The translations under genes and the position numbers were made by a program. A DNA stretch of 64,000 nucleotides from a phage. The notes beneath the pieces are model-generated. The model was not told the DNA's origin. It worked only from the letters and a program-made list of their open reading frames with translations, and ran no database searches. How positions within the stretch are numbered: the stretch's first letter is position 1; the number at the start of each line of letters is the position of its first letter. The DNA is taken from sequence record PX104379.1; one strand, given 5' to 3'. This document shows, in pieces, positions 1 to 64,000 of the stretch.

Positions 1-607
1 CTTCAATGTTTTCTGCCGAGCGTTTAATGTCAAGATACACATTACCGTTTTTAGCGATTTTACATGACATTCCGATGTCAGTAAATTTCTGAATATGATG
101 TTCCATCATTTTGTATCCAAAAATTCGCATATTTCCATTGTTGTTAATTTCAAAATTGCGAATTCCATGAGTACGTTTTTCTAAAATAGCAAGATAATTA
201 CTACGATAAGTTTCAACCTTTTTAAGAACAAATCCATTTTCATCTAAAAGTTTTAACATGAGGTCTTTATCTTCTTCCATATCGGAAGTAATCTCGCGAG
301 CTTTACGAGTTGCTCGTTTTTTCAGCAGTTCCGGAGCATTTTCCTGCGCATATAAAGTTGCTGCGTTTGAAATAATATCTTGCGCTTCGCCTGTGATGAT
401 TAATCCATCACCTGATTTCTCCACCAGGCCTTTTTTAATCAATACCCCAATATTACTATTAACTACTGCGTTACCTAAATCTGGATGCACCTCACGAACT
501 TCTGCGGCTGTAATGAAATCTTTCTTAGCAATAGTAATTAAAATCGCAGCGGTTTTTTCATTCAGAACATCGTTAGAAGCTTTGATGATGTAAGTTACTT
601 TAGACAT
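1..607 (-). CDS. motA: MotA middle-transcription activator, partial (last ~9 codons lie beyond window start)
   Basis: Minus-strand translation from ATG at 607 begins MSKVTYIIKASNDVLNEKTAAIL and ends ...KRSAENIE at the window edge, matching T4 MotA as I recall it; GGAG RBS upstream. Confidence 0.85.
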   Translation of the reverse strand, partial: MSKVTYIIKASNDVLNEKTAAILITIAKKDFITAAEVREVHPDLGNAVVNSNIGVLIKKGLVEKSGDGLIITGEAQDIISNAATLYAQENAPELLKKRATRKAREITSDMEEDKDLMLKLLDENGFVLKKVETYRSNYLAILEKRTHGIRNFEINNNGNMRIFGYKMMEHHIQKFTDIGMSCKIAKNGNVYLDIKRSAENIE

Positions 608-648
608 TTTCTAATCTCCGTAATTCTGTATCAGTAGTTGATAGTTGT

Positions 649-678
649 ATAGTACCACAGTATGCTTTGGTTGTAAAC
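649..678 (-). promoter_or_regulatory. T4-type early promoter (-35 GTTTACA, 17 bp, -10 TACTAT) upstream of motA
   Basis: Minus strand reads GTTTACAaccaaagcatactgtggTACTATA followed by GGAG and the motA ATG; A/T-rich UP-like tract upstream. Confidence 0.7.
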
Positions 679-710
679 CGTTTTGTGAAAAAAATTTTTG
701 AAATAAAAAA

Positions 711-730
711 GGGAGAGCCTCGGCTCTCCC
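711..730 (-). terminator. GC-rich hairpin (9-bp stem) with T-run, terminator after gene 52 operon
   Basis: gggagagcc-tc-ggctctccc perfect inverted repeat; minus strand followed by TTTTTTATTT. Confidence 0.7.
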
Positions 731-736
731 TAAAAA

Positions 737-886
737 TTACTGCATGACTGTGATAACTGTCATGATAACACGTTGAATTCCGAACGCAAGAAGACCTCCT
801 GCTACGGCTGGAACAACACCTAAACCCGCCAGTAAAATGCTACCAGATACTAATGCAGCGCTTGTAATACCAATGAATGGACTCAT
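737..886 (-). CDS. small hydrophobic protein (49 aa), start overlaps gene 52 stop (ATGA)
   Basis: MSPFIGITSAALVSGSILLAGLGVVPAVAGGLLAFGIQRVIMTVITVMQ; below ORF-track size cutoff; translational coupling to 52. Confidence 0.45.
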   Translation of the reverse strand: MSPFIGITSAALVSGSILLAGLGVVPAVAGGLLAFGIQRVIMTVITVMQ

Positions 887-2211
887 TTGATTTCCTCTAA
901 ATCTTTGGTGTATTCTGTAACTACATCAGTAGTTTTCCAATATTCGTTTTCTTCTTTTTTAGCTTTAGCTTCTTCAGCAAGTTTCTTTGCTTCATCAGAA
1001 GTCATATGAAAAATATTCATACCAACTAGTTTATCAACATAAGAAGAATACATCTCAATTTTAGAAAGTTCTTCAGTCAGTTCTTTGCGAGTTTTACCCT
1101 GTACAACGATTTCACCTGAAATTACTTTCTTAATGAAATGTGCCTTGGCAAAGGCTAAACGAAAAACTGACTCAGTTTCTTTGATTTTGTTATCAATTCG
1201 TTTTTGGACATAAGTTTTACGAACTTCAACAAAGTCTTTAATTAAATCAACTACATTATCGTAAACTTGTAGTTTTCCTTTCTCATTAATAACCGTAATA
1301 TTCTGAGAACGACGCTCAATCAACCCGAAGTCTTTCATAATTTTTGCATGGCGTTCTTCTTCATTATCGCTCAAAGAATATTCTTTACGGAATTTAATTT
1401 TAAAGCCAAAACCATGCTCACCACAAGCATCATCCCATGTAATGAAGCCTTTATCTTCAAGTGGGTCTAAGATTTTACTCACATAAGTTTCACGATCATA
1501 CTTATACGGAATCTCAGTGATATGCATTTGAGTTCGTGAAGTAAACTTATATGTTCCACGAATTTCATATTGCCCATCAATTTCAACGACTTCACCACGA
1601 AATTCTGGGAATTCTACCTTCGGTTTAGTTACTTTCTTTCCTTGAAGAGCTTGCAGTACAGCTTTCTTGACAGAAGAAACACTATGAGGAAGAATGTAAG
1701 TTGCATAGCCAGTTGCAATACCGGAAACACCATTAAGAAGAACAGTAGGAATAATAGGCAAATAGAAAGCAGGCGGAATGTGTTCTTTATCTTGATGTAC
1801 CGGAGCATATTCAGTATCTTTATATACGTTATAGAAATTTTTACTTACACGAGCAAAAATATAACGACTTGCCGCTGCTTTTTGAACGGTACGAGAACCA
1901 AAGTTTCCTTGACCATCTAACAGAGGAAAATTATTATTCCAAGTGTTAGCCATCAAAGCACCCGCGTCTTGTGCAGAGTTTTCGCCATGATGATATCCAA
2001 GGTCCGCTACACCACCTGCAATAGAAGCGAGTTTGTGAAACTTATCTTTATTTCCTCGTGCCAAATCAAGAGCTCGAGCAATAACAAATCGTTGAACTGG
2101 CTTAAATCCGTCAATCATATTTGGAATGGCACGATTTTCAACCGTGTACATAGCATAAGCCAATGCTTCATTATCAATGATACTTTTTAAATCGCGATTA
2201 TTCAGTTGCAT
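883..2211 (-). CDS. 52: DNA topoisomerase II medium subunit (GyrA-like), gp52
   Basis: 442 aa ORF, same length as T4 gp52; topoisomerase-like sequence and conserved position beside motA. Confidence 0.9.
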   Translation of the reverse strand: MQLNNRDLKSIIDNEALAYAMYTVENRAIPNMIDGFKPVQRFVIARALDLARGNKDKFHKLASIAGGVADLGYHHGENSAQDAGALMANTWNNNFPLLDGQGNFGSRTVQKAAASRYIFARVSKNFYNVYKDTEYAPVHQDKEHIPPAFYLPIIPTVLLNGVSGIATGYATYILPHSVSSVKKAVLQALQGKKVTKPKVEFPEFRGEVVEIDGQYEIRGTYKFTSRTQMHITEIPYKYDRETYVSKILDPLEDKGFITWDDACGEHGFGFKIKFRKEYSLSDNEEERHAKIMKDFGLIERRSQNITVINEKGKLQVYDNVVDLIKDFVEVRKTYVQKRIDNKIKETESVFRLAFAKAHFIKKVISGEIVVQGKTRKELTEELSKIEMYSSYVDKLVGMNIFHMTSDEAKKLAEEAKAKKEENEYWKTTDVVTEYTKDLEEIK

Positions 2212-2215
2212 AAAT

Positions 2216-2356
2216 TTACCATACTAGTGAATGTAGTGCCATAATAACATCAGAAATGAAAAGCACGACTTGAATTAATCCGAACATTATTCCGTAATAT
2301 AACGCTATCAATAAAATAGCAAGGGCTAATGAATAGCCCAAGATTTTCTTAATCAT
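2216..2356 (-). CDS. small membrane protein (46 aa), 52.1-like
   Basis: MIKKILGYSLALAILLIALYYGIMFGLIQVVLFISDVIMALHSLVW; start overlaps ac stop (ATGATTAA). Confidence 0.4.
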   Translation of the reverse strand: MIKKILGYSLALAILLIALYYGIMFGLIQVVLFISDVIMALHSLVW

Positions 2357-2504
2357 TTTTTGAACCGATACAAGCGAATAATGATAAAACTACTAATGTC
2401 CCTTGAGCTATTGACTGTAAAAATACTGAAGTTTCTCCAGTTATTATTGTTTCGGCGAATAAAAAGGACCAACAGAAAAAGGCTATACCATGAACAAATT
2501 TCAT
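2349..2504 (-). CDS. ac: Ac-like small membrane protein (51 aa; acridine sensitivity locus in T4)
   Basis: MKFVHGIAFFCWSFLFAETIITGETSVFLQSIAQGTLVVLSLFACIGSKND; GAGGA RBS; position between 52 and stp as in T4. Confidence 0.6.
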   Translation of the reverse strand: MKFVHGIAFFCWSFLFAETIITGETSVFLQSIAQGTLVVLSLFACIGSKND

Positions 2505-2511
2505 ATTTTCC

Positions 2512-2592
2512 TCACTGGCGTCCGAAGACGCCTTTAGTTTTAAGATTATTACGATAGAACTGCATCACATGTTCGTTATGGAAATTACTCAT
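2512..2592 (-). CDS. stp: Stp peptide (26 aa; PrrC anticodon nuclease activator / restriction antagonist)
   Basis: Translation [26 protein letters not shown] matches T4 Stp as I recall it; start overlaps ndd stop (TAATG). Confidence 0.8.
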
Positions 2593-3035
2593 TAATATGC
2601 CTGCAAAACAAATTTAAAGTTATCAGCCAACATACGGTTCATTTCTTCAAGTGTTTGATACTCAGAATGATGATTACGAGTAAACGCCAAAGCTAACTGA
2701 CCTTTACCAAATCCTGTCGTCAGAGGTTTCATCTTAGAAGCAGGCAGATAAAACACTGTGTATACTATATTGTTATTTGCAATAGTACGCGCAAGTTGAG
2801 ACCGGCGTTGACGAATATGACTTAGAACTGCGCTGAATCCTTGCTTAGAACGCTGATTACCCACATAAAATCGTGCAGATACGCATGAACCATCGAATTC
2901 ACTTACTAAAAAGTAAAATCCAGGTTTAGATAAAATATCTTTATGCGGAGTTCCCAAAAACCACTCACCACCCTTGATTGTACCAATAACAGTTGCGCCT
3001 GCATTGTTCAGATCAGTAACAGTCATATATTTCAT
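2592..3035 (-). CDS. ndd: Ndd nucleoid disruption protein
   Basis: ORF 2592..3083; likely start at internal ATG ([11 protein letters not shown]...) with GAGG RBS 9 nt upstream; ~147 aa versus ~151 aa for T4 Ndd. Confidence 0.7.
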
Positions 3036-3095
3036 ATTAATTTCCTCTAAATTATTTTCTACTCCAAGGCCGCATGAATACACACGGCCATTAAA

Positions 3096-3311
3096 TTAAT
3101 CGTCGCAGTCGACGCTCAATTCCCAAAACTCTTCTACAGTATAAGTTTCAGTATCATTTTCAATACAGAAACGTTCATTACTGTTATTTGCTAAAGTAGC
3201 ATTAACTGTCGGTTTCTCGCTAGTGCTCTTAAGAGGTGAAATACGAATTAACTGATCACCGTTATCTAAACAGAAAATTTCACCAACTTTTATATCTTTA
3301 AAGATTTTCAT
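3096..3311 (-). CDS. hypothetical protein (71 aa)
   Basis: ORF track; compact leftward gene array. Confidence 0.45.
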   Translation of the reverse strand: MKIFKDIKVGEIFCLDNGDQLIRISPLKSTSEKPTVNATLANNSNERFCIENDTETYTVEEFWELSVDCDD

Positions 3312-3426
3312 AATTCACCTCAAGGAGTATAAAATCCGAATGCAGTTGTTGACCATCCCATCCAATATGGAAAATTTGCACCAATGTAAAACATAAGAAT
3401 ATAAAACCAAATGTTTAGTAAATTCA

Positions 3427-3645
3427 TCATTTTACACCATTCCAAATTGTTTCAACTACGGATTTTAAACCATTTTGATGAATATCCATTCCGACTACTG
3501 CCATCAAATAGATTCCAACTACAACTGAACCTAAGGCAAAAATCAGCATAAAAATGAATAAAACCGGAAAAATATTATCGAAAAACCATTCAATAAATGT
3601 AAAAGCACTGCGTTTACGCTTCATATTTTCCTCACATAAATCCAA
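3427..3645 (-). CDS. small membrane protein (72 aa)
   Basis: Two hydrophobic helices (FPVLFIFMLIFALGSVVVGIYLMAVVG). Confidence 0.5.
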   Translation of the reverse strand: MDLCEENMKRKRSAFTFIEWFFDNIFPVLFIFMLIFALGSVVVGIYLMAVVGMDIHQNGLKSVVETIWNGVK

Positions 3646-3745
3646 AGTAAACGTTTAATACATCAATCATTAAAACGATTGGGAATATACTCAAAACTAT
3701 TAGTATTATAACTACATTCCATATAGCTTTAACAATCTTTTTCAT
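3632..3745 (-). CDS. small membrane protein (37 aa)
   Basis: ATG-started MKKIVKAIWNVVIILIVLSIFPIVLMIDVLNVYFGFM preceded by GGAGG; the longer track ORF to 3880 starts at TTG and runs through the promoter cassette. Confidence 0.4.
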   Translation of the reverse strand: MKKIVKAIWNVVIILIVLSIFPIVLMIDVLNVYFGFM

Positions 3746-3771
3746 TTTCTGTTCCTCCGTAGTTGATAGGG

Positions 3772-3802
3772 TAATAGTACCACGGAAGAACAGTCTTGTA
3801 AA
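3772..3802 (-). promoter_or_regulatory. T4-type early promoter cassette
   Basis: Minus strand GTTTACA..17 bp..TACTATTA then caactacGGAGG and ATG. Confidence 0.6.
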
Positions 3803-3810
3803 CAGCTTTT

Positions 3811-3909
3811 TTAAAAATATTCGTAATAAATGTGAATACCAACCACTACCGCTGAAACCTGTGCAACCCACCACGCACAAGCAATAAGTACAGAATTCAA
3901 AATTTTCAT
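3811..3909 (-). CDS. micro-ORF, hydrophobic (32 aa)
   Basis: MKILNSVLIACAWWVAQVSAVVVGIHIYYEYF with GAGG RBS. Confidence 0.3.
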   Translation of the reverse strand: MKILNSVLIACAWWVAQVSAVVVGIHIYYEYF

Positions 3910-3988
3910 AATAACCTCATCACAAAAGTAAATGTTAAACAAATTACTGGAATACTAATTAACCAAACAAAACACCACCATAATGAAC

Positions 3989-4270
3989 TCATAATTCAAT
4001 CTCAGCGATTTTCATTTCATTACTATTAATAGCCTCTTTAAGACTATCTGAAAGAATTACATTCCAGTGGTCATTCATATGACCATTAACTAAGCGTGTA
4101 ATTTCTTCAGGAGTTGAAAAATAAGGCTGATCAGACTCCCAATGCGATAATCCTAAGCGAGTATAAATCATGCCTTCATCATCGCTCGAATATTCAACTG
4201 ACACAAACTCATCAGTTATTTTATGTTTAGCGTAATAAAATTTAAATTTCATTTTATTCTCCAAATCCAT
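3989..4270 (-). CDS. hypothetical protein (93 aa)
   Basis: ORF track; immediately downstream of an early promoter. Confidence 0.5.
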   Translation of the reverse strand: MDLENKMKFKFYYAKHKITDEFVSVEYSSDDEGMIYTRLGLSHWESDQPYFSTPEEITRLVNGHMNDHWNVILSDSLKEAINSNEMKIAEIEL

Positions 4271-4286
4271 ATCAGTTGATAGTTGT

Positions 4287-4316
4287 ATAATACCACGGTC
4301 CTTGTGGTATGTAAAC
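4287..4316 (-). promoter_or_regulatory. T4-type early promoter
   Basis: Minus strand GTTTACAtaccacaaggaccgtggTATTAT. Confidence 0.6.
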
Positions 4317-4332
4317 CGTTTTGTGAAAATTT

Positions 4333-4890
4333 TTAAATGGAAAGATACCAGCCGTTGTAGTTGCTTTTTCTTACAACCTTACGAAGGTCTTCTCTATCAC
4401 CGATGAACTTCGGAGTGTACTGGATGACACCTGGATGAATTTCTTTAGTGTTGAATATAATTATACAGTCCGCGACCTGGTGATTTAGAATGGGCCCTAG
4501 ATTTATTCCAGAACCATATGGATACTCTCCGCTGCATCCCGTTGTTACCGAAATCCAACGCGAGTCAGTTTGATGTGTCTTAACTTCTACACGGAGCCCA
4601 CAGTATTTTGGATGTGCTAAAACATCCCATGCATACGTGTACGGATCATCGGCATCTTCTTGACCTTTGTTAACATATCCACTCAACCAATCTGCTACCA
4701 CATACTCGGCATACACAGCAATACGGCATCTTTCGATAACTTCTGCCTTATCCTGATTTGGATTTTGTTTTAAAGAGTATCTTGCAGTATCAGCAATTTT
4801 GGCCTTCATTTCACTAGTCAAGTCACTGTTAGATAGTGTAAATGACGGAATCTGAAATAGTCTCTGCAAACCCGGATTCGTTTTCTGCAT
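4333..4890 (-). CDS. denB: DenB endonuclease IV
   Basis: 185 aa, same length as T4 DenB; position between rIIB and ndd. Confidence 0.75.
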   Translation of the reverse strand: MQKTNPGLQRLFQIPSFTLSNSDLTSEMKAKIADTARYSLKQNPNQDKAEVIERCRIAVYAEYVVADWLSGYVNKGQEDADDPYTYAWDVLAHPKYCGLRVEVKTHQTDSRWISVTTGCSGEYPYGSGINLGPILNHQVADCIIIFNTKEIHPGVIQYTPKFIGDREDLRKVVRKSNYNGWYLSI

Positions 4891-4934
4891 TTAAACTTTC
4901 CTTTATGTCGAAATCATAATTTCTCTTAAAACAA

Positions 4935-4950
4935 AAGGGCCGAAGCCCTT
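4935..4950 (-). terminator. GC hairpin with UUCG loop on the minus-strand RNA
   Basis: aagggccgaagccctt inverted repeat. Confidence 0.55.
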
Positions 4951-4952
4951 AT

Positions 4953-5147
4953 TTATTTGAATTGTGCAATTCTTTTCTCTAAACATTCAGCATAAGATTT
5001 CATTGAGATGAACTGTGAAAGTAGCAGTTCTTGCTCAACTGCACTAACCGTTAGAAACTTTGTGCTTTCTAAAAATTTACTCAGTGCATTAATTTTGAGC
5101 ATTAATTGATCGTATTCTTCTTTTACTCGTGCTTGATAACCTAACAT
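4953..5147 (-). CDS. hypothetical protein (64 aa, helical)
   Basis: ORF track; between two hairpins. Confidence 0.45.
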   Translation of the reverse strand: MLGYQARVKEEYDQLMLKINALSKFLESTKFLTVSAVEQELLLSQFISMKSYAECLEKRIAQFK

Positions 5148-5175
5148 AATTTTCCTTAGTTAAGGGCCGAAGCCC

Positions 5176-6114
5176 TTATTTAAATTGTTCAGTAACGTCT
5201 TCAACTACTTCGTATTGGCAGGTACGCATTTTAGCATCGTTGTAATCAATCGGAATTGATACTACATCGCGTGGATGTACTTTAACTTTTACAACTCGGC
5301 TGGTTGAACCACCGAAGTGACGAATATAAGATTTAGAACACACATGCAGACCACGAGAACAAGTTTGTGTATCATCGTCATTCACACGAGTACGTGGCAT
5401 TTTAACTACTTTACCAGGACTGTTATCAAAGGTGTTTGAGTGACAGTCAAAGTAATTGCTGCGAACTACTTTCCAAGCATAGAAGTAACCATCTTCTGTA
5501 ATTTCAATATCGTTTGCTACCAAGAAATCAAAGAGTCGAGATACCGCTTTTTGGCTTGGGTTTTCCAGCAGATTTTCCAAGAACGGAAAATAAAATTCAA
5601 AGTTTTCGCCTTTTTCCATCGAGTCAAGAATACGATCAACCAAACCAGACCGCAATTCGATATTTTGATAGAACAAGCTTCCACCTTCAATTCGAACATC
5701 GCCGGAAATATATTTTTCAACAGCACGGCGAACATTAATTTTTTGTGCAGCTTCTTCCAGCTTATCCGCTACAAGCAGATTAAGAATTTCCTGGAAGTTT
5801 GAATGAGTATTAGGAGTTGCGTTATAAGTTACACCGTCAACAGTAATTGAAATGAATTTTTTAGAAGCATTCCAAATAATATCAGATTTAGCAACTGGAG
5901 CAATAACTGCATCGCTATTAACTTTAACTGTAATATCACCGCTAATAGTAACTTTAGAGCGTTTAGCTTCTTCAGCATTTTTCAAAACACGACGGATTGT
6001 GTCAACCGATACACCTTGCCAATCAGCCAATTCCTGTTGGGTGTAATTACCACTTGAATACAGTTTAACAATTTCAGCTTGTTCGTTTTTGGTCAGGCAT
6101 TTAATATTGTACAT
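5176..6114 (-). CDS. rIIB: RIIB lysis inhibition/exclusion protein
   Basis: 312 aa as T4 RIIB; directly follows rIIA. Confidence 0.85.
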   Translation of the reverse strand: MYNIKCLTKNEQAEIVKLYSSGNYTQQELADWQGVSVDTIRRVLKNAEEAKRSKVTISGDITVKVNSDAVIAPVAKSDIIWNASKKFISITVDGVTYNATPNTHSNFQEILNLLVADKLEEAAQKINVRRAVEKYISGDVRIEGGSLFYQNIELRSGLVDRILDSMEKGENFEFYFPFLENLLENPSQKAVSRLFDFLVANDIEITEDGYFYAWKVVRSNYFDCHSNTFDNSPGKVVKMPRTRVNDDDTQTCSRGLHVCSKSYIRHFGGSTSRVVKVKVHPRDVVSIPIDYNDAKMRTCQYEVVEDVTEQFK

Positions 6115-6125
6115 AATTTTCCTTA

Positions 6126-8303
6126 TTAGGCCGCAAGGGCCTTCATAGTTTTAGCGATTTGAGAAACTTCATCATCACTTAAAGAGTTGCGATATCCGAT
6201 GAAGTCGGAAACAATACGGAATTTCTTGGTAAACTCAGCAACCATTTTATCACTATTTTTTGAAGCATTATTTGATAATACATCAAAAAGATTAGTTACT
6301 GTCCAGATGTCATGACCGATGGTATCTTTTCCACCATTAAAATATACACCGCGCATTGAACTAACTATATTAGCGAGTCGTGTATATTCTTCAGAAACTT
6401 CATCTGTACTGAAGTACTTCATCATAAAATCTAGTTCAGGATGCTTGATAATTTTATCAATATATCGTTGAGCTGAACTTGAATAACCTACATACTTATC
6501 ATAATCTACATCATCAAAAGCATCTACATATAAATCACGCAAAGATTCAAAAATACATTGGCACTGACCGAGTTCTTTTACCTTTTTCTGTAAAAGCGGA
6601 CGAATAACATAAAATTCATTAATGCCAATAAGATTAGCCATACGAATCAAAATATTCATAGATGGATGACAAAGTGATGTAGTACCATCCATAGAGAAAA
6701 TATCAGAACGATGCATATACGCTACATAACCAGTAATTTCATCTGCTTCTGACGTGAGTGTAAATAGTTCCTCTTTTTCCCATCGCCCATCTTTAATTTC
6801 AAATTTAAATGCTGTAGCAGCTTTAGGACGAGGAGCTTTACTTTTAACTACCTTTGGAATATAGCTTTTAACCAAAGCTTCAATTTCTGACAAATAATGA
6901 ATGTTAACTTCATCACTTTCAAACATTGCCATAATATCAGGTAGTAAATCAATCTGCGATTCTACTTCCGGATTAATAAACAGAAGACGCTCATTGTGAT
7001 GAATATTTAAGGTGTTATTAAATTCACTATCATCTAATGCACGTGCTAATCCACGGACAATATTAACACGATTTTTAATATTATCAATAACAATATTAAT
7101 TTTTGTCGTATTAATACCAAACAGACGATAACTTGATGCAACGGCTGAAGTTTCATGACTTTGCTTAATACGCTTCAGTCGAGGGTCAAGATTTACTTCA
7201 TACACCACGCCTGCATTACATAACTTACTGTCAGGTTCAAACATGCTCTGCATTTTCTTATATGACAGATTTTTAGTCGTGAATTTGACTGAATTACTAA
7301 TCATATAATCTCGAGCAGAATACCCCATCTTCATCAATTCACGATATGTATGACGAGGAGATGTAGATTCTTTAAATCGTTTTACATCTTCATTAAATGC
7401 TTTCTCACTGAGTTCTTTAACTCGTTCAATGATATTTTTACGAGTGCGATCATCTAGTGAAAGAGCCTCGCGAGATGGAGCAATATCAAGTGAACCCATT
7501 GGAAACTTAATGTAATTCACTTCATTGCGAATGCTTAGCCAGTTACGGTCTCTAATAACACCATCGATAGGATAAACAATACCGCCATAGATAGCATATA
7601 ATCCACCACGATCAGGCCAGTATCTTTCTGGATTTACACCATAATAATCATCAAAATCAGGAAAATAATCAATTTCGCGGTCAAGACCATTAATGATAGC
7701 CAAATCTTTGAACGGTCGCATGATATAAGAAACTTCATAAGCAAAGTTTCTAAAGTCTTTTTCTTCAACTGGAACTACGATTTCAATACCAGTTTTATCA
7801 TTTGGACCCATTTCTTTTACGAATGTAGGTTTAATTTGTGGACCATCGCCATCCATGTAAGCTACATAACCACGAATTTCACCTTTATGATACGAAGTAA
7901 TACTAAACGTATCAGTATAACTAAACGGAGATTTAGAACCTAAACCAAATCCGCCAATGAAATCATTAGATTCAGCCTTAGATGAACTGAAGTATGAATT
8001 ATACAAACCAGGAGAATTATCATCACCCTGAATATCAAAATCACTCATACCGGGACCAAAATCTCGGCAAACAAATCGTGGATCTAAACGTCCAGGAACT
8101 TGAATGATAAATTTTTCAGGATTTCCATTGAGAGCATGGGCATCAATCATGTTGGTAATCAATTCACGGACTACTGCGCGAATTTTGTTTGTATACAAAT
8201 CAGATGACAGAATTTTAAATACTTTAGGATTTGCTGCGATGCTAAATGCTTTTGATTTAGAACCATTACCAAGAATTGTTTCTTTTTCAGTGGTGATAAT
8301 CAT
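6126..8303 (-). CDS. rIIA: RIIA protein
   Basis: 725 aa as T4 RIIA; N-terminal GHKL-like region; a hairpin overlaps the last codons just upstream of the rIIB RBS. Confidence 0.9.
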
Positions 8304-8313
8304 AATTTCCTCA

Positions 8314-8517
8314 TTAATTCATATTACGCTTAATAACTTCAGCAACTTCTAGTAGTTCGTCTTTAGTTGCGGTGTCGGATTGAATTTTATCTCTAATATC
8401 TTTAAAGCGGTTTTTAAATTCTTCGGCTTCTCCCATATCGAAAAAGCGTTGAATGATTCTATATTCTCGATGAACTGCTTTATCAAAAAGTTCTAAATTT
8501 ACTTTATATGATTTCAT
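8314..8517 (-). CDS. hypothetical protein (67 aa)
   Basis: ORF track; own early promoter. Confidence 0.5.
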
Positions 8518-8543
8518 TCCAATATCCTCATTTGCCCAATTAA

Positions 8544-8572
8544 TTATACCACATCCTTGTGGTAAAGTAAAC
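8544..8572 (-). promoter_or_regulatory. T4-type early promoter (-10 TATAAT)
   Basis: Minus strand GTTTACTttaccacaaggatgtggTATAAT; overlaps the 3' end of gene 39. Confidence 0.6.
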
Positions 8573-10392
8573 TACTGGCTCATCCATTCTTTACGAAGAT
8601 CAGCATTATCTCCCATGAGCATTTCAAAAAGCTCTTTCCAGTTCTCAGGAAGTTTAACAACATCATATACCGGATTTTGAATCATCTCACGATATTCAGA
8701 TTTTTCCAAAGAGCCAAGTCCCTTAATATAACGGATGCTATGTTTAGGTAGAGCATCTTTAGCACTCTCATATTCAGCGACTGTATAAAACCATTCTTGT
8801 TTTTTACCGACCTGAGCGATGATTACAGGAGTTTTGACAAAGCGAATTCGTCCTTGCTCAAACAATTCTGGCCAATTACTAAAAAACCCGAGCAGAGAAG
8901 GATAAATGCTTCCTAAACCATCATGGTCAGCATCGGTCATAATAGCAATATTATGATAATTCAAGTTTTCAGCTTTTTCACCAAGAACTAATCCAGTGAT
9001 TGCGCAAATATCAAACAGTTCTTTGTTTTTAAGCATATCAGCATATGACATACCCCAACTGTTGAGAACTTTACCACGCAATGGATAACCACCATGAAGT
9101 TCTTTATCACGAACATCAATAAGATATCCGATAGCAGAATCACCCTCAGTCAAGAAAAGAGTAGTATCAGCATCTTTACCACAAAGATTCGCTTTGATAT
9201 GTTTATGAACCTTAGCTTTAGAAGCCTTTTTAGCTGCTTTAGTTTCTGCTGCTTTTTCTGCTGCCAATTTACGGGCCAAAGCAGCTTCAATAATCGGCAT
9301 TAAAATTGCTTCATTATTTAGAATAGCGCGTGAAATCTTTTTAGCATCAAGTTGAATATGACTACGAATTTCACCAAAAGGAGAAGTAAGTCGTTCTTTA
9401 GTTTGAGAATCAAATCGCATGTTTTTCATATCACGGACAAACATAACGATAGTCAAACATTCTTTAACGCGTGCTTTAGTTACATCAATTTTGAACTTAC
9501 GTTTGATTTGTGGAATAAGGTCTTCACAAATATCATCCATAACACAGTCAATGTGATGGCCACCATTCTTAGTGTGAATGTTATTCACATAAGTTAATTG
9601 GCGAAATCCATCCGGTGAACGACCAACCGCAATAGAACAATTTTCTTGTTCTTGAACAATAGCATGTTCATCATACTGTCGTGCATATTTCTTAAAATTG
9701 CCCTGAACCTTTTTACCATTAAAGGTAAATTGAATATCAGGATAAACAACAGCAAGTGTCTGGAGACGATCTAGTGTAATGTCAAGATAAACTTGGGACA
9801 GCTCATTAGTTTCAAATGACATAAAATCTGGAATGAAAGTAACACGAGTTCCTTTCCATTTTCCAGGAATAGTTTCCCAGGATTTATTTTCCATGCCATT
9901 TGAACAACGAACTACAATATTATTTTGACCATCGCCAGTTTCACCGACAAACATCACAGAAAAAATGTTAGTTAAACTAGAACCAACACCATTCATACCA
10001 CCGGTGACGCGTTCTTTATCATCACCGAAGTTACCACCTGCTTTTGGAATAGTCCAAGCAGCAACTGGACCAGGAATTTCTTCACCGGTAGGTGTTTTAA
10101 CCATCGCTTGTGGAATACCGCGACCGTTATCTTCAACTGTTACCTGATTATTTTTAATGGTAACATTAATTTTATTCGCGAATTTAAACTTAGTACGAAT
10201 ACCTTCATCGACTGAGTTATCGATAATTTCATCAATAAGCTTAACAAGACCAGGTACATACTGAACACTTTCCCATTTACCAAACAGAAAGCGCTCATGC
10301 ATTTCATTAGCAGAAGAGCCAATGTACATGCCACTACGCTTTTTGATATGTTCAATATCGCTCAGAATTTTAATTTCATTCTTAATCATCAC
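8572..10392 (-). CDS. 39: DNA topoisomerase II large subunit (GyrB-like), uninterrupted gp39 including the region that is gp60 in T4
   Basis: Single 606 aa ORF with GyrB/GHKL ATPase N-terminus; in T4 this is split into 39 and 60. Confidence 0.9.
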   Translation of the reverse strand: MMIKNEIKILSDIEHIKKRSGMYIGSSANEMHERFLFGKWESVQYVPGLVKLIDEIIDNSVDEGIRTKFKFANKINVTIKNNQVTVEDNGRGIPQAMVKTPTGEEIPGPVAAWTIPKAGGNFGDDKERVTGGMNGVGSSLTNIFSVMFVGETGDGQNNIVVRCSNGMENKSWETIPGKWKGTRVTFIPDFMSFETNELSQVYLDITLDRLQTLAVVYPDIQFTFNGKKVQGNFKKYARQYDEHAIVQEQENCSIAVGRSPDGFRQLTYVNNIHTKNGGHHIDCVMDDICEDLIPQIKRKFKIDVTKARVKECLTIVMFVRDMKNMRFDSQTKERLTSPFGEIRSHIQLDAKKISRAILNNEAILMPIIEAALARKLAAEKAAETKAAKKASKAKVHKHIKANLCGKDADTTLFLTEGDSAIGYLIDVRDKELHGGYPLRGKVLNSWGMSYADMLKNKELFDICAITGLVLGEKAENLNYHNIAIMTDADHDGLGSIYPSLLGFFSNWPELFEQGRIRFVKTPVIIAQVGKKQEWFYTVAEYESAKDALPKHSIRYIKGLGSLEKSEYREMIQNPVYDVVKLPENWKELFEMLMGDNADLRKEWMSQ

Positions 10393-10416
10393 TTATCCTC
10401 GTTTGGTTTCGGGAAT

Positions 10417-10441
10417 ATTATACTCCGGTAATCATAAAGCT
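10417..10441 (-). promoter_or_regulatory. MotA-box middle promoter for gene 39
   Basis: Minus strand AGCTTTA, 12 bp, TATAAT, then GAGGA and ATG. Confidence 0.55.
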
Positions 10442-10459
10442 AAAGGCCCGAAGGCCTTT
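10442..10459 (-). terminator. GC hairpin (UUCG loop)
   Basis: aaaggcc-cgaa-ggccttt. Confidence 0.5.
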
Positions 10460-10728
10460 TATTTAAAACGAATAGTTGAATCCTTAAAGAACAGCCCAGA
10501 ACATACTGTTCCTTCTACTTTCTGCCCGGTAGGTCCAATAGCACGAAATCCAGTATGTTGGAAATCATTTTCAGAGCAACCGAACCAGTTATATCCAGTG
10601 ATTTCAATATTAGTAAAACCACTTGAAGACAAAACTTTAGTTGCATTATCAGCATCAGTACATCCTACTAAAGACACTGCTAATACTAATGCTGCGATAG
10701 AACGATTAATATATTTCATAATTTTCAC
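10459..10728 (-). CDS. putative lipoprotein (89 aa)
   Basis: Signal peptide with lipobox LVGC. Confidence 0.55.
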   Translation of the reverse strand: MKIMKYINRSIAALVLAVSLVGCTDADNATKVLSSSGFTNIEITGYNWFGCSENDFQHTGFRAIGPTGQKVEGTVCSGLFFKDSTIRFK

Positions 10729-11096
10729 TTAAATTTAATGGCTTGAAGAAGACTAATAACTCTCAAGCGGCTTCTTTCATCTTTAACTGTAAAAGAAAGA
10801 GGATCGCCAGATTTCATAGTGATAGTGCATTCAAAATCAAAATCTTCTGTAACTTCTTCGAATAGGTCAAATTCTTCATCATAAATTAGAACATTACTCT
10901 GAAAACTGTGAAGAATTTTTCCATCATTTCCAGATGCTGTACTAATCATTGTGACATTATTACCTTTCATATCTTCAACGATAAATTCGCTTGTAGATAT
11001 TACATTACTAATAGAACCATTCCTATAAATAGCAGAAAATAGATATTTCTTTTCTTCACCTTCGCGAATGCGATATTTCTTACCGATTTTAAACAT
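10725..11096 (-). CDS. hypothetical protein (~123 aa)
   Basis: ORF track; ATG at 11096 preferred over the GTG at 11102. Confidence 0.5.
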   Translation of the reverse strand: MFKIGKKYRIREGEEKKYLFSAIYRNGSISNVISTSEFIVEDMKGNNVTMISTASGNDGKILHSFQSNVLIYDEEFDLFEEVTEDFDFECTITMKSGDPLSFTVKDERSRLRVISLLQAIKFK

Positions 11097-11098
11097 AA

Positions 11099-11275
11099 TC
11101 ACCCTTTAAGTAAGTCGTAAAAACCACCATTCACATGCTTAGGAGCAGAAGGCCGACGAGTAGACAAACGATGACATTTAGGGCAAACATCATTTTCTCG
11201 TTCAGAAATCTTTTTAATTTTTTCATATTCATGCCCACAATCTTCGGATTGGCATTTATAATCATACATTGGCAT
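11099..11275 (-). CDS. zinc-ribbon protein (58 aa), FmdB-like CxxC...CxxC
   Basis: MPMYDYKCQSEDCGHEYEKIKKISERENDVCPKCH...; not in the ORF track. Confidence 0.5.
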   Translation of the reverse strand: MPMYDYKCQSEDCGHEYEKIKKISERENDVCPKCHRLSTRRPSAPKHVNGGFYDLLKG

Positions 11276-11277
11276 AA

Positions 11278-11697
11278 TTATTCCTTAAAGTGTGCTTTCA
11301 ACATCTGATACAAGGACCATGCATGTTCATTATTTTCAATAGTAACTTTCATGACTGGGAATTCTGTGAAATCTTCTATTTGTTCTTGCTCTTTCTCTTC
11401 CTGCTCTTCAGCTGCCTGGTATGGATTTTCCACTTCATCAAAGAACACAGCTTCACTCGTTGAAAGCCAAATAAAATCTTCATCCAAAATATCTTTACCA
11501 GAAGATAACGCCAATTTTCCACTAGATGTCACAAGTTTAGTAGGACGACCAAGATAGTCAATATCTGTAACTCTAAAAGGTTCCATACCAAGACGTCGTG
11601 CATAAATTCCGTTTTCGGTATGGTCCTTGATAAAATCTTCTTGAGCTTGTTTATTTTTAAATTGATACCATTTATTAACTTCAAATTTAATAGCCAT
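11278..11697 (-). CDS. hypothetical protein (139 aa; possibly GoF-like by position and size)
   Basis: Acidic Glu/Gln-rich centre; positional argument only. Confidence 0.45.
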
Positions 11698-11912
11698 TAA
11701 TAAGTTTCCTTCCAGTAAGTTGTGCCATCTTCAGTAATTTCACGAAATACACCGTAAATTGGTTGTTTATCACCAACCTTTTCATACACATAAACCGAAG
11801 TCAAGTGAGTAAACTTAACGGTATGTTCTTTTTGAACTACTACCAAATCTGGATCGAATAATACATCTTCAAATTCGTCATTAGTGCAATTCTGAACAAT
11901 TTTACGTTTCAT
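11697..11912 (-). CDS. hypothetical protein (71 aa; Cef-sized)
   Basis: ORF track; same size as T4 cef at a comparable position. Confidence 0.4.
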
Positions 11913-11925
11913 TACAATTTCCTCA

Positions 11926-12207
11926 TTAATTGAACAGTGGAGCGATGCGTTTCAGAAGAGTAGCAGCACCTTTAGCGAATTTTACATCATGAAAAACAGT
12001 TTCTTCTTCCGTTATAACACGAGCTTTAATGTTTTCACAATCCCAATTTTTGCGAACAATCTTCAAAAGCTGCAGTAAATCTTTACATTCAGCAATATCG
12101 ATAACACATCCACGAGAATCTTCCATTATCGCACGATAACCATAAGCCATACCGTAATCGTTGAAAGATTGCTCGATGATAATTAAGTTTTCCATTTTAT
12201 TCTCCAA
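11926..12207 (-). CDS. hypothetical protein (93 aa)
   Basis: ORF track. Confidence 0.45.
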   Translation of the reverse strand: MENKMENLIIIEQSFNDYGMAYGYRAIMEDSRGCVIDIAECKDLLQLLKIVRKNWDCENIKARVITEEETVFHDVKFAKGAATLLKRIAPLFN

Positions 12208-12302
12208 GTTGTTTTCTGTATCAGTAGTTGATATTGATATAGTACCATAATCAACTACTGATGTATATAGTTTTATGAAAAAATTTTAAACTTTATGCAA
12301 AT

Positions 12303-12722
12303 TTATGCTAAAGCTGCTTCGCACCATTTTTTAATTTGGAATTCAGGAACTACCATGAACTGGCCTGCAAAAACAATATTGTAGAGCTTGACGCCATCTT
12401 CTACCCAACGGTCCGAAATAAAACCAGCGACTTGATTCGTTGTCCATGGAGTTCCATCTGTTGCCGCCGCAATTGTGAATTTATGGTCTTTTACAACTAA
12501 AACTGAAGAACAAAGTTTCCATTTAAATGCGCTTTCTTCTGGCTCAATGAACTGACTTGAGACATAACCAATGTTACCATCAGCGTCACGAACTTTAACC
12601 TCGTTACGACCAAAAACTGGATCACTTACAGAAAGAACTTCAACCAGCTTTCCTGCAACTTTAGAACGAGAAGCAACAGATACATATACGTAATCACCAG
12701 TAGAGAGATTTACAATATTCAT
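12303..12722 (-). CDS. MotB-region paralog 1 (139 aa)
   Basis: Shares C-terminal block GFISDRWVEDGVKLYNIVFAGQF and N-terminal ASRSK.AG.LVEV with the two neighbours. Confidence 0.55.
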   Translation of the reverse strand: MNIVNLSTGDYVYVSVASRSKVAGKLVEVLSVSDPVFGRNEVKVRDADGNIGYVSSQFIEPEESAFKWKLCSSVLVVKDHKFTIAAATDGTPWTTNQVAGFISDRWVEDGVKLYNIVFAGQFMVVPEFQIKKWCEAALA

Positions 12723-12731
12723 AATAATTCC

Positions 12732-13208
12732 TTAAGCTTTACGAGGAGAAGCATAACGAGTGATTTCAGATTCTTCAACAACCCGGAAGTCACCTAAGAA
12801 TACGATATTGTATAGCTTTTTACCGTCTTCAATCCATTGGTCTGTGATGAAGCCACACATCCTATCAGTTTTACTTGGACCAGCGAAATCATCAATATAA
12901 TCGAATTCTTCATCAGTTACAAATTCAACGCCTTTACACAACGCCCATTTAAATTGTGCATTAGACTCAGTGGATTCAACTTCTTCAACAGAAGCAAAAT
13001 GAGAGCTAACACGAGTTTCCAGAAATTTAGGACTTACGTAAGCGTACTGAGTTTCAGTTTTTCCAGAACTAGGAATGATTCGAACTTTAACTTCTTTAAC
13101 ACGACCAGTACCATTAGTACGAAGTCCTACCACTTCAACTAGACGACCTGCAGCTTTAGAACGAGATGCAGATGATACACGCTTAATTTCACCAATATTA
13201 ATAATCAT
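12732..13208 (-). CDS. MotB-region paralog 2 (158 aa; likely the MotB equivalent)
   Basis: GFITDQWIEDGKKLYNIVFLGDF block; size close to T4 MotB. Confidence 0.55.
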   Translation of the reverse strand: MIINIGEIKRVSSASRSKAAGRLVEVVGLRTNGTGRVKEVKVRIIPSSGKTETQYAYVSPKFLETRVSSHFASVEEVESTESNAQFKWALCKGVEFVTDEEFDYIDDFAGPSKTDRMCGFITDQWIEDGKKLYNIVFLGDFRVVEESEITRYASPRKA

Positions 13209-13242
13209 AGTTATCTCTCACTTGTTAAAAAGATTTTATACT

Positions 13243-13272
13243 CCACGGGACCATTATACTCTGGTCCCAAGA
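13243..13272 (-). promoter_or_regulatory. T4-type early promoter with dyad symmetry around -10
   Basis: Minus strand GTTTACAaactcttgggaccagagTATAATggtccc; GGGACC/GGTCCC inverted repeat spans the -10. Confidence 0.6.
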
Positions 13273-13281
13273 GTTTGTAAA

Positions 13282-13719
13282 CTAGCTTACACGAACATTA
13301 ATCACTGCGCTGCGAGGAACTACAGAGTACTCTCCAGCATGAACTACGTTCAGAAGTTCAACACCATCTTCAATCCACTGATCAGTCACCCATCCACCCA
13401 CAGGATTCGCGAATGGACGACGAATATAAACTGCCTTACACAGCAGATCAGTTGGATCTTCAGGTTTTTCAATTTCTGTCAATAGACTAAAATCTTTTTC
13501 ATAAATAATAAGCGGTGATACCATTCCATAATAGTTTCTAATTTCAATATACATCATACCGATAAGAATTCCGCTATTAACACTAATAACAGTAAAAGGA
13601 TATCCGCCAGTTAAACCAAGAAGTTCACAAAACTTATTATGAGCTGTATTAGACAGTACCGAAAAATTCTTAATTTCATCAAATTTTTTCAATTGATAAA
13701 CAGCATTATTTTTAATCAT
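13282..13719 (-). CDS. MotB-region paralog 3 (145 aa)
   Basis: GWVTDQWIEDGVELLNVVHAGEY block. Confidence 0.5.
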   Translation of the reverse strand: MIKNNAVYQLKKFDEIKNFSVLSNTAHNKFCELLGLTGGYPFTVISVNSGILIGMMYIEIRNYYGMVSPLIIYEKDFSLLTEIEKPEDPTDLLCKAVYIRRPFANPVGGWVTDQWIEDGVELLNVVHAGEYSVVPRSAVINVRVS

Positions 13720-13729
13720 AATTTTCTCT

Positions 13730-14242
13730 TTAATCTAAGGTAATAAAGCCTTTTAATTCGGCATGGGATTTACGGAACATTACTTGGTGCCCGCCAATGA
13801 TAACTTGATCATCTGGCACTTCATAAATCGCAATGTACATTCCACGTTCTTTTAAGTCTTCACGCTCTTCTCGAGTGAACCATCTCATCATATCATATTC
13901 ACTAGAGAAAGCAAAATGATATAATGCAATAAACCACAATGGAATATAATTTTCAATTCGTGAATAATCTTTATTCCATTTAGTTTTAATAACATCATTA
14001 GCATTTTCAACTAATAACTTATCATCGTGTGGAATAGGAATACTTTCATGACTTTCATAATTATCGCTATGATGATGAAATGATGATGAATTAATACCAC
14101 AAAATTTTAACCAAGTTCGAGTTTTCATAGAATCAAATCCACGATAAGGAGTCGATTGGACGCATAACTCTTGCCTAATTTTCATTATACCACTATCATC
14201 ATTTAATGCGCTAAATGATGATTCAACACGATAAATTTTCAT
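13730..14242 (-). CDS. hypothetical protein (170 aa)
   Basis: ORF track. Confidence 0.5.
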   Translation of the reverse strand: MKIYRVESSFSALNDDSGIMKIRQELCVQSTPYRGFDSMKTRTWLKFCGINSSSFHHHSDNYESHESIPIPHDDKLLVENANDVIKTKWNKDYSRIENYIPLWFIALYHFAFSSEYDMMRWFTREEREDLKERGMYIAIYEVPDDQVIIGGHQVMFRKSHAELKGFITLD

Positions 14243-14269
14243 TTTATTATCCTCAGTAGCTATGGTGTT

Positions 14270-14299
14270 ATAGTACCATAACTAACCGAGGAAGTAAAC
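14270..14299 (-). promoter_or_regulatory. T4-type early promoter
   Basis: Minus strand GTTTACTtcctcggttagttatggTACTAT. Confidence 0.6.
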
Positions 14300-14305
14300 A
14301 ACTTT

Positions 14306-14989
14306 TTATCGTTTTGTTGGAAGAGACAGAGGATCGCATTCTTCCTCTGATGGAGCGTCTTCAAGACCCATAGCATAGCGCAAAGCATACTTCATCATCA
14401 GGATGTCTTTCGCACAGTCATGAATGGAATCATGCGCAACGAATCCATTTAAAGTTCCCTTTGGAAGAGGACACGTGGTCATATCACGAACAAGTAGAAG
14501 TGCTTCAATTCTAGTACGAATGTCGCGTTGATTCCAGAATTTACATGGTTCTAACTTAAATGTGTCAAGCTCATTCTCAGAAACGCCGTTAAGACGTTGA
14601 ATATCGCGAATGAGATCGACTAAAATTGGAAAATCAAACGACATTCCACGGCACCAGCCTTGAGATTTCCAAGGATCGATATTATGCGCATTGATGTAAT
14701 CATTAAATTTTGCAATACCATCGATAGTGCTTACATCTTCATCTGATGGTGCAATATTTTTTCTAGCTTCAGGTGATTGATTTTTCCACCATTCGATAGT
14801 GCTTTTAGTAAAAAGACGGTGTCCTTTTTGACTTTTTAAGTCAAATTTAATTTTAATGCCACGTGAAACTAATTCATCAAATGTTTCAACGACTTCTGGA
14901 TTAGGGTCAAAAGCAATTACAGCCAAATCAATAACAGCTGCTTTTTCACCGCTTCCCATTGTTTCAAAATCTATAATAAAATCAAACAT
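14306..14989 (-). CDS. dexA: DexA exonuclease A
   Basis: 227 aa as T4 DexA; DEDD-like N-terminus FDFIIDFET. Confidence 0.8.
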   Translation of the reverse strand: MFDFIIDFETMGSGEKAAVIDLAVIAFDPNPEVVETFDELVSRGIKIKFDLKSQKGHRLFTKSTIEWWKNQSPEARKNIAPSDEDVSTIDGIAKFNDYINAHNIDPWKSQGWCRGMSFDFPILVDLIRDIQRLNGVSENELDTFKLEPCKFWNQRDIRTRIEALLLVRDMTTCPLPKGTLNGFVAHDSIHDCAKDILMMKYALRYAMGLEDAPSEEECDPLSLPTKR

Positions 14990-15246
14990 TAAACTTTCCT
15001 CGCTAAATCGCGAATTTGGCCTACAGTATAGTCTTGAATATAAACTTTATTAATAGGCTCATCAATAAATTTTGCCATAGATTCAATATCTTTTTGTATC
15101 TCTTTAAGACTGTATACTATCTTTGAAGCTTTTTCGCGAATAGTAATATTTTCAGGACCTGGATTTTCTTCAATGACAGCTTTAACATTTGTCATAAGAG
15201 ATTTAAACTGGTACCAACTCAACTCAATCATTAATAATCGCCTCAT
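14989..15246 (-). CDS. hypothetical protein (85 aa), paralog of next ORF
   Basis: ORF track; similar residue pattern to 15224..15484. Confidence 0.45.
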   Translation of the reverse strand: MRRLLMIELSWYQFKSLMTNVKAVIEENPGPENITIREKASKIVYSLKEIQKDIESMAKFIDEPINKVYIQDYTVGQIRDLARKV

Positions 15247-15484
15247 AAAGATAGCTAATTTCGCCTAAAACGTAATCATTGATTGTAACAGTTTTCACTT
15301 CACCGCAAAAGAATTCTAACGCAATTAAATCTCGTTCAATTTCTTCTAATTGAAGCATCAACTTATTAGATTCAATTTTTACAGTTTCACGATTTTTACC
15401 ATGAGCAATTTCATAAATTTCGCTCACTTTATCTTGAAGCAGATAAAACTGATCTTTAGTTATTTCCACGAATAGCTTCCTCAA
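15224..15484 (-). CDS. hypothetical protein (86 aa)
   Basis: ORF track. Confidence 0.45.
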   Translation of the reverse strand: MRKLFVEITKDQFYLLQDKVSEIYEIAHGKNRETVKIESNKLMLQLEEIERDLIALEFFCGEVKTVTINDYVLGEISYLYEAIIND

Positions 15485-15716
15485 ATTTAATTAGTAATTT
15501 ACAGACACTTTCATCTAGTGTAATTACCGTATCTGTATTACTGTGATATGATTGTTTTTCAATTCGTTTAATTGCTAATATAGTATCACTTATAAGATAA
15601 AGCTTATGAAGGAGCTCAGCTCCTGTTACCATAACATCGAGATTATCTTGCTTATTAGTATGCTTCCTTATACCATCTATTAGACGATTTAAATATTTTG
15701 AATTGATGTTAATCAT
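15456..15716 (-). CDS. hypothetical protein (86 aa)
   Basis: ORF track. Confidence 0.45.
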   Translation of the reverse strand: MININSKYLNRLIDGIRKHTNKQDNLDVMVTGAELLHKLYLISDTILAIKRIEKQSYHSNTDTVITLDESVCKLLIKFEEAIRGNN

Positions 15717-15722
15717 ATAGCC

Positions 15723-17042
15723 TCACACATAAAACACATCATAACGACCACGGGTGACACCAACATAAAGAAGTTGTTGGGCCAATTCAGCATCTGCATA
15801 ATGAATACAAGGCGTATAAATGAAAGCACGGTCTACAGACATACCCTGAGCTTTATGGAATGTTGATGCAGGAAGTGCTTTCACTTTACTAAACTGTGAT
15901 TTAGCATCCCAAAAATCACTCCATGGAGCTTTTCCGCCTTTGTTCCAATTTTTATAAGTTTCTGCCGTTTTACCTAAAAATAGGTTAAACTTATACAATT
16001 CTTCATCAGATGAAATTATTTTAATCTTTTCACGATAATATTCATCATCGCCGTAAGTTTCTACTGTTAAATCCCAATGACGAATTAAGTATTCTCCAGG
16101 AACACCACGAGCTTTAACAAACGTTGATGTATACTCTGCTTCTATAATACGAACTAATTGTCCGTTATTAAAAATAATTTCTGACACAGGCTTTCCATCA
16201 ATTTTATATGTTTTAATTAATGGTTCCTGCATTACAATAATTTCACCAACAATAAAATCTTTATCAGTTTCAAAAATCTTTTTACGAATAATGCTATTTA
16301 ACTTGTCAACAGATTTATTCGTAAATGCCATTACGCGATTTTCAAACAAATCATCTAAAGATTTGACGATTGAAAAATAATTTACCATAAAATCGCGTAA
16401 AGCGGTATCACCAGTAAATCCACGTACTCCATGCCCGTCAACAACTTTATCATAAATCCACTTACCGTTACGAACATCAGTAGCTACATCAATAATAGGA
16501 GCATTACTGCGTTTAACTTCAGTAAGTTCACACTGATAAAAATCTTTGTGTGTAAAGAATGGACTGATATAAGCAGTATTTTCTCCTGGGTCAACAGGTC
16601 TAATTTGCTTATTATCGCCTATTCCAATTATAGTACACCACGGTGGGATAGTTGAAAGCAAAATTTTGAAGAGCTTTCTATCATACATTGACACTTCGTC
16701 GCAGATTAATACCCTGCATTTAGCTAAATCTGGTACTTCTTTTTGTTCAAAAAGAACGTTTTCTTCATACGTAACTGGGTTAATTTTAAGAATACTGTGA
16801 ATAGTACTCGCTTCTTTCCCCGACAGTTTTGAAAGAATCTTTTTAGCTGCATGAGTAGGAGCTGCTAAAATAATACCAGTTTCACCCGTAGATATTAAAG
16901 CTTCAATGATGAATTTTGTAAGAGTAGTCTTACCAGTACCAGCAGGTCCATTAATAGTTACATGATGTTTCTTTTCTTTAATAGCCCTCATAACGATGTT
17001 AAAGGCATTTTTCTGGCCTTCTGTCAAATCATCAAATGTCAT
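15723..17042 (-). CDS. dda: Dda DNA helicase (SF1)
   Basis: 439 aa as T4 Dda; Walker A GPAGTGKT; helicase motifs. Confidence 0.92.
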   Translation of the reverse strand: MTFDDLTEGQKNAFNIVMRAIKEKKHHVTINGPAGTGKTTLTKFIIEALISTGETGIILAAPTHAAKKILSKLSGKEASTIHSILKINPVTYEENVLFEQKEVPDLAKCRVLICDEVSMYDRKLFKILLSTIPPWCTIIGIGDNKQIRPVDPGENTAYISPFFTHKDFYQCELTEVKRSNAPIIDVATDVRNGKWIYDKVVDGHGVRGFTGDTALRDFMVNYFSIVKSLDDLFENRVMAFTNKSVDKLNSIIRKKIFETDKDFIVGEIIVMQEPLIKTYKIDGKPVSEIIFNNGQLVRIIEAEYTSTFVKARGVPGEYLIRHWDLTVETYGDDEYYREKIKIISSDEELYKFNLFLGKTAETYKNWNKGGKAPWSDFWDAKSQFSKVKALPASTFHKAQGMSVDRAFIYTPCIHYADAELAQQLLYVGVTRGRYDVFYV

Positions 17043-17350
17043 CGGAAAGTCCCTGCAATTGGAATACTAACAATACGCCCAGTATCTAGAATTCGTTGAT
17101 ATAATCTTTGTGTATCTACATCAGGCTTAACATGTTTAACTTCTATTTTATTAAACCAAAACTTGCGTGGAGTCTCAACTAGTCTTGGAATTCCCATACC
17201 TAAAGCTAGTTTATATTGGTCTTTGAGAGTAGTAAAAACTCTATCAGCAATCTCTCTTTCAAAAAATACAGCAGGACGATGTTCATCAAGTGGAACTGGC
17301 GCAGTAAATCCATCTTTGTCTCGGTAAACTATCGCATATACATAAACCAT
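17039..17350 (-). CDS. hypothetical protein (103 aa)
   Basis: ORF track; overlaps dda start by 4 nt. Confidence 0.5.
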   Translation of the reverse strand: MVYVYAIVYRDKDGFTAPVPLDEHRPAVFFEREIADRVFTTLKDQYKLALGMGIPRLVETPRKFWFNKIEVKHVKPDVDTQRLYQRILDTGRIVSIPIAGTFR

Positions 17351-17351
17351 A

Positions 17352-18122
17352 TTATCCTCGGATAAGTTTAAAAATTGAACAATTTAGCGGGTATCCTCTT
17401 TTCAGTTTAAGTTTATCAATAAAAGACAAGTTTTGATACCGCTCTACACCTTGAATAATTTTATCACACATATCATATTGCATTTCTGCTTCTGACAACT
17501 TTTTCACAATTTTCCAATCCGAGCCTTTAAGAAGAACGTTCAGTTTAACAACTTCAGCGCCTTCTGCTATGCGAGAACCATCAATACGAGCTTTAAGTGC
17601 TATAATCCTTAGCTTAATGTCAGAGGTCTGTTTTGATTTAGAAAGCTGAGAAATGTGTTCAATTCGATTTTCACGTTTTTTCTGTATAGCTTTAATTTGA
17701 TTATAAGTCTTTTTGATTTTAGCCCATTTCTTTTCATCTAAATTTAGTTTATGAACTTTTTTCGCAGATGAACGACCAATTCGCAAAGCAAATAAATCAC
17801 GCTTTTCAATCAACTCTTCTAAAGTATAATCAGAACGAAATGTATTATACTTTTTCTTTACTGCAATAACATTCCCTTTAATGTATCCAACGTTATTATC
17901 AAAACGTTCTAATGATAATTTCTCTCCTTCAATACGATTATCAAAAGGTTCTCCCGAGTAAGCGCAAACTTTCTGATCTAAAATGTTCTTAATGTAATTG
18001 AAGTCTAAGTTAAAATCTTTAGAACGTCTTTTAGCAGATGCCTGAGTGTGCTCTAAACGACGTTTAATTTTACGAATTTGATTATTAGACAGTTTCATAT
18101 TTTTCTCACATCTTACGGACAA
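17352..18122 (-). CDS. Srd-like protein (256 aa)
   Basis: Position between dda and modA as T4 srd; basic and lysine-rich. Confidence 0.45.
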   Translation of the reverse strand: MSVRCEKNMKLSNNQIRKIKRRLEHTQASAKRRSKDFNLDFNYIKNILDQKVCAYSGEPFDNRIEGEKLSLERFDNNVGYIKGNVIAVKKKYNTFRSDYTLEELIEKRDLFALRIGRSSAKKVHKLNLDEKKWAKIKKTYNQIKAIQKKRENRIEHISQLSKSKQTSDIKLRIIALKARIDGSRIAEGAEVVKLNVLLKGSDWKIVKKLSEAEMQYDMCDKIIQGVERYQNLSFIDKLKLKRGYPLNCSIFKLIRG

Positions 18123-18133
18123 TTGACTACTAT

Positions 18134-18163
18134 ACTATAACATTTTTACCTTAACTTGTAAAC
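18134..18163 (-). promoter_or_regulatory. T4-type early promoter for the srd-like gene
   Basis: Minus strand GTTTACAagttaaggtaaaaatgtTATAGT. Confidence 0.6.
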
Positions 18164-18178
18164 AACTTTATGCAAAAA

Positions 18179-18203
18179 TGCTTTAAAACTTTCGTGGTAT
18201 AAT
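18179..18203 (+). promoter_or_regulatory. plus-strand MotA-box middle-promoter-like element (TGCTTTA, 12 bp, TATAAT), antisense to modA
   Basis: Plus strand aaaaaTGCTTTAaaactttcgtggTATAATg; exact match to the middle promoter consensus, also an extended -10. Confidence 0.4.
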
Positions 18204-18220
18204 GAATCTAAGTCCTTCCG

Positions 18221-18823
18221 TTATAGATTAAATCCTTCAAAATCAAGAGTATAGATAGTATATGTTGAATACTTTTTATACTCATATCTATCTGCAATTC
18301 TAAATACACTTCCAGCTGGTATCATTACTTCTTGTTCATCTGAAACTAATTCCATATTACGATAACGATGGCTATCCGGAAACTTAAAGTTTGGATTGTA
18401 TTCTTTACAGCGTAGAGCTTTTATGGCATACTCCTGGAAATTGAATACCATAGGAGCTTTGAATTCAAAAATAACCTGTGTGTTATACTCTAAACCGGAA
18501 GCAAAATGTAGAGCTATATTTTTATCATATGAAGCTGATACGACTTTATCAAATGTAATAATATCAATTCCTTGATTTAATACTTGCTTAGTCTCAGCTG
18601 GAACACCTCTCCAAAGAGGTTTATCGTTTGGTTCCAAACGATATTTGATTATTTCATTTAACCAAGTATGGTCATCTGGCTTATTAGTAATACAATGAAT
18701 TAAAAGTTCAATTTCAGATAAATTAAACCCTTCAGAAAGCAATTCTTCACGAATAGAAGCACGCACCGATGCATCCATTGATTTTATTTTAAAATCTTTT
18801 AGTTGCATTACTGAGTATTTCAT
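18221..18823 (-). CDS. modA: ModA ADP-ribosyltransferase
   Basis: 200 aa as T4 ModA; R-S-E motif (LWRG, SAS, EQEVMIP). Confidence 0.7.
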   Translation of the reverse strand: MKYSVMQLKDFKIKSMDASVRASIREELLSEGFNLSEIELLIHCITNKPDDHTWLNEIIKYRLEPNDKPLWRGVPAETKQVLNQGIDIITFDKVVSASYDKNIALHFASGLEYNTQVIFEFKAPMVFNFQEYAIKALRCKEYNPNFKFPDSHRYRNMELVSDEQEVMIPAGSVFRIADRYEYKKYSTYTIYTLDFEGFNL

Positions 18824-19443
18824 TCAACTACCTCAATATCATAAACTTTAAATGTTCCAAATGAATCGTGTAATTTTTCTTTTGAAATAGAAGTTATTTT
18901 ATACTTTCCAATTGGAATCATCCATTCTTGTTCATGCACAATCATCATTAAGTTATCAGTACGCTCTGAATCTAGCCCATCAGTATCTTCATACGTGTAC
19001 TTAAACTCAGTATTAGGAGAAGAAAGTATAATATCGCTGATATGGTCAGAGTAATTAAAAGCTTTATCAGTTTTTAAACGAAGTATTGTTTCAGTGAAAT
19101 ATTCAGCATAAGAAAAAGAACATGCTGTATGCAAACTAGTAGTAAATGAATCTACCCTGTTCGTTGAAAACACTTCTCCAACTTGTAAATCTTTAATAAG
19201 TTCTTTTGTCGATTTTGATATACCACGATATAACTGATAAGGCGATTTAGTTAAATGCTTTTTAATGATTTTATTCAACTGCCGATGAAGAGCTTCATTC
19301 TTTTTAGCTTCCATACATTGCCAAAGAATTGACTGCTCGAAGTCAGTAAATTTTTCACAGACCTTTTTATACATATCATATTGAAAATCAACGCTTTCAG
19401 CTTTTATAGATAACTGTTCAACATCTGCAAGATTAATAATCAT
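18820..19443 (-). CDS. modB: ModB ADP-ribosyltransferase
   Basis: 207 aa as T4 ModB; R-S-E motif (LYRG, FTTS, HEQEWMIP). Confidence 0.7.
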   Translation of the reverse strand: MIINLADVEQLSIKAESVDFQYDMYKKVCEKFTDFEQSILWQCMEAKKNEALHRQLNKIIKKHLTKSPYQLYRGISKSTKELIKDLQVGEVFSTNRVDSFTTSLHTACSFSYAEYFTETILRLKTDKAFNYSDHISDIILSSPNTEFKYTYEDTDGLDSERTDNLMMIVHEQEWMIPIGKYKITSISKEKLHDSFGTFKVYDIEVVE

Positions 19444-19469
19444 GATAGCCTCCGTATACTTCAGAAGCT

Positions 19470-19499
19470 ATCATATCATCGTTAGAAAGGAAAGTAAAC
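19470..19499 (-). promoter_or_regulatory. T4-type early promoter for modB
   Basis: Minus strand GTTTACTttcctttctaacgatgaTATGAT. Confidence 0.55.
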
Positions 19500-19510
19500 A
19501 ACTTTTTGAA

Positions 19511-19693
19511 TTATTTTGCCCAGGGAGCCCAAGGCGGAGGGTCAAGATGGTATGAAGCTAGTTCTTCTAGAAGAGCATCTGGGGCTTCAATTCCATAATT
19601 CTGTAATACTATACGGTACTCTTTCTTATAATCACTAGAATCATTCTGGATATTCGTAGAATGATTATCTTCTAACATCTCAAATAAATCCAT
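19511..19693 (-). CDS. hypothetical protein (60 aa)
   Basis: ORF track. Confidence 0.4.
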   Translation of the reverse strand: MDLFEMLEDNHSTNIQNDSSDYKKEYRIVLQNYGIEAPDALLEELASYHLDPPPWAPWAK

Positions 19694-19701
19694 ATTAATT
19701 C

Positions 19702-20184
19702 CTAGCGATAAAAACCAAAATGACGATTAGCTTCAGCAATCTTTCTTTCTTCTTCGGACATTCTCCAGCGTAGTCCAACATCAAAATGAGCCCAGACCAT
19801 CTTAACAAATGCATTTATATCTTTAATATCTTCAATAATGAATGTTTTACTTTTAGAAGGCTGACTCGCTAAATTAAGTGCTAATTTAACGTTATCATCT
19901 TCAAACAGGTCAAAAAGACCATATTCATGAGCTCTTTTATAGCCTTTAATAGTTAAAGCTTCGGAAGAAGAAAACGGTGAATCAGTATTTTGCAAAATAT
20001 CTTCAGTATGCTTTATAATTAGAATAATATTTTCTGGATATTTTCTTTCTTTTATATCTTTAATTAAAAAATCCGGATTTTCTGCTAAAGGAATAATTAA
20101 TGAGCATTTTTTATCAAGTGTATTTACTGATTTACCTTCTTTAGACATAAATTCTATTGAATATAGTTTTGCTACTTCAATCAT
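19702..20184 (-). CDS. hypothetical protein (160 aa; Mrh-sized)
   Basis: Size and position correspond to T4 mrh. Confidence 0.45.
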
Positions 20185-20329
20185 GGGATTTCCTTTTACC
20201 TACTAATGGACCATCAGGAATTTTGTTTTCCTGGATATATTTCTCATTTTCTTCCATCATTTTACTACCTATTTTAAGAAGCAAATCCATTGCTTCATTT
20301 GCTTTTGCTTTAGCCTCTTCCAATGTCAT
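20177..20329 (-). CDS. micro-ORF (50 aa, helical)
   Basis: [50 protein letters not shown]; overlaps the downstream start. Confidence 0.35.
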
Positions 20330-20337
20330 ATCTTTGT

Positions 20338-20541
20338 TCATGATTTATCACCATAGATGTCTCTCATCAATTTAAGCGCTGAGCGTTCTAATTTCTTTTC
20401 TTTCTCAGCACTAATCATTGATTTCATCCATTCTTCCGATTCGTTCTGCATTTCTTTATTTGCCTGTTCAACCCAACCATCATCAATATACATTGAGTTT
20501 GGTCTATTGAACCATTCAAACATTTTCTTCAGAACTTTCAT
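20338..20541 (-). CDS. hypothetical protein (67 aa)
   Basis: ORF track. Confidence 0.45.
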
Positions 20542-21013
20542 TTGTTTTACCTAAAACAATAGTAGGATTATCATCAAATTCATGAATTTTGAGTAAATTT
20601 GGATTTAAACTATTCCATACAGAAGAAATAAAGTATGATAAAGCATCTTCACTCACAATTATAAATTTATTTCCTTTATCTATTTTCCAACTATATACTG
20701 AATCATATGAATAGAAAGATAAAGGTTTATCATTATATTTTTCTGTGTTAACATTAATGTATTCGGATTTAGTAAATGCTTCAATTGCTCTAAATGGAAT
20801 ATTTGGTACAGTTTCAATAATACCAATCTTTTTAAGTTTTATTTCAGCATCTTCTGGAACTGGCATTGAAACGAAATTTTCTACGAGATACATTGGGTCA
20901 CAATAACCCTTATCAATCATTACGGCTACAGTAATTGGAACATCTTTAGCAAACGACATGTTATTACTGCTAATATACATTTCAAACAAAATCGCTTCCA
21001 TAATTTTCCTCAA
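20516..21013 (-). CDS. hypothetical protein (165 aa)
   Basis: ORF track. Confidence 0.5.
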
Positions 21014-21342
21014 TCACAAGATGTAGATGAACAACCAGAATCACAAGAACTTCCACATGAATCGCCTGCCCATACATGAACAGGAACATTCGTATCATAT
21101 GAATCAGAACTAGACTGTGTATTAGATGATGTAGTAGGTACTGACCAGCGCCAAGGATTTTTATAATATTCTTGGGCTTCTTCATAAGTCATAGTGACTG
21201 CTTCTACTGTTCCATCTCCCATATAAACATACTCAACTACAGTTAAAGGAAGGTAGTCATTTGAAATAGGAACTACACCTTCCCCAGGAGTCGTAGAGAA
21301 AAAATCCGTAAAGAAACTTTTAAACCAATTAAAGATAAACAT
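21010..21342 (-). CDS. hypothetical protein with Cys/Ser-rich C-terminal tail (110 aa)
   Basis: Ends ...[20 protein letters not shown]; 4-nt overlap with the downstream gene. Confidence 0.5.
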
Positions 21343-21548
21343 TACAAAAAGCCTCTTTTGAATTCAACTTGTTTATCGCCATAATCATATCGAATCTCTG
21401 CATTAAATTCAACAGAACCATCTGCGTACATCATAAATGAATGCACAACAACTTCTGTAGACCATGGTTGTAGTTCATATTTCTTCATTACATGCCGTGA
21501 AATGATAATATCTAAATCTTCATTTGGTTTAATCCAACGATTTAACAT
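21342..21548 (-). CDS. hypothetical protein (68 aa)
   Basis: ORF track; RBS AGAGGAGAG. Confidence 0.5.
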   Translation of the reverse strand: MLNRWIKPNEDLDIIISRHVMKKYELQPWSTEVVVHSFMMYADGSVEFNAEIRYDYGDKQVEFKRGFL

Positions 21549-21574
21549 AGTGCTCTCCTCTATAAGATAATTCT

Positions 21575-21604
21575 ATTATACCATACTCATTTTGATATGT
21601 AAAC
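21575..21604 (-). promoter_or_regulatory. T4-type early promoter
   Basis: Minus strand GTTTACAtatcaaaatgagtatggTATAAT. Confidence 0.6.
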
Positions 21605-21619
21605 CATTTAAATGAAAAA

Positions 21620-21637
21620 GGACTCCCGAAGGAGTCC
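21620..21637 (-). terminator. GC hairpin (UUCG loop) after soc
   Basis: ggactcc-cgaa-ggagtcc. Confidence 0.55.
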
Positions 21638-21643
21638 TTGAAT

Positions 21644-21889
21644 TTATTCACCAGTTACTTTCCACAAATCTTCGTTTGCAGTAATCCATTCAGTACGTTG
21701 ATTTTCTTCATATACTGTAGAATATGCTGCTTTTTCTGAAGGGAATGTCTGGTAATGAGCACCAGAAATTTTATGAACGTCAGAATAAAGAGGGAAAGCT
21801 ACGGAAATTTCCTTTCCTTCAATTTTCTTATTTCCATCTAATTTCTGCTCAAATGTTTTGATATTAACATAACCGCGAGTACTAGCCAT
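21644..21889 (-). CDS. soc: Soc small outer capsid protein
   Basis: 81 aa ORF MASTRGYVNIKTFEQKLDGNKK..., recognisable as Soc (T4 Soc ~80 aa). Confidence 0.85.
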   Translation of the reverse strand: MASTRGYVNIKTFEQKLDGNKKIEGKEISVAFPLYSDVHKISGAHYQTFPSEKAAYSTVYEENQRTEWITANEDLWKVTGE

Positions 21890-21919
21890 GTAATTCTCCT
21901 TTTATTTAAATTACATGAT

Positions 21920-21927
21920 TATTTATA
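21920..21927 (-). promoter_or_regulatory. T4 late promoter TATAAATA upstream of soc
   Basis: Minus strand ttatTATAAATAatc about 30 nt upstream of GGAG and the soc ATG. Confidence 0.6.
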
Positions 21928-21957
21928 ATAAATTCTCGCGGCTTTTAAGACGAGCTG

Positions 21958-22476
21958 TTAATAACCTCGGTCCTGACGAGCAAAGTTCTCGGCATTTTTC
22001 AGATAATAAAGTTTAAAGATTTCTTCTGCTGTAAGACCAAGACCCTGGAACATATTCAGAACGAAATGAAGAATATCAATCATTTCAAATTTAATTTCTA
22101 ACTGGTCTTGTGGAGACAAATCAGTAATCAGAGTTTCACGACGTTCACCATGCTGCGACTTCCAAGGTTTCCATACAGCAGATGCGTCTTTTTCACCATT
22201 ACTCATACCACCAAGAGAAGTCAGAAGTTCACGGAATTCATCGTCAATATAATCTTTCTGATTACGCAACCAATCAACAACTTCACCGGCAGTAGCCAAG
22301 TCATCAGGATGACGATTATATTCAGGTTTATCTTTAGCTAAACGAATCTGCAGAGATTTCTGCATGTCAAGCATTACCTGCAGCGGGTCTTTTTCATCAC
22401 CGAGAATATCCCAATATTCATTTTGAGCTTTATCAGCGCCTTCGATCAGTTGACTACATTCGTTGAAATGTGGCAT
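21958..22476 (-). CDS. 56: dCTPase/dCTP pyrophosphatase gp56
   Basis: 172 aa versus 171 aa for T4 gp56; MazG-like. Confidence 0.85.
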   Translation of the reverse strand: MPHFNECSQLIEGADKAQNEYWDILGDEKDPLQVMLDMQKSLQIRLAKDKPEYNRHPDDLATAGEVVDWLRNQKDYIDDEFRELLTSLGGMSNGEKDASAVWKPWKSQHGERRETLITDLSPQDQLEIKFEMIDILHFVLNMFQGLGLTAEEIFKLYYLKNAENFARQDRGY

Positions 22477-22477
22477 G

Positions 22478-23128
22478 TTATTTTTCCTTTCTTATGAAGT
22501 TTTCTATCATATGTCTATAGCAGATATTAGGATAACCTGCCTTGACAGCTATTTTATTAAATTTTGTGCGCTTAGGTCTATTATTATAAACCCATAATTC
22601 ATAAAGCGCATCATAACTATTCCATATTTCTCCTCGCCTAGGATTTGGTAAACCATATCGAGGTGAATTTTTACCGCTAAATCTTCCTTTTCGGGCTTTA
22701 CTCATATTAGCCTTGGCTTCATCGGATATAATTTTACCTTTATGAGCTAGACGCATTTTGGCTTTAGTTTCTTCTGGGGTCTTTTTGCCTTTAATCCATG
22801 ACGGCTTGCCATATCTAGGATTATTTTCACCCGAGAAAAGAACAGAGTTTTGGATTTTAAGGGTTTCTATTAATCTACTTGTTAATTTAACACCTTTATT
22901 ATATCGCATTAAATTTACAGCATAATGCAATCCTCTCACATCTGGATATATTTTAGTTAATAATCTATGAGCTATAAAATGCTCACGCGCAGTTAACTCA
23001 ACAAGATTGTTTTTGTCATCTGCTCCTCCTATACATCTAGGAATTATATGATGGCGTTCTTTATATCCGCCAAGATGCCGGCATTTAGCTTTTGTAATTA
23101 AAGCCGAGTAAATTTTTTGGTAATTCAC
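22478..23128 (-). CDS. free-standing HNH homing endonuclease (216 aa), GTG start
   Basis: HNH motif YKERHHIIPRCIGGADDKNNLVELTAREHFIAH; repeated NPRYG(K/L)P modules; GTG start with AAGGA RBS. Confidence 0.75.
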   Translation of the reverse strand: MNYQKIYSALITKAKCRHLGGYKERHHIIPRCIGGADDKNNLVELTAREHFIAHRLLTKIYPDVRGLHYAVNLMRYNKGVKLTSRLIETLKIQNSVLFSGENNPRYGKPSWIKGKKTPEETKAKMRLAHKGKIISDEAKANMSKARKGRFSGKNSPRYGLPNPRRGEIWNSYDALYELWVYNNRPKRTKFNKIAVKAGYPNICYRHMIENFIRKEK

Positions 23129-23161
23129 ATATATCCTTTCAATTCATGGGTTAGTAGATTA

Positions 23162-23185
23162 ATTATACAATAAATATATAAAGCA
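23162..23185 (-). promoter_or_regulatory. MotA-box middle promoter upstream of the HNH gene
   Basis: Minus strand TGCTTTA, 11 bp, TATAAT. Confidence 0.45.
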
Positions 23186-23198
23186 ATAAGGAGGATAT

Positions 23199-23399
23199 AT
23201 GGTACAAAAATTAATGGCACTTGTTAATGCCATAAAAGGTAATAAAAAACGTATAGCTTTTACTATTTCTGCTATGGTAGGAATTTTACTCTGGAACTTT
23301 ATTTTATCACCAATTGCAATTGCGCATGGTGTTAATATTCCAGTAGTTACTCTTGATACATTCGTAGATCTAGCATTTGCTTTAGTTGGGTTAATTTAA
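23199..23399 (+). CDS. plus-strand small membrane protein (66 aa), convergent with gene 61
   Basis: Strong SD AAGGAGG 7 nt before ATG; two hydrophobic segments; one of the only plus-strand ORFs that does not overlap another CDS. Confidence 0.5.
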   Translation: MVQKLMALVNAIKGNKKRIAFTISAMVGILLWNFILSPIAIAHGVNIPVVTLDTFVDLAFALVGLI

Positions 23400-24424
23400 A
23401 TCTTGGCATATTTAGATAGCCGCATTTTAGCCATTAACCCCTGGGCAATATTATTTTTCATATATTCCATAATTTGTTCAGGGGTTGCACCTTCCTTTCT
23501 AATCATATCATTGACATCTTTTGATTTCCAGGGAGATTTATCCCAAAACATAACCCTTTCTCCTGCATCAACTAATTTAGTCATTCGTTTGATAGTGTCA
23601 GGGTGACGAGGTTCATTATCTAAAACCCACACTCGTCTATCTTTAAATGGAACAATTTCTAGGTCTAATTGACCACCCGTAATAGCTATACCATTTTCAA
23701 TAAAAAGTGAATCTATAGGTCCTTCTAGAACATATACATCACCATCTTTAACTCGTTCGACTCCATATATTTTTGTTGCCTCAGGATAAGCTTTGATGGT
23801 GATATATTTTTGAGGAGCATCTTTCTTTAATGCACGTCCTTGAAAAGACTCAGCTTTTCCATTAGCATTATAAATTGGAATAACAAGACGAGGCTCAGAA
23901 ATTTCCTTTTTGTATGTTCCCGGTGCTATGCTATTAACTAATTTAGGCCATTCAGTTGTAAACCAAAGATATTTCCATTTATCCTTTGGAATACAACGAG
24001 CTTTTACATATTTTATAATTGGATGGTCTTCCGCCAGTTTATCTAATCTAACACATGACGGAAGAGATTTAATTATTTTCTTCTCAAGTTGTTTAGGAAG
24101 TTCTTTAGGTTTTTCTACTGGACGACTTTTACCTTTTTCTTTTCTTATTTCAAAGATATACTCACGATATAAATCAGGTTCAAACTCCTTTAAATATATT
24201 CCGATTGGTGCATGATAGTTACAGTTATAACAATGAATATTTCCTTCATTATTATCACCATAATACCATCCACGAGCTTTATTCTGGTCGGTTTTTGAAT
24301 CTCCACAAACAGGGCATCTAAACCGTAATTTAAAAGTTGAACTATTATTTACTTGTGTGAATTTAGGTAAATGAGCTAATGCACGATACGCAAACTCATT
24401 ATCAATCCAAGGTATTGATGACAT
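23396..24424 (-). CDS. 61: DNA primase gp61
   Basis: 342 aa as T4 gp61; N-terminal zinc-binding Cys cluster; Toprim-like centre. Confidence 0.9.
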   Translation of the reverse strand: MSSIPWIDNEFAYRALAHLPKFTQVNNSSTFKLRFRCPVCGDSKTDQNKARGWYYGDNNEGNIHCYNCNYHAPIGIYLKEFEPDLYREYIFEIRKEKGKSRPVEKPKELPKQLEKKIIKSLPSCVRLDKLAEDHPIIKYVKARCIPKDKWKYLWFTTEWPKLVNSIAPGTYKKEISEPRLVIPIYNANGKAESFQGRALKKDAPQKYITIKAYPEATKIYGVERVKDGDVYVLEGPIDSLFIENGIAITGGQLDLEIVPFKDRRVWVLDNEPRHPDTIKRMTKLVDAGERVMFWDKSPWKSKDVNDMIRKEGATPEQIMEYMKNNIAQGLMAKMRLSKYAKI

Positions 24425-24426
24425 TT

Positions 24427-24591
24427 TTACTCTTCTTTTTCTTTAGATTCCTCTTTTTTCTTTTTAGGAATCTGTTCAGGACCTTTATTTACTACAGCAC
24501 CTGATGTTGTTCCAGTAGAGATATTTTCAGGATTACCACCTGAATCTCCAGCAACCATATCTTCTTTAATAAATTCTTTATATGTTTTCAT
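24427..24591 (-). CDS. hypothetical acidic/basic protein (54 aa), 61.1-like
   Basis: MKTYKEFIKEDMVAGDSGGNPENISTGTTSGAVVNKGPEQIPKKKKEESKEKEE; not in the ORF track. Confidence 0.45.
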   Translation of the reverse strand: MKTYKEFIKEDMVAGDSGGNPENISTGTTSGAVVNKGPEQIPKKKKEESKEKEE

Positions 24592-24592
24592 A

Positions 24593-24949
24593 TTAACCTC
24601 TATTCATAAAAGCATTAAAAATTTGGTCATCAATAGATGGCACAGTAATATTTTCTGCATCATTTAGCAAATCATTAATTTCATCGGATAGCATAACACA
24701 TGTACCTTTATTTCCTGTAATTGTTACTGCGCAATTACGAACGTTTTCTTTATTAAATTTTAGGTTAATATTTTCGTAATGAAAATCCTTTAATGCTGAA
24801 TATATTTTTAAAATAAAATTGTCTTTTACTACAATAAACCCAACCTCACTATTAAAACGTGGTTCATGGAAACTGTAATAAACCTTTTCATCTATAAAAT
24901 CGTATGAAATTTTTTCCATTTTTAAATATGAAAATTCAGAACTATACAT
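24593..24949 (-). CDS. hypothetical protein (118 aa), shares C-terminus with the next ORF
   Basis: Ends SIDDQIFNAFMNRG; 3' end lies inside a ~48-bp direct repeat. Confidence 0.5.
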   Translation of the reverse strand: MYSSEFSYLKMEKISYDFIDEKVYYSFHEPRFNSEVGFIVVKDNFILKIYSALKDFHYENINLKFNKENVRNCAVTITGNKGTCVMLSDEINDLLNDAENITVPSIDDQIFNAFMNRG

Positions 24950-24950
24950 A

Positions 24951-25577
24951 TTAACCTTTATTCATAAAAGCATTAAAAATTTGGTCATCAATAGAAACAT
25001 TTACTTTAGACTGTTTTTCTGATGGTAATTCATATCCACATATTACAATTTTGTGATCAATATCAAAATACACAGAAGCAATATGATTAATGATGTTTTC
25101 AGTAAAGTCTAAATCAACATCAATATCTTTTTGACCACAGCCCAAAGGATAAATAATGCGAGTAATTCGATTATCTTTAACAAATATTCCACCGACATAC
25201 TCTGTGCTGCGTTTAAAGTCTACACGCCGACGAAATGAAAAATATTCAGGCTCTCTATGAGCTCGGCTCATAGGACACAACGAGTAACTAGAATAAGAGA
25301 TGTCAAATCCTACACCTTCGATATGAGCCAAAGTGTTATGATTAAACCAATTATAATCGTACGCCAAATCCATTAGATTATAATATGTAAAAGGCACCGG
25401 ATTAACATCATTAGTCACAAGCATGTAATTAGCAACTGCTATAATTTCATTGTTTTTAACGAATACAAACCGTGATTGATGCGAATGACCTGGACCCGCG
25501 TTTTCACGATTAATGATATAACACTGGGCACCTTTATATTTGTATGTATCTCTGCACTTGTGCATTTGATAGAGCAT
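24951..25577 (-). CDS. hypothetical protein (208 aa), 61.2-like
   Basis: Ends SIDDQIFNAFMNKG. Confidence 0.55.
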   Translation of the reverse strand: MLYQMHKCRDTYKYKGAQCYIINRENAGPGHSHQSRFVFVKNNEIIAVANYMLVTNDVNPVPFTYYNLMDLAYDYNWFNHNTLAHIEGVGFDISYSSYSLCPMSRAHREPEYFSFRRRVDFKRSTEYVGGIFVKDNRITRIIYPLGCGQKDIDVDLDFTENIINHIASVYFDIDHKIVICGYELPSEKQSKVNVSIDDQIFNAFMNKG

Positions 25578-25870
25578 TATTCACCTACCACTTCAGCGAT
25601 GATATTTTTATTATTAAAGTTTTTATCACAATACAGAACATAATTATACTGCATTACACCACCAGACTTAAGCTGTTTTTGTACTTCAGCTTTCATTTCA
25701 GGACGATCACGCTCAACGATATTCATAATATCCGCTTCAATTTGAGTTTCAACTTCAGTCTGATCTGCAGTCATAGACCATTCGCACAAATCTTTATCAT
25801 AACCTGCCATAGCAGGCTGAGCAGCACAAGAAGCTAAAGCAAAAATTGTGGCAAAGATAAATTTTTTCAT
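25577..25870 (-). CDS. sp: Sp (spackle) periplasmic protein
   Basis: 97 aa as T4 Sp; signal peptide MKKFIFATIFALASCAAQPAMA. Confidence 0.75.
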   Translation of the reverse strand: MKKFIFATIFALASCAAQPAMAGYDKDLCEWSMTADQTEVETQIEADIMNIVERDRPEMKAEVQKQLKSGGVMQYNYVLYCDKNFNNKNIIAEVVGE

Positions 25871-25898
25871 GATAATCTCCTCAGTAGTTTATGTTTAT

Positions 25899-25928
25899 AT
25901 AATATCTCAATTTCCAACAAAAGTAAAC
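25899..25928 (-). promoter_or_regulatory. T4-type early promoter
   Basis: Minus strand GTTTACTtttgttggaaattgagaTATTAT. Confidence 0.55.
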
Positions 25929-25930
25929 AG

Positions 25931-26188
25931 TTATTTTAAAACTTCTGCGTAATCACATGTTACAAACTGTTTCTCTAGCTTGACGATTTTACGAAAGTAT
26001 CTTTTGCATTGGCGAATCTGCCGCTTCGTAGGGCGAACAGCAAACTTAATAAATTCCACTCGACCAAATGGAGGGCTTTCTTCTGATGGAATATCTAACA
26101 CCAATTCCCACGTATCTGCAATAAGTGCTTTGAATTGCGTATTTTTCCTGACATTATACGGAGTAGGTTTAAATAAAACAATATGCAT
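25931..26188 (-). CDS. hypothetical protein (85 aa)
   Basis: ORF track. Confidence 0.5.
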   Translation of the reverse strand: MHIVLFKPTPYNVRKNTQFKALIADTWELVLDIPSEESPPFGRVEFIKFAVRPTKRQIRQCKRYFRKIVKLEKQFVTCDYAEVLK

Positions 26189-26189
26189 A

Positions 26190-26372
26190 TTATCCTCGGC
26201 AATCTACTTCACATACTTTCTTGTCATCAATGAAAGCTTTAACTAATGCTTTATTAACTTCAGCATATTGAGTAGTAGCCCATTGAACGTCATCTTTCAT
26301 CATTGTGGTTTCTTTAGTAAACATGCTTTCATTCTTAAACCACCCCATAAAAACTACCTTTACCAATTCCAT
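26190..26372 (-). CDS. dmd: Dmd (antitoxin against RnlA/LsoA)
   Basis: 60 aa; sequence and position just upstream of gene 41 as T4 dmd. Confidence 0.8.
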   Translation of the reverse strand: MELVKVVFMGWFKNESMFTKETTMMKDDVQWATTQYAEVNKALVKAFIDDKKVCEVDCRG

Positions 26373-26401
26373 AACAATCTCCTCATTTAACCAACAAGAC
26401 T

Positions 26402-26431
26402 ACTATACCATAGTCTTGTCAGCTTGTAAAC
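26402..26431 (-). promoter_or_regulatory. T4-type early promoter for dmd with dyad symmetry
   Basis: Minus strand GTTTACAagctgacaagactatggTATAGTagtcttg. Confidence 0.6.
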
Positions 26432-27858
26432 TAAAATTTTAATTCATTTGCCAAAGCATCTAACTGAGCTCGAGTGGATTCATTTCTTTGATAGCGATTC
26501 TGCTCAGCCTGAATCTGTTGTGAACCTGCTACTTCACTCACTTCAGTTGGAGTAGAATCTTGTTCAATTTCTACCCATTTTTGATTTCCTTTTTGAACAC
26601 CCATCAAAAACTTATTCCACTTATTCTTATCACCATATCGTGATTTGATTTGCTTAATGAGTTGTTGTTCAGCAGCTGCTAGCTCCTCGGTTTCAATGAC
26701 CGCAAGCATAAAATCAGCTGTTGCTGGAAGACCAGCAGATTCTGCAATATCGCTCATGTTAACATCGGAAGAGTCCCAAGCTTGTTTACCAACCTGTGCT
26801 GCAGTCCAAAGAACAGTTTCGGTTTCAACAGCCAGAGCACGCAATTCCTCTGCGATAGCTTTAACAGTTGTGTAACTATTTTCTGAATAAACTCTAATGC
26901 GGCAAGATTTACAAATACCTAGATAGTCGACAATAATGATTGTTGGAACAAAATTCTTCTTGAGCTTTAATTCATTTAAAAGTGATCGAAATGTATTAGC
27001 GTCTGCTCCACCAGTAGGATATTGCTTAACGATTAAACGACCAAGGGTAGATTTCTCACGCCATTTTTCCATTTTTCCTTTATACTCAGCGTAAGAAATA
27101 TGTCCATCATCAATGTCATCAAGAGAAACATCAAGCATGTTAGCGTCAATACGCTTAGCACAGACTTCTTCTGCCATTTCCATGGAGATATAAAGAACGT
27201 TATGACCAAGCTGCAAATAATCTGCTGCTAATGAACAAAGTCCTAATGATTTACCAACGTTAACGCCAGCCATTAAAACGTTCAGTGTTCCAATTTCAGC
27301 TCCGCCTTTAGTAATTTTGTTTAGAATTCTGAGTTTAAATGGAACCTTACGAGCTTTATTCATATAAGATAGCCAACGCGCTTCATAGTCATCCATCCAA
27401 TCATGACCAACGTAGCTATCAAATGAAATTGATAATGCTTGGCGCATGATGTCAGGAATAGCACCTACATCTGGCATTTTCTTATTTCGTTTTTCCGGAG
27501 GAAGCTCAGCATTAGTTTGAATTTCGATTATTTTAGATGTAGCATTAAACATCGCCCTTTGCTGAACATATTTTTCTGTTTCTTTTACTAACCAGCTGTG
27601 GTCTTCTGGAGAATCAGCCAGTTTTGAAATAAGTGTTTTTACACCAGAATATTCTGTTTCAGTAAATGAACTATTTTCTAATGCAACATTTAACGCATTA
27701 ATAGATGGAACGCTATGATACTCATTAACATGAGATTTAATTAATTTGAATGTATTTTTAGCTGGACCACTTTCAAAATATTCTGAATCCATATATGGCC
27801 AAACTTTTGAAAAATAAGCTTGATCAAATATGAGATGAGAAAGAATAATTTCTACCAC
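26431..27858 (-). CDS. 41: replicative DNA helicase gp41 (DnaB-like)
   Basis: 475 aa as T4 gp41; Walker A GVNVGKS. Confidence 0.92.
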   Translation of the reverse strand: MVEIILSHLIFDQAYFSKVWPYMDSEYFESGPAKNTFKLIKSHVNEYHSVPSINALNVALENSSFTETEYSGVKTLISKLADSPEDHSWLVKETEKYVQQRAMFNATSKIIEIQTNAELPPEKRNKKMPDVGAIPDIMRQALSISFDSYVGHDWMDDYEARWLSYMNKARKVPFKLRILNKITKGGAEIGTLNVLMAGVNVGKSLGLCSLAADYLQLGHNVLYISMEMAEEVCAKRIDANMLDVSLDDIDDGHISYAEYKGKMEKWREKSTLGRLIVKQYPTGGADANTFRSLLNELKLKKNFVPTIIIVDYLGICKSCRIRVYSENSYTTVKAIAEELRALAVETETVLWTAAQVGKQAWDSSDVNMSDIAESAGLPATADFMLAVIETEELAAAEQQLIKQIKSRYGDKNKWNKFLMGVQKGNQKWVEIEQDSTPTEVSEVAGSQQIQAEQNRYQRNESTRAQLDALANELKF

Positions 27859-27867
27859 ACTTACTCC

Positions 27868-28230
27868 TTAAAAGAATTTAAATTTTTTCTTTGACCTTTT
27901 ATTAAATGCATCTTGCAGTTGCATTGTAATACATTTTTCTACATGAGGAGCTAACTCAGCTTTTCTTTCTTGGTCAAGAACAGCAAAGTCCATTACAACC
28001 TTTCCATCAACCCAATCCAGTTTAGTTACATACACTATATGTGTAGAACCATCTTCTAGTTTAATGACAATCTCCTGGATAACATTTTCCATAGCGGATT
28101 TAATTATCTTAAGAGACTCATTAAAAAGACGTTCTTTTCTTTCTTCTTCCCCCTCCAAAGAGGGGGATTCATCGATAATTTCTAGATCTAAATCTAAATC
28201 ATCTTTATTCATTAAATTCTTCCATATCAC
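27868..28230 (-). CDS. 40: gp40-like protein (120 aa)
   Basis: Size and position between 41 and uvsX. Confidence 0.6.
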   Translation of the reverse strand: MIWKNLMNKDDLDLDLEIIDESPSLEGEEERKERLFNESLKIIKSAMENVIQEIVIKLEDGSTHIVYVTKLDWVDGKVVMDFAVLDQERKAELAPHVEKCITMQLQDAFNKRSKKKFKFF

Positions 28231-29386
28231 TTAACTGCTCGAGGTCAGTTTCTAAATCAGCAGCTGATTTACTTTTACTTTCTGGAGATTTAAATTTTTC
28301 AACCTTTGAGTTAATCAATTCATCGACTTCAGCTTCAACAATTTCATTACTATCAATAGCACCTAACTGATAAGCACGTTTAATAGCATCTCGGAATGGT
28401 TGATGCTTAAATAAAGGACCCCAGAATGTAGTGCAGTTGGTATCTTTTGCACGCCAAGATTTTTCTTCGCGAATCATCTCGCCGGTTTCTTCATCAAGAA
28501 ATTCACGAGCATACCAGCCATTTTTAGGTTTTACCACGAATCCTAATTCTAGAGCCATATCTAACAATCCAGAATAAGGATCGATACCACCGTCAAATTT
28601 AACATCAATAAAGAATTTACTTTTTTCTTTAACGGTACGAGATTTTTCTACATTTAGAACAAATTGATACCCCTGAAGATCAGAACCATCTTTAATCTGA
28701 CGCTTACCGATAATGAATACAGTATCAGCCGAATACATTACGCCTGTACCACCTGTCATCACGGTTTTACTAAACATTTCAATTGTTTCAATTGTATGGT
28801 TAACCGCAACACATGGAATATTTTTAATGCTAAAGTAAGGAGTAACAATACGGAATAATGACTTCAGTGATTTAGCACGAGTCATATCTGCCACAGATTT
28901 TTCATTCAAGGCATCTTCAGTTTCTTTCTTAGAAGCCATATTACCGATTGAGTCGATGAATACAATAACTTTTTCACCGCGCTCAATAGCTTCAAGCTGA
29001 TTCACCATATCAATTTTTAGCTGTTCAACTGACTGAATCGGCGTATGAATTACTCGTTCCGGGTCAACTCCCATGGATCGCAAATAAGCTGGAGTAATAC
29101 CAAATTCGCTATCATAGAATAGACAAACCGCGTCAGGATATTTGTTCAAATATGCCGCAACCATAGTCAAAGACATATTTGATTTAAAGTGTTTAGAAGG
29201 CCCTGCGAAAATAGTTAAACCAGACTGCATGCCGCCATCAATCGCACCAGAAATAGCAATATTAAGCATTGGGATTTTTGTACGGATTACATCCTTTTCA
29301 TTAAAGAATTTAGATGTAGTCAGTTCAGCAGTCATTTTAGAAGTGGAAGCTTTAATCAAACGGGATTTTAAATCTGCAATAGACAT
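28205..29386 (-). CDS. uvsX: UvsX recombinase (RecA-like)
   Basis: 393 aa; RecA fold P-loop GPSKHFKS. Confidence 0.9.
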   Translation of the reverse strand: MSIADLKSRLIKASTSKMTAELTTSKFFNEKDVIRTKIPMLNIAISGAIDGGMQSGLTIFAGPSKHFKSNMSLTMVAAYLNKYPDAVCLFYDSEFGITPAYLRSMGVDPERVIHTPIQSVEQLKIDMVNQLEAIERGEKVIVFIDSIGNMASKKETEDALNEKSVADMTRAKSLKSLFRIVTPYFSIKNIPCVAVNHTIETIEMFSKTVMTGGTGVMYSADTVFIIGKRQIKDGSDLQGYQFVLNVEKSRTVKEKSKFFIDVKFDGGIDPYSGLLDMALELGFVVKPKNGWYAREFLDEETGEMIREEKSWRAKDTNCTTFWGPLFKHQPFRDAIKRAYQLGAIDSNEIVEAEVDELINSKVEKFKSPESKSKSAADLETDLEQLSDMEEFNE

Positions 29387-29463
29387 TCATTTTTTCCATA
29401 GGCATCATTATATTTTCCTCACTGGTTAAAGATAGAGTAATTATAACACAATAAATTTAGGCA

Positions 29464-30312
29464 TTAATCAACTGCTATCGGATGAATAGCATTAAACTTA
29501 TGAAATGCTTCTGATTTTTCTTTGCGCGAAACACACATGCGAAGAACCTTTAATGGCTCGTCTTCTTCACCCAACGATTTTCGTTTTTCAATATTAGAAG
29601 TTTTCCAACGAGCTTGCTCTGGAAACTCTCTATTGATTTGCTCAAGCGCTCTATTATGTTTAGAATTACTACGAATTGAACTACACCCGCCAGGAGCTTG
29701 CGCTTTACCTGATACAACCAGATATTTGAACAAGGCCAAATGCGGATAACCTTGATTAATTAAATTGAGAAATGCATACATATCTTCGCACAAATCAATT
29801 TTTCCATACCCAATTTGTTCTGTCGTAAGTTTTCCAAGGTCATACCATGTATTCGTGAATCCATATGAATTTTCACGATAATTACCCCAAGATGAAGTAA
29901 TTTTAAAAATAGGTAGACGAGCATGACCGTGATAATACCCGCAATCCATAGCATCTTCAACGTATTGAATCAATTCGTAGAATTGTTCACGGGTTAATTG
30001 ATTGACTTTATCTACACAGCGACGATCATCTCTTTTTCGCATTGAGCTCATACGAATCGTAGTATCATCGTCAATCATCCAGATTCGTTGACCTGCATAC
30101 ATATCAGTAATTGCTTTACGAGTACCGGCAATTCCGTTTACATCATCAGGAATAGTTACAATTTTAGCTCTAGACCCGTAAGCGTCATAATAAGCTTTTT
30201 CTTCGTGTTCACGCACTACAATATGGGGTTCATAATCAGTTGGAAACATATCAAGGGCAGAAACTGCCCCAACACGCTGATAGCTTGGAATTACGAATTG
30301 AATCATTTCCAC
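29464..30312 (-). CDS. putative GT-A glycosyltransferase at the beta-gt locus (282 aa), not T4 beta-gt
   Basis: FVIPSYQR and DxD-like MIDDDTT motifs; lies between uvsX and 42; T4 beta-gt is 351 aa with a different sequence. Confidence 0.55.
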   Translation of the reverse strand: MEMIQFVIPSYQRVGAVSALDMFPTDYEPHIVVREHEEKAYYDAYGSRAKIVTIPDDVNGIAGTRKAITDMYAGQRIWMIDDDTTIRMSSMRKRDDRRCVDKVNQLTREQFYELIQYVEDAMDCGYYHGHARLPIFKITSSWGNYRENSYGFTNTWYDLGKLTTEQIGYGKIDLCEDMYAFLNLINQGYPHLALFKYLVVSGKAQAPGGCSSIRSNSKHNRALEQINREFPEQARWKTSNIEKRKSLGEEDEPLKVLRMCVSRKEKSEAFHKFNAIHPIAVD

Positions 30313-31043
30313 TCACCGTTATAATCTTTTTTCACAATATGAGTTTCGCCAGTATTCCACCAATGATCAACCAAGTAAAAATGACGAGAATATACATGAA
30401 GACTTCCAACATTCCATATAATAGAACCTGCTTTATACTGACGAGTTGAATCGCCTGCATTCAAATCAGATACTAATTTATCTAATACGTATTTTTGCCA
30501 TGCATAATCATTACGGAATCCGAAGACCACGTCATTTGAACGCATGCTTACTACTGCATTGACTTTCTTATCACGAATCAGGTACTGTACTGTATTAGTA
30601 CACATGAAATCTGACATACCATCTTTATTGTAGTCAAATTGCATGGATGGACGAGTATAAATCATGATACCACGTCGAGAATCAGGATTTTGACCAAGTT
30701 CAGCTAAACACATATCATACTGGGCATAGTTATCTTCTGACCAAATAGCCCAACCATAATTCGAGTTAATTTCGCCTTTAGAAGATGCTACCTGCTGCCA
30801 AATCTTTGGTGTTTCACCTGGAATATCTTTAACAAACAAGCTCTTAGATTTATACCATTCAAGTTCGCGCTGAATGTATTCATCATTAAGAGCGCCAAAA
30901 ATAAACGGTTCATCTGCTACAAATGATGCGCCAATAATTTCAATAGTTTTAACACCGGTTTTATCAACTACGAAATCTTTTTCTTTTAATGCAAGCCCCA
31001 AATGAAGACGGATTTCTTCAACTGTCATAGAGTCACTAATCAT
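30303..31043 (-). CDS. 42: dCMP hydroxymethylase gp42
   Basis: 246 aa as T4 gp42; thymidylate-synthase-like fold. Confidence 0.9.
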   Translation of the reverse strand: MISDSMTVEEIRLHLGLALKEKDFVVDKTGVKTIEIIGASFVADEPFIFGALNDEYIQRELEWYKSKSLFVKDIPGETPKIWQQVASSKGEINSNYGWAIWSEDNYAQYDMCLAELGQNPDSRRGIMIYTRPSMQFDYNKDGMSDFMCTNTVQYLIRDKKVNAVVSMRSNDVVFGFRNDYAWQKYVLDKLVSDLNAGDSTRQYKAGSIIWNVGSLHVYSRHFYLVDHWWNTGETHIVKKDYNGEWK

Positions 31044-31050
31044 TTAAACC

Positions 31051-31200
31051 TCAATTGATACATTCATATTTAACTTGTAACAGTAATAAACTCCACCCTA
31101 AAATAATAGTTGGAATCATAAGAGGAACCGTTACGCTATAGTATATACTTATTATAATCATCAAGATTAAAAGCAACACTGTTATAATTTTGCTTTTCAT
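31051..31200 (-). CDS. small membrane protein (49 aa), start overlaps imm stop
   Basis: MKSKIITVLLLILMIIISIYYSVTVPLMIPTIILGWSLLLLQVKYECIN; not in the ORF track. Confidence 0.4.
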   Translation of the reverse strand: MKSKIITVLLLILMIIISIYYSVTVPLMIPTIILGWSLLLLQVKYECIN

Positions 31201-31448
31201 TCCTTCTCTCTGATGATAATTACTTGATTTTGTTGTGCAGACTTTTTAGTTTCACCCGCAATTGACCAAATAAATGTAATAAACCAACCAATAATTGACC
31301 AGTTAAACAGTAAAGATGTGAAAAAGATTCCTACTGTCGATTTTGACCCACGCATCAAGGCGATAAACCATGGAAGCATGTATATAATAATAGCCAACAC
31401 ACCTGAAACTAAAACCATAAAAATTGAACCTGCTACTAAAGTTTCCAT
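31197..31448 (-). CDS. imm: Imm superinfection immunity membrane protein
   Basis: 83 aa as T4 Imm; two TM helices. Confidence 0.75.
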   Translation of the reverse strand: METLVAGSIFMVLVSGVLAIIIYMLPWFIALMRGSKSTVGIFFTSLLFNWSIIGWFITFIWSIAGETKKSAQQNQVIIIREKE

Positions 31449-31455
31449 GTTTTCC

Positions 31456-31836
31456 TCACTTAGTCAAATTTTTTACGCATGAATTATAAGAATTCACTAC
31501 ATACTCCATCGGAGCATTTTTACCAGTACGCCATTGGTAATTATTAGCCCAATTAGCCCAAAGCTCGGCGCAGTAATTTTCAATTTTTTCTTCGCGTGTA
31601 ATTACATCAGAATTACGATATGCTTGAGCAGATTCATCTGGACGAATAGCTTCGTCAAAATTCGCCTGCATTTGTTCGACTGTTTGCTTTGGAGCTTCTT
31701 TATAACACTTGACATTAGGATTATAAAATTTGCTTGAACAGTTTACAATTTTTCCTACATCAGACTGATTTACTACCGGTCCTTGAGCTACACAACCAGT
31801 AAGACCTAATGCAATAACCAAAATAGCGATTTTCAT
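31456..31836 (-). CDS. putative lipoprotein (126 aa)
   Basis: Signal peptide with lipobox LTGC. Confidence 0.5.
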   Translation of the reverse strand: MKIAILVIALGLTGCVAQGPVVNQSDVGKIVNCSSKFYNPNVKCYKEAPKQTVEQMQANFDEAIRPDESAQAYRNSDVITREEKIENYCAELWANWANNYQWRTGKNAPMEYVVNSYNSCVKNLTK

Positions 31837-31848
31837 AATAATTTCCTC

Positions 31849-32100
31849 TTAAAACTTAACAAATAACTTTAAAGCATCTTCAGTTTTAATTCCTTTTCTT
31901 ACACCCATAACAGAAATTGGCTGTGACTGAAATTTTCCTTTACCATTATAAATTTCTAATCCAGTAACCATTCCATTTTGTTCTATAATACCGTAAGTAT
32001 TACCTTCATTTTCAAACTCTTTAACTTTAAAGAGTTTATTAGCTTTTTCTGCGTTAACAACTTTTAAATTTTGAATAAAATTAGTTTGAATATTTTTCAT
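31849..32100 (-). CDS. hypothetical protein (83 aa)
   Basis: ORF track; GGAGG RBS downstream of an early promoter. Confidence 0.5.
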   Translation of the reverse strand: MKNIQTNFIQNLKVVNAEKANKLFKVKEFENEGNTYGIIEQNGMVTGLEIYNGKGKFQSQPISVMGVRKGIKTEDALKLFVKF

Positions 32101-32128
32101 TTTGTGTTCCTCCGTAGTTGATAGTTGT

Positions 32129-32158
32129 ATAGTACCATGGAAGAACAGTCTTGTAAAC
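32129..32158 (-). promoter_or_regulatory. T4-type early promoter
   Basis: Minus strand GTTTACAagactgttcttccatggTACTAT. Confidence 0.6.
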
Positions 32159-32245
32159 AGTTTTGTGAAAATTTTTTAGGGAATTCTAAATGTCCAGAAT
32201 CATCTGTTTTTCATAAGTATAGATTTATATTACTTGTATGAAAAA

Positions 32246-32261
32246 GGGACCCGGAGGTCCC
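32246..32261 (-). terminator. GC hairpin
   Basis: gggacc-cgga-ggtccc. Confidence 0.5.
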
Positions 32262-32274
32262 TAGATTTATTCTA

Positions 32275-34971
32275 TCAGCCAAACAGGAAGTCTAACGAAG
32301 CTTTTTCTTCATAGTCCATACCAGCCGATTCACACATGCCTGCAAGCGGTTTAACAAACGATTTTTGGAACAAAGTTGAGTAGTCAATCCAAGACAGTAC
32401 GTCAGAACGAATTTCTTTTGGAAGTTCTGTACCCGACGGCCAAGCAATGCATTTGTCACCAAATGGATTTCCTTCACGCAATGGAAGAACCATTACTTTA
32501 TTTCCATCCAAAATTGGAGCTACACCTAAACCGCTAACAGCTCGACGATAAGTTAGCACCCCACGAATATGGAACGGACATTTAAATCCTGGCCAACCTT
32601 TATCATCATATTTCGCTATATCGTTCGCAGTTTTTACTTCAGCAATAACTTTATAGTCAAGTTGACGATATTCTTTCTCAAAGTTCTTGTAATATTCTTG
32701 AACAGACTCTTCACCTTCCTGAAGAATACGACGAATACTTTCTTCGAGAGCTTCTTGGACCGCTTTAGGCGTTGAACTCTGCTGAGTTTCCATACCCATG
32801 ATTTTTAGATGTGGTTCAGCAAAACGCTTATCTTCCATATCATAAACGTTCAGAGCATAACGCTTTTTCGCTTTCCAAAATCCGCCAACGCCCTTTGAAC
32901 CAAGTGGAGGGCAAGAAATAGCTTCACGGTCCATATGCATCAGATGCTCGCGGTTATTCATATAATCACATAACTCACGATATGCAACATCAATCATAGG
33001 TTCCATCTTTTTCTTACCGAACTGATTCATGAATTCAACTAAATCGTTCTGCTCTTTGAATCGGTCAAGACCAACTTTTTCAATAACTTTATCTACACAA
33101 ACATATACCGAATCAGTATCACCTGCTGCAATGAAATCTTCGCCATTAGTTCCGCATACTTTATTCAGATATTCATTAATTTTACGAGCAATCCACTGAA
33201 TACCAACTTGGCCGAAAATTGTGATAGCAGTAGCATTTCGCAAATCATAGTAACGGAAATGAATATTACCAAGAGCACCATAAAGACTGTTAATAAGAAT
33301 TTTACGGTTCAGCTGATTTGTGTTAGCAAGTGTAGCCGCTTTTTCACATTCTTCGATCAGACTATTAAGAACAGATTCAGTATAATTCGATAGTTCATTT
33401 AAGAAATCATCACTGAACTTAACATATCGTTCAACTTCAGGTTTAGTTGAACAAGACCCTGCGCCTTTCATAATAATCTTTTTAATAGCTTCGGCATTCA
33501 TTTCTTCAGCGAACATTTTCTTTTTCCAATCTTTACGCTGGAAAAATACTTTAGCGATTTCCTTTGGAATGATACCTTCTTGATGCTTATCGTACATCCA
33601 TCCATTCGGAGAACAAGAATATTCATCACTCGGTTTAGGAGCTGTTCCTGCGATATATTCATGAATTGGATGAACTTTAAACTGACCACGAATAGTCTCA
33701 GGACTAATGTTAACCTGACGAATAATGCTCGGATACAGAGACGTCAAGTCAAAACTCATAATATATCGACGAGCAATTGGTTTAGGTTCAAATACGAATG
33801 CACCCGGAAAACTCTGTTTAACGTGCGAACCTTGTTGAGGAATAACCTTATGTTCACCTTTCAATGAGTTAAAAATAATAGCATCCCAGGTTTTAATAGG
33901 ACTCATTACACCGGAAAAAGGCATTTTAGCGTAATAAGACATACTTAAAACTAGATCGATAAACCCGCGAATTTTATCAATTGCTTGAACTGATTCTACG
34001 TCAATGATGTTATAACTAATGTATCGTTGATGATTAGTCTCACGAAGTTTATTAATAGGACCGTCGTATGGTAATTTACCTTTTTTGGTTTCATGCTGAG
34101 CAACTGATTCCAAAGAGAATGACGGCAAATTAGTAAATGCGAATTTCTTATACAAATCTAAATAATCAAGAATAGATACGCCATCAATAGAATAAATTTC
34201 TTTGCTACCGTACATATTTTGGATAAGTTTAGATTTTACTCGACCGATTGGAGAGAAGCGTTTCATACTACGTTCACCGAGAACCATTTTAACGCGATTC
34301 ATGATATACGGAACGTCAAATCCCTCAATATTCCAACCAGTAAAAATAGCAGGTCGTTTCTGTTCCCAAAGATTAATATATTCCATGAGCATATCACGCT
34401 CATTATCGAATGGCATATAAATTACTCGGTCAAGAATTTCTTGAGGAACTTCATCACCACCTTCACAGTCAAGCTTAGCAGCTAACTTTGCATCCCATTT
34501 TGATACTGAACCGTACATTGAATTCAAAAGGTCGAAAACATAAAAACGATCATCAATTGAATCGTAATGAGTGATAGCATCAATTTCATATTCAGCTTTC
34601 ATTGGGTCAGGAAATTTATCACCAGTAACCTCAATGTCACAGTTAGCTACACGAACAAATTTTCGGTCATAAACAATTTCTGAACCGTATGTATCACTGA
34701 TATAAGCGAGTTTAAAATCGTTCATACCGAGAGCTTCGAGACCGATGTCTTCCATTCGTTTCATCCAATCTCGAGCATCTTTCATTGATGGAAATTTTTG
34801 AGGAGCGCAGTTTTTACCATAGATGTCTTTGTACTTTGACTCTTCCTTACAATGCCTAAACATAGTTGGAAGATATTCTACTTCACGAGTACGTTCCTTT
34901 CCATTTTCATCAATATAACGTTCAACAATATTATTTCCGACTGTTTCAATAGAGATATAAAATTCTTTCAT
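32275..34971 (-). CDS. 43: DNA polymerase gp43 (family B)
   Basis: 898 aa as T4 gp43. Confidence 0.95.
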   Translation of the reverse strand: MKEFYISIETVGNNIVERYIDENGKERTREVEYLPTMFRHCKEESKYKDIYGKNCAPQKFPSMKDARDWMKRMEDIGLEALGMNDFKLAYISDTYGSEIVYDRKFVRVANCDIEVTGDKFPDPMKAEYEIDAITHYDSIDDRFYVFDLLNSMYGSVSKWDAKLAAKLDCEGGDEVPQEILDRVIYMPFDNERDMLMEYINLWEQKRPAIFTGWNIEGFDVPYIMNRVKMVLGERSMKRFSPIGRVKSKLIQNMYGSKEIYSIDGVSILDYLDLYKKFAFTNLPSFSLESVAQHETKKGKLPYDGPINKLRETNHQRYISYNIIDVESVQAIDKIRGFIDLVLSMSYYAKMPFSGVMSPIKTWDAIIFNSLKGEHKVIPQQGSHVKQSFPGAFVFEPKPIARRYIMSFDLTSLYPSIIRQVNISPETIRGQFKVHPIHEYIAGTAPKPSDEYSCSPNGWMYDKHQEGIIPKEIAKVFFQRKDWKKKMFAEEMNAEAIKKIIMKGAGSCSTKPEVERYVKFSDDFLNELSNYTESVLNSLIEECEKAATLANTNQLNRKILINSLYGALGNIHFRYYDLRNATAITIFGQVGIQWIARKINEYLNKVCGTNGEDFIAAGDTDSVYVCVDKVIEKVGLDRFKEQNDLVEFMNQFGKKKMEPMIDVAYRELCDYMNNREHLMHMDREAISCPPLGSKGVGGFWKAKKRYALNVYDMEDKRFAEPHLKIMGMETQQSSTPKAVQEALEESIRRILQEGEESVQEYYKNFEKEYRQLDYKVIAEVKTANDIAKYDDKGWPGFKCPFHIRGVLTYRRAVSGLGVAPILDGNKVMVLPLREGNPFGDKCIAWPSGTELPKEIRSDVLSWIDYSTLFQKSFVKPLAGMCESAGMDYEEKASLDFLFG

Positions 34972-35030
34972 AGATATTCCTTAGTTTATAGCCCGAGTTA
35001 TTAGGCTCTTGATATATTATACTCCAAATA

Positions 35031-35046
35031 AGGGGCCGAAGCCCCT
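35031..35046 (-). terminator. GC hairpin (UUCG loop) between regA region and gene 43
   Basis: aggggccgaagcccct; a TATAAT follows on the minus strand upstream of 43. Confidence 0.5.
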
Positions 35047-35051
35047 TTGCT

Positions 35052-35288
35052 TTAAATTTCTATTGTACGACGCGATATAACGGACTTGCCATCTGTATTT
35101 GTGGTTTTGATAATCGCATGAAATGCGCGTTGGCGTGGGTAAACTAATCGTTGGAATTCTTTTTGGAATTCTATTTGTTTATCTTCAGGGAGGTCAAAAA
35201 CCAGTTGGGTAGAAGACAGACCATATGTTTGTTTTAGATTTTCGAATATTAGAAAAGCTTCGGTAAACTGAATCTCTGATTGTGTCAT
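35052..35288 (-). CDS. hypothetical small protein (~78 aa)
   Basis: ORF track 35052..35339; internal ATG avoids overlap with regA. Confidence 0.3.
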   Translation of the reverse strand: MTQSEIQFTEAFLIFENLKQTYGLSSTQLVFDLPEDKQIEFQKEFQRLVYPRQRAFHAIIKTTNTDGKSVISRRTIEI

Positions 35289-35298
35289 ATAATTTACC

Positions 35299-35667
35299 TT
35301 AATTACCAATCGTATATTTAGGAACGAGTTTCCATTCATGTTTTTGTTTAAAAGAAATAACTCGGAAGTTATTAGTTAAATCTTTCATAAAAGTTCTTTG
35401 ACCAGGAACGATTTCAATCAGTCCCCAATCTTCTAATAGCCATGCAATCGAATCACGACGAACTTCATCTTCTTCTGTCATTTCAACTTGGCGACCATCC
35501 ATACGAAGCATTTCTTTAAAATGAACGATATAGTATAGTCCTTTTTTCTGAAGAATATGACAGGACTGATACAGAACTTTATCTTTATTATTAGCAATTC
35601 CCATACGAGTCAAAGTTTCTTTTACTTTCAGAAAATCTTCAGGTTTTTTAAGAGTAATTTCAATCAT
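35299..35667 (-). CDS. regA: RegA translational repressor
   Basis: 122 aa as T4 RegA. Confidence 0.88.
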   Translation of the reverse strand: MIEITLKKPEDFLKVKETLTRMGIANNKDKVLYQSCHILQKKGLYYIVHFKEMLRMDGRQVEMTEEDEVRRDSIAWLLEDWGLIEIVPGQRTFMKDLTNNFRVISFKQKHEWKLVPKYTIGN

Positions 35668-35668
35668 T

Positions 35669-36232
35669 TTACCATTCCAATGCTAGTTTTTTGAGTTGTT
35701 TCTGTTCTTTTACGTTCTTAGTCACTTCTTTTAAAAAATCATCCGTGACTAATCCTTTAAGTTCTTTTAATACTAAAGGTAGTTTTCCATTTTTAGTAAG
35801 AATTGATTTATAGTTAATTGCATCATTTGTATTAACTTGATACCGCTTAGCAAGTAACTTAATAATCAATACTTCGGTGGAATCTTCAACTAGTTTTGCC
35901 CATTTACCATATCTTTTACCACGAGGAACTGCAGCCATTAGATAATTAAAATGAGCTTCATCACTTAAGCCTGATCCAATTAAATTCATAGCATATACAG
36001 CTGGCATGCACTCTGGAAATTGTGATAATGCATTTTCAACCATGAATTTTGAATAATCTTTTTGAGCAATAGAGCATTTAGTTTTATTATTAATAGCTCC
36101 AATTATTTCAAAAAATTCATTTTCAGCTTTTTCTTTAAAAGTATCAGCAGCAGATTGGACAGCTGTCCAATCTTTAGAATACCAAGCAACTTGATGCTCG
36201 TTTAATTGAATATCATCTTCAAATAAGCTCAT
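35669..36232 (-). CDS. 62: clamp loader small subunit gp62
   Basis: 187 aa as T4 gp62. Confidence 0.88.
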
Positions 36233-36233
36233 A

Positions 36234-37193
36234 TCACTTCCACTGCATTTCGCATGCTAATTGAATGAAAAGATAAGCTAAATGCAATTCAGTATTAGCT
36301 GCAATACCATGATACTGATTATTTTCGCCGACAATTTCGTACATACGAATAATACTCTGTGGAGTTACACGTGAATAGATTTCTTCGGCAAGTTTACCCA
36401 CGAACCACGAATAATCGGCTGCATATTTTGGTGCTAAAGCTCTGAGTTGTTTAACATCTTTATTTTTGAGAGACTCAAGAACATCATCAATAGCACCACG
36501 ATCGTTAGTAACCAGTGATAAAATACCAGCATCCAAAACACCTTTAGATGAATAACTATCGAGCTCGCCAATAGTTTTACGAAAATCAGGAAAATTCTTT
36601 TTAACCAAAGCTGCTACAACTTTCATATCAGCTATAGCAATACCTTCATGTTTACAGATTTCAGTCAATCGACGAATCATCTGCTTCATCATTTCAATTT
36701 TATCTTCATCGGTCGGTTGACCGAACGTAATAACTCGGCAGCGTGACTGAAGTGGTTTAATAATACCATCAATATTGTTAGCAGTAATAATAATACTACA
36801 GTTTGAACTATAAGCTTCCATAAAAGAACGAAGATGTCGCTGAGATTCTGCTAAACCTGAGCGGTCAAATTCATCAATAACGATTACTTTTTGACGACCA
36901 TCAAATGAAGCTGCACTCGCAAAATTAGTTAAAGGACCACGAACGAAATCAATTTTACAGTCTGATCCATTTACAAACATCATATCAGCATTTACATCAT
37001 GACACAATGCTTTTGCTACAGTTGTTTTACCTGTTCCTGGAGAAGGAGAATGAAGAATAATATGTGGAATCTTACCTTTACTTGTAATAGATTTAAAGGT
37101 TTCTTTATCAAAGGCGGGAAGAATACATTCATCGATAGTAGATGGACGATATTTCTGTTCAAGAATGTGTTCTTTTTCATTTACGGTAATCAT
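36234..37193 (-). CDS. 44: clamp loader large subunit gp44 (AAA+)
   Basis: Start at MITVNEKE (319 aa, as T4 gp44); Walker [11 protein letters not shown]. Confidence 0.9.
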
Positions 37194-37225
37194 AATTTCC
37201 TCATTCAAGTTTTAGTGTAAATTAT

Positions 37226-37239
37226 AAAGGGCCGAAGCC
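37226..37239 (-). terminator. GC hairpin (UUCG loop)
   Basis: agggccgaagccct. Confidence 0.45.
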
Positions 37240-37244
37240 CTCTA

Positions 37245-37931
37245 TTAAAAATCGTGGGTAGAATCAGCTTCAAGAGCTACTACATAATTCGCATGTTCAC
37301 CTTCAAATTTAGCAGCACCTTGTTTACCTTTTGCCCAGAGCAGAAGTTTATAATTTCCTGGTTGCATTTTCATATTTGCCATATTGATAATGAAATTAAA
37401 TGTATTTTCACCATCATAATCACCAAGAGTCAAAGAATATTTAACACGGGTCAGAGCAGAATCTTCTACTTTATTAAAACCGTTAATTACGATTTTACCT
37501 TCTTTTACCGTGATAGCAATTGTATCAATTTGCAGACCACGAGATACACGCAACAGTTGTTGAAGGTCTTCAGCTTTAATTTCAGTAACAACAGATGCTA
37601 CCGGGAATGGAATTGGTTTATTAGGAGCAACTACTGTACTCGGATCGGCTGCTGGCCAAAAAATTGTTGAACGGGCATCAGCAATTTTAATATTTCCATC
37701 TTCTGACTGTGAAATTTCTGCATCATCATTAACTAGAGACAGAATACCGAGAAAACCGTTCAAATCGTAAATTGCTACATCAAAATCAATAACGTCAGAA
37801 ATATTTGCTTCCGCATAAGTTGTACCATTAACTGCGCGAGTCATAATAAATTGACCGGATTTAAGCATAATACCGGAGTTAATAGTAGCGAAATTTTTAA
37901 GCAGAGCGGTAGTATCTTTAGACAGTTTCAT
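37245..37931 (-). CDS. 45: sliding clamp gp45
   Basis: 228 aa as T4 gp45. Confidence 0.92.
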   Translation of the reverse strand: MKLSKDTTALLKNFATINSGIMLKSGQFIMTRAVNGTTYAEANISDVIDFDVAIYDLNGFLGILSLVNDDAEISQSEDGNIKIADARSTIFWPAADPSTVVAPNKPIPFPVASVVTEIKAEDLQQLLRVSRGLQIDTIAITVKEGKIVINGFNKVEDSALTRVKYSLTLGDYDGENTFNFIINMANMKMQPGNYKLLLWAKGKQGAAKFEGEHANYVVALEADSTHDF

Positions 37932-37960
37932 GTAATTTCCTTCAATTCAAATGAGATTTA

Positions 37961-37985
37961 ATTTTATAACTAATTTAATAAAGCA
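37961..37985 (-). promoter_or_regulatory. MotA-box middle promoter for gene 45
   Basis: Minus strand TGCTTTA, 12 bp, TAAAAT. Confidence 0.5.
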
Positions 37986-37986
37986 A

Positions 37987-38376
37987 TTAACGATTAAAAT
38001 CAGCTGCGATTGTTTCGGCAACAATTTGAGCAGCAACAATCAGACGTTCATCTGCATTGCCGCAATATTCATCTTCAAGGCGTTCACCACATGAAGTCAT
38101 AATAAATTTAGCACCGGCGTTTAGGGATTCTGTAGTATGTTTGCGCATTAGTTCAATCCATTTATTACTTACTTCACGATCGATAGCTTCATAATACACA
38201 TGACGAGCAGGTGCAGATTTAATTTTGTTCTGAATAACTTCCATTGCGTTATCAGAAAGAGACAAAACCCATGCTCGACGAATTTTATTTTGGTTTTGTG
38301 GATTTGATTCAGAACGCACGTGTTTTGGCTGAATATCTTTTACATCAACAGTATAATTCACAGTAATTTTAGTCAT
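37987..38376 (-). CDS. rpbA: RpbA RNA polymerase binding protein
   Basis: 129 aa as T4 RpbA; position upstream of 45. Confidence 0.7.
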
Positions 38377-38385
38377 AATACACCT

Positions 38386-38574
38386 TTAGTCATAATAATC
38401 AGTAACAGTCCAAGCTTCATTTCTATTGGACATTATTTTTGTATATTCTGCTTTAAATGCATTCCTAAGCATAGATTCAGTAACTATATGCTCTTCATTA
38501 GAAAAATTATTTCTCAGAATATATCGTTTTATTTCAGGAAAAGTTAATAAATGCTGTCCAGTTGAATATTCCAT
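38386..38574 (-). CDS. hypothetical protein (62 aa)
   Basis: ORF track. Confidence 0.45.
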   Translation of the reverse strand: MEYSTGQHLLTFPEIKRYILRNNFSNEEHIVTESMLRNAFKAEYTKIMSNRNEAWTVTDYYD

Positions 38575-38629
38575 GTTTTTCCTCCATAGAGATTATACTC
38601 TAATAAATTAAAGCATAATCTCTTATAAA

Positions 38630-40312
38630 TTAAACCATTACAGTAAATCGACCAACTTTTTTCATTTGAAGATGCTGACCGTATGCTTGTGGGTCATGGT
38701 CTCTATGCGAAATAACAAAAACATTAGTATTTTTTAAACTATCTAAAATAGTTGAAATAGCTTTTACACCTTCAACGTCGGTCGCTGAATCAAAAACTTC
38801 ATCAAGAATTAGTGTGTTTATTTTAACACCTGAAACTTTTTCAGCAATATCACGCCAAGTAAATAAAAGAGCAATATCAATTCGCGCTTTTTCACCTTGA
38901 CTGAATGAAGCATAACTAAAATCTTCACGACCACGGGATTTAATTGTCTCATTAAATTCTTCATCTAATGTAAACACATAATCCGCTTCCATTATTTTAA
39001 GATAATGGTTAATCTGCTTATTAAATAATGGAATGTACTTTTTAATAATAGCGCCTTTAATACCAGAATCTTTGAGCATATCAGTCAAAATTCCTCGGTG
39101 GTATTTTTCCATTACTAAATTAGTTTTTGTCTTAACAATTTTATCAAGTTCTTCTTGAAGCAGTGCTATTTCATCAGCATGGTCAATAAACTCAGAAGAT
39201 GCTTTTTCTATAGCTGCTTTAACTTTTTTAGCTTTATCTACTGTCGTGATTAGAGATTGCTTTTTATTGCGAATATCATTTGCCAACGACTGCTGGGTTT
39301 TAATATTATCTCGGTATTCATCAACAAGAACTTTTAAATTATCACGGTGTGTTGAAAGCTGTTCAAACGAATGCGTGCATTCAGAAACTTTATCTTTAAT
39401 TTTAGAAACAACTTTATCACCGGAACTCAATTGTGACAAACAGGTTGGACATAATCCACCTTCGTGATACATATTAATGACTTTATTATACGAGTCAATT
39501 TTTGATTTAATTAAAACTGCTTCTTGACCGATTTTATTAAATGCATCAGTCGGGTCTTCGTCTAAAACAATATTAACTAATCTTTCATTAGCTTCTTCTA
39601 TTTCCGATTTTAGCGTTCTAGCTTCTTTTGCCAAATCATCATACATATTTTGCAGACGAGTAAGATTGTCACCCGTTAATTTTTTCTGGCGTTCAACGTT
39701 ATCATTATATATTTTAATTTGTTGGATAATACTATCTTTTTTAACATCAAGCACTTGGTTTTGTGAATTTAATTCACGTATTAGTGCTTTATTAAGCTTA
39801 TCCATTTCAGCTAATGTTCCTACCTCAAGCAGGTCTTCCACAAGCTTTCTTCGTGCAGGGGTCGACAAACCCATGAAAGGGGTATACCCTGCTGTACCAA
39901 GGACAACAATCTGCTTGAAACTGGCATATGACATTCCGATAAGCTGTTCAAATTCTGCTTGGAAATCTTTACTGCTGGCAGATTCATTAAGACGTGTACC
40001 GTTAACGGTGATTTCGAAAACGTTTGGTTTTTGTCCTCTTTTGATATAGTACTTTTTCTCATCATATTCCATCCACAGTTCAACTAAAAGTTCTTTCTTA
40101 TTTGTGCTGTTTATTAATTGACCTTTCTTTACATCACGAAATGGCTTGCCAAAAAGCCCAAATGTGATGGCTTCTAACATAGTAGACTTACCACCGCCAT
40201 TTCGGCCAGTAATAAGAGTTTTTTGAACCTTATCTAATTGAATGTCAACTCCATTTTGACCAACTGACATTATATTTTTATATTTTACTCTATTAAGTTT
40301 AAATGATTTCAT
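38630..40312 (-). CDS. 46: recombination nuclease subunit gp46 (Rad50/SbcC-like ATPase)
   Basis: 560 aa as T4 gp46; Walker A GRNGGGKST; coiled-coil middle. Confidence 0.9.
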   Translation of the reverse strand: MKSFKLNRVKYKNIMSVGQNGVDIQLDKVQKTLITGRNGGGKSTMLEAITFGLFGKPFRDVKKGQLINSTNKKELLVELWMEYDEKKYYIKRGQKPNVFEITVNGTRLNESASSKDFQAEFEQLIGMSYASFKQIVVLGTAGYTPFMGLSTPARRKLVEDLLEVGTLAEMDKLNKALIRELNSQNQVLDVKKDSIIQQIKIYNDNVERQKKLTGDNLTRLQNMYDDLAKEARTLKSEIEEANERLVNIVLDEDPTDAFNKIGQEAVLIKSKIDSYNKVINMYHEGGLCPTCLSQLSSGDKVVSKIKDKVSECTHSFEQLSTHRDNLKVLVDEYRDNIKTQQSLANDIRNKKQSLITTVDKAKKVKAAIEKASSEFIDHADEIALLQEELDKIVKTKTNLVMEKYHRGILTDMLKDSGIKGAIIKKYIPLFNKQINHYLKIMEADYVFTLDEEFNETIKSRGREDFSYASFSQGEKARIDIALLFTWRDIAEKVSGVKINTLILDEVFDSATDVEGVKAISTILDSLKNTNVFVISHRDHDPQAYGQHLQMKKVGRFTVMV

Positions 40313-40327
40313 TTTGTATCCAATTGT

Positions 40328-41182
40328 TCACAATGAAGAAAATTCTTTAACTAAAGCCTGTAATGAAGCCTCTATTGGATATCCATTCTTAACTAACATT
40401 TTCCTAAACATCACATGTTTAGGACGATTATATGATATCCACAATTCATACAATTTATCTTTATTATCCCAATGATAGCCTTTTCGTCTAGATGCTATAT
40501 GAGCTTTTCTAATCTCCGGATTTTTCCAACTAGCAGCTACTGAATTTGATATAGCTATTTTATATTCAGGTTTTGATAAAGCAGCACGAACAGCCTTTTG
40601 GTGTTTAATTTTATTTTCTTCGTTATTAAACCATTCCCTTGAAGCCATTGAAATTTTTTGTTTTGTTTTAAAATTATTTAATCTTTCTTTGTTATCTTTC
40701 CTATTTTTTGCTACTGAAAAATATTTTAATGCCCTTTCTCTAGCAGCATTTCTATTTTGCGGATTTGAATAATACTGTTGAAGCCTTTTTGATATTGTGT
40801 CACTTACATCTTGTTTTATAAAACTATATTCAGCAGCTATTAAATCAACTTCGGCTAAAGATAAATTTTTATATGTTTTTCCTGACATCATTCTATTTAA
40901 AGCATTTAGCATTTTTCCATTTTTACCTTTTGCTAATAAGAAGTGTGCTTTAAAATGATTAAAATGACTTAAATTAACTAAATTCCATGTAGATTTTAAA
41001 TATTCAGGAAATATTGATTTAGGAAGCACGTGGTGTGCTTCCGTTTTACCTGGAGTTTTAACAGTTGAATTCATAGAAATAAAATTAATGTAAGACTTGG
41101 CGTCTTCTTCACTCAACGCTAATTTTTCAACTAATTCCTTTATTAAAAATTCATCATTAATGTCAAGTTTAAAATTCTTCAC
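40328..41182 (-). CDS. free-standing HNH homing endonuclease (284 aa) inserted between 46 and 47
   Basis: HNH motif EAHHVLPKS...NLVNLSHFNHFKAH; C-terminal block shared with the other HNH gene. Confidence 0.75.
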   Translation of the reverse strand: MKNFKLDINDEFLIKELVEKLALSEEDAKSYINFISMNSTVKTPGKTEAHHVLPKSIFPEYLKSTWNLVNLSHFNHFKAHFLLAKGKNGKMLNALNRMMSGKTYKNLSLAEVDLIAAEYSFIKQDVSDTISKRLQQYYSNPQNRNAARERALKYFSVAKNRKDNKERLNNFKTKQKISMASREWFNNEENKIKHQKAVRAALSKPEYKIAISNSVAASWKNPEIRKAHIASRRKGYHWDNKDKLYELWISYNRPKHVMFRKMLVKNGYPIEASLQALVKEFSSL

Positions 41183-41394
41183 AAAAGATTCCTTTTAATG
41201 TATCTTTTAGACCATTCTATCATATCATCATAATCTAAAAAGTATTCATCAAATTTAGCCATGCAAACAACACCTTGTGCTGCTTTTGATGTGATATAAA
41301 TTATTCCAACATATCTAGAATCTTCTTCGGTATAATCAATATTTGCTATGAATTCATCATTAATGTCAAATGTCGAAAACTTCACAGTATGCAT
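41179..41394 (-). CDS. hypothetical protein (~72 aa from ATG at 41394)
   Basis: MHTVKFSTFDINDEF...; 5' end duplicated at the start of the HNH gene. Confidence 0.4.
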   Translation of the reverse strand: MHTVKFSTFDINDEFIANIDYTEEDSRYVGIIYITSKAAQGVVCMAKFDEYFLDYDDMIEWSKRYIKRNLL

Positions 41395-41629
41395 CCTTAA
41401 TACAAGATACAGCCATATCTCGTAATGATTTAGGTGTGTCATTATCTAAAATGTTGAAGTTAAAAGATACAGCCCAGTCAGTGCAGACTGTAACCTTTTT
41501 AATACAATTATCTTCAACCTCTAGCGGTTCAAACCAATATTCAATAATTTCTTTATGACCAATATCATCTTTTACTTCGCATTCAAAATGCTGACTCATC
41601 ATAACATTTTTAAATTCATCAAAAGTCAT
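41366..41629 (-). CDS. hypothetical protein (87 aa)
   Basis: ORF track. Confidence 0.5.
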   Translation of the reverse strand: MTFDEFKNVMMSQHFECEVKDDIGHKEIIEYWFEPLEVEDNCIKKVTVCTDWAVSFNFNILDNDTPKSLRDMAVSCIKDAYCEVFDI

Positions 41630-42645
41630 TGTGTTGCCTCTACATATAGCTGATTCGCATATTGAATAAGTGCTTCACGGTCAGAATCAGTGATGTCTGG
41701 AATTGCATTAATGTATTCTTCCATCAACGTCTGAAGAGATTGAACTTCAACTTCTTCACTTTCATCTGACTCGACAGAGTTATCAATTTTTGACACAACT
41801 CGTAATGAATGCACAACTTTTTCTAGTTCAGATTCGAACTTCGTCAGATTTTTGTCTACCTCAGTTACTATAACACGTACTGATAGATTTGTAAAATCTT
41901 TATAGTCAATTTTTCCTTTAAATGGATAATGAATTCTACGATGCCAGGTAGTATTGTTTGGAATAAATTCCATTCGTTCTGTTTCTGTATCAAACATCCA
42001 GAACCCACGAGGGTCATTCTCGTCACCTGCAGTTAGTGTCCATGGTGTCCCAATATATCTGACGTTAGCAGCCTCAGAGATAGTATGGAAGTGACCAGAC
42101 CACACTTCCTTATAAGTCTTAAGGAAATCAGGTTCAAGACCGTGAGATTTCATTCCTTTATAAAAATAAAATCCGTTCAGTTCCCAGTGACCAACGCAAA
42201 AAGAAGCAGATGAAGTTTTGATGTGTTCAAGAATTTCACCAGTATTTTCTTCACACATCCAAGGAATTAAATCAATTAAACATCCGTCAAAATCTACTGT
42301 AGTAGGCTTATCATATACTTTAACATTAGGATATTTAGCCAAAAGCTCAGTAGAGGCATTTGGAGTTAAAGTATTTTTAAAGTGCATATCATGGTTTCCT
42401 ACAACAGTATGTAGGGTAATACCAGCATCATCAAGCATTTGAACTATTTCACGAGCGAACTCCATAGTTTTATGCGTGATTGCTTTTCGCACATCAAAAA
42501 TATCGCCGTATTGAATCCATGTAGTAATTCCATTTTTCTTAGAATATTCTATTGCTTGTTTAATTCCATCCAACTGAATGGATTGAACCCACTCATCATC
42601 GGCTTTAACACCTAAATGCCAATCACCTAAATTTAAAATTTTCAT
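41626..42645 (-). CDS. 47: recombination nuclease subunit gp47 (Mre11/SbcD-like)
   Basis: 339 aa as T4 gp47; calcineurin-like phosphoesterase motifs GDWHLG, GNHD. Confidence 0.9.
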   Translation of the reverse strand: MKILNLGDWHLGVKADDEWVQSIQLDGIKQAIEYSKKNGITTWIQYGDIFDVRKAITHKTMEFAREIVQMLDDAGITLHTVVGNHDMHFKNTLTPNASTELLAKYPNVKVYDKPTTVDFDGCLIDLIPWMCEENTGEILEHIKTSSASFCVGHWELNGFYFYKGMKSHGLEPDFLKTYKEVWSGHFHTISEAANVRYIGTPWTLTAGDENDPRGFWMFDTETERMEFIPNNTTWHRRIHYPFKGKIDYKDFTNLSVRVIVTEVDKNLTKFESELEKVVHSLRVVSKIDNSVESDESEEVEVQSLQTLMEEYINAIPDITDSDREALIQYANQLYVEATQ

Positions 42646-42782
42646 ATATCAAGAACCGTCATTGAAATGCAAAATAAAATTATTGAAATAAACCCATCTG
42701 GTGTGCTAAAGAACCCAATCCAACATGCTCTAGTGAATAGATAAAATGCAAGAAAAAGTATCACATATCCAAAAAATATCAT
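42642..42782 (-). CDS. small membrane protein (46 aa), stop overlaps gene 47 start
   Basis: MIFFGYVILFLAFYLFTRACWIGFFSTPDGFISIILFCISMTVLDI; CGGAG RBS. Confidence 0.45.
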   Translation of the reverse strand: MIFFGYVILFLAFYLFTRACWIGFFSTPDGFISIILFCISMTVLDI

Positions 42783-42805
42783 TATATCAAACTCCGTATA
42801 AAGCT

Positions 42806-42823
42806 AAAGGGCCGAAGCCCTTT
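42806..42823 (-). terminator. GC hairpin (UUCG loop) after alpha-gt
   Basis: aaagggccgaagcccttt. Confidence 0.5.
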
Positions 42824-44024
42824 ATTTTGTAATAATGTCAAACTGTTCTTTAAAGCAGAAGCTTGAATCTTGATGCTGATACAAAAATTCATAAGCTTTT
42901 TCGCGTTCGCGGTCATAAAGAGTTCGGTCAGATGACAGTTCTTTAATACGTTCAAATGTTGATTCCATGTCATTTTCATCAAACCAAATGATACCGCTAT
43001 CATGCGAGGTCAAAGGAGTATTATCAACACGGAATTTTAAATTTTCGCCAGTAGATTTCCAAAATACCGGAATTGTTCCACATGCACCAAGCTCGAGATG
43101 AGTATATTCTAAAGAACGTTGTAGATATTTTTTATCCAACTTACTCAGCTGATAACCAAAACCGGATTTACTCATACGTTCAAGCATTTCGCTATTTACA
43201 TAACGGTCAAGAATTTGCGTTGGCAAATTAGGAGCAATTTTAATTTGGTCTACTTGATGAAGACGATAATACTCGTATGGAATTCCTTTTTCTTTAATAG
43301 GAATGAACGCTGGAGAACGTTCCAGACCTTCCATAATAGTACTTAGTCCTGCAGGTTTAAGATGTTTTTCATGAAAATCAAACATCTGATAAAAACCTTT
43401 CCATGTAGTCGTACGACCAATCCAACGGTTGATATTCATGTTAATTTCAGAAACATCTTTCCAGTAGGTTGACCGAACCTTCGCAATATCCATAGGAGGC
43501 TGAAAGTTATATACTGTCGGTGCTTCTTCAATATCATCAAACAGAGAAACTGTTTCAGGATACCATTCTTTCATCAGAACTTTATTAAAATCACCATTAT
43601 CAGAATGGCTAAAAATAACATCAGCTCGACGAACAGTTTCTTCTAATCCCAAATTTCGGCGCAAAGAAAGAGAAGAATGGTCATGTTGATAAACTACAAC
43701 ACGAACAGAAGGTTTAATGTTATCAATAATTTTTTTATAGTTATTAATAGTGTCTTCTTCAACCGAAGTAGCAGGAACTGAATTGATAATTAGAATATCA
43801 CAATCATTTACCAGCTTAAGTGTTTTATCATATTCTTTTGCCAATAAAACCGGAATTGAAAATGATTTATAATCATGCGCGCAATTACGAGTAAATGATT
43901 TATCTTTAGCATAAACCAAAGTTACTTCATGACCATTTTTAATAAACCAATCACGTTGCTCGAGTGAGAATTTTGTTACACCACAACCTTCAAGACCTCG
44001 AGCCATAAAAATACATACTTTCAT
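42822..44024 (-). CDS. a-gt: alpha-glucosyltransferase (hmC DNA)
   Basis: 400 aa as T4 alpha-gt; near-colinear with the T4 sequence as I recall it. Confidence 0.88.
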   Translation of the reverse strand: MKVCIFMARGLEGCGVTKFSLEQRDWFIKNGHEVTLVYAKDKSFTRNCAHDYKSFSIPVLLAKEYDKTLKLVNDCDILIINSVPATSVEEDTINNYKKIIDNIKPSVRVVVYQHDHSSLSLRRNLGLEETVRRADVIFSHSDNGDFNKVLMKEWYPETVSLFDDIEEAPTVYNFQPPMDIAKVRSTYWKDVSEINMNINRWIGRTTTWKGFYQMFDFHEKHLKPAGLSTIMEGLERSPAFIPIKEKGIPYEYYRLHQVDQIKIAPNLPTQILDRYVNSEMLERMSKSGFGYQLSKLDKKYLQRSLEYTHLELGACGTIPVFWKSTGENLKFRVDNTPLTSHDSGIIWFDENDMESTFERIKELSSDRTLYDREREKAYEFLYQHQDSSFCFKEQFDIITK

Positions 44025-44047
44025 TTAATATCCTCTTTGTTTTGGTT

Positions 44048-44072
44048 TATTTTACCAAAAATTTATAAAGCA
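44048..44072 (-). promoter_or_regulatory. MotA-box middle promoter for alpha-gt
   Basis: Minus strand TGCTTTA, 11 bp, TAAAAT. Confidence 0.45.
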
Positions 44073-44074
44073 AT

Positions 44075-44094
44075 ATAGGAGCCGAAGCTCCTAT
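44075..44094 (-). terminator. GC hairpin (UUCG loop)
   Basis: ataggagc-cgaa-gctcctat. Confidence 0.5.
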
Positions 44095-44264
44095 CCACAT
44101 AATACGCCATACAGAGGCTCATTAGAACTTTTAAATTTTATGCGCTTATATTTTATAGTTCCTTCTGCTTTAGCTTTATCATGAGACTCTTTAAAGAGTC
44201 TCATCATTTCCTCTTTAGAGGAACGAATTTTATTATAATCTATTTCAGAAGTCTGGGTGTTCAT
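44091..44264 (-). CDS. micro-ORF (57 aa) containing a 24-bp perfect palindrome
   Basis: MNTQTSEIDYNKIRSSKEEMMRLFKESHDKAKAEGTIKYKRIKFKSSNEPLYGVLCG; weak support. Confidence 0.3.
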   Translation of the reverse strand: MNTQTSEIDYNKIRSSKEEMMRLFKESHDKAKAEGTIKYKRIKFKSSNEPLYGVLCG

Positions 44265-44267
44265 CTT

Positions 44268-44474
44268 TCATAACTGCCACCATTTTTTGACTTGATAAGA
44301 ATCAACCCACACTTTCATATTAGGGTCTGCTCTTACAATAGGAGGATTAACTTCTTTAATTGAACTATCATGGTATTCTTTTTCAGAAATTTTCACACAA
44401 AGATGACCATTCAAAGATTCAGTAAATCCTGCATTAATTTTAAGACGCTTGAATTTTACGTGTGTAAGCATCAA
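44268..44474 (-). CDS. hypothetical protein (68 aa)
   Basis: ORF track. Confidence 0.4.
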   Translation of the reverse strand: MMLTHVKFKRLKINAGFTESLNGHLCVKISEKEYHDSSIKEVNPPIVRADPNMKVWVDSYQVKKWWQL

Positions 44475-44757
44475 TCATATCCTCAATTTGCGATCTAGTA
44501 GTCTTCCAAAGAATACTGATGAGTTCATCGTTATATGGCTGTTTTAGAATATCCCGACTTTTCTTGATAGCATATTCGTATTGAGCAAAATTATTGTTTT
44601 CAGCTGCGATCTGAGCGTGCTTATAAAGACGATTCAGTTCGCGTTTGTTTTTAGACAATAACTTATTTGCTTTTCTTTCTGCTTCAAGACGGTTCTTTTC
44701 TTCAATAGAAGAAATAAGCTTTTCCACTTCATCATTAATTTCGGGTTTATCAGTCAT
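44440..44757 (-). CDS. hypothetical protein (105 aa)
   Basis: ORF track. Confidence 0.5.
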   Translation of the reverse strand: MTDKPEINDEVEKLISSIEEKNRLEAERKANKLLSKNKRELNRLYKHAQIAAENNNFAQYEYAIKKSRDILKQPYNDELISILWKTTRSQIEDMIDAYTRKIQAS

Positions 44758-44758
44758 A

Positions 44759-44977
44759 TTATTTCTCTAATATAAAATAAAAATCATCATCTGTTAAATG
44801 ATACCTGTAATTTAATTCTACACCATTAGATTTAAAAGCGGTATCATACGGATTTTCTGGATCAATATCAATGTCAAGAGCTAAAACTTCCCTGAGATAC
44901 ATTTTAAGTAAATAGGGAATAGCTTCAACTTCAGGTATTTCTTCCAAGAATCCGGAGAGGTTAATCGTTAGCCTCAT
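44759..44977 (-). CDS. hypothetical protein (72 aa)
   Basis: ORF track. Confidence 0.5.
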
Positions 44978-45518
44978 ATAAAAAATCCAAACTAGGAGAA
45001 TCGTCTACAACACTTTTCTTTTCAGCCCCCGGTGTTCTATAGGTTGATTCTTCGTAATGCGTCATTTTATCGTAGATGTCTTGAATAAAAGTTTCATCTA
45101 CTAACGCAACCATATCGTCGTCACGGCTGTCATAGACATTGTGAACGAAGTAACTATATTTCTTTGCAACTTCCTTACGTTCTTTTTTAATACGCTGGAC
45201 GAATGCATTAAAACAAGCTTGAGTTATATACGCATGTGGGTTTTTATATTTCGTTTCATCAAAATTATGAAGCCCCTTAATAGAAGCTTCTATACCATCT
45301 GCAATCATTTCTTGTTTCCAAGACTGGGTGTATCCTGAAAAGTTGAAACGTTTAGATAAGCCTTCTGCAATAAGCATAATGGCTAATCCAATAGTATCAT
45401 TTTGACGAACTACTTTATTTGGGTCTTTATTATTTGCTAATTCTGTTTTCCAATCAATAATAGCTTGTAAAAGCTCTTTATTGTTTACGTAATTATATTT
45501 AGGCTTAGTTTCTGACAT
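44961..45518 (-). CDS. 55: late sigma factor gp55
   Basis: Start at [14 protein letters not shown] (185 aa, as T4 gp55). Confidence 0.9.
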
Positions 45519-45595
45519 TTTCACCTCTTAGCTCAATTCATAGATCTATTATATCATATATTTGAAGATCTATCTTAAAGCATAGAGAATATCAG

Positions 45596-45865
45596 TTATC
45601 TAAGTAAACAGTATGCTTGGAATACTTTCTCCATCATCTTTTTAAATTCATGAATATCTATATAATGACTAGTTAGATCAGCATGATATAAAAAGTCTAA
45701 AAACTTTTCATGTGTACTAACATATTCACTTTCATTTAATTCAGAAACATGGCTTTCCCAATATCCAACACCAGTCTTATTTGGGAAAAATGAAATTTTC
45801 ATGTATTGGTCAACATAGAAAATGCCATAATTTTCAATAGTAATAGAAATATTAATAAATTTCAT
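45596..45865 (-). CDS. hypothetical protein (89 aa)
   Basis: ORF track. Confidence 0.5.
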   Translation of the reverse strand: MKFINISITIENYGIFYVDQYMKISFFPNKTGVGYWESHVSELNESEYVSTHEKFLDFLYHADLTSHYIDIHEFKKMMEKVFQAYCLLR

Positions 45866-46077
45866 ACATTCATCAACTTAGCCGCTTCAAGAGCTGCATC
45901 TAGTGAATCAAATTGGTCAACGTATTCAATTAATTCGCCATAATTGGCATATAACCACCATTGGCTAAATTCATACTCAAGGATGAATCCGTTTCCTTCA
46001 ATTTGAGTTAAACCAATGCCATTTGTATTTACTTCATATCCAGCAAGACGCAAATCGTTAATAAGAGCTTCGTTCAT
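45862..46077 (-). CDS. hypothetical protein (71 aa)
   Basis: ORF track. Confidence 0.5.
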   Translation of the reverse strand: MNEALINDLRLAGYEVNTNGIGLTQIEGNGFILEYEFSQWWLYANYGELIEYVDQFDSLDAALEAAKLMNV

Positions 46078-46079
46078 AA

Positions 46080-46406
46080 TTATACCTTAGTAATTTTCAG
46101 GTCTGCAAATTTTTTCTTGCGTTGATTTTTCATGCGACGAATAGTTTTATCGGAAATTTCATGCTTTTGATAAGCTTTAGATTCTACACCAAAAGCTTTA
46201 ACATCAAATTCTGACAAGATATATTGAACCAACAATTCACGGACAGTATTGCGTCCAATCTTCTGATCATTCTGTTTCATCGTTTGATGAAGCTCTTTTT
46301 CCCATTTATCCAAACTTTGAGGAGTTACAATATCGCCTTTTTCTAGCAAAGAAACTACTTTATCATATGCGTAAGAATTAATGACGTTTTTAATTTGAAT
46401 AGTCAT
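46080..46406 (-). CDS. hypothetical protein (108 aa)
   Basis: ORF track. Confidence 0.5.
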   Translation of the reverse strand: MTIQIKNVINSYAYDKVVSLLEKGDIVTPQSLDKWEKELHQTMKQNDQKIGRNTVRELLVQYILSEFDVKAFGVESKAYQKHEISDKTIRRMKNQRKKKFADLKITKV

Positions 46407-46444
46407 ACATTATCCTCAATTACGTTAAAATTTTATTATCCAAA

Positions 46445-46460
46445 AAGGGCCGAAGCCCTT
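46445..46460 (-). terminator. GC hairpin (UUCG loop)
   Basis: aagggccgaagccctt. Confidence 0.5.
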
Positions 46461-46659
46461 AGCTAAACTTTTTGGCACCCTTCCAGCCTTCATACATCAT
46501 TGCGGCTGATATTAATATTGCTCCTGAGCAACTTGAATATTTGTGATTCCAAAACCAGTTTAGAAAAACTTCGTCATCAATACCTTGGGCTATCATATTT
46601 TCAAAGAACTGACGACGAGATTCGGCAATTCGTTGTGATAATTTAGATTCAGGATTCAT
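46459..46659 (-). CDS. hypothetical protein (66 aa)
   Basis: ORF track. Confidence 0.45.
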   Translation of the reverse strand: MNPESKLSQRIAESRRQFFENMIAQGIDDEVFLNWFWNHKYSSCSGAILISAAMMYEGWKGAKKFS

Positions 46660-46791
46660 TTAAATTTTCCAGTTACCGTTTTCATCAATAAATTTAATCC
46701 AGTCATTTACTGACCACTTAGTTGTATCACCTTTTGGAGTAACATTTAAAGTGTATAACCCCTGCTTAAAAAGCATTCGTTTGATATTCAT
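46660..46791 (-). CDS. hypothetical small protein (~43 aa from internal ATG)
   Basis: ORF track 46660..46875; GAGGA RBS precedes internal ATG (MNIKRMLF...). Confidence 0.35.
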   Translation of the reverse strand: MNIKRMLFKQGLYTLNVTPKGDTTKWSVNDWIKFIDENGNWKI

Positions 46792-46813
46792 AATTTCCTC
46801 AGCTGTAACGATA

Positions 46814-47092
46814 TCACTCGTTTGATTTACGTTTAGCAACTCGTTGAGAAGTATTATAATCAAAATCATCGTCAATGTAAACTGATTTTTTCAACTTTCT
46901 TACTTCACCACGTAATTGGCGATTTAGCTCATCTTTAACTTCTGAATCAATGCCTTTCATTCTACGCCATTTATCTGAGCGAAAAATGTTTTCAACCATA
47001 TCTTTATGACTTACCCCATCAGGAGCTTTACGCTTTCCGAAATAGTCATAATCACGTACTTTTAAATCTTTACGACGATACGTTTTACCCAT
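46814..47092 (-). CDS. hypothetical basic protein (~92 aa)
   Basis: ORF track 46814..47131; start uncertain. Confidence 0.4.
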   Translation of the reverse strand: MGKTYRRKDLKVRDYDYFGKRKAPDGVSHKDMVENIFRSDKWRRMKGIDSEVKDELNRQLRGEVRKLKKSVYIDDDFDYNTSQRVAKRKSNE

Positions 47093-47267
47093 GGAGTTTA
47101 ATTTCCTTAGCAACTGAACTAAATGCAGCACGATCGCAAATCATGCGTTTATGTAACTTGAGTATAATATAGCAAACTTCAAAACTATTTACATGAGTAA
47201 CGCGAACAGCATTACCATTAATAAGATAATACTGTCCCTTTTTAATTTCTTTATCAATCATAACCAT
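47085..47267 (-). CDS. hypothetical protein (60 aa)
   Basis: ORF track; downstream of an early promoter. Confidence 0.45.
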   Translation of the reverse strand: MVMIDKEIKKGQYYLINGNAVRVTHVNSFEVCYIILKLHKRMICDRAAFSSVAKEIKLHG

Positions 47268-47297
47268 ATCAATTCCTCAAAGGCAATTCATGTGTTA

Positions 47298-47327
47298 ATA
47301 ATACCACGGTTTGAACTTGTTGTAAAC
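47298..47327 (-). promoter_or_regulatory. T4-type early promoter
   Basis: Minus strand GTTTACAacaagttcaaaccgtggTATTAT. Confidence 0.6.
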
Positions 47328-47408
47328 AACTTTGTGAAAAATATTTTAGGGAATGATAAGAAAGGAACGATAGCTTAGAATGGTAATATACAGAATGTAA
47401 GAAAGAAA

Positions 47409-47421
47409 GGCCCAGAGGGCC
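47409..47421 (-). terminator. GC hairpin after nrdH
   Basis: ggccc-aga-gggcc. Confidence 0.4.
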
Positions 47422-47425
47422 CATC

Positions 47426-47749
47426 TTAGTCTTCTATGATATCTCTATCATATCCAAGTGAAATGAGAGTTTCTTTGAAGTGTTTAATGTTCTTTTGTCT
47501 GGAATCATTAATGAAAATGACTGGATAACGAATGTTAAGAGATGTGAATCCAGCGCGTTTAGCAAGAGATACAATCAGTTGACGATCATACTCAATCTTA
47601 CCATTATTAGTAAGAACTTTATAAAAAGTAAAAGGAGCATTGAGCTCCTTTAGAAGTTTTGTAACTGATTGACATCCAGGACAACGACCTACTTCATCTG
47701 GAATTCCATAGACTTCAATCTTATTCTTTAAGTTCGAGTTTTGTTCCAC
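47426..47749 (-). CDS. nrdH: NrdH-like glutaredoxin (CPGC)
   Basis: Probable GTG start at 47749 with AAGGA RBS; the upstream part of the track ORF overlaps the neighbouring gene. Confidence 0.55.
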   Translation of the reverse strand: MEQNSNLKNKIEVYGIPDEVGRCPGCQSVTKLLKELNAPFTFYKVLTNNGKIEYDRQLIVSLAKRAGFTSLNIRYPVIFINDSRQKNIKHFKETLISLGYDRDIIED

Positions 47750-48032
47750 GAGAAATAATTCCTTGGTAAGCCCAATAAGGAGGATTAACAGAATCCTCAC
47801 CAGAGTTTTCTTCAGGAAAATAAACCTGGATAACGAAGCCGGATTCATCAAAGGTAAAATAAACCGTAGGCAGTTCACCTAACAAATCGGCACGAGCGTT
47901 GATTTCTTCGAGGTCTTGTTCACGTCCAGCCCAGAAGCTTGGGTTCAGACTACATTCATAGAAATAATAGTCATTACCGAACATATCAAAACCATTCCAA
48001 CTCTCTACTACATACCGCTCAAAACTAATCAT
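47721..48032 (-). CDS. hypothetical protein (103 aa)
   Basis: ORF track. Confidence 0.5.
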   Translation of the reverse strand: MISFERYVVESWNGFDMFGNDYYFYECSLNPSFWAGREQDLEEINARADLLGELPTVYFTFDESGFVIQVYFPEENSGEDSVNPPYWAYQGIISRGTKLELKE

Positions 48033-48034
48033 AA

Positions 48035-48250
48035 TTAATCCTTTTTATCAAGAACCGCATTCAGCTTGTTAGTAATTTTATCCAGACGCTCATTGAACTC
48101 ACTAGAAGATAAGCCCTTTTCTGGAGAAATTAAACTAATCACGAAAAATACAACAATAAAAGGAATAAGAAAAATAGCTCCAACTGCCATAAACATAAAG
48201 AACGTTACAGTTGTAAGAAAATCAGCTAAACCTTTACGAAATTTATACAT
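48035..48250 (-). CDS. small membrane protein (71 aa)
   Basis: Hydrophobic FLTTVTFFMFMAVGAIFLIPFIVVFFVISLI. Confidence 0.5.
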   Translation of the reverse strand: MYKFRKGLADFLTTVTFFMFMAVGAIFLIPFIVVFFVISLISPEKGLSSSEFNERLDKITNKLNAVLDKKD

Positions 48251-48365
48251 ATTTTACCCTTAATTGATTAACCAAGCATTGATAAGCACTAAACTATATT
48301 GCGAATAAAATTCTGGACCAAAATGAAAAATCATATCATTTATAGTGTCCATAATATAATTCAAT

Positions 48366-48836
48366 TTAATCATGTTTCCACACCCCATCGGTATTTGACC
48401 AAAGTCGCTGATTATCTGATCCTCGCCACAGCTTTTTAGTCGGAAGATTTTTCTCATACTTCCCATCAATAATAACATCAACATATTTAAGCATTTCTAG
48501 TTGTTTAATATCTTCAAACTTATATCCTGTCCACAACCAAATGCTTTTATTGGGATAAAGATTTTTTACTGTTTGAACCACAGAGTGAATCACGTCTCTG
48601 TTATCAGGATAAAGAGGGTCACCTCCGGTTATAGTTAATCCTTCTATATAATCATTATTCAAACATTCAATTAATTGTTCTAGTGTTTCACCAGTGAATG
48701 GAATACCATTTCTAGCATTCCATGTTGATTTATTATAACACCCTTCGCATTTATGCAAACAACCTGTAACGAAAAGAACGACCCTGCATCCAGGGCCATT
48801 CACAAAATCGCAAGGATAAAATCTATCATAATTCAT
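48366..48836 (-). CDS. nrdG: anaerobic ribonucleotide reductase activating protein NrdG (radical SAM)
   Basis: 156 aa as T4 NrdG; Cys cluster CLHKCEGCYN. Confidence 0.85.
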   Translation of the reverse strand: MNYDRFYPCDFVNGPGCRVVLFVTGCLHKCEGCYNKSTWNARNGIPFTGETLEQLIECLNNDYIEGLTITGGDPLYPDNRDVIHSVVQTVKNLYPNKSIWLWTGYKFEDIKQLEMLKYVDVIIDGKYEKNLPTKKLWRGSDNQRLWSNTDGVWKHD

Positions 48837-50650
48837 TGGTGTTTAACCCTATGCATGATTTCTTTATTTTTACCGAGATTAAATCCACGTTCGTTCGGAT
48901 TTCCCAAATAACCACATGTTCTTCTTATTGTGTTCATCTTTTTAGGATCAGTTTCTCCACAAATAGAACAAACAAATCCGTTTTCAGTAGGAGTCATTTC
49001 ATGGGTACTTCCACATGTAAAACATTTATCTACTGGCATATTAACACCAAAATAATCTAAATGTTGTGCAGCATAATCCCATACGGCCTCAAGGCCTTTC
49101 AAGTTATTTTTCATATCAGGAAGTTCAACATAAGAAATGTGACCACCTGTCGCAATGAAATGATATGGTGCTTCACGAGAAATCTTTTCAAACGGAGTAA
49201 CATTTTCTTCTACTGAAACGTGGAAACTGTTAGTGTACCAGCCTTTATCAGTAACATCCTTTACACTTCCATATTTTTCTGTATCAAGTTTACAGAAGCG
49301 ATAACAAAGGTTTTCAGCAGGAGTAGAATACAAACTAAAAGCAAACCCAGTTCTTTCAGTCCACTGTTTAAGACGAGCATTCATTTTAGTTAAAATTTCT
49401 CGTCCAATATCACGACCGACAAGAATATTCAATTCGTGAATACCAATGTATCCTAGAGACACTGAACTTCTACCATTTTTAAATAACTCAATTATATCGT
49501 CATCAGGTTTAAGACGAACCCCGAATGCACCTTCTTGGTAAAGAATAGGAGCAACAGTCGCTTTAACTCCTTTTAAGGAACTAATTCTACACATCAATGC
49601 TTCAAAACACAGATCCATTCGTTCATTAAATAGCTCAACAAATTTCTGTTCATTGAATTGTGTTCCAATATAAGAATCTAACGCGATACGAGGAAGATTC
49701 AGTGTTACAACACCGAGATTATTACGTCCATCAAGAATTTCATTGCCAGTCGAATCTTTCCACACACTCAAGAAACTACGACAACCCATTGGAGAAACAG
49801 GAATAGATGAGCCGGTGATAGCTTTATTGTTCTTAGCTGAAATAATATCAGGATACATTCTTTTGCTTGCGCACTCTAGAGCAAGCTGTTTAATATCATA
49901 GTTCGGATCGTCTTTATAAAGATTAACACCTTCTTCAACAAACATAACAAGCTTAGGGAAAATAGGAGTTATTCCATCACGACCAAGACCTTTAATACGA
50001 TTTTTCAGAATTGCTTTCTGAATCATTCGTTCAGTCCAGTCAGTTCCCGTACCAAATGTAATTGTTACAAAAGGCGTTTGTCCGTTTGAACTAAAGAGAG
50101 TATTTACTTCATATTCATAAGCTTGGAATGCATCGTATACATCTTTTTCTGTTTTAGATTGAGCATAATTCAATGCATCAGCGATTTGCCATTTTTCTGC
50201 ATCCTCAATATGTTTTGCATAGGTGCGTTTAACATAAGGAGAAAGTACTTTATCTACATTAGCAAAAGTCGTTCCGCCGTATTGGTGGGAAGCAACCTGT
50301 GCAGTAATTTGTGCCATAATTGCAGTAGCAACACCGATTGATTTAGGAGTTTCAATCTGCGCATTACCTAGCTTAAATCCGTTCTCAAGCATTCCTTTTA
50401 AATCTACTAAACAACAATTAGTAAATGGAAGAGCAGGGGAATAATCAATATCGTGGAAATGAATAATTCCGCTTTCATGCGCTTTCATAATAAAAGACGG
50501 GACCATATTTTTGGCAATGTGTTTAGACACAATACCAGCCATAAGGTCCCGTTGAGTTGGAAAAACACGAGAATCTTTATTAGCATTCTCGTTTAAAAGG
50601 TCTTTATTAGTTTTATGAATCAATCCTTCAATTTCTTTTTCAATTGTCAT
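48833..50650 (-). CDS. nrdD: anaerobic ribonucleotide reductase NrdD, uninterrupted
   Basis: 605 aa; C-terminal glycyl-radical region and zinc ribbon; single continuous ORF. Confidence 0.9.
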   Translation of the reverse strand: MTIEKEIEGLIHKTNKDLLNENANKDSRVFPTQRDLMAGIVSKHIAKNMVPSFIMKAHESGIIHFHDIDYSPALPFTNCCLVDLKGMLENGFKLGNAQIETPKSIGVATAIMAQITAQVASHQYGGTTFANVDKVLSPYVKRTYAKHIEDAEKWQIADALNYAQSKTEKDVYDAFQAYEYEVNTLFSSNGQTPFVTITFGTGTDWTERMIQKAILKNRIKGLGRDGITPIFPKLVMFVEEGVNLYKDDPNYDIKQLALECASKRMYPDIISAKNNKAITGSSIPVSPMGCRSFLSVWKDSTGNEILDGRNNLGVVTLNLPRIALDSYIGTQFNEQKFVELFNERMDLCFEALMCRISSLKGVKATVAPILYQEGAFGVRLKPDDDIIELFKNGRSSVSLGYIGIHELNILVGRDIGREILTKMNARLKQWTERTGFAFSLYSTPAENLCYRFCKLDTEKYGSVKDVTDKGWYTNSFHVSVEENVTPFEKISREAPYHFIATGGHISYVELPDMKNNLKGLEAVWDYAAQHLDYFGVNMPVDKCFTCGSTHEMTPTENGFVCSICGETDPKKMNTIRRTCGYLGNPNERGFNLGKNKEIMHRVKHQ

Positions 50651-51120
50651 TTTAAACTCTTTCTAAGCTGCTTCTTAAATGAAGCTATTAACTGTGTTTT
50701 GGTGTCAGATTCATTATATTCAAATCCTCTTTGAAGCATCTCGGCCATCATTTCCTCTTTTCCTAAACGAGAAAATTCCTTTGATTTATCTCCAACAAAG
50801 TTAGGGTGAATATTATTTTGGGTGTAATCGGATTTTAAATAAGTAAGTAAATTTTCTAACCATTCAAGATAATCAACACCTTGTCCCTTTAAGCCAGAAC
50901 GATTAAATTTATGCTTCATTTGACCTTCTGCGGCATTGCATAGATTACAAAGCAATCCACGCACCTTTCCTGCTTTTGGTCCATTTAATTCATGGTCATG
51001 GTCGAGGTGATTAGCTTGAACATCAGGATTTAGTTCTCGTTGGCAAATTAAGCATTTACCGTTTTGTGCATTATAAAATTTTTGTTTTTCTTCTTTGTAT
51101 AATTTGCCAGTCAATAACAT
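50647..51120 (-). CDS. 49: endonuclease VII gp49 (Holliday junction resolvase)
   Basis: 157 aa as T4 gp49; zinc-binding Cys and His motif. Confidence 0.85.
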   Translation of the reverse strand: MLLTGKLYKEEKQKFYNAQNGKCLICQRELNPDVQANHLDHDHELNGPKAGKVRGLLCNLCNAAEGQMKHKFNRSGLKGQGVDYLEWLENLLTYLKSDYTQNNIHPNFVGDKSKEFSRLGKEEMMAEMLQRGFEYNESDTKTQLIASFKKQLRKSLK

Positions 51121-51162
51121 AATAAAACCCTTACCTTAAATAGATAAGGGTATTTATTATTT

Positions 51163-51666
51163 TCAAGTATTGTAAAACATTTGATTCAATCGCTTATATT
51201 GCCGAATCTTTTGGTCAGAAAAAGAAATTTGAGTTTCAAGCCATTCAATGTATTCTGCGGCAGCTTGCATCAGGTTACCTTCATAGCCATCGTTATTTTC
51301 TTGCGCAGCTAATTTAGCTAATGCGTATGAAATACGTTCACCTTGAAAATCGGCTTTAGGCTTCTGAACAACTTGATTAGTTCGCTCTACAACTTCTTCA
51401 ATTTCGCCATTTTCGACTGATTCAGTATTCCACAAGCACCAATACGTAATTGGCTTATCATAGATGTTAATAATCTTTCCATCAGAAAGTTCAATTTCAA
51501 TAATTCCAGTATCAGGCTCTATATCATCTTCACATTCTTTTGCAAGTTCACGAACTTTAAAGACAGTACCTGCACTAAGTTCCGGCCAGTAATTACACAG
51601 CCCTGTATCAGCACGATTAATTCTAAACCACTTATCTACTGCAATCATGTCCCATCTCCATATCAA
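51163..51666 (-). CDS. hypothetical protein (167 aa; Pin-like by position)
   Basis: Positional argument only. Confidence 0.4.
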   Translation of the reverse strand: MIWRWDMIAVDKWFRINRADTGLCNYWPELSAGTVFKVRELAKECEDDIEPDTGIIEIELSDGKIINIYDKPITYWCLWNTESVENGEIEEVVERTNQVVQKPKADFQGERISYALAKLAAQENNDGYEGNLMQAAAEYIEWLETQISFSDQKIRQYKRLNQMFYNT

Positions 51667-51771
51667 TTAAGTCATTTATCGTTGGTTCATTATACACCGT
51701 TTCTTCATCAGTGTAAACCGGTTCTTCCGGCTCTGGCTCTACAATTTCCCATCTAGCCGCCCACCAAGGTT

Positions 51772-52092
51772 TTATAGCGTAATCCATTCTCTTACTGTCT
51801 GAGTTACTACACGTTCTCGAAGCTCAACCAGTTCAACGGTAGGAACTGCATAATACCAATCAGAATGGTAAGAACCTGAGCGAGATTCATTTACAGCCAC
51901 ATGTACATTATGTTTTGGACTAAAATAAACACACTGACGATATTGGCATTTACCATCTTGCACCCAGTCTTCTATTTCGACAGGTTTAAGATAATCGGAA
52001 AAATCGAAATCATAGTTTTCTGAAAATGCATCATGGTCTTCAATGATTTCACTCAGAACTGCATCAACATCTAATTTATTTTCAATAGTCAT
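51772..52092 (-). CDS. hypothetical protein (106 aa)
   Basis: ORF track. Confidence 0.5.
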   Translation of the reverse strand: MTIENKLDVDAVLSEIIEDHDAFSENYDFDFSDYLKPVEIEDWVQDGKCQYRQCVYFSPKHNVHVAVNESRSGSYHSDWYYAVPTVELVELRERVVTQTVREWITL

Positions 52093-52102
52093 TTTTCACC
52101 AA

Positions 52103-52312
52103 TTAATTTCGCAATTTATTAAGTTCTTCATCATCAATCCAGGATTCTAGTCCTGTTGGCAGGTCACATTCAATTTCCCAAAGAAGTTCTTCAATTTTAT
52201 GAAGACGATCTAGTTCTTCAGCAGGAATAGTAACCATTGACGGAGCTCTTGCTACATTAATATCGTAAATCATATTTACCCCAGTTTGACCATACAATCG
52301 CCGTATTTCCAC
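52103..52312 (-). CDS. hypothetical protein (69 aa)
   Basis: ORF track. Confidence 0.45.
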   Translation of the reverse strand: MEIRRLYGQTGVNMIYDINVARAPSMVTIPAEELDRLHKIEELLWEIECDLPTGLESWIDDEELNKLRN

Positions 52313-52491
52313 TTAGAAATAGACTTTTCACCATTAGAATAATAAACTTCAAGTTTAGCACGATTATTTTTAATTTGAATAACCTTTGCTGTCATCAAAG
52401 TTCCATACCCATAATAAACTGCAACTTCATCACCTACATATACCGCGCTTCCGCGGTAATCGTGAATATAGTCAGTTCCTTCGAGCATCAT
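52276..52491 (-). CDS. hypothetical protein (71 aa)
   Basis: ORF track. Confidence 0.45.
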   Translation of the reverse strand: MMLEGTDYIHDYRGSAVYVGDEVAVYYGYGTLMTAKVIQIKNNRAKLEVYYSNGEKSISKWKYGDCMVKLG

Positions 52492-52751
52492 TTAAAATAT
52501 TCTCGCAGTTGGTCAAATCCACCAATATGACTTCCATCAGGAGCAAATACTTGTGGCATTGTCAAACCAATTTGAGTATCACGACCTAGTTTAGTCAGAA
52601 GCTCAGCGATTTTCTCATCATCAAAAACACCTTTTTCCGGCATAATGTTGATAAATTCAAACGGCTGTTTCTTCACGGTCAAAAGACGTTTTGCATTATC
52701 GCAATACACACATTTATGAATGTTGCTATCATAACCATATACTTTAAACAT
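52488..52751 (-). CDS. nrdC: thioredoxin/glutaredoxin NrdC
   Basis: 87 aa MFKVYGYDSNIHKCVYCDNAKRLL..., recognisable as T4 thioredoxin. Confidence 0.85.
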   Translation of the reverse strand: MFKVYGYDSNIHKCVYCDNAKRLLTVKKQPFEFINIMPEKGVFDDEKIAELLTKLGRDTQIGLTMPQVFAPDGSHIGGFDQLREYFK

Positions 52752-52752
52752 A

Positions 52753-52995
52753 TTATTCCTTAATTCCTAGTACTTGTTTAAAAGTCTCGTCGTAATCAAG
52801 ACTTTGGCCCGTTTGTTCTTTATGTTTGTATATAATATCACTTACTTCTGATAGCATATTTTTGTATGAACGAGTTACAGCAGATTTAAGCACGCTGTAT
52901 CTATCAGGAAATTTACCATGTTCATTATAATAAGCTATTGCTAATTCACGGACTGCCTTTTCAGCAGTCTCCATATATTCTTTACGCTTGGTCAT
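52753..52995 (-). CDS. hypothetical protein (80 aa)
   Basis: ORF track. Confidence 0.5.
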
Positions 52996-52997
52996 TT

Positions 52998-53387
52998 TTA
53001 ATCCAAAATATTATTAGGCATTGGTTGAACACTCACAAGTTCTTTAAAGAACTCAGTAGAGTCAGGCAATTTAACCATTTCCGGAGCATGCTTACTGAAT
53101 TTATGTTTACATTGACGGCATTTATATTCAAGCTCTGGTTTACGCCAGTTAATCAATTGAACTTGTTCAGTACCGCATTCAGGGCAATTAGGAACGTTTT
53201 TAGAAGCTCTTTCACGTCGTTCAACCATAACCATAATAGCATCCCATGCTGGAGGTTTAAAATCTAAATCGTCGCAGCCGTGAATCTTTCCACGCATTTC
53301 CATATCATCTTCCTCACCAGCCATAATAATTTTAATTAAACTGGAATTACTTGAAGCTGCAATGTCTTCTAATAAACGCTTTTTCAT
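52998..53387 (-). CDS. hypothetical Cys-containing protein (129 aa)
   Basis: CPECG...CRQCKH zinc-ribbon-like pairs. Confidence 0.5.
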
Positions 53388-54313
53388 TTCAATACCTCAA
53401 TAGCATTACGTAAACCATTTGCTTTTGCATTAAGAGCTTTTAACAATTTGGTGTGTTCTGCAATTTGGGCTTCAACTTCAATCAAACGGGCATTGAGATA
53501 TTCACGTTCTTCGCTCAGATTATCAACCTTTTCTACTTTAGGCTCTTTTACAACTGTCTTATATGTATTAGGGTTCTTCAGTTTAATTAGAATGCGTGAA
53601 CTGTATAACATTGAACCATTATCTTCGGTTTCGTCATACATTTCCACTACGTCCATAATTTTTAACATCATGCGGAGTTTATAAGACAACGAACGAATAG
53701 TTTTGTTATGCTTATTAATTTCTTTAGCTGTCATGGTGCCGAGATTACGTGAGTAATAATAAGGAACCTGGATATTAATTAATACTGATGAACCACCTGG
53801 CTTGTGTGTTACTTCATCAGCAATAACCCAGTCCTTAACATGAACTGTATTTGTACGGTCATCACCCGCGGTAAACAGTTTTCGAGCATGCTTAAAAAGC
53901 ATATTCACTTGGTCATTGAATTGACAAGCAAATTTATCAGCAAATTTAGTTTCAGGAATGGTAGATAACCAATCAGCCAAATGAGTCTTTTTAACATCGT
54001 TAACAATAGTAAATTCAACCAAATCGGTTATAGATGTCTCAGATTTAATAAAGCTCGGCTTCATAAAGTTTTTAATGTTATCGTGAGCTACAGTAGAAGA
54101 TAACATACGAGAACGTTTAAACCATTCAAGCAAATTACCTAACGAATGAGAATAAGCGTTTTGAGTATCTTTACAGATATGATTTTCCTGGCCAACATAT
54201 TGAAGGAAATCACGAAGAATATTATTGATTACTGCTCTGTGTCCGATCTGATAATTACGATGTTTAGTAATAAGACTGTCAAAATAATCAATGTAATGTT
54301 TACGAGTTTTCAT
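53384..54313 (-). CDS. coiled-coil-tailed paralog family member A (309 aa)
   Basis: N-terminus MKTRKHYIDYF; mid-region IMDVVEMY; C-terminal heptad-rich segment. Confidence 0.55.
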   Translation of the reverse strand: MKTRKHYIDYFDSLITKHRNYQIGHRAVINNILRDFLQYVGQENHICKDTQNAYSHSLGNLLEWFKRSRMLSSTVAHDNIKNFMKPSFIKSETSITDLVEFTIVNDVKKTHLADWLSTIPETKFADKFACQFNDQVNMLFKHARKLFTAGDDRTNTVHVKDWVIADEVTHKPGGSSVLINIQVPYYYSRNLGTMTAKEINKHNKTIRSLSYKLRMMLKIMDVVEMYDETEDNGSMLYSSRILIKLKNPNTYKTVVKEPKVEKVDNLSEEREYLNARLIEVEAQIAEHTKLLKALNAKANGLRNAIEVLK

Positions 54314-54365
54314 GTTCTTCTCACTTGGTTAATGATTTATGCTCCGAGCCATCCTTGGCTTTAAA

Positions 54366-55367
54366 TTACTTAATTAACTGTAAAGCTTGTTCAAGACGAT
54401 CCAAGCGATTGACAGATTCTTCCCAAATCTTTTTAGCCTGCTCATATTCTTTCTGCGCTTTATTAGAAATTTCTAGAACTTCTTTATAAGCTTTTTCTAA
54501 TGCAATAACTTCTGGACGAATTTCTGCCGGTTCAGGCGAATCATCAAGATTATCCATTAGTTCCTCAAGGGTAGTTTCTTCTTTAGGAGTATTCACAATT
54601 TCCTCACATTTTTGTTGATAAATTTCTTTATCAGTAGGTGAATAAGCACATTTCACTTCACGAAGACTAATTACAATTTTATATCCTTCCCATCCGCATA
54701 TATTCTTAAAAGGATATGTATGAATATTTTCTACTGTTTCCATACAAAGTAATGCAGTCTCTAACTGACGAGTTATAGTGCTAGCAATTGAGAAAAATTT
54801 ATTAATATTCTTTTGGTTAGCGTTTGGTGTAAAAAATCCATAATTCACAAAAATAGCTACTTTATTTTCATCAAGCTCATATTCTTTTACAATAATCATA
54901 TCAGAAGCCAAAGGATGAATTTGACGATAATCGCCATAACATAATTTAGAAGCTGATTTTAGAATTTGTCCTTTGAAAAGTCTGAAATTACTAATCCAAC
55001 GACGAGTAAAAATATTCTCAGGGTCTTCTTTATTATTAAGATGATAAGAATTAACATCACCGAACCAATTATATCCTACTACATCTTTGGTTCGTTTAAT
55101 TTCTTTCCCAAAATTACCAAGAATATCCCGATTAACCAAATATGAAAGAAGACGAGACTCTTTAAAAGTTTTTTTGATAACATCTTTATCTACACGGCTA
55201 GAAATTTTACGAATTTCATGAATAAATTTAGTAGAAGAAACAATACTTGCATCAACACTATTGAGCCATTGATTGATAATAGAAAGAACGATATTTTGAC
55301 CAAACATCGGTATAGCTTTATCATCAATAACGCTGTTGAACGATTTAATATATTCGTTGCGAGTCAT
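54366..55367 (-). CDS. coiled-coil-tailed paralog family member B (~333 aa)
   Basis: Internal ATG (MTRNEYIKSF) preceded by GAGGAG; the track ORF starts 10 codons upstream. Confidence 0.5.
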   Translation of the reverse strand: MTRNEYIKSFNSVIDDKAIPMFGQNIVLSIINQWLNSVDASIVSSTKFIHEIRKISSRVDKDVIKKTFKESRLLSYLVNRDILGNFGKEIKRTKDVVGYNWFGDVNSYHLNNKEDPENIFTRRWISNFRLFKGQILKSASKLCYGDYRQIHPLASDMIIVKEYELDENKVAIFVNYGFFTPNANQKNINKFFSIASTITRQLETALLCMETVENIHTYPFKNICGWEGYKIVISLREVKCAYSPTDKEIYQQKCEEIVNTPKEETTLEELMDNLDDSPEPAEIRPEVIALEKAYKEVLEISNKAQKEYEQAKKIWEESVNRLDRLEQALQLIK

Positions 55368-55424
55368 ATTAATCTCCTCAGTAGAAAGTAAGAACATTAT
55401 ACCACATCCTTGTGGCGAAGTAAA

Positions 55425-56444
55425 CTAGTTTAGTGCATTTAGTGCGTTGTTCAGTTTAGAACGTTGCTTCGTGAGATTTTTGACTTTTTCTTGTGCTTTT
55501 TCTAGCATCTTTTCAGCTTCTAACACTTCATTGGTCGCTTTAACGAGTTCATCATCTACTGCCTTAAGAGACTTCTCAATCGCATCCGCGTGCCATTTTT
55601 CAACAGGTTTAAGACTCGGATTTTCAATAGGAAGAAAATTCGCTTTATTAAATTTCCATGCATCTTTATTACCTGAGCTATACATCCAAAATTTAGGATC
55701 GTTTGATGAGCAATTAGATAAATTTAAGTTATCTTGCACTTCCTGCTTTTTCTCTTGCGTGACTTCGTCTTTTCTCAAAAAATCATATTTAAATGAAACG
55801 ATCATATCAAGTTCATATGTTGTTGTATGTTCCCAATTTCGCTCAAAACGAGGTAAAATCTTAGACTGAACAGCGGCAACAACATCCATATACTTAAATG
55901 CTTCTGTCAACTGTGATTTAAGGCATTCACAAATTGAAAGAGAATTTTTTGTATTAGGTTTAAAGCTAATTCGTGCAGTTCTATTATTTTCTTTTAACGG
56001 TCTTACTTCCATCTGAAGAGTATAACCATCAAATTTCAGATTCTTTAAGTTAATATCAGAGCCTTTTAATCGACTAGCAGTAGACAAAATTTGCTTTAAT
56101 TGTTTACGAAATAGAGCAATAAATCTCCATTCAATACGATAATGATTTGGATTAAAAAATCCTGTTGATAAATCAACCTTACTCTGACCAACGCCTTGAA
56201 CAAATAGAGGATTTTTATAATCAATAGTTTTACAGAAATCGGTGAGCTGCTCACGAGCAGTCATTTGTGTAATATATCCCGCTTTACTAAAATGACGTAA
56301 CCATTCACTGCTATTCATATACTTAAAGTGAATGGAACTATTAACTCTATCAGGGTCTAAATTATTTTGGCACAAAAATGTCATAACATTACGGGTATAG
56401 CTGGCATTACGAACCATATCTTCAATTTGAGAACGAGTTTTCAT
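55425..56444 (-). CDS. coiled-coil-tailed paralog family member C (339 aa)
   Basis: N-terminus MKTRSQIEDM; YMDVVAAV block; C-terminal coiled coil. Confidence 0.55.
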   Translation of the reverse strand: MKTRSQIEDMVRNASYTRNVMTFLCQNNLDPDRVNSSIHFKYMNSSEWLRHFSKAGYITQMTAREQLTDFCKTIDYKNPLFVQGVGQSKVDLSTGFFNPNHYRIEWRFIALFRKQLKQILSTASRLKGSDINLKNLKFDGYTLQMEVRPLKENNRTARISFKPNTKNSLSICECLKSQLTEAFKYMDVVAAVQSKILPRFERNWEHTTTYELDMIVSFKYDFLRKDEVTQEKKQEVQDNLNLSNCSSNDPKFWMYSSGNKDAWKFNKANFLPIENPSLKPVEKWHADAIEKSLKAVDDELVKATNEVLEAEKMLEKAQEKVKNLTKQRSKLNNALNALN

Positions 56445-56452
56445 AGTGTTCC

Positions 56453-57361
56453 TTAAGATTTAAGTAAATCAACAATTTTAATTAATTTTTCACGCTCAGA
56501 TTTAGCTTTACTACTCAATCCAGATAGTCTGAAAATTTCATCGTCATACTGTTGAATAGAAATATTCAGCTCTTCAATTTGCTTATTAAAATAATCAATT
56601 TGCTCAGAATGTTTTTCATTACTGCGAACTGGTACAGGTTTTGTAGGCAATTTAGTTAAACTGGATTCATCCGGACGATAAATTAAAATACAACTTGAAC
56701 CAATCGGGCATTTAGCACCAGACACATATTCTAATGTTCCGGCTTCTTTTAAAACTTCAAAAGCTAAACAGAGATGATGCCCCATATTAACATAATCTGT
56801 AGAGCGAGCTCTGACGTAATAATCATCGCCGCGAATACTAAATTTAAAGCATTTAAGGTCTTCTGTATTATTGGTCTTAAAAATCATTTGTTTATCTAGA
56901 CCTTTAGCTAATCGAGCGCCTAATGCTAATAATCGTCGTTGATTTTCCCACAAATCTGCGATCATTTGGTCAAATGATAATTTCGGCATTAGTCGACCGT
57001 AAAGATCATAGCCTTTATTATAATTGCGAAGAATTTCACTCGCGTTAATACGAGACAACGCTCCAATTTTATTAAGGGCTTTCATGATGCGATTAGATAA
57101 ACCCATTCCAGACCCGTTTGTTCGTTGTAAATGTTTATCTAATCCAAACCCAATATCAACTTTAAATTTATCTAAAATTTCAGCATGAACATCTCTGTCA
57201 ATAACATTCAAATCCAAAGTTGGGTTAAATCTATGAAAAAATTTATCTGGCTCTCCACGACGAAGTACAGTCCATTCATTCAATTTTTTATTAACTAAAG
57301 ATTTAATTACTGCATTGACATTATTAATTACTACTGACATATTTTCCTCACTCAATTTCAA
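56453..57361 (-). CDS. coiled-coil-tailed protein D (302 aa)
   Basis: C-terminal heptad segment; weaker similarity to A, B and C. Confidence 0.5.
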   Translation of the reverse strand: MKLSEENMSVVINNVNAVIKSLVNKKLNEWTVLRRGEPDKFFHRFNPTLDLNVIDRDVHAEILDKFKVDIGFGLDKHLQRTNGSGMGLSNRIMKALNKIGALSRINASEILRNYNKGYDLYGRLMPKLSFDQMIADLWENQRRLLALGARLAKGLDKQMIFKTNNTEDLKCFKFSIRGDDYYVRARSTDYVNMGHHLCLAFEVLKEAGTLEYVSGAKCPIGSSCILIYRPDESSLTKLPTKPVPVRSNEKHSEQIDYFNKQIEELNISIQQYDDEIFRLSGLSSKAKSEREKLIKIVDLLKS

Positions 57362-57755
57362 TTTTACTAAATACGCAGAATATGATGGAAAAGACTATAT
57401 AAGCACCGCATACAGATTGAACTAATACCATTCCAAAGAACCAAACAATATTATCAAACAATGTCTGTTTTACGTCGAAAGGACGTAAACTTACAGTAAT
57501 ATTATCGCCTTTTTCTATTGATGAATACATCTCTGGTGAAATATATTCGCTAAATCTATAACCATCATTCAGCTCATATACAGCAATAAACGATAAACTA
57601 GACCCCTTTCCTTGTGTTCCTGTAAAGGTATTAACCACAGTAACATCATAATCTTTATAATGCATATAATCATTAATTGCGTAATAACCATATGCAATTA
57701 CTATACATAAACAACATATCAATAAATTCAATCTTTTAATTATCAACTGTTTCAT
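57348..57755 (-). CDS. membrane protein (135 aa)
   Basis: N- and C-terminal TM helices. Confidence 0.5.
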   Translation of the reverse strand: MKQLIIKRLNLLICCLCIVIAYGYYAINDYMHYKDYDVTVVNTFTGTQGKGSSLSFIAVYELNDGYRFSEYISPEMYSSIEKGDNITVSLRPFDVKQTLFDNIVWFFGMVLVQSVCGAYIVFSIIFCVFSKIEIE

Positions 57756-57810
57756 AATAATCTCAATTAAAAGGGCTTAGAACCATTATACCATCCTTGG
57801 TATAAAGCGG

Positions 57811-58338
57811 TTATGCGAGTACCGTCTTTAACCGTTCTTCAAACTTCCGAAGAGTATTCTGGCGTTCAGCTCTTTGCTTTTTGTAAGTTTCAATACGCTC
57901 TGAAATGAGAGTGTATCGTTCATTTACTGATTCTTTCATAAAATCAGGAATTTCACGAGAAGCTTTAATCTCGTCAAATTTATCAATAACAGCTTGCTCT
58001 TCAGCAATTAAGTTATCATACATCAAAATATCTTTCTTGATGAACTCAATATCTTCTTGAGTTACACGAGATAATTTAGATGCTTTATCCTTTTTGTACT
58101 GTTCGTTAGTATCACGAGACCAGTGTAATGTACGATTTTTATTCGTATTTTTGTAAATTTCTACAATACCAATCTCATCGATGATAACAATCCAATTCCA
58201 ACGAGATTTATAAATTTGTCCTCCATCAACCGTGATTTCACCTCCAATTGAGATGTCATTAAAGAACTTGCTTTGTGCTTCAGATTTAAATTTACCATCG
58301 TTGTAATTTACCAAGTTGAAAATATCTTTAGCATTCAT
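57811..58338 (-). CDS. hypothetical protein (175 aa) with C-terminal coiled coil
   Basis: ORF track; GGAGG RBS after early promoter. Confidence 0.5.
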   Translation of the reverse strand: MNAKDIFNLVNYNDGKFKSEAQSKFFNDISIGGEITVDGGQIYKSRWNWIVIIDEIGIVEIYKNTNKNRTLHWSRDTNEQYKKDKASKLSRVTQEDIEFIKKDILMYDNLIAEEQAVIDKFDEIKASREIPDFMKESVNERYTLISERIETYKKQRAERQNTLRKFEERLKTVLA

Positions 58339-58366
58339 TTTCTGTTCCTCCGTAGTTGATAGTTGT

Positions 58367-58396
58367 ATAGTACCACAGAGGAACAGTCTTGTAAAC
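58367..58396 (-). promoter_or_regulatory. T4-type early promoter
   Basis: Minus strand GTTTACAagactgttcctctgtggTACTAT. Confidence 0.6.
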
Positions 58397-58398
58397 CA

Positions 58399-58713
58399 CT
58401 AAAAGAAACTTCTTTCACAATTTTTTCCACTGAACCACGCGCTCACTGCTTTCTTAGTCTCAGGAGCAGTGTTATCCATAAACCATTCAAAGGCAGCCTT
58501 TTTATGATTCTGGAGGGCTTCTCGGGCTTTAATCTGCTCACGGTCTATTAACACTAACATATGAGCCTTTCTTGTCACCATGGGCTTCTTATGATTTTTT
58601 GAATACTCCCAGTCATTTGTCCATCGCATCGTTGTTGCGAACTGATGAACCGCGTCTTTAATTTTAGTTTCGTAAATTTCACGAGCCTTTGAGTATAACA
58701 TCATTACCTCCAT
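58399..58713 (-). CDS. hypothetical protein (104 aa)
   Basis: ORF track. Confidence 0.5.
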   Translation of the reverse strand: MEVMMLYSKAREIYETKIKDAVHQFATTMRWTNDWEYSKNHKKPMVTRKAHMLVLIDREQIKAREALQNHKKAAFEWFMDNTAPETKKAVSAWFSGKNCERSFF

Positions 58714-58802
58714 TTACCAGTTTAATTCTAGTCATCTTTTTGATGGCAGTCCATATAATCTATTTCTGAACTGCCTTTTTATCTTAGAAGGCCTCTTATG
58801 AA

Positions 58803-59771
58803 TTATTTCAGAAGAGTAACCTCAGCGATTTCTTCCCAACCGTTTTTGTCGGTCATAATAAAGTCAGCAAGATAAAGAGCAGTACGCAGTGAAACATTGC
58901 GTAAACGATTAACATTGACTTTCATCCATGATAATGCTTTATAAGTTTCTTCATCAGAAAGACCGCGCTTTTGCATCATGTCAGTTGAAAGAATAACATC
59001 TTCAACCCTGACCATAATTTCTTCATTAGTGTGAACACCCAAATCCAAATAAACTGAGCGGGACACTAATGCTTGTAAATGTGGAGCAAGTTTAGTACCA
59101 CGGTCTAATTCGCGGTCAATATCAACGTTTGTGATAAAAACAATAGTTCCTTTAAATTCAAACTCGCGCTCAATGCCTTTTTCTTCTAAGTAAGAAGATG
59201 CAGTGCTCCAGCAGACTTTACGGGTCTCTCCAGTGTCCAGAGCAGCTTTTAGAAGATTAAGAATGTCCATATCAGAGAAAACATCCACATCATCAATCAA
59301 AAGGACAGAATTCTCTTCACGATTATTCCAAAGCTGTTCATAAAGACCGATACCAGAGATTTTACCATTAATGCTTTTATACTCAATGTATCCAATATCA
59401 TTTGCTTTATTTAAAGCTTTATCTAAAGAATACGTTTTACCAATACCCGCCGCACCAGAGATAATTAATGAACGAATGTTTCCGTTAATAATACCATTCG
59501 TCATCATTCCCATAACATTAAATCTTTTATTAATGCGGGTTTTCATATCTTCATACGATTCTTTAACTTCTTCAACTTTTACACCATCATATGAAATGTC
59601 TGATTTGTAAACCCAAACACCGCGACGTTTACCGTCAATTTCAACAAAAACTTTACCATCTCCTTGTGCATCTACCGGAGCATTATCTGGGAACCATTCG
59701 CCTAAGAGCTCAAAAGTTCCAGAGATTTCTTTACCGAAGTAAATACCCTTATTGATAGTTACAGTTTTCAT
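58803..59771 (-). CDS. P-loop NTPase (322 aa)
   Basis: Walker A GAAGIGKT and Walker B LLIDDVD. Confidence 0.6.
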   Translation of the reverse strand: MKTVTINKGIYFGKEISGTFELLGEWFPDNAPVDAQGDGKVFVEIDGKRRGVWVYKSDISYDGVKVEEVKESYEDMKTRINKRFNVMGMMTNGIINGNIRSLIISGAAGIGKTYSLDKALNKANDIGYIEYKSINGKISGIGLYEQLWNNREENSVLLIDDVDVFSDMDILNLLKAALDTGETRKVCWSTASSYLEEKGIEREFEFKGTIVFITNVDIDRELDRGTKLAPHLQALVSRSVYLDLGVHTNEEIMVRVEDVILSTDMMQKRGLSDEETYKALSWMKVNVNRLRNVSLRTALYLADFIMTDKNGWEEIAEVTLLK

Positions 59772-59828
59772 TTTATTCTCCTTTGATTTGATAGGACTAC
59801 TATAACATAGTCTTATCAGTTTGTATAC

Positions 59829-60029
59829 TTATTTTGACATTTCTTCGATGTCACGACGATACCCGTCACGAACTTCACGAAGAGCTTCAAGGCCACACAT
59901 AGGCTCGATACCAGTAATGTGAACTTGATTAATCTGATACTCTACATCTTCTAACTGAGCGAAAACATAACGACGTTCAGCTGCACACCCAGATTTAGCT
60001 TTACCGAAACGTTTATTCAAAGTAGTCAT
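59829..60029 (-). CDS. hypothetical protein (66 aa)
   Basis: ORF track. Confidence 0.45.
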   Translation of the reverse strand: MTTLNKRFGKAKSGCAAERRYVFAQLEDVEYQINQVHITGIEPMCGLEALREVRDGYRRDIEEMSK

Positions 60030-60067
60030 TTTGTATCTCCAATTTACTCATTTGTTTTGATAGTTGT

Positions 60068-60097
60068 ATAGTACCATAAAGCTTTATGCTTGTAAAC
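60068..60097 (-). promoter_or_regulatory. T4-type early promoter
   Basis: Minus strand GTTTACAagcataaagctttatggTACTAT. Confidence 0.6.
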
Positions 60098-60127
60098 AGT
60101 TTTGTGAAAAATTTTTGAAATAAAAAA

Positions 60128-60146
60128 GGGAGCCCGAAGGCTCCCT
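60128..60146 (-). terminator. GC hairpin (UUCG loop) with T-run
   Basis: gggagcc-cgaa-ggctccc followed on the minus strand by TTTTTTATTT. Confidence 0.6.
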
Positions 60147-60147
60147 A

Positions 60148-61158
60148 TCATTTATAATAACTTCGGTGGTTTTCAAGATAGACCTTCTCAAGGAAGTCAT
60201 CCCAGAAACTCATGTCTACTGTTTTAGGCATACCGTTCTTAGAAGCTTCAGTAGATGCTGCTTCTACTTGATCGACCACATCTTCCAAAAACTCTTGAAC
60301 TGTTTTAAATGGATGTTTACCCAACTTCACGTCGAGAATAAATGGAGCATCTTGGAGTGGATAGACTAAGTCACCAGTTTTGTAAATTTCCAATAGTTGG
60401 AGTCCACCACGACAAGCATGACTTAGTGCTTTCCAATCAATGCCTTCATTGGCTTCGGCCTTACGAGCACGTTCACCGTATTCAGCATCTAATTTGTTCA
60501 GTGACTGCTTAAGCTCAATAAGAGAAAGCGTTGTCTGATATTTACGACCCAACACAGTGTAGAACGTTTGTGGGCCTGTTTTCTCATGATTATGGAACAC
60601 CCATTCACAGAATTCGTTTTCTGGAAGACGATGCTTAATATCTTCAACTTTAGTACGACGCTGCTTAATGGAACCGTCTTCTTGGTAATCAACCCATTGC
60701 TCAGGGATTTGATTAACTACTTTCAATACATCACGTAATGCAGCCAAACGAGAACCCTTGACGCCGTATTTAGAAGCTTGCTTGCGGACATATCCTAAAT
60801 ATGATTTCATGTTAGTCGTATAAAAACGAGAACGGTTGTCTTGAATAAACTTCCACACATCAGGCAAATCGGATTTAACCACTAGTTCAGGTGGAGTGTG
60901 AAGCATATCCAACGCTACAGTTTCACCATCTGCTGCTAATTTAAAGAAATATTTAAGACTGTATAGTTCATGGTCAATATCATCTTTAGTGTTTTTAGAT
61001 GATGTATTGTTAGTATTTTTACTCATATGCTCTTTAACATTTCCGATAAGAATATCGCGAGCAGGAGGAACAAAGATTTCTTTAAAATCTACATCAGATT
61101 CTGGGGTAGAAGTTCCATAAAGATGACTACCAAAATAGCTTTTCATTACTGTTTTCAT
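60148..61158 (-). CDS. putative Pol-beta-superfamily nucleotidyltransferase (336 aa)
   Basis: N-terminal GS...YG...SDVD motif (YFGSHLYGTSTPESDVDF). Confidence 0.5.
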   Translation of the reverse strand: MKTVMKSYFGSHLYGTSTPESDVDFKEIFVPPARDILIGNVKEHMSKNTNNTSSKNTKDDIDHELYSLKYFFKLAADGETVALDMLHTPPELVVKSDLPDVWKFIQDNRSRFYTTNMKSYLGYVRKQASKYGVKGSRLAALRDVLKVVNQIPEQWVDYQEDGSIKQRRTKVEDIKHRLPENEFCEWVFHNHEKTGPQTFYTVLGRKYQTTLSLIELKQSLNKLDAEYGERARKAEANEGIDWKALSHACRGGLQLLEIYKTGDLVYPLQDAPFILDVKLGKHPFKTVQEFLEDVVDQVEAASTEASKNGMPKTVDMSFWDDFLEKVYLENHRSYYK

Positions 61159-61613
61159 TTAACATCCTTAAATTCTATCATAGGGCAGATTTTAGATTTA
61201 CTAGCTTTAAGGTATTCAACGATTACACTCTTAGGATGTTCAATACCGTTTTCTTCGTCTTGTTGACGCTTCCACGCTCTATCATACCTGACTCCTTCCC
61301 ATAAACCTGAAATCTTAGCTACAATATATGCTATACCTACTGCAATAACGACAATCGTAGCAAATATCAGTACACCAAATACGGTTCCGCCTGCGTGTAG
61401 AAGCCAGAATCCTGTAACACCAAATTGACTTAAAATAGCTTGTCCTACCACCCAACTACCTAATAGCCCCGATGTGCAAATAACACCGATAACTAAGAAC
61501 GTCCACGCCATTTTCCAGAAATATTTACACAAAGAATTCGGACGCTGCCAGTAAAAGAAATCATGCATACGAACGTGCCAAGAGTTTTTGTTAATAATCA
61601 TAATTATAATCAT
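61155..61613 (-). CDS. multi-pass membrane protein (152 aa)
   Basis: Several hydrophobic helices. Confidence 0.5.
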   Translation of the reverse strand: MIIIMIINKNSWHVRMHDFFYWQRPNSLCKYFWKMAWTFLVIGVICTSGLLGSWVVGQAILSQFGVTGFWLLHAGGTVFGVLIFATIVVIAVGIAYIVAKISGLWEGVRYDRAWKRQQDEENGIEHPKSVIVEYLKASKSKICPMIEFKDVK

Positions 61614-62131
61614 CCTTTCATTGAAGGCGTAACGGTTGTTAAATATTTAATCATAGCTTCAGCTTCTGATTTTGATAATGAAATTTCTCCATTGTTTTGA
61701 CGAATAGAAATAAAATCCGGATGACGGTCACCACCAGCTTTTAAAACACACATATAAGTATCAACTTCGCCTTCAATATTTGAAATGATTGAAGCAGTTC
61801 CACATGAATGCGGTTTTTGATAAATCAATACAGCTTTTCTTCCACCATTTGAATGTTCATAGGCTTTTAATACATCAAACAAATCAGTTCTTTTATCAAT
61901 AGCTAAAATGTTATTTTCATCTTCAATGTTAAATCCTTCGGATACTTCATAAAGCGTTACCCATAAATCACCAATGTCAATAACAGCATTTACTTTTCCA
62001 CGGCTTTCAAGAGTATGACAAATTTTCTTGATTTCGTCATAACTCATTTTAATAATATCATCTCCTTGGCTAAGAAAGATGTCATTTTTAAATTCAACAC
62101 GAATTAAACCGCTTCCACTTGAAATAAACAT
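61610..62131 (-). CDS. hypothetical protein (173 aa), paralog of next ORF
   Basis: C-terminus SKSEAEAMIKYLTTVTPSM resembles TKDEAIALKTYLDSVIPTM of the neighbour. Confidence 0.5.
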   Translation of the reverse strand: MFISSGSGLIRVEFKNDIFLSQGDDIIKMSYDEIKKICHTLESRGKVNAVIDIGDLWVTLYEVSEGFNIEDENNILAIDKRTDLFDVLKAYEHSNGGRKAVLIYQKPHSCGTASIISNIEGEVDTYMCVLKAGGDRHPDFISIRQNNGEISLSKSEAEAMIKYLTTVTPSMKG

Positions 62132-62137
62132 ATTTCC

Positions 62138-62692
62138 TCACTTTGAAATCATAGTTGGAATAACAGAATCAAGATAAGTCTTTAGTGCAATAGCTTCGTC
62201 TTTGGTAAATGTGACAATATGTGCTCGAGAATCATCAATTTGGCGAACAAGTACGACATCGCCATCTTCATAAGAAGTCTTGACATCCAAAGTCGTAGTA
62301 TAATTTGCAGCTACTGGATTAATAATGCTAGCACCGCGATCTTTAGCCCATTGAAGTTTAGCCTTTTCGGGTGTTTCGACTGTTTCACATTCCAAGAATT
62401 CTTTCACCTTGGCAACGAATGTTGCCCAATTGTTGATAGAAAGACACATAAATTCAGTTTCAATATTACCGCCGTAAAGGCCACGATAAAAACGAACTTG
62501 GAGGTCGCCTGTAATATTAGTTACACCGGTAACTCCTGAGGGAGCATAAGATAAAATCGCAGCCAGTTCCATAGGAAGAATAGTAATACTATCATCTTCC
62601 TGCGTCAGAACGTATACATTATCACGTTTTTCGATAACCAGGTCACCGAACAAATCAGTTGTTTCAATTACAGCTTTCATATTATGTACCAA
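62138..62692 (-). CDS. hypothetical protein (184 aa)
   Basis: ORF track; paralog of 61610..62131. Confidence 0.5.
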   Translation of the reverse strand: MVHNMKAVIETTDLFGDLVIEKRDNVYVLTQEDDSITILPMELAAILSYAPSGVTGVTNITGDLQVRFYRGLYGGNIETEFMCLSINNWATFVAKVKEFLECETVETPEKAKLQWAKDRGASIINPVAANYTTTLDVKTSYEDGDVVLVRQIDDSRAHIVTFTKDEAIALKTYLDSVIPTMISK

Positions 62693-62867
62693 TTAAAGTT
62701 TCAATATAAGAATCAAGATTTACTTTAGCTTCTTCCATAAGAGTTTTGTATTTAATCTTGTTAGCATGTCCGGAGAAAGCTGATTCATCAATAACTGTTG
62801 ATGTATGAACAGCTCTACTATACGTCTCAATTAATTCTCTTAATTTAAAAGCCTGCTCACTTGTCAT
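62682..62867 (-). CDS. small helical protein (61 aa), family member
   Basis: MTSEQAFKLRELIETYSRAV... pattern shared by three neighbours. Confidence 0.45.
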   Translation of the reverse strand: MTSEQAFKLRELIETYSRAVHTSTVIDESAFSGHANKIKYKTLMEEAKVNLDSYIETLIGT

Positions 62868-63031
62868 TACATACTCCTTTGAATAATATCAATAATGTTA
62901 TTTACCAAATTATAAGTAAACATTGGGTAATTATATTGAATCATCACATATATAACAAACAAAACTTTCATTCTCTTCTCCTTGGCAGTTGACAAGATTA
63001 CTATACCATAACCTTGCCAACTTGTAAACCA

Positions 63032-63205
63032 TTAAATGACGTTTTCGATAAAATTCTGAAGCTTTGTATGAGCATCAACCATGATTTTCATTTCTTCCTT
63101 TGCGAAAGCTGTACCTCTTTCACGAGAAGAACATTCATAGTCAGAAACTGCATTAGCATATTCTTCAATTAGCTTCATTAAAAACATCTGCTTTTCAGTT
63201 TTCAT
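63032..63205 (-). CDS. small helical protein (57 aa), family member
   Basis: MKTEKQMFLMKLIEEYANAV...; start embedded in the stop region of the upstream ORF; not in the ORF track. Confidence 0.4.
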   Translation of the reverse strand: MKTEKQMFLMKLIEEYANAVSDYECSSRERGTAFAKEEMKIMVDAHTKLQNFIENVI

Positions 63206-63389
63206 TATTCCACCTAATCATTTCAAGATATTGAACTAACTTAGCTTTGGATTTATCCAAATCCTTTTTAGCTGCTTCTATACCGTCGTATGAATATCCT
63301 TCACAATGCTCAACTGCCAATTGATATGAATCTATTTCAATATCACGTGCTAATTTAATGATTTTTTCAAACTGTTCACGTGTTAGCAT
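63195..63389 (-). CDS. small helical protein (64 aa), family member
   Basis: MLTREQFEKIIKLARDIEID... Confidence 0.45.
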   Translation of the reverse strand: MLTREQFEKIIKLARDIEIDSYQLAVEHCEGYSYDGIEAAKKDLDKSKAKLVQYLEMIRWNNEN

Positions 63390-63391
63390 AA

Positions 63392-63631
63392 TTAAACTCT
63401 CGTATTATGATCGATAATTTCATCAAGAAACATATCTAACGCTTCTACAGCATTGTTAACTTTATCTTCAAATTCTTCAATACTTTTATTTGCAATGCCT
63501 GACGAAAACCAAGCAAAGTCACTAAGTTCCTCATCTGCTTTACGAATTAAAGCTACCAATTCCTTAATTTTATCAGCTTGTTCGATACTAATCATTATTC
63601 CACCACATATGAAAGAGAGAATATTGCACAC
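63392..63631 (-). CDS. small helical protein (79 aa), family member
   Basis: ...[20 protein letters not shown]... Confidence 0.45.
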
Positions 63632-63828
63632 GCCATGTGAGTTGCAACTTCATCACACATATTATAACGTTTCTTAAGAAGTTCTACAAGTTCTTCACTA
63701 GTAACTTCATCCATGTCGACGAAAAAATCACCATTAATGATGACGTAGATATTTCCTTCTTGATTGAGTGCTTCAATTTTCATGATGTTCTCCTCTTTAT
63801 CCGATAGTTGTATAGTATCACAGCTCAA
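63595..63828 (-). CDS. hypothetical protein (77 aa)
   Basis: ORF track; downstream of an early promoter. Confidence 0.45.
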
Positions 63829-63841
63829 ACGGAAAGTAAAC
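63812..63841 (-). promoter_or_regulatory. T4-type early promoter
   Basis: Minus strand GTTTACTttccgtttgagctgtgaTACTAT. Confidence 0.55.
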
Positions 63842-63857
63842 CGGTAAAATGAAAAAA

Positions 63858-63873
63858 GTCTCCCGAAGGAGAC
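63858..63873 (-). terminator. GC hairpin (UUCG loop)
   Basis: gtctcc-cgaa-ggagac. Confidence 0.5.
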
Positions 63874-64000
63874 TAATGTTATTCGAGGGAAAGAAGATAC
63901 TTACTCTGGTAAAACATTCCAGTAATATCATCTATCGTGCTTTGGATGGCTGGAGGCATTTCTTTATAAATGCTGTTAGATTGGTCTAGTATGCGATCAA

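Follow-up and report, generated by a model that had tools for sequence, protein, structure and literature searches.

The difference between T2/T6 and T4 in the arrangement of the gene for the large topoisomerase II subunit has been known since the 1980s–90s. The phage DNA analysed here (sequence record PX104379.1; the whole stretch of 64,000 nucleotides is referred to below as the window) raises the question of which arrangement it carries and, if its gene is in one piece, whether it was ever in two. An earlier note on this DNA had claimed a single uninterrupted gene of 606 aa that spans the parts corresponding to gp39 and gp60 of T4. As a whole, the window is a typical Tequatrovirus sequence; over 25 kb it shares about 96% identity with several E. 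coli phages.

The ORF list of the window contains a single long minus-strand ORF at 8572..10392, with a GTG start and a length of 606 aa; the overlapping ORFs in other frames are all shorter than 90 aa. When the Pfam matches of the product were judged against the curated cut-offs, three domains were recovered: HATPase_c (GHKL ATPase) at residues 48–150 with 38.4 bits vs. a cut-off of 26.4, PF00204 DNA_gyraseB (transducer) at residues 251–385 with 51.1 bits vs. 27, and TOPRIM_C at residues 520–605 with 30.7 bits vs. 29. PHROG 543, ‘DNA topoisomerase II large subunit’, matches residues 1–605 with E = 1.6e-295. The Pfam domains and this end-to-end PHROG match mean that the ORF is a real gene and not a chance frame. 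Residues 2–381 align with chain 9IMJ, a crystal structure of the T6 ATPase domain. The observation of one uninterrupted large-subunit gene in this phage is thus confirmed.

The 5′ end of the gene reads GTGATG, the GTG chosen by the ORF finder (10390..10392, minus strand, GAGGATAAGTGATG) lying in frame one codon 5′ of the ATG and abutting it. Bacterial genes may legitimately start with GTG, which here would add one codon to the ORF; a gene of 606 aa from 10392 is nevertheless improbable. A Shine-Dalgarno-like GAGGA, whose function is putative, can be read at 10396..10400 (minus strand), at a spacing of 7–11 nt from the ATG, but only 4–8 nt from the GTG. The homologues in JK38, T2, and T6 are all annotated from ATG with 605 aa, and both T4 gp39 and the construct used for structure determination of the T6 protein begin with MIKNEIK. 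On account of the GAGGA spacing, these annotations, and these N-termini, translation almost certainly begins with the ATG at 10389, so that the uninterrupted gene 39 occupies 8572..10389 on the minus strand with 605 codons, its TAG stop being at 8574..8572 (minus strand). The figure of 606 aa is accordingly right for the ORF as listed from GTG, but not for the gene.

For comparison with T4, two genes were taken from NC_000866: gene 39, which encodes 516 aa, and gene 60, which encodes 160 aa once its annotated gap of 50 nt is left out. Residues 1–473 align without gaps with T4 gp39 1–473, 465 of the 473 being identical (98.3%). The corresponding codons (8971..10389, minus strand) encode the GHKL ATPase, the transducer, and the first half of TOPRIM with E415, and have 95.7% nucleotide identity to T4. 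Identity with T4 gene 39 ends after codon 473 (GCT/GCG). The local alignment to gp60 pairs residues 472–605 with 27–160, true homology beginning at N477, which is equivalent to gp60 N32. Codons 477–605 (8575..8961, minus strand), the equivalent of T4 gp60 32–160, encode the second half of TOPRIM and the C-terminal associated domain; 3′ of codon 494 the nucleotide identity to T4 is 98.5%. Between the two parts stand codons 474–476, Glu-Asn-Leu (8962..8970, minus strand), which are common to T2, T6, and JK38; in T4 these parental residues are missing, the MobA element starting at this point. Thus, the claim that one gene spans both parts is borne out, residues 1–473 corresponding to gp39 and residues 477–605 to gp60 32–160. 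The earlier note had named a C-terminus unrelated to gp60 as the result that would speak against it, and had put the gp60-derived part at ~90 aa. The C-terminus was found to be related, with 127 of 129 residues identical, over a length of 129 aa rather than ~90.

T4 differs from this phage by an insertion of roughly 1.1 kb in gene 39. Through it, gp39 of T4 is extended by a tail of 43 aa and gp60 by a head of 31 aa; it also brings a (pseudo)mobA HNH endonuclease gene, a diverged replacement of codons 477–494, and the 50-nt untranslated gap. In the alignment, gp39 of the window has no counterpart of the last 43 residues of T4 gp39 (FEEKEDGEWF...RKNL) or of the first 31 residues of gp60 (MKFVKIDSS...SSSM). 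The gap of T4 gene 60 follows Gly46: GAT GGA is succeeded by UAG...50 nt...GGA and then by TTA GGT TCT. Alignment with T4 gene 60 places this point at codons 491–492, GGT TTA (Gly-Leu), at 8914..8919 (minus strand), where the sequence GAT GGT TTA GGA AGC (8922..8908) runs through in frame, interrupted neither by a stop codon nor by additional bases. Where the take-off Gly codon of T4 is GGA, matched by the GGA landing codon and followed by UAG, the equivalent Gly491 here is GGT followed directly by TTA. Codon 516, where remnants of the bypass had been proposed to be sought, proved to be the wrong place: the split point lies at codons 473/477 and the bypass point at 491/492, without a remnant, and 516 is the number of residues in T4 gp39 when its element-derived tail of 43 aa is counted in. 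In other respects the likeness to T4 is close, with the same enzyme, parts that are 98% identical, and the flanking genes rIIA, rIIA.1, goF, and cef. A separate observation concerns PHROG 19082 (‘DNA topoisomerase II’, a 45-position profile), which matches only residues 474–491 of gp39 (8917..8970) with its positions 28–45. Our guess is that this profile derives from gene 60 ORFs that end prematurely at the bypass stop, and so reflects an annotation artefact rather than a real family.

The T4 cassette was also sought over the whole window, by tblastn with the gp39 tail, the gp60 head, gp60.1, and the mobA fragment, and by blastn-short with the 975-nt T4 insert and the 50-nt gap. Leaving aside an unrelated HNH gene, the whole window yielded chance-level matches only, none of them at the gene 39 locus. 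In particular, the peptides CTE (the gp39 tail) and NTE (the gp60 head) gave only chance tblastn matches in the window and none inside gene 39, and the best blastn-short match to the 50-nt bypass DNA within the window is 12 nt long and lies outside the gene 39 position. No mobA insert is present between the halves of gene 39, the sole mobA-like match in the window being the free-standing HNH gene at 22478..23128. That gene is a minus-strand HNH/NUMOD3 homing-endonuclease ORF of 216 aa, assigned to PHROG 655 ‘homing endonuclease’ with E = 1.3e-59; 62% of residues are identical in a 21-aa match to the T4 mobA fragment. It is flanked by a 172-aa ORF (21958..22476) and a 342-aa ORF (23396..24424), which presumably are the gene 56 dCTPase and the gene 61 primase. 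In the phage collection, 56 of the 1157 records with any match have it at 90% identity or more; such a sporadic-looking distribution is what a mobile gene would be expected to show.

A 10-nt match to the bypass hairpin, GCCTTCGGGC at 10446..10455, was rejected, being simply another UUCG-loop hairpin located 5′ of gene 39. The region just 5′ of the gene (10417..10456, minus strand) reads as the hairpin GGCCTTCGGGCC with a UUCG loop, then TTTAGCTTTA, with TATAAT 12 nt further on. We take this layout to resemble a T4 middle promoter, with a MotA box at about -30 and a -10 hexamer, behind a weak terminator; the consensus promoter scan did not flag it because there is no -35 hexamer. At the other end of the gene, a strong sigma-70-like promoter match (8543..8571, minus strand; TTTACT-17-TATAAT with an upstream TG, 10/12) begins directly after the stop codon, ahead of rIIA.1 (8314..8517) and rIIA. 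Two ORFs lie between gene 39 and a zinc-ribbon ORF (11099..11275, Pfam Zn_ribbon_8): one of 89 aa with a lipoprotein-like N-terminus (…LAVSLVGC…) at 10459..10728 and one of 125 aa at 10725..11102, both on the minus strand, matching PHROGs 902 and 622 (function unknown). The ORFs of T2, T6, and JK38 in this place resemble those of the window, whereas in T4 it is taken by the short 39.1 and 39.2 alone.

Gene 39 comprises 1818 nt and 605 aa in this phage, T2, T6, and JK38, and the four are gapless and colinear at 96.5–99.3% nucleotide identity (96.6% to T2 and 96.5% to T6). As in T2 and T6, the gene is situated between rIIA.1 and a 39.1-like ORF, and its product belongs to a two-subunit enzyme of gp39 and gp52; the difference from T2 and T6 amounts to about 3.4% of gene 39 nucleotides, nearly all synonymous. 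The protein is identical to T6 gp39 (YP_010067157.1; structures PDB 8YLU, 8YO1, 8YO5, 8YO7, 8YOD, 8YON, and 9IMJ) at 604 of 605 residues, with Q526 here, as in T4 and T2, and H in T6. There are two amino acid differences from T2 gp39. The product of JK38_00003 from the Shigella phage JK38 (MK962755.1) is the identical protein, its 13 differences in 1818 nt all being synonymous, and the JK38 locus is 98.8% identical over 2.5 kb. The gapless alignment with T2/T6 and the absence of all T4 cassette components uphold the T2/T6-like arrangement without bypass that had been claimed. These comparisons support the assignment of gene 39 to the T2/T6-type uninterrupted form, with no gene 60, mobA, or bypass gap.

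A present-day single ORF does not by itself tell how the gene came to be so, and the allele at the insertion site is informative in this respect. According to Manning & Atkins (bioRxiv 10.1101/2022.08.31.505936), the MobA element of roughly 1.1 kb inserts at aa 466–473 and ends just after D490/G491, with a further 9 nt in the T4 clade, while about 55–75 nt of the ‘parental’ gene are deleted. The deleted stretch is replaced by a diverged copy, ‘homR’, which is 67–81% identical and holds the T2 MobA nick site, and the 50-nt gap shields invaded genomes from re-cutting (bioRxiv 10.1101/2022.08.31.505936). For T2, MobA nicking and transfer of the cassette were shown by Bonocora et al. 2011, as summarised in the same preprint. 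The segment that MobA insertion replaces comprises 54–64 nt; in the window it corresponds to codons 477–494 (8908..8961, minus strand) and includes the TOPRIM residues D486, D488, and D490. Its 54 nt are identical to T4 at 38 positions (70%, against 95.7% and 98.5% on either side) and to T2 at 52. Both the identity to T4 and the 3′ boundary agree with the homR range of 67–81% and the D490/G491 (+9 nt) end point given in the preprint. As in the analysis of Manning & Atkins, this drop in identity with T4, together with 52/54 identity to T2, identifies the parental allele. We therefore hold with great confidence that gene 39 is the ancestral, never-invaded (‘parental’) form of the Tequatrovirus gene, whose product would work with gp52 and which contains an unoccupied MobA homing site. 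Judged from its similarity to T2, this site is probably sensitive to MobA.

The two differences from T2 within the 54-nt segment are synonymous: Thr483 is ACC vs. ACT, and Leu492 is TTA vs. CTA. At Leu492, T6 and JK38 also have CTA, and the TTA base of the window matches T4 just after the landing codon. It is conceivable, but very doubtful, that TTA-492 is a short gene-conversion scar of a MobA homing event that was aborted, or that it alters the sensitivity to MobA. Far likelier is a synonymous substitution that arose independently, and both variants are most likely ordinary polymorphisms.

Very improbable, in our opinion, is a ‘hit and run’ history, according to which the MobA element once split gene 39 and was later excised, with the single ORF restored. 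A single ORF taken alone fits both histories, and re-fused genes do exist in a clade of Aeromonas phages (bioRxiv 10.1101/2022.08.31.505936). However, in such genes CTE and NTE, which the element encodes, persist as an insertion (bioRxiv 10.1101/2022.08.31.505936), and, unlike the re-fused Topo2L of Aeromonas clade 7 described by Manning & Atkins, gene 39 of the window has no CTE/NTE-homologous insertion. Its length is that of T2 and T6, the alignment is gapless, the tblastn matches to CTE and NTE are at chance level with none in gene 39, and the 54-nt segment carries the parental rather than the homR allele. The gapless 605-aa colinearity with T2/T6 and the lack of CTE/NTE similarity exclude this history. 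The parental form is thus the preferred reading, with no result of the analysis speaking against it, and since the MobA element is not inserted, neither a subunit split nor a ribosomal bypass is needed in this phage.

What the undivided gene is predicted to make is a 605-aa polypeptide of about 68 kDa that combines the GHKL ATPase, the transducer, and a complete TOPRIM domain. The residues named for T6 as metal-binding (E415, D486, and D488) and as contacting DNA (R438, K440, D490, and K556) (PMC11461880) are all present in gp39 at the T6 numbers; the E...DxD metal-binding motif of TOPRIM is intact, with D486, D488, and D490 forming DxDxD. The gene 52 of the GyrA-like partner subunit (883..2211, minus strand, 442 aa; Pfam DNA_topoisoIV, E = 1.3e-76) is also intact and lies 6.4 kb from gene 39 on the same strand in the window, and its product matches the gp52 chains of PDB 8YO3 and 8YLU over the full length with E of about 1e-296. 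Together, the two proteins would assemble into (gp39)2(gp52)2, an A2B2 type IIA topoisomerase. In this enzyme, the N-gate operated by ATP and the half of the cleavage centre formed by TOPRIM would come from gp39, and gp52 would contribute the DNA gate together with the catalytic tyrosine. Cryo-EM structures of the T6 enzyme of gp39 and gp52 exist for the apo state as well as with bound DNA and bound drug, and this enzyme relaxes DNA (PMC11461880). From the 99.8% identity to T6 gp39 we infer an ATP-dependent strand-passage activity for gp39 of the window, and the gp39/gp52 enzyme would be expected to relax DNA with ATP and to support phage DNA replication. Alignments of gp39 extend over its full length to human TOP2A/B (E of about 1e-59) and to ParE. 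The GHKL ATPase, transducer, and TOPRIM domains are shared with the cellular type IIA enzymes (GyrB/ParE and the N-terminal half of eukaryotic Topo II). Unlike these, the phage enzyme has a separate small A-type subunit, the 442-aa gp52, and relaxes only (PMC11461880).

The differences in gene 39 from T2 and T6, being nearly all synonymous, indicate that the gene has been under strong purifying selection. That gene 39 is a decayed, non-functional copy, with topoisomerase supplied elsewhere, is a reading for which no support was found and which can practically be dismissed, given an intact ORF whose protein is identical to that of JK38, 61 and 64 nucleotide differences from T2 and T6 that lead to only two and one amino acid changes, respectively, and intact catalytic residues.

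The undivided gene is widespread. A 2.5-kb query around gene 39 retrieved 561 records of the phage collection. Of these, 522 match at least 80% of its length at a single contiguous place, for the most part with 95–99% identity. The T4-specific insert was found in only 43 records of the same collection (T4 isolates, T4T, RB55, RB59, vB_EcoM_112, and a few others), T4T, RB55, and RB59 being listed with an annotated mobA. The uninterrupted gene 39 is the rule, and the T4 form is the exception. Every element of the finding on gene 39 is already in the literature: the MobA/bypass cassette was published as a mobile element by Bonocora et al. 2011, according to papers citing that work, a comparative survey of parental vs. 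invaded genes appeared in 2022 (bioRxiv 10.1101/2022.08.31.505936), and structures of both enzyme forms in 2024 (PMC11461880).

The importance of the present result lies mainly in correct annotation: the phage has one topoisomerase II large subunit of 605 aa, and there is no gene 60, bypass, or mobA to seek. With its MobA target still intact, the phage would, in a mixed infection, receive the cassette rather than donate it. The intact T2-like MobA homing site is mildly useful in its own right, since homing experiments could use this phage as a naive recipient.

Follow-up and report, generated by a model that had tools for sequence, protein, structure and literature searches.

A motB gene-family cluster of a probable T4-like phage: two full-length MotB paralogs and a MotB.1 protein with a common C-terminal domain

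Introduction

In a 64,000-nt stretch of phage DNA (PX104379.1; hereafter, the window), three neighboring open reading frames encode small proteins that resemble one another near their C-termini, raising the question of whether the proteins are true relatives and, if so, what they share and how the locus came to vary. The original prediction described them as three tandem paralogs of the MotB region, i.e., a local triplication with the divergence typical of fast-evolving host-interaction genes. Phage T4 produces MotB early and abundantly, and the protein coats both host and phage DNA. One report describes T4 MotB as binding modified and unmodified DNA non-specifically, co-purifying with H-NS and StpA, being toxic in E. 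coli, and increasing burst size ~2-fold (PMC6070864). T4 MotB also alters the H-NS footprint, and H-NS-repressed host genes are up-regulated (PMC7827196). Patterson-West et al. (2021; PMC7827196) aligned 102 phage homologs, reported that MotB and MotB.1 share a C-terminal domain, noted multiple copies in several phages (two motB genes plus motB.1 in RB69), and suggested that one of motB and motB.1 may stem from duplication of the other. The shared domain and the multiple copies are therefore already published (PMC7827196, section 3.2), and that pattern is re-discovered here.

Results

The three reading frames were found exactly at 12303..12722 (139 aa), 12732..13208 (158 aa), and 13282..13719 (145 aa), all on the minus strand, as is every gene of the cluster region. 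The 2.4 kb around them is 99.4% identical in nucleotide sequence to Escherichia phage FriedrichZschokke, and RB3, RB27, and related Tequatrovirus genomes cover 93-100% of it; 708 T4-like phage records match it. By comparison with the RB3 and T4 annotations, the gene order is dexA (14306-14989, 227 aa), motB.2 (13730..14242, 170 aa), motB.1 (the 145-aa frame), motB (the 158-aa frame), the 139-aa gene, a small ORF (11926..12195; phrog_3720) of 89 aa from its ATG or 93 aa from an upstream TTG, and cef (11697-11912, 71 aa). RB3 is annotated in the same order (motB.2, motB.1, motB, a MotB-like gene, and cef). The cluster lies between dexA and cef in the early region, as expected of the MotB family, and motB.2 and motB.1 are in one early transcription unit. 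The best explanation of the whole, and in our judgment a highly probable one, is that the window comes from a T4-like (Tequatrovirus, RB3-type) phage and that the locus is a motB gene-family cluster of three early genes. As such, the cluster is textbook T4-type early-region content and not a new kind of system. MotB.2 (phrog_1106; 64% identical to T4 MotB.2) is a neighbor only and not a member of the family: it does not match PF17613 and has no similarity to the three cluster proteins. The PADLOC-DB defense and anti-defense profiles gave no match for five cluster proteins, Rfam likewise gave none, and a viral structure library returned family members only.

All three proteins pass the gathering cut-off (25 bits) of Pfam PF17613 'motB', upholding both their assignment to the MotB region and the homology of the genes. 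The C-terminal block G(F/W)(I/V)(S/T)D(Q/R)W(I/V)EDG..L.N(I/V)V had been read correctly and is present in each of them. Each also conforms to the family core G-[FWY]-[IV]-[ST]-D-[QR]-W-[IV]-E-[DE]-G-x2-L-x-N-[IV]-V, and the residues L, G, D, W, E, L, N, and V are invariant in a 36-member family alignment. By BLASTP, the 139- and 158-aa proteins are 40% identical over their full length (E 2e-29), the 139- and 145-aa proteins are 53% identical over 32 aa (E 2e-11), and the 158- and 145-aa proteins give an E of 8e-13 in a full-length alignment that is carried by the C-terminal block. The possibility, raised with the prediction, that this similarity is merely compositional was ruled out by shuffle tests on whole proteins and on C-terminal domains. 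Smith-Waterman scores were 228, 114, and 107 against shuffle means of ~28 (sd ~4.5), corresponding to z = 41.7, 18.9, and 18.7 (1000 shuffles), and when C-terminal domains alone were compared, 0 of 2000 shuffles reached the observed score for every pair. Family alignments place the domain at residues 66-139 of the 139-aa protein (12306..12527), 86-158 of the 158-aa protein (12735..12953), and 84-145 of the 145-aa protein (13285..13470), all on the minus strand, and tblastn with the three proteins found no extra copies in the 64-kb window. This is a narrow family: when 1.84 billion representative proteins were searched with a profile of the C-terminal domain, only about 28 genuine small-protein clusters were returned, all of them MotB-like. 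Long matches in that search (600-1500 aa) were spurious, being Ig or CarboxypepD_reg repeat proteins.

The tandem triplication stood only in part. The 139- and 158-aa proteins are full-length paralogs, but the third has only the C-terminal domain in common with them and carries an unrelated N-terminal domain. The N-terminal block ASRSK.AG.LVEV is, as had been noticed, common to the 139- and 158-aa proteins only; its KOW-like form, SRSKAAGxLVEV, is absent from the 145-aa protein. The N-terminal domains of the first two align with a score of 89, which 0 of 2000 shuffles reached. That of the 145-aa protein shows no significant similarity to the other two (157 and 987 of 2000 shuffles reached the score; hhalign probability <1%), and homology between the MotB and MotB.1 N-terminal domains was rejected. 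An internal duplication relating N- to C-terminal domains was also rejected (hhalign <1%; shuffle tests not significant).

The 158-aa protein is an ortholog of T4 MotB. It matches PF17613 over its full length (147.1 bits) as well as phrog_1671 (230 bits), its full-length identity to T4 MotB is 47% (48% in the selection comparison), and its gene occupies the T4 motB slot downstream of the same promoter-hairpin. It comprises a basic KOW-like N-terminal domain, an acidic linker, and the C-terminal domain. The allele, however, is strongly diverged from that of T4 and closer to those of Mosigvirus. DNA binding, H-NS/StpA co-purification, and toxicity are known for T4 MotB only (PMC6070864, PMC7827196); by analogy, the 158-aa protein would be expected to have the T4 MotB role, with the proviso that its allele is only 47% identical.

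The second paralog, designated 'MotB-like transcriptional regulator', has the two-domain layout of T4 MotB (PF17613, 72.1 bits; phrog_1671, 173 bits; 37% identity to T4 MotB) and belongs to a named, widespread database protein cluster. T4 has no such copy. The linker is missing and the N-terminal domain is acidic instead of basic, with most of the positive charge of the MotB N-terminal domain gone. Since its gene starts 9 nt past the motB stop, behind a Shine-Dalgarno-like AAGGAA, it is probably co-transcribed with motB. Orthologs of at least 80% identity are found in 208 of the 774 phage records with any MotB match, and these 208 have two MotB places each. The Mosigvirus phages moskry and ESh15 carry, in order, dexA, a gene for a 164-aa protein containing the C-terminal domain, motB (175 aa), the 139-aa paralog, a gene for an unrelated 174-aa protein, and cef. 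The dS between the two MotB paralogs is ~1.35, which indicates an old split. The 139-aa protein is best read as an old, conserved second copy of MotB.

The 145-aa protein is MotB.1. It matches phrog_2333, the profile of the MotB.1 family, over its full length (229 bits) and PF17613 on 36 C-terminal residues only (104-139; 32.7 bits). It is 78-80% identical to T4 MotB.1, its gene lies in the same slot between motB.2 and motB, and its RB3 ortholog is annotated as motB.1. Because the N-terminal block is absent and the N-terminal domain is not significantly similar, it is a C-terminal-domain-only relative of MotB and not a MotB ortholog. Kim et al. [quoted passage not shown]

Whereas the proteins of the window (145 aa) and of T4T (143 aa) have a complete MotB-type C-terminal domain, MotB.1 of the T4 reference ends inside the motif. 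The reference sequence (NC_000866.4/AF158101.6) has an extra G in motB.1 (GGATTGGAAGATGG) that shifts the frame inside the shared motif, and the annotated protein of 119 aa and 13.8 kDa is the product of the shifted frame; downstream of the extra G, EDGVELLNVVHAGEYSVVPRSAV can still be read in the other frame. A 91-nt query spanning the insertion was matched over all 91 nt only by the two reference entries among the matches listed, while eleven other T4- or T4T-named records, together with RB55 and RB59, showed a single 1-nt gap there. In T4T and MT984581, a 143-aa MotB.1 with the full domain is annotated. Since, among the matches listed, the extra G is confined to the reference entries and missing from every T4 genome that was sequenced independently, wild-type T4 MotB.1 is almost certainly a 143-aa protein with a full MotB-type C-terminal domain. 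The frameshift is not mentioned in either paper on these proteins (PMC7827196, PMC12152347). For their motB.1 amber-mutant plasmid, Kim et al. (2025) relied on the T4 sequence in NC_000866.4; they had genes commercially synthesized and quote 13.8 kDa for MotB.1 (PMC12152347, sections 2.2 and 4.2); therefore, the MotB.1 that they expressed may lack the shared domain. Should the expression construct, too, have been based on the reference, published negative results for T4 MotB.1 may reflect a domain-less protein. Studies built on the 119-aa reference MotB.1 should be revisited.

The fold of the shared domain was modeled with AlphaFold2 on family alignments, and strands were assigned by DSSP. SH3-like domains have five strands with a short helix before the last, and in the OB fold the helix lies between strands 3 and 4. 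The model of MotB.1 (pLDDT 83) has C-terminal strands at residues 96-99, 107-117, 120-127, and 130-135, followed by a 3-residue helix and a last strand at 139-143. That of the 139-aa paralog (pLDDT 86) has strands at 73-84, 93-108, 111-118, and 121-126, again with a 3-residue helix before the last strand (130-133), and its N-terminal domain is likewise modeled as five strands with a 3-residue helix ahead of the last. The best fold matches of both models were SH3-like barrels, and neither a helix between strands 3 and 4 nor OB-fold structural neighbors were found for the C-terminal domain in the AlphaFold2 models. The shared domain is thus predicted to be a ~60-residue, SH3-like beta-barrel, in disagreement with a published HHpred assignment to the OB-fold, cold-shock-like DNA-binding family. 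None of the window proteins reached the gathering score of Pfam KOW (PF00467). The KOW-like reading of the MotB N-terminus is supported by P0240, a distant family member whose N-terminal domain passes Pfam KOW. Sequence and profile searches found no relatives with solved structures. The resemblance to tandem SH3-like readers (Spt5/NusG KOW, 53BP1 tandem Tudor, and KIN17 tandem SH3-like domains) is one of fold only, between predicted models and proteins to which a sequence relationship is undetectable, with no PDB match. Calculated charge differs among the domains: N- and C-terminal pI values are 10.7 (13 K+R, 5 D+E) and 4.6 in MotB, 6.5 and 4.8 in MotB.1, and 4.9 and 8.0 in the 139-aa paralog.

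When compared with T4, the motB locus is a variable island between near-identical flanks. Amino acid identity to T4 is 99% for dexA, 64% for motB.2, 78% for motB.1, 47% for motB, 96% for cef, and 82% for goF, the 139-aa paralog being absent. Identity to Mosigvirus ESh15, which lacks motB.2, is 68% for dexA, 77% for motB, 84% for the 139-aa paralog, 70% for cef, and 72% for goF. Selection was tested by pairwise dN/dS, which was 0.15-0.41 everywhere, and high dS accompanied high dN. Some family members are mosaics: P0028 combines the N-terminus of a T4-type MotB with a C-terminal domain of the 139 type, P0031 is likewise mosaic, and in the Klebsiella-phage proteins P0222-P0224 a KOW-type N-terminus precedes a C-terminal domain of the MotB.1 type.

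Three promoter-hairpin elements, all on the minus strand, bracket the variable cassettes. Upstream of motB (13240..13281), an early-type promoter, TTTACA-N17-TATAAT (13281-13253; 11/12 promoter match), overlaps a hairpin (13274-13240; fold -20.2 kcal/mol, z -4.4); this promoter, conserved in T4 and RB3, is the region's best sigma-70-type match. In the element downstream of the 139-aa gene (12220..12267), TATACA-N17-TACTAT overlaps a hairpin with 20-nt arms (inverted repeat I2; fold -20.2 kcal/mol, z -5.6), and the same element follows motB in T4. Upstream of motB.2 (14251..14298), TTTACT-N17-TACTAT is accompanied by a hairpin (fold -23.1 kcal/mol, z -4.9), and this element forms a direct repeat (D7) with the one at 12235-12274. 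The three promoters fit the PST/T4 PeSL consensus, TTTACW-N17-TAYWAT, and PeSL elements have been proposed to mediate modular shuffling (PMC4122927). Like the PeSL cassettes of T4-type phages (Arbiol, 2010; Comeau, 2014), the three intergenic elements combine a promoter of this type with a stable hairpin, and one of them sits at a boundary of the indel between T4 and the window. However, the hairpins in the window overlap the -10 elements, whereas the classic PeSL hairpin lies upstream of the promoter. We infer a role for these PeSL-like elements in recombination at the locus.

Discussion

In our reading, the basic KOW-like N-terminal domain of MotB would be the DNA-binding part, and the shared, mostly acidic C-terminal domain would serve as a common partner-binding or self-association module and not as a DNA-binding surface. 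We tentatively propose that the C-terminal domain is an acidic SH3-like (Tudor/KOW-type) adaptor, not an OB fold, which either docks all members on one partner (e.g., H-NS/StpA-DNA filaments or the transcription machinery) or forms mixed oligomers; swappable N-terminal domains would then provide DNA binding (basic KOW, MotB), possibly RNA binding (LSm-like, MotB.1), or neither (the acidic 139-aa copy, as a modulator). This proposal is possible but far from probable. In the published view, the shared domain is of the OB-fold, cold-shock-like DNA-binding kind, and all three proteins would bind DNA or RNA through it, with their N-terminal domains only modulating; the HHpred assignment speaks for it and the strand order and fold matches of the models against it, and we hold it to be rather unlikely. 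Two observations run counter to a division of labor, namely that the 139-aa protein has a near-neutral, not an acidic, C-terminal domain, and that the published OB-fold assignment would place DNA binding in the shared domain. A predicted SH3-like fold and an acidic shared domain reframe MotB-family action as separate domain roles that are directly testable.

How the locus came to vary can be read in more than one way. According to the original prediction, these are rapidly diversifying host-interaction genes, presumably under positive selection, and the divergence island, the copy number that differs between phages, and the action of MotB on the host nucleoid (PMC7827196) all agree with such a view. 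The claim of fast evolution was not supported, however: pairwise dN/dS is below 0.5 everywhere, by which positive selection was rejected, high dN always comes with high dS, the two paralogs separated long ago, the 139-aa copy is well conserved, and the core motif is nearly invariant even across different architectures. Moreover, the motB allele of the window is nearer that of Mosigvirus (77%) than that of T4 (48%). We therefore regard this reading as improbable. Another reading takes the 139-aa gene for a redundant copy of motB that has no separate function and is decaying toward the loss seen in T4. The gene is indeed missing from T4 and from about three quarters of the MotB-bearing records, and its product is shorter, without the linker and without the basic N-terminal character. 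Yet its reading frame is intact and 83-100% identical in the 208 records across Tequatrovirus and Mosigvirus, comparison with the Mosigvirus ortholog gives a dN/dS of 0.15, and its product is better conserved in Mosigvirus than those of the flanking dexA, cef, and goF; the Shine-Dalgarno-like AAGGAA close behind motB and the confident model also stand against decay, which we consider very improbable.

High dN found only with high dS argues instead for old alleles swapped by recombination, and the diversity of the locus would thus reflect allele and cassette exchange, not rapid point substitution. The greater identity of the window motB to Mosigvirus than to T4 (47-48%) points to allele transfer, and since motB and the 139-aa gene are both nearer Mosigvirus than dexA is, whole alleles seem to cross genera. 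Domains, too, appear to have been exchanged among family members, judging from the mosaic proteins, and MotB.1, in which the C-terminal domain is fused to an unrelated N-terminal domain, argues for the involvement of domain shuffling. The cluster may have originated through one ancient tandem duplication of motB and one domain fusion, with later reshuffling between phages by recombination, both at the PeSL-like promoter-hairpin elements and inside the conserved block that encodes the C-terminal domain. T4 MotB itself might be a recombinant of the two window paralogs, for its gene resembles the 158-aa gene in the 5' flank and the 139-aa gene in the 3' flank; residue counts made by eye over the final ~42 aa of T4 MotB, however, favor neither window paralog as the parent. 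T4 is without the 139-aa gene, and its spacer retains no more of the 89-aa ORF than the first 8 nt and the last ~60 nt. Since only these ends are kept, and since the element that follows the 139-aa gene in the window also follows motB in T4, it is T4 that lost material.

Divergence and cassette exchange at the motB locus

Within window 11278-14989, an island of divergence from T4 lies between near-identical flanks. Identity to T4 was 99% for dexA and 96% for cef in the flanks, and 64% for motB.2, 78% for motB.1, and 47% for motB within the island. When the window was compared with a Mosigvirus, the identities of motB (77%) and of the 139-aa gene encoding the second MotB paralog (12303-12722, minus strand; 84%) both exceeded that of dexA (68%). 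That motB and the 139-aa gene are closer to this Mosigvirus than dexA is indicates that alleles were exchanged between genera.

Three intergenic elements were found on the minus strand, at 14251-14298, 13240-13281, and 12220-12267. Each consists of an early-type promoter (TTTACW-N17-TAYWAT) and a stable hairpin, with fold z-scores from -4.4 to -5.6, that overlaps the -10 element. In T4-type phages, cassette boundaries are formed by promoter-early stem-loops (PeSL), which all three elements resemble.

An 89-aa ORF of phrog_3720 (11926-12195, minus strand) separates the 139-aa gene from cef. In L002, the T4 reference sequence (NC_000866.4), the first 8 nt and last ~60 nt of this ORF persist, out of frame, within L002 2484-2653; this remnant is a deletion scar, adjoining the site of the missing MotB paralog. 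In Mosigvirus, the slot is occupied by a 174-aa protein annotated as "transcriptional regulator" (2980-3504 in both L005 and L006), and no match to PF17613, the MotB family, was found in this protein from either sequence. Here too, one cassette has been swapped for another at this boundary.

Natural chimeras of MotB-family proteins

Chimeras and one distant member were drawn from the metagenome and phage proteins P0028, P0031, P0222-P0224, and P0240. One chimera type joins a T4-type MotB N-terminus to a 139-type C-terminal domain, and another, in Klebsiella phages, has a KOW-type N-terminus and a MotB.1-type C-terminal domain. The N-terminus of the distant member passed Pfam KOW.

Frameshift in the T4 reference motB.1, and two further ORFs of the window

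The T4 reference motB.1 (L002 3292-3651, with downstream sequence as far as 3143; window 13282-13400 is the homologous stretch) carries an extra G, a 1-nt insertion that cuts the protein to 119 aa and ends it prematurely inside the shared C-terminal motif. Among the matches listed, the extra G is missing from 13 other T4-group records, of which 11 are named T4 or T4T and the other two are RB55 and RB59, and MotB.1 is annotated as 143 aa in T4T and MT984581. The reference was also the source of the sequence used for motB.1 mutagenesis in a 2025 study, which quoted a size of 13.8 kDa for MotB.1 (PMC12152347).

A 125-aa ORF (10725-11102, minus strand), annotated in RB3 as RB3_005 between 39.1 and 39.2, is absent from T4, and its resemblance to GoF is only marginal (Smith-Waterman z 3.0). 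The 89-aa ORF at 10459-10728 (minus strand) is the counterpart of RB3 gene 39.1, and the start of its protein, MKIMKYINRSIAALVLAVSLVGC, looks like a lipoprotein signal peptide with a lipobox.

Follow-up and report, generated by a model that had tools for sequence, protein, structure and literature searches.

A middle-promoter motif directed against the mod genes is conserved in the srd-mod spacer of T4-like phages

The spacer between srd and modA in T4-like phages carries a motif that matches the MotA-dependent middle promoters of T4 and is oriented opposite to every neighbouring gene. We describe it here in the window, by which we mean the whole 64,000-nucleotide stretch of phage sequence record PX104379.1 that was analysed; the phage is a Tequatrovirus, a relative of T4, with a best match that is 98.4% identical across 2.5 kb. 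Comparison of genomes indicates that the motif is kept by selection, on the same strand and in the same place, in about 13 T4-like genera, and its retention in a dozen or more related phage genera makes it, in our view, almost certainly functional. Judging from sequence and conservation, we favour, with some reserve, the reading that it is a genuine MotA/AsiA-dependent (sigma-appropriation) middle promoter that would fire against the local genes and oppose early expression of mod and srd.

On the rightward (+) strand the motif reads aaaaaTGCTTTA, with the MotA box TGCTTTA at 18179-18185 and AAAAA directly 5' of it (A-tract and box together, 18174-18185). The box is followed by a 12-bp spacer at 18186-18197 (aaactttcgtgg, also given as AAACTTTCGTGG) that ends in the extended -10 element TGg (18195-18197; TG, 18195-18196), by the -10 hexamer TATAAT (18198-18203) and by the discriminator GAATCT, which leads to the predicted start A18210 (18204-18210). 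An earlier note on this DNA, made from the letters alone, had read the same box, 12-bp spacer, TGg and TATAAT on the + strand, and that reading stands; it was also right that the motif points rightward amid leftward genes, since dda, dda.1, srd, modA and modB all lie on the - strand, in T4 order. By the ORF map and the T4 annotation the motif is intergenic, in the 122-bp srd-modA spacer (18099-18220), which rules out a location inside modA.

The predicted start lies 11 nt past the modA stop codon (18221-18223). modA itself (18221-18823, - strand), identified from its ORF and the annotation of relatives and T4, encodes the RNA polymerase alpha ADP-ribosyltransferase and is the gene that the predicted transcript would oppose; modB (18820-19443, - strand; same basis) is the next gene upstream on the sense strand. 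On the other side of the spacer lies srd (17352-18098, - strand; 248 aa from the ATG at 18098). A promoter scan places a strong early-type sigma-70 promoter for srd at 18134-18162 on the - strand (TTTACA at 18162-18157, 17 bp, TGt and TATAGT at 18139-18134), so that in the window the rightward motif and this leftward promoter stand back to back, with the MotA box at about -52 to -58 relative to the srd early promoter. Further upstream, modB has an early promoter of its own (TTTACT-17-TATGAT, 19498-19470, - strand), and a 14-pair hairpin, TATGATAGCTTCTGAAGTATACGGAGGCTATCATG (19441-19475, - strand), spans the -10 of this promoter, a GGAG situated in the hairpin loop, and the modB start codon; the hairpin would occlude the ribosome-binding site of modB and is similar to the context of a RegB-type target.

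The published consensus for middle promoters is (a/t)(a/t)TGCTT(t/c)a, 11-13 bp and TAnnnT, with TGn (Hinton 2010, PMC2988021; Nolan 2006). The segment AAAAATGCTTTA, with its box at 18179-18185, fits the MotA-box consensus, and the box is centred near -29/-30 if the start is 18210. The 12 bp between box and -10 fall within the class range of 11-13 bp, and the TGn present here is found in about half of known middle promoters. With spacings of 16-18 bp, only 0-1 of 6 bases match TTGACA where a sigma-70 -35 element would stand, which is what a middle promoter should show. The window also contains motA (1-607, - strand; its first 202 codons, cut by the window edge, with a translation that matches annotated MotA by tblastn), which would supply the MotA that the class requires.

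The strict pattern TGCTTYA-N11-13-TATAAT has 4 matches over the two strands of the 64 kb, where shuffled sequences give an expectation of 0.04; the loose pattern TGCTTNA-N11-13-TANNNT has 18 matches in the window against 5.5 expected. Together with the conservation in relatives, the excess of strict matches rules out a chance origin of the motif. The three other strict copies are on the gene-sense strand, the srd-modA copy being the only one on the + strand, and the discriminator is similar at sense-strand matches (TATAATGAATCTG, ending near 50738, and TATAATTAATCTA, ending near 23185). A sigma-70 scan found a second promoter-like site on the wrong strand, antisense within the modA.3 homologue (TTGCAA-18-TATAAT, 19990-20033, + strand); it overlaps TGCTTTATAATTAGAATAATATTTT, a loose MotA-pattern match.

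T4 carries the identical motif at 11866-11890. Among 17 distinct Tequatrovirus sequences, none of the 15 core positions (box, TG and -10) varies, and in the promoter zone as a whole (18170-18220) 5 of 51 positions are variable, against 22 of 71 in the remaining spacer (Fisher p=0.007); for modA third-codon positions the figure is 52 of 201. Polymorphisms at 18189 and 18194 both fall in the 12-bp spacer of the motif. The promoter zone also includes part of a site at 18211-18223 where the T4 modA stop codon shares bases with a TATAAT on the sense strand (CTATAATGG), TTGATT standing 15 bp before it. Through a G/A polymorphism at 18220 the hexamer in the window is TATAAC, so that any sense promoter at this site is not conserved.

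Beyond Tequatrovirus the srd-mod spacer has otherwise diverged almost completely, yet the motif is found in the same orientation across about 13 genera, with same-strand copies in Mosig-, Gapriver-, Dhaka-, Karam-, Gelderland-, Jiaoda-, Teguna-, Winkler-, Moon- and Kanagawavirus and in Lazarusvirus (Acinetobacter phage Lazarus). Conservation of the motif and its orientation, which the earlier note had named as a check, is therefore seen at both depths: invariant within Tequatrovirus and kept across these genera. A scan of IMG/VR with an Srd profile gave 51 srd loci, and a scan with ModA only gave 6 close loci. In 41 of the 51 srd loci the motif lies on the antisense strand within 450 nt upstream of srd, and it is usually absent from the rest of the locus; the loci are phylogenetically related, so these counts are descriptive and do not represent independent trials.

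The 73 motif instances collected comprise 33 distinct variants, and TATAAT is invariant in all of them (73/73 instances, 33/33 variants). Across 16 lineage representatives, information content in bits per column was 1.73 for the MotA box, 0.58 for the spacer, 2.00 for the -10, 1.25 for the six bases after the -10 and 0.55 for the flanks. Within the box of these representatives GCTT is invariant and the flanking T's nearly so; after the -10, the G and the T at the fourth position are invariant across the 16 lineages, and the seventh nucleotide is A in 14 of 16. About half of the lineages keep TGn; the others have CGG in its place. The spacer is 12-13 bp long in 32 of the 33 distinct variants and 14 bp in Lazarus. 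Two fixed blocks at a fixed distance, separated by a spacer of free sequence, are on this comparative evidence the signature of a protein-DNA site.

What changes between genera is the side on which the sense promoter lies. Tequatro-, Mosig-, Gapriver-, Dhaka- and Kanagawavirus have the leftward early promoter on the srd side of the motif, in the back-to-back arrangement. Karam-, Gelderland-, Winkler- and Moonvirus have it on the mod side, and there the two -10 hexamers are face to face, 13-14 nt apart, which puts both predicted starts on about the same base pair. No clear sense promoter was found in the srd-mod spacer of Jiaoda- and Tegunavirus. In genera with short spacers the motif is in the srd 5' UTR and adjoins the ribosome-binding site. 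Constant across genera are the orientation and a predicted start 11-40 nt past the mod stop codon (11 nt in the window). This constant position at the mod 3' end, combined with a sense promoter that shifts, argues against sense-strand explanations such as an UP element or a 5'-UTR element.

Several loci depart from the common layout. In three IMG/VR loci (L052, L053 and L068, at about 1250-1445) an inserted 63-codon ORF (MHKFLIMLWYTIDGEHYHSSFEK...) separates the motif from srd, and the motif still adjoins the mod stop codon; these loci have a mod gene similar to that of Kanagawavirus PEi20. In Acinetobacter phage Lazarus the motif, with its 14-bp spacer, has no mod gene beside it, the neighbour being a Tk.4 macro-domain gene. 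A separate short element, GTCCGTAAGA(T/C)G, closely precedes the ribosome-binding site of srd in Tequatro-, Mosig-, Gapriver- and Dhakavirus (18109-18120, - strand, in the window, and also in L018, L019, L022 and L025). It is able to fold into a 4-bp stem capped by a CGUAA loop, and in Jiaodavirus it sits within the spacer of the antisense promoter.

The distribution of the motif largely follows that of MotA. Among the relatives and IMG/VR loci, Krischvirus loci and RB43/RB16-type loci are without it; RB49 and RB43 have been reported to lack both MotA and the middle-promoter consensus (Nolan 2006). By tblastn, MotA is present in 1143 phage records, and its record counts equal those of Srd for Enterobacter, Yersinia, Salmonella and Serratia phages; among Escherichia phages there are fewer MotA than Srd records, a deficit of about the size expected if Krischvirus were the cause, as it may be. 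A MotA-profile scan, limited by its exact-word patterns (it missed Dhakavirus, which is MotA-positive by tblastn), detected MotA on 32 motif-positive contigs and none on 7 motif-negative loci. The same scan found MotA on 3 motif-negative contigs, namely the PS2-type L072 and L076, and L079; with three MotA-positive lineages without it, the motif must be dispensable. The association between motif and MotA, as read from these genomes, is good but not perfect, and the loci behind it are not independent. The most divergent box, CGCTTTT, belongs to Gaprivervirus (L019, L020, L039, L040, L042 and L087), whose MotA is only 33-34% identical to that of T4; this may be a case of co-variation between activator and site.

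Our literature search found neither a T4 start-site map nor any reference to this promoter, apart from an HMM prediction in RB69 as the only trace; the site may also be listed elsewhere as a prediction. The T4 equivalent is not among the 58 mapped T4 middle promoters, a list that does include the neighbouring Pdda.1 (11138) and Pdex.2 (10058) (Hinton 2010, PMC2988021). Its absence may reflect that the + strand was never probed there. The RB69 equivalent is predicted as a + strand middle promoter, Pm:12081, given with an HMM score and left uncommented (Nolan 2006, supplement), and it falls in the RB69 srd-modA spacer. The older T4 record M30001 has only one early promoter annotated.

RNA starting at about 18210 would be antisense to modA and then to modB, as the earlier note had foreseen from the geometry. 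The predicted product, placed by inference at 18210-18650 on the + strand, is an untranslated antisense RNA over the modA 3' end, with hairpins at 18605-18620 and 18622-18643 as the candidate stop. These hairpins are two adjacent perfect palindromes, ACCTCTCCAAAGAGGT and TATCGTTTGGTTCCAAACGATA (18605-18643), located inside modA at +396 to +434 and followed, on the + strand only, by a T-rich tail. They are kept in 17 of 17 Tequatrovirus sequences, in which an AA to TT loop change preserves the palindrome. As a genus-specific feature, they could end an RNA of roughly 430 nt.

Little else downstream is shared. No intrinsic terminator on the antisense strand and no antisense ORF is conserved across genera. 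The first 200 nt of the predicted transcript in the window fold no better than shuffled sequences, and RNAalifold on 14 lineages returned zero pairs on either strand. Rfam gave no match in the window at 17300-19600 (E<=1) and none at gathering score in 11 related loci, which rules out a known RNA family there. Within Tequatrovirus the modA 3' end shows no extra synonymous constraint and no dip in synonymous variation. Past about +10 there is no sequence, structure or terminator common to the genera, and an RNA with a sequence-specific role is consequently not supported. What is conserved is the predicted promoter together with about 10 nt, not an RNA.

The mechanism that we propose would begin with the accumulation of MotA and AsiA 1-3 min after infection, upon which RNA polymerase would start at about A18210 and make an untranslated RNA antisense to modA and possibly to modB. 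This antisense transcription would oppose the early transcripts that come from upstream of modB, by head-on collision, by formation of an RNA duplex or by both. A further effect of polymerase at the rightward promoter would be competition with the srd early promoter next to it: in genomes of the T4 type the bound polymerase would overlap the upstream (UP-element) zone of that promoter, and in Karam-, Gelderland-, Moon- and Winklervirus the coincident starts would make the two open complexes mutually exclusive. Taken together, these actions would shut off the toxic mod genes and srd locally at the early-to-middle transition, with the function residing in the act of transcription or in promoter occupancy.

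ModA is highly toxic, and the strategies that stop T4 early transcription are an acknowledged open question (Hinton 2010, PMC2988021). The predicted promoter probably helps to switch off the neighbouring toxic early genes. That it is a dedicated and deeply conserved promoter-collision switch, by which the arrival of MotA/AsiA silences the mod genes and the adjacent srd early promoter, is a tentative proposal that we consider possible and put forward with less assurance. If true, it would give a local answer to how specific T4 early genes are shut off and would be the first case of sigma appropriation used for repression and not for activation, in a phage that is the reference system for temporal gene control. 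A middle promoter that has no gene to serve and stands head-on behind mod genes in about 13 genera suggests that MotA/AsiA are also used to repress, whether by antisense transcription or by promoter exclusion, and it illustrates how promoter scans that drop wrong-strand matches can overlook conserved regulatory elements. Since the motif is intergenic and point mutations in it would be silent, the idea is cheap to test.

Four other explanations were weighed against this one, and none is likely. The foremost is that the site binds without productive transcription, with MotA, alone or together with sigma-appropriated polymerase, acting as a roadblock, an insulator or a local sink (the 'decoy' of the earlier note), which would block transcription running on from mod into srd-dda, or else the early promoter of srd, and yield no meaningful RNA. 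It would agree with the lack of conservation downstream of the start region and with the overlap of the site with the upstream zone of the srd early promoter (T4-type) or with its -10/+1 region (other genera). However, TATAAT, the G after it and the spacing of 12-13 bp equal the MotA box in strictness of conservation, which points to engagement of RNA polymerase and not to binding of MotA alone. MotA alone is, moreover, characterized as a weak DNA binder (Hinton 2010, PMC2988021), and Jiaodavirus, Tegunavirus and L052 have no adjacent sense promoter to block. Binding without productive transcription, the decoy included, is for these reasons unlikely and less likely than the promoter reading. 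A small trans-acting or structural RNA, whose overlap with mod would be incidental, is slightly less likely again. The hairpin and T-run sites of Tequatrovirus at +396 to +434 are in its favour, as is phage Lazarus, where about 170 nt of unusually GC-rich and strongly folded sequence (z = -4.2) come after the promoter and close with a strong hairpin terminator, AAAGGAGCCAAATGGCTCCTTT; this stretch is a candidate small RNA gene by its sequence. In the same Lazarus locus (L030, about 1560-1760, - strand of the locus) the box lies within a perfect palindrome, TGTAAAGCACGCGTGCTTTACA, with boxes on both strands. Yet the genera share neither sequence nor structure nor terminator past about +10, Rfam gave no match in the window segment or the related loci, and the folding result in the window was negative.

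We think it improbable that the motif serves a replication origin as its primer or R-loop promoter. The T4 origins ori(uvsY) and ori(34) combine a MotA-dependent middle promoter with a downstream unwinding element (Kreuzer and Brister 2010), so known T4 origins do use middle promoters, and the first 100 nt downstream of the motif, at 73% A+T, rank in the top 9% of 100-nt windows. The likeness is to a middle promoter whose product is not mRNA; unlike at those two origins, no origin has been mapped at the srd-modA site and no defined unwinding element was found, the downstream DNA being ordinary coding sequence with no conserved element. T4 origins lie near soc, rI.-1, repEA, uvsY and gene 34, with none at 11.9 kb (Kreuzer and Brister 2010). 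Identity with oriA is ruled out, and the origin idea is thereby weakened, because oriA is annotated about 4.9 kb away with its own promoter (T4 16763, near gene 56/soc; P56/69 at 16813). Least probable of all, and in our view very improbable, is a function on the sense strand, as an srd UP element, an element of the srd 5' UTR or an mRNA processing site, with a merely coincidental likeness to a promoter. The location of the T4-type box at -52 to -58 of the srd early promoter would suit it, as would the position of the motif in the srd 5' UTR beside the ribosome-binding site in short-spacer genera. But the sense promoter is upstream, downstream or absent according to genus, so that no single role fits, and the switch of side rules out the UP-element explanation; the sense strand has no consensus RNA structure; and an invariant TGCTTT and TATAAT at 12-13 bp are what the antisense reading predicts.

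The predicted antisense promoter can finally be set beside known systems. With T4 MotA/AsiA middle promoters such as PuvsX and P56/69 it shares a box near -30, TATAAT 12 bp on, TGn, the lack of a -35 match and a motA gene in the same genome. It differs from them in that it opposes every neighbouring gene and has no gene to express, its conserved partner being the 3' end of a gene and not a 5' end. A parallel in layout is the OOP RNA of phage lambda, whose promoter pO lies just beyond cII and reads back into the 3' end of that gene; OOP, a discrete RNA of 77 nt, ends at a terminator of its own and works through RNase III. Both are promoters a few nucleotides past the stop codon of a dose-sensitive regulatory gene and convergent into its 3' end. 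Unlike OOP, the srd-modA site has no conserved terminator or RNA sequence and is predicted to depend on a phage activator; in place of a discrete RNA with its own terminator we found only the genus-specific hairpins of Tequatrovirus.

Face-to-face promoters that act by transcriptional interference are familiar from pR/pL of coliphage 186 and from P2-type switches; in the classic cases tens to hundreds of bp separate the starts, and each promoter has genes to express. The motif resembles these in being convergent with a strong sense promoter, the -10s being 13-14 nt apart in Karam-, Gelderland-, Moon- and Winklervirus, and differs in that some genera have coincident starts and T4 has divergent ones. 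Transcriptional interference has general treatments in PMC5001618 and PMC6593788, to which we refer for the principle. Antisense transcription of T4 gene 32 (Belin et al. 1987, as cited in Hinton 2010, PMC2988021) is, as far as that citation goes, a precedent for antisense RNA in prereplicative regions at a different locus. Middle promoters and antisense or interfering promoters are thus both already known, and what is unusual about the motif described here is its conserved placement.

What the first reader, a model, noticed from the sequence alone, without database searches (positions are those of the whole stretch)
21010..21342. Protein with a Cys/Ser-rich C-terminal tail
The 110 aa ORF ends ...[20 protein letters not shown], a low-complexity tail with five Cys in 16 residues. 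This could bind metal, form disulfides, or be a modified peptide-like region, which is unusual for an early-region phage gene.
Basis: seen in the sequence. Interest (0 to 1): 0.4.

Follow-up and report, generated by a model that had tools for sequence, protein, structure and literature searches.

The report
T4 mrh.1: conserved Cys-Asp tail
The ORF is a real early gene, the ortholog of phage T4's uncharacterised mrh.1 (Pfam DUF7206), and its Ser/Cys/Asp tail is the best-conserved part of the protein and also occurs on unrelated small proteins of other phage families, but its function is still unknown.

Summary
The ORF at 21010-21342 (minus strand, 110 aa) is real. It is the ortholog of T4 mrh.1 (Pfam DUF7206, 96 bits; phrog_2031). 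It is transcribed from the counterpart of T4 early promoter 14.95 and overlaps mrh.2 by TAATG.

The tail has four Cys (96, 100, 104, 109), not five.

The frame is confirmed. 76% of substitutions fall on codon position 3. Tail codons differ 27 times synonymously and 6 times non-synonymously. The His-rich alternative frame is open only in Tequatrovirus.

Of 121 full-length relatives, 118 end in -Cys-Asp, with a second Cys (mostly S-C-D-S) 4-18 residues upstream. The two extra Cys are specific to the T4 group.

New here: the tail is a portable module. The consensus is a hydrophobic patch, Y-D-S-G, S-S-C-D-S, a Ser/Gly run, then S-C-D-COOH. It occurs on unrelated scaffolds:
- N-terminal transmembrane helices
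- Zn-ribbon-like N-termini, including Salmonella phage 7-11 gp041
- Klebsiella phage BIS47-type proteins
- Methylovulum and Bacillus elements

No structure, named family or paper explains it.

Best guess, inferred only: a disordered thiolate/carboxylate tail, often tethered to the membrane, that binds a metal or a conserved host site.

The gene is already catalogued and its function is open. Interest is moderate.

The parts
21010..21342 (-). mrh.1 coding sequence (110 aa plus TGA), ortholog of T4 mrh.1
   Evidence: ORF. Pfam DUF7206 E=2e-27, 96.3 bits against a cutoff of 25.6. phrog_2031 E=6.7e-34. Annotated Mrh.1 in Yersinia phage PST and in T4 record M30001.
21013..21072 (-). C-terminal tail, residues 91-110 ([20 protein letters not shown]). 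S99-C100-D101-S102 and S108-C109-D110-COOH match the family-wide motif. C96 and C104 are extra Cys specific to the T4 group.
   Evidence: Alignments. 118 of 121 relatives end -CD. 27 synonymous against 6 non-synonymous codon differences. AlphaFold pLDDT below 50.
21202..21234 (-). Conserved core [11 protein letters not shown] (residues 37-47), predicted beta-hairpin
   Evidence: Invariant or nearly invariant columns. Strands 34-40 and 46-52 with pLDDT 77-86.
21298..21342 (-). N-terminal aromatic/Lys-rich helix ([15 protein letters not shown]); possible membrane-binding amphipathic helix
   Evidence: Helix 3-15 in the AlphaFold model. W6, K8 and F15 are conserved. The hydrophobic moment of 0.56 is not exceptional against a background of 0.49 +/- 0.13, so membrane binding is inference only.
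21342..21548 (-). mrh.2 (68 aa); its stop overlaps the mrh.1 start (TAATG), which suggests translational coupling
   Evidence: mrh.2 is absent from several distant relatives that keep mrh.1.
21575..21603 (-). Sigma-70 early promoter (TTTACA-17-TATAAT with TG), counterpart of T4 'early promoter 14.95'
   Evidence: 11 of 12 match. Aligns with the promoter annotated in M30001.
21618..21639 (.). Hairpin terminator after soc, just upstream of the early promoter
   Evidence: 9-bp GC-rich stem followed by a T run.
20516..21001 (-). mrh (rpoH-modulating protein), starting 8 nt after the mrh.1 stop
   Evidence: Pfam T4_MRH E=7.9e-43; annotation.

Best explanation
Shown:
- This is the early gene mrh.1 of a T4-like (Tequatrovirus) phage.
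- The protein has a short N-terminal helix, a small conserved beta-hairpin (EYVYMGDG..E), a variable and mostly disordered linker, and a strictly C-terminal acidic Ser-rich tail.
- The invariant features of the tail are an S-C-D-S unit and a terminal S-C-D with a free carboxylate.
- The tail is under the strongest purifying selection in the protein.
- The tail is a portable module found on unrelated phage proteins.

Inferred:
- The tail is the working end of the protein. It is a flexible thiolate-plus-carboxylate ligand, with two Cys-Asp units per chain and up to five Cys in some lineages.
- It binds a metal ion. This could be a Zn or Fe/Fe-S site bridged between two chains, or the metal or pocket of a conserved bacterial protein.
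- It is usually held at the cytoplasmic face of the inner membrane by an N-terminal amphipathic or transmembrane anchor.
- Expressed early, it would alter a host function during takeover. In T4 it lies in a region that can be deleted in the laboratory.
For: Identity: (DUF7206, synteny soc-mrh.2-mrh.1-mrh, T4 early promoter 14.95).

Selection on the tail:
- Tequatrovirus group: 27 synonymous against 6 non-synonymous codon differences.
- Mosigvirus-type group: the synonymous:non-synonymous ratio is 117:38 in the last 14 codons, against 340:315 in the first 45 codons and 527:358 in the middle.
- The last three codons across 22 genes give 295 synonymous and 57 non-synonymous differences. TGT/TGC, GAT/GAC and all six Ser codons are used.

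Strict C-terminal position: 118 of 121 relatives end -CD, 2 end -CN and 1 ends -CDF. The spacing between the last two Cys varies from 4 to 18 with a mode of 6. That fits a flexible ligand rather than a folded knuckle.

The tail is disordered in both AlphaFold models.

Portability:
- P0128, P0129 and P0130.
- L042, L054, L063, L072, L077 and L082.
- L257 and L320.
- Phage 7-11 gp041.
- These proteins match only the C-terminal half of the DUF7206 model and fall in several other PHROGs.
- The identical 17-residue tail DSYSSCDSSSSFSGSCD sits on three different N-terminal scaffolds: PEi20-type Straboviridae, BIS47-type myophages, and Grimontviridae phage 7-11.

Membrane tether: four independent carriers have a clear N-terminal TM helix (Kyte-Doolittle 19-residue mean 2.7-3.3). 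Net positive charge follows each helix, which predicts that the tail is cytoplasmic.

Cys number varies from 2 to 5 and Ser/Tyr positions are replaced by Cys. This is as expected if thiolates are what matters.

Broad host range (Enterobacteria, Methylovulum, a Bacillus element) points to a universal ligand or target.
Against: - No metal binding, localisation or partner has been measured.
- No Pfam, NCBIfam, PDB-sequence or PDB-fold match to any metal-binding family.
- Variable Cys spacing and only two invariant Cys are atypical for classical zinc fingers.
- The N-terminal helix of Mrh.1 is not more amphipathic than window background.
- Two carriers have Zn-ribbon-like rather than membrane N-termini, so membrane tethering is not universal.
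- The Ser-rich composition could serve another purpose, such as modification or binding.
Confidence: 0.35

Rival explanations
1. The tail is a short linear peptide motif that docks into a conserved host protein without free-metal chemistry. One specific form: it plugs the active site of a membrane-bound zinc protease such as FtsH through a Cys thiolate plus carboxylate, in the manner of a 'cysteine switch'. That would stabilise FtsH substrates such as sigma-32.
For: - Strict requirement for the free C-terminus, and an identical 17-residue tail on three scaffolds, as expected for a recognised peptide.
- Membrane anchors with a cytoplasmic tail.
- In T4 the gene sits in one early operon with mrh and srh, which act on sigma-32 (PMC6070864; PMC8076793).
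- Sigma-32 is handled at the inner membrane, and lambda CIII, a small early protein with an amphipathic helix, inhibits FtsH (PMC3866087, PMC1838920).
Against: - Purely contextual. mrh and srh are not conserved next to mrh.1 in distant relatives, nor next to the other carriers.
- The variable Cys spacing and extra Cys are unusual for a lock-and-key peptide.
- No homology to CIII.
- No complex could be modelled with the tools available.
Confidence: 0.2
2. The two conserved Cys form a redox-active dithiol/disulfide on a flexible tail. This would resemble the C-terminal Cys pair of class Ia ribonucleotide reductase large subunits, and would act as a substrate, decoy or trap for thioredoxin/glutaredoxin systems.
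For: - Two invariant Cys near a flexible acidic C-terminus.
- The tolerated spacing of 4-18 residues is compatible with loop closure by a disulfide.
- The resemblance to the E. coli NrdA tail (...CESGACKI) is recalled from memory and was not tested.
Against: - The invariant Asp after each Cys and the strict terminal Asp have no role in this model.
- Extra Cys accumulate in several lineages.
- No link to nucleotide-metabolism genes beyond loose proximity to gene 56.
Confidence: 0.1
3. The tail is a substrate for covalent modification (RiPP-like cyclisation or thioether formation, siderophore or lipid attachment, phosphorylation of Ser/Tyr) and the modified form is the active species.
For: - The Ser/Cys/Gly/Tyr/Asp composition resembles the cores or tails of microcin B17, class IIb microcins and ranthipeptides (from memory).
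- Strict C-terminal placement.
Against: - No maturase-like gene within several kb in the window or in related loci. The neighbours are soc, gene 56, mrh.2, mrh, srh and modA.x.
- The carriers are in phages of very different gene content and hosts, so a shared dedicated enzyme is unlikely. It would have to be a universal host enzyme, and none is known to me.
Confidence: 0.07
4. The tail has no function of its own. It is a low-complexity spacer, or it is conserved because the DNA overlaps signals for the downstream gene mrh. Alternatively, the real product is the His-rich alternative frame.
For: - The tail-coding DNA ends 8 nt before mrh.
- The +1 frame is open in Tequatrovirus.
- One database entry, P0006, reads into it.
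Against: - Conservation is at the amino-acid level, with abundant synonymous change.
- The tail persists where mrh is absent and on unrelated scaffolds.
- The alternative frame has stops in most non-Tequatrovirus relatives.
Confidence: 0.03

Closest known systems
Phage T4 Mrh.1 (Pfam DUF7206, PHROG 2031)
   Same: Same gene. 110 aa here against 113 aa in T4. Same neighbours (soc, mrh.2, mrh), same early promoter, and the same tail apart from G103S.
   Different: Nothing material: a 3-residue deletion in the Ser/Thr-rich linker. The family has no assigned function, and no paper in the searchable library mentions it.
Tail-bearing small proteins of other phages: Salmonella phage 7-11 gp041, Klebsiella phage vB_KpnM_BIS47-type 134-aa protein (phrog_17348), metagenomic TM-anchored proteins
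   Same: Share the C-terminal module: a hydrophobic patch, a Y/S/D-rich stretch, SSCDS, a Ser/Gly run, then SCD-COOH.
   Different: The N-terminal halves are unrelated (Zn-ribbon-like, TM helix plus coiled coil, other). They lack the EYVYMGDG core and match only the C-terminal half of DUF7206, mostly below threshold.
Inter-chain zinc sites built from two Cys per chain (Rad50 zinc hook, CD4-Lck zinc clasp); from memory
   Same: Two conserved Cys per chain on a flexible element. Coiled coils in some carriers could pair two tails.
   Different: Those use a fixed CxxC or CxC spacing. Here the spacing is 4-18 and each Cys is followed by Asp. No homology, and metal binding is untested.
Lambda CIII, a small early inhibitor of the membrane protease FtsH (PMC1838920)
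   Same: A small early phage protein with an amphipathic helix, linked to sigma-32 biology. Mrh.1 shares an operon with mrh and srh.
   Different: No sequence similarity. CIII has no Cys/Asp tail. No evidence that Mrh.1 touches FtsH.
Ser/Gly/Cys-rich microcin precursors (microcin B17 core, class IIb microcin C-terminal tails); from memory
   Same: Similar composition, and a functionally important C-terminal position.
   Different: Those need dedicated maturases and exporters encoded next to them; none is present here. Mrh.1 has no leader/core layout and is an intracellular early protein.

Membership tests
T4 Mrh.1 / Pfam DUF7206 | Full-length match to the family HMM above the gathering score | tested here: met
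   96.3 bits against a cutoff of 25.6; residues 3-110 on profile positions 1-107. phrog_2031 E=6.7e-34.
T4 Mrh.1 / Pfam DUF7206 | Conserved position downstream of soc (and mrh.2) in the early operon of T4-like phages | tested here: met
   Same order in PST, T4 and 10 IMG/VR loci. Promoter orthologous to T4 PE 14.95.
T4 Mrh.1 / Pfam DUF7206 | N-terminal W/F-L-K helix, EYVYMGDG core, and a C-terminal ...SCDS...SCD end | tested here: met
   Alignments A1, A2 and A6.
Classical zinc fingers / zinc ribbons / metallothioneins | Recognisable family profile or fold, fixed CxxC-type spacing, or high Cys density throughout | tested here: not met
   No Pfam, NCBIfam or PDB hit. Spacing of the conserved Cys varies from 4 to 18. 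Most members have only 2 Cys.
Classical zinc fingers / zinc ribbons / metallothioneins | Stoichiometric metal binding | not testable with these tools
   Needs purified protein (ICP-MS, spectroscopy).
RiPP precursors (lanthipeptide, azole-containing peptide, ranthipeptide, siderophore-microcin) | A maturase (LanB/C/M, YcaO/McbBCD, radical SAM-SPASM, MceIJ-type) encoded next to the precursor | tested here: not met
   The neighbours within about 3 kb are gene 56 dCTPase, soc, mrh.2, mrh, srh, modA.x and an HNH endonuclease. The same holds in related loci.
RiPP precursors (lanthipeptide, azole-containing peptide, ranthipeptide, siderophore-microcin) | Covalently modified mature product | not testable with these tools
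   Needs mass spectrometry of the protein from infected cells.
Peripheral membrane proteins with an amphipathic targeting helix (MinD/FtsA/MreB type) | A terminal helix with a clearly elevated hydrophobic moment and a hydrophobic face flanked by Lys/Arg | tested here: inconclusive
   Predicted helix 3-15 with conserved W6, K8 and F15. The moment of 0.56-0.64 is within about 1 SD of the window background of 0.49 +/- 0.13. Four other tail carriers have true TM helices.
Lambda CIII-like FtsH inhibitors | Sequence homology to CIII, or demonstrated inhibition of FtsH | not tested
   No CIII-related family appeared in the Pfam or PHROG scans.

The most novel reading that the evidence does not exclude
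The tail is a previously undescribed, horizontally shuffled 'warhead'. It consists of a hydrophobic patch, a Y/S/D-rich stretch, S-C-D-S, a Ser/Gly run and S-C-D-COOH. Unrelated virulent phage families (Straboviridae, BIS47-type myophages, Grimontviridae, large uncultured phages) and elements found in Methylovulum and Bacillus genome assemblies graft it onto different anchors (amphipathic helix, TM helix, Zn ribbon). Its purpose would be to attack one universally conserved bacterial target from the cytoplasmic side of the membrane, for example the metal centre of a membrane protease such as FtsH. If so, it would be a new class of host-takeover short linear motif.
Probability: 0.2. Interest if true: 0.7.

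Novelty: already known. Interest (0 to 1): 0.42.

Why it matters
mrh.1 has been in the T4 sequence record since the 1990 GenBank entry M30001 and is present in about 500 sequenced T4-like genomes. Even so, it has no function and no mention in the searchable literature.

This analysis shows that the tail, rather than the annotated domain as a whole, is the conserved and mobile unit. That turns an anonymous DUF into a testable object. A peptide of about 20-40 residues could be synthesised, mutated (Cys, terminal Asp, C-terminal extension) and used as bait.

If the tail targets a universal bacterial factor or sequesters a metal, it would add a new host-takeover mechanism and possibly a small antibacterial peptide lead. 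If it does nothing measurable, it remains one of many dispensable early T4 genes.

Tried and rejected
1. Mis-framing or the His-rich alternative ORF. Rejected: codon-position bias, synonymous variation, and stops in that frame in other lineages.

2. DNA-level conservation caused by the adjacent mrh start. Rejected: the tail persists without mrh and on other scaffolds.

3. Fold or sequence similarity to solved structures. Nothing found. The best Foldseek E-value was 1.6, the model's mean pLDDT is only 60, and the PDB profile searches were empty.

4. NCBIfam: no hit.

5. Host mimicry. One degenerate DNA scan of 185,579 species genomes for ...SCDS-x-SCD-TAA found the motif only in a Methylovulum contig and a Bacillus contig that also appear in the IMG/VR viral collection. 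No enterobacterial chromosomal gene was found. Sensitivity is limited because the pattern fixed the last codons as TGT-GAT-TAA.

6. Tail-only profile search of 5.8 billion proteins. Only 4 weak hits, of which P0130 is convincing. A first attempt failed because the query was too short. The low-complexity tail is also masked in tblastn.

7. Metagenome scan.

8. Hydrophobic-moment test of the N-terminal helix: not significant.

9. Literature searches for 'mrh.1', 'mrh.2' and 'DUF7206' returned nothing relevant. The T4 structural-genomics paper PMC8076793 covers Mrh but not Mrh.1.

Full report
**What is there.** The window is a Tequatrovirus (T4-like) genome segment. The 1.5 kb around the finding is 94-96% identical to many Escherichia, Shigella and Yersinia T4-like phages. 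On the minus strand the order is:
- gene 56 dCTPase (21958-22476)
- soc (21644-21889)
- a hairpin terminator (21618-21639)
- a near-consensus sigma-70 promoter (21603-21575, 11 of 12 matches, with TG)
- mrh.2 (21342-21548)
- the target ORF (21010-21342)
- mrh (20516-21001)
- srh, then the modA.x genes

The promoter aligns with the feature annotated 'early promoter 14.95' in T4 record M30001. The mrh.2 stop and the target's start overlap as TAATG. The target is the ortholog of T4 mrh.1. It matches Pfam DUF7206 end to end (96.3 bits, cutoff 25.6) and phrog_2031. It is labelled Mrh.1 in PST and T4, and T4's own protein ends [20 protein letters not shown]. tblastn finds the gene in 502 phage records, with the low-complexity tail masked by the filter.

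**Checking the observation.** The tail reads [20 protein letters not shown].
- It holds four Cys (96, 100, 104, 109), not five, and these are the only Cys in the protein.
- It is the only ORF of at least 100 aa in the window with 4 or more Cys in 14 residues. Shuffled proteomes give 0.12 such proteins on average.
- The frame is secure. Among seven Tequatrovirus copies, 174 of 228 differences fall on codon position 3. The last 17 codons show 27 synonymous and 6 non-synonymous codon differences.
- Across 22 genes from distant relatives, the last three codons ([S/G]-C-D) differ synonymously 295 times and non-synonymously 57 times. TGT/TGC, GAT/GAC and both Ser codon families are used.
- The His-rich alternative frame is open only in the T4 group and is interrupted in most other relatives.
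- One database protein (P0006) and one metagenomic contig (L007/L019) are frameshifted copies.

**The family.** A profile search of 5.8 billion proteins gave 132 hits, of which the best 120 were listed. An exhaustive HMM search of 1.84 billion cluster representatives gave only 43. Named sources are all T4-like phages of Enterobacterales: Escherichia, Salmonella, Serratia, Edwardsiella, Enterobacter and Cronobacter.
- Conserved parts are an N-terminal M-x-x-[WF]-[LI]-K-x-[LF]-F helix, the motif [13 protein letters not shown], and the tail. The middle is variable in sequence and length.
- Of 121 full-length sequences, 118 end -CD, two end -CN and one ends -CDF.
- The residue before the last Cys is Ser in 110.
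- The penultimate Cys lies in C-D-S in 96.
- The spacing between the two Cys is 4-18, with a mode of 6.
- The T4 group carries two extra Cys at positions that are Ser or Tyr elsewhere. By the S-S-C-D-S motif, the family-wide pair corresponds to C100 and C109. One alignment places C104 instead.
- In the Mosigvirus-type group the tail has the highest synonymous:non-synonymous ratio of the gene: 117:38, against 340:315 in the first 45 codons and 527:358 in the middle.
- mrh.1 keeps its place after soc in all T4-like loci examined, while mrh.2, mrh and srh are each missing from some.

**Structure.** Two AlphaFold runs with deep family alignments give low-confidence models (mean pLDDT 60).
- The window protein shows helix 3-15, a hairpin at 34-40 and 46-52 (the best part, pLDDT 77-86) and helix 53-61. 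Everything from about residue 70 is disordered.
- The Mosigvirus-type protein shows the same hairpin, two linker helices and a disordered tail.
- Foldseek against the PDB, and PDB sequence searches with the family profile and the tail profile, find nothing.

**The new point: the tail is portable.** The exhaustive search and a tail-only profile recovered three proteins that lack the EYVYMGDG core:
- P0128: 97 aa, on an 8.4-kb contig whose DNA polymerase is 66% identical to that of Salmonella phage 7-11.
- P0129: 84 aa, ends -SCDF.
- P0130: 77 aa, with an N-terminal CxC...CxxC zinc-ribbon-like motif.

Degenerate DNA scans for ...C-D-S-x-S-C-D-stop in IMG/VR, metagenomes and species genomes, filtered by translation, added more:
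- Four proteins with an unambiguous N-terminal TM helix: L054 (the same protein as L153, on a Methylovulum miyakonense contig), L063 and L072 from 235-250-kb viral contigs, and L257. Their Kyte-Doolittle 19-residue means are 2.7-3.3, and each helix is followed by net positive charge, so the tail is predicted to be cytoplasmic.
- A 134-aa protein of Klebsiella phage vB_KpnM_BIS47 and relatives, present in 50 phage records and assigned to phrog_17348.
- A 38-aa ORF on a 120-kb element in a Bacillus gaemokensis assembly (L082, the same as L110).
- L042, with a CxxC N-terminus.
- Salmonella phage 7-11 gp041: 79 aa, annotated hypothetical, with a Zn-ribbon-like N-terminus.

The 17-residue end DSYSSCDSSSSFSGSCD is identical in PEi20-type Mrh.1 (P0065, P0088), the BIS47-type protein and 7-11 gp041. 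These are three unrelated N-terminal scaffolds in different phage groups. The proteins hit only the C-terminal half of the DUF7206 model, mostly below threshold, and they belong to several PHROGs, all of unknown function. Most carriers also have a short hydrophobic stretch 10-25 residues before the first SCD.

**What it probably does.**

Shown:
- It is an early gene, with a T4-annotated early promoter.
- It lies in the part of the T4 map (69 to 39, the delta-12 region) that PMC6070864 describes as dispensable.
- It has a small, largely disordered product.
- Its selected and mobile element is a C-terminal peptide with two Cys-Asp units and a free terminal carboxylate.

Inferred:
- The invariant chemistry is thiolate next to carboxylate, presented twice.
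- The motif tolerates variable spacing and extra Cys, needs the free end, occurs in phages of distant hosts and is often tethered to the membrane.
- Together these features fit best with a flexible metal-ligating tail. That could be a site bridged between two chains, or ligation of a metal or pocket in a conserved host protein.
- I give this 0.35.

A non-metal docking motif is the main rival at 0.2. Its specific form is a cysteine-switch-like plug of FtsH. That version is attractive only because of the mrh/srh/sigma-32 neighbourhood and the lambda CIII precedent (PMC1838920, PMC3866087). A redox dithiol (0.1) and a modified peptide (0.07) follow. No maturase is nearby. 'No function' and 'wrong frame' are essentially excluded.

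**Weak points.**
- The amphipathicity of the Mrh.1 N-terminal helix is not statistically exceptional.
- Not all carriers have membrane anchors.
- No experiment of any kind exists in the searchable literature.

**Verdict.** The gene and its tail are already catalogued (T4 mrh.1, DUF7206). The function is unknown. The portable-tail observation is a concrete lead of moderate interest.

Noticed in passing
window 22478-23128 (minus strand): A 216-aa ORF with HNH and NUMOD3 motifs, a homing-endonuclease-like gene next to gene 56. Yersinia phage PST has no such gene at this place.
   Followed up: partly
P0003 (Escherichia phage 235Ecol030PP, 164 aa): A mosaic Mrh.1 that carries the T4-type linker followed by the Mosigvirus-type linker before the T4-type tail. 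This suggests recombination within the gene between the conserved ends.
   Followed up: no
window 19702-20184 (minus strand): modA.3 is a second member of the T4_MRH family (E=9e-38), so the operon holds two Mrh paralogues.
   Followed up: partly
L361 1636-1875 (Salmonella phage 7-11, NC_015938 33826-34065, gp041): A 79-aa hypothetical protein with an N-terminal CxxC...C motif and the tail DSYSSCDSSSSFSGSCD. The tail is identical to that of Klebsiella phage BIS47-type proteins and PEi20-type Mrh.1.
   Followed up: yes
L153 4106-7945 (Methylovulum miyakonense HT12 contig): The TM-anchored tail protein (5694-6077) lies next to a J-domain protein and a possible dUTPase/dCTP-deaminase-type ORF (judged by eye from the translations, not scanned). 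A T4-related phage J-domain protein is known to stabilise sigma-32 (PMC3486835).
   Followed up: no
L110 5245-5361 (Bacillus gaemokensis scaffold, the same as IMG/VR contig L082): A 38-aa ORF, MTTKRRPRPSSPSPSPIIIYDTGSDSGSCDSGSFGSCD, carries the tail motif on a 120-kb element in a Gram-positive genome assembly. Whether it is expressed, or whether the element is a contaminating phage, is unknown.
   Followed up: partly
window 21618-21639: A perfect 9-bp GC-rich hairpin after soc scores as a terminator on both strands. It sits directly upstream of the early promoter for mrh.2 and mrh.1.
   Followed up: partly
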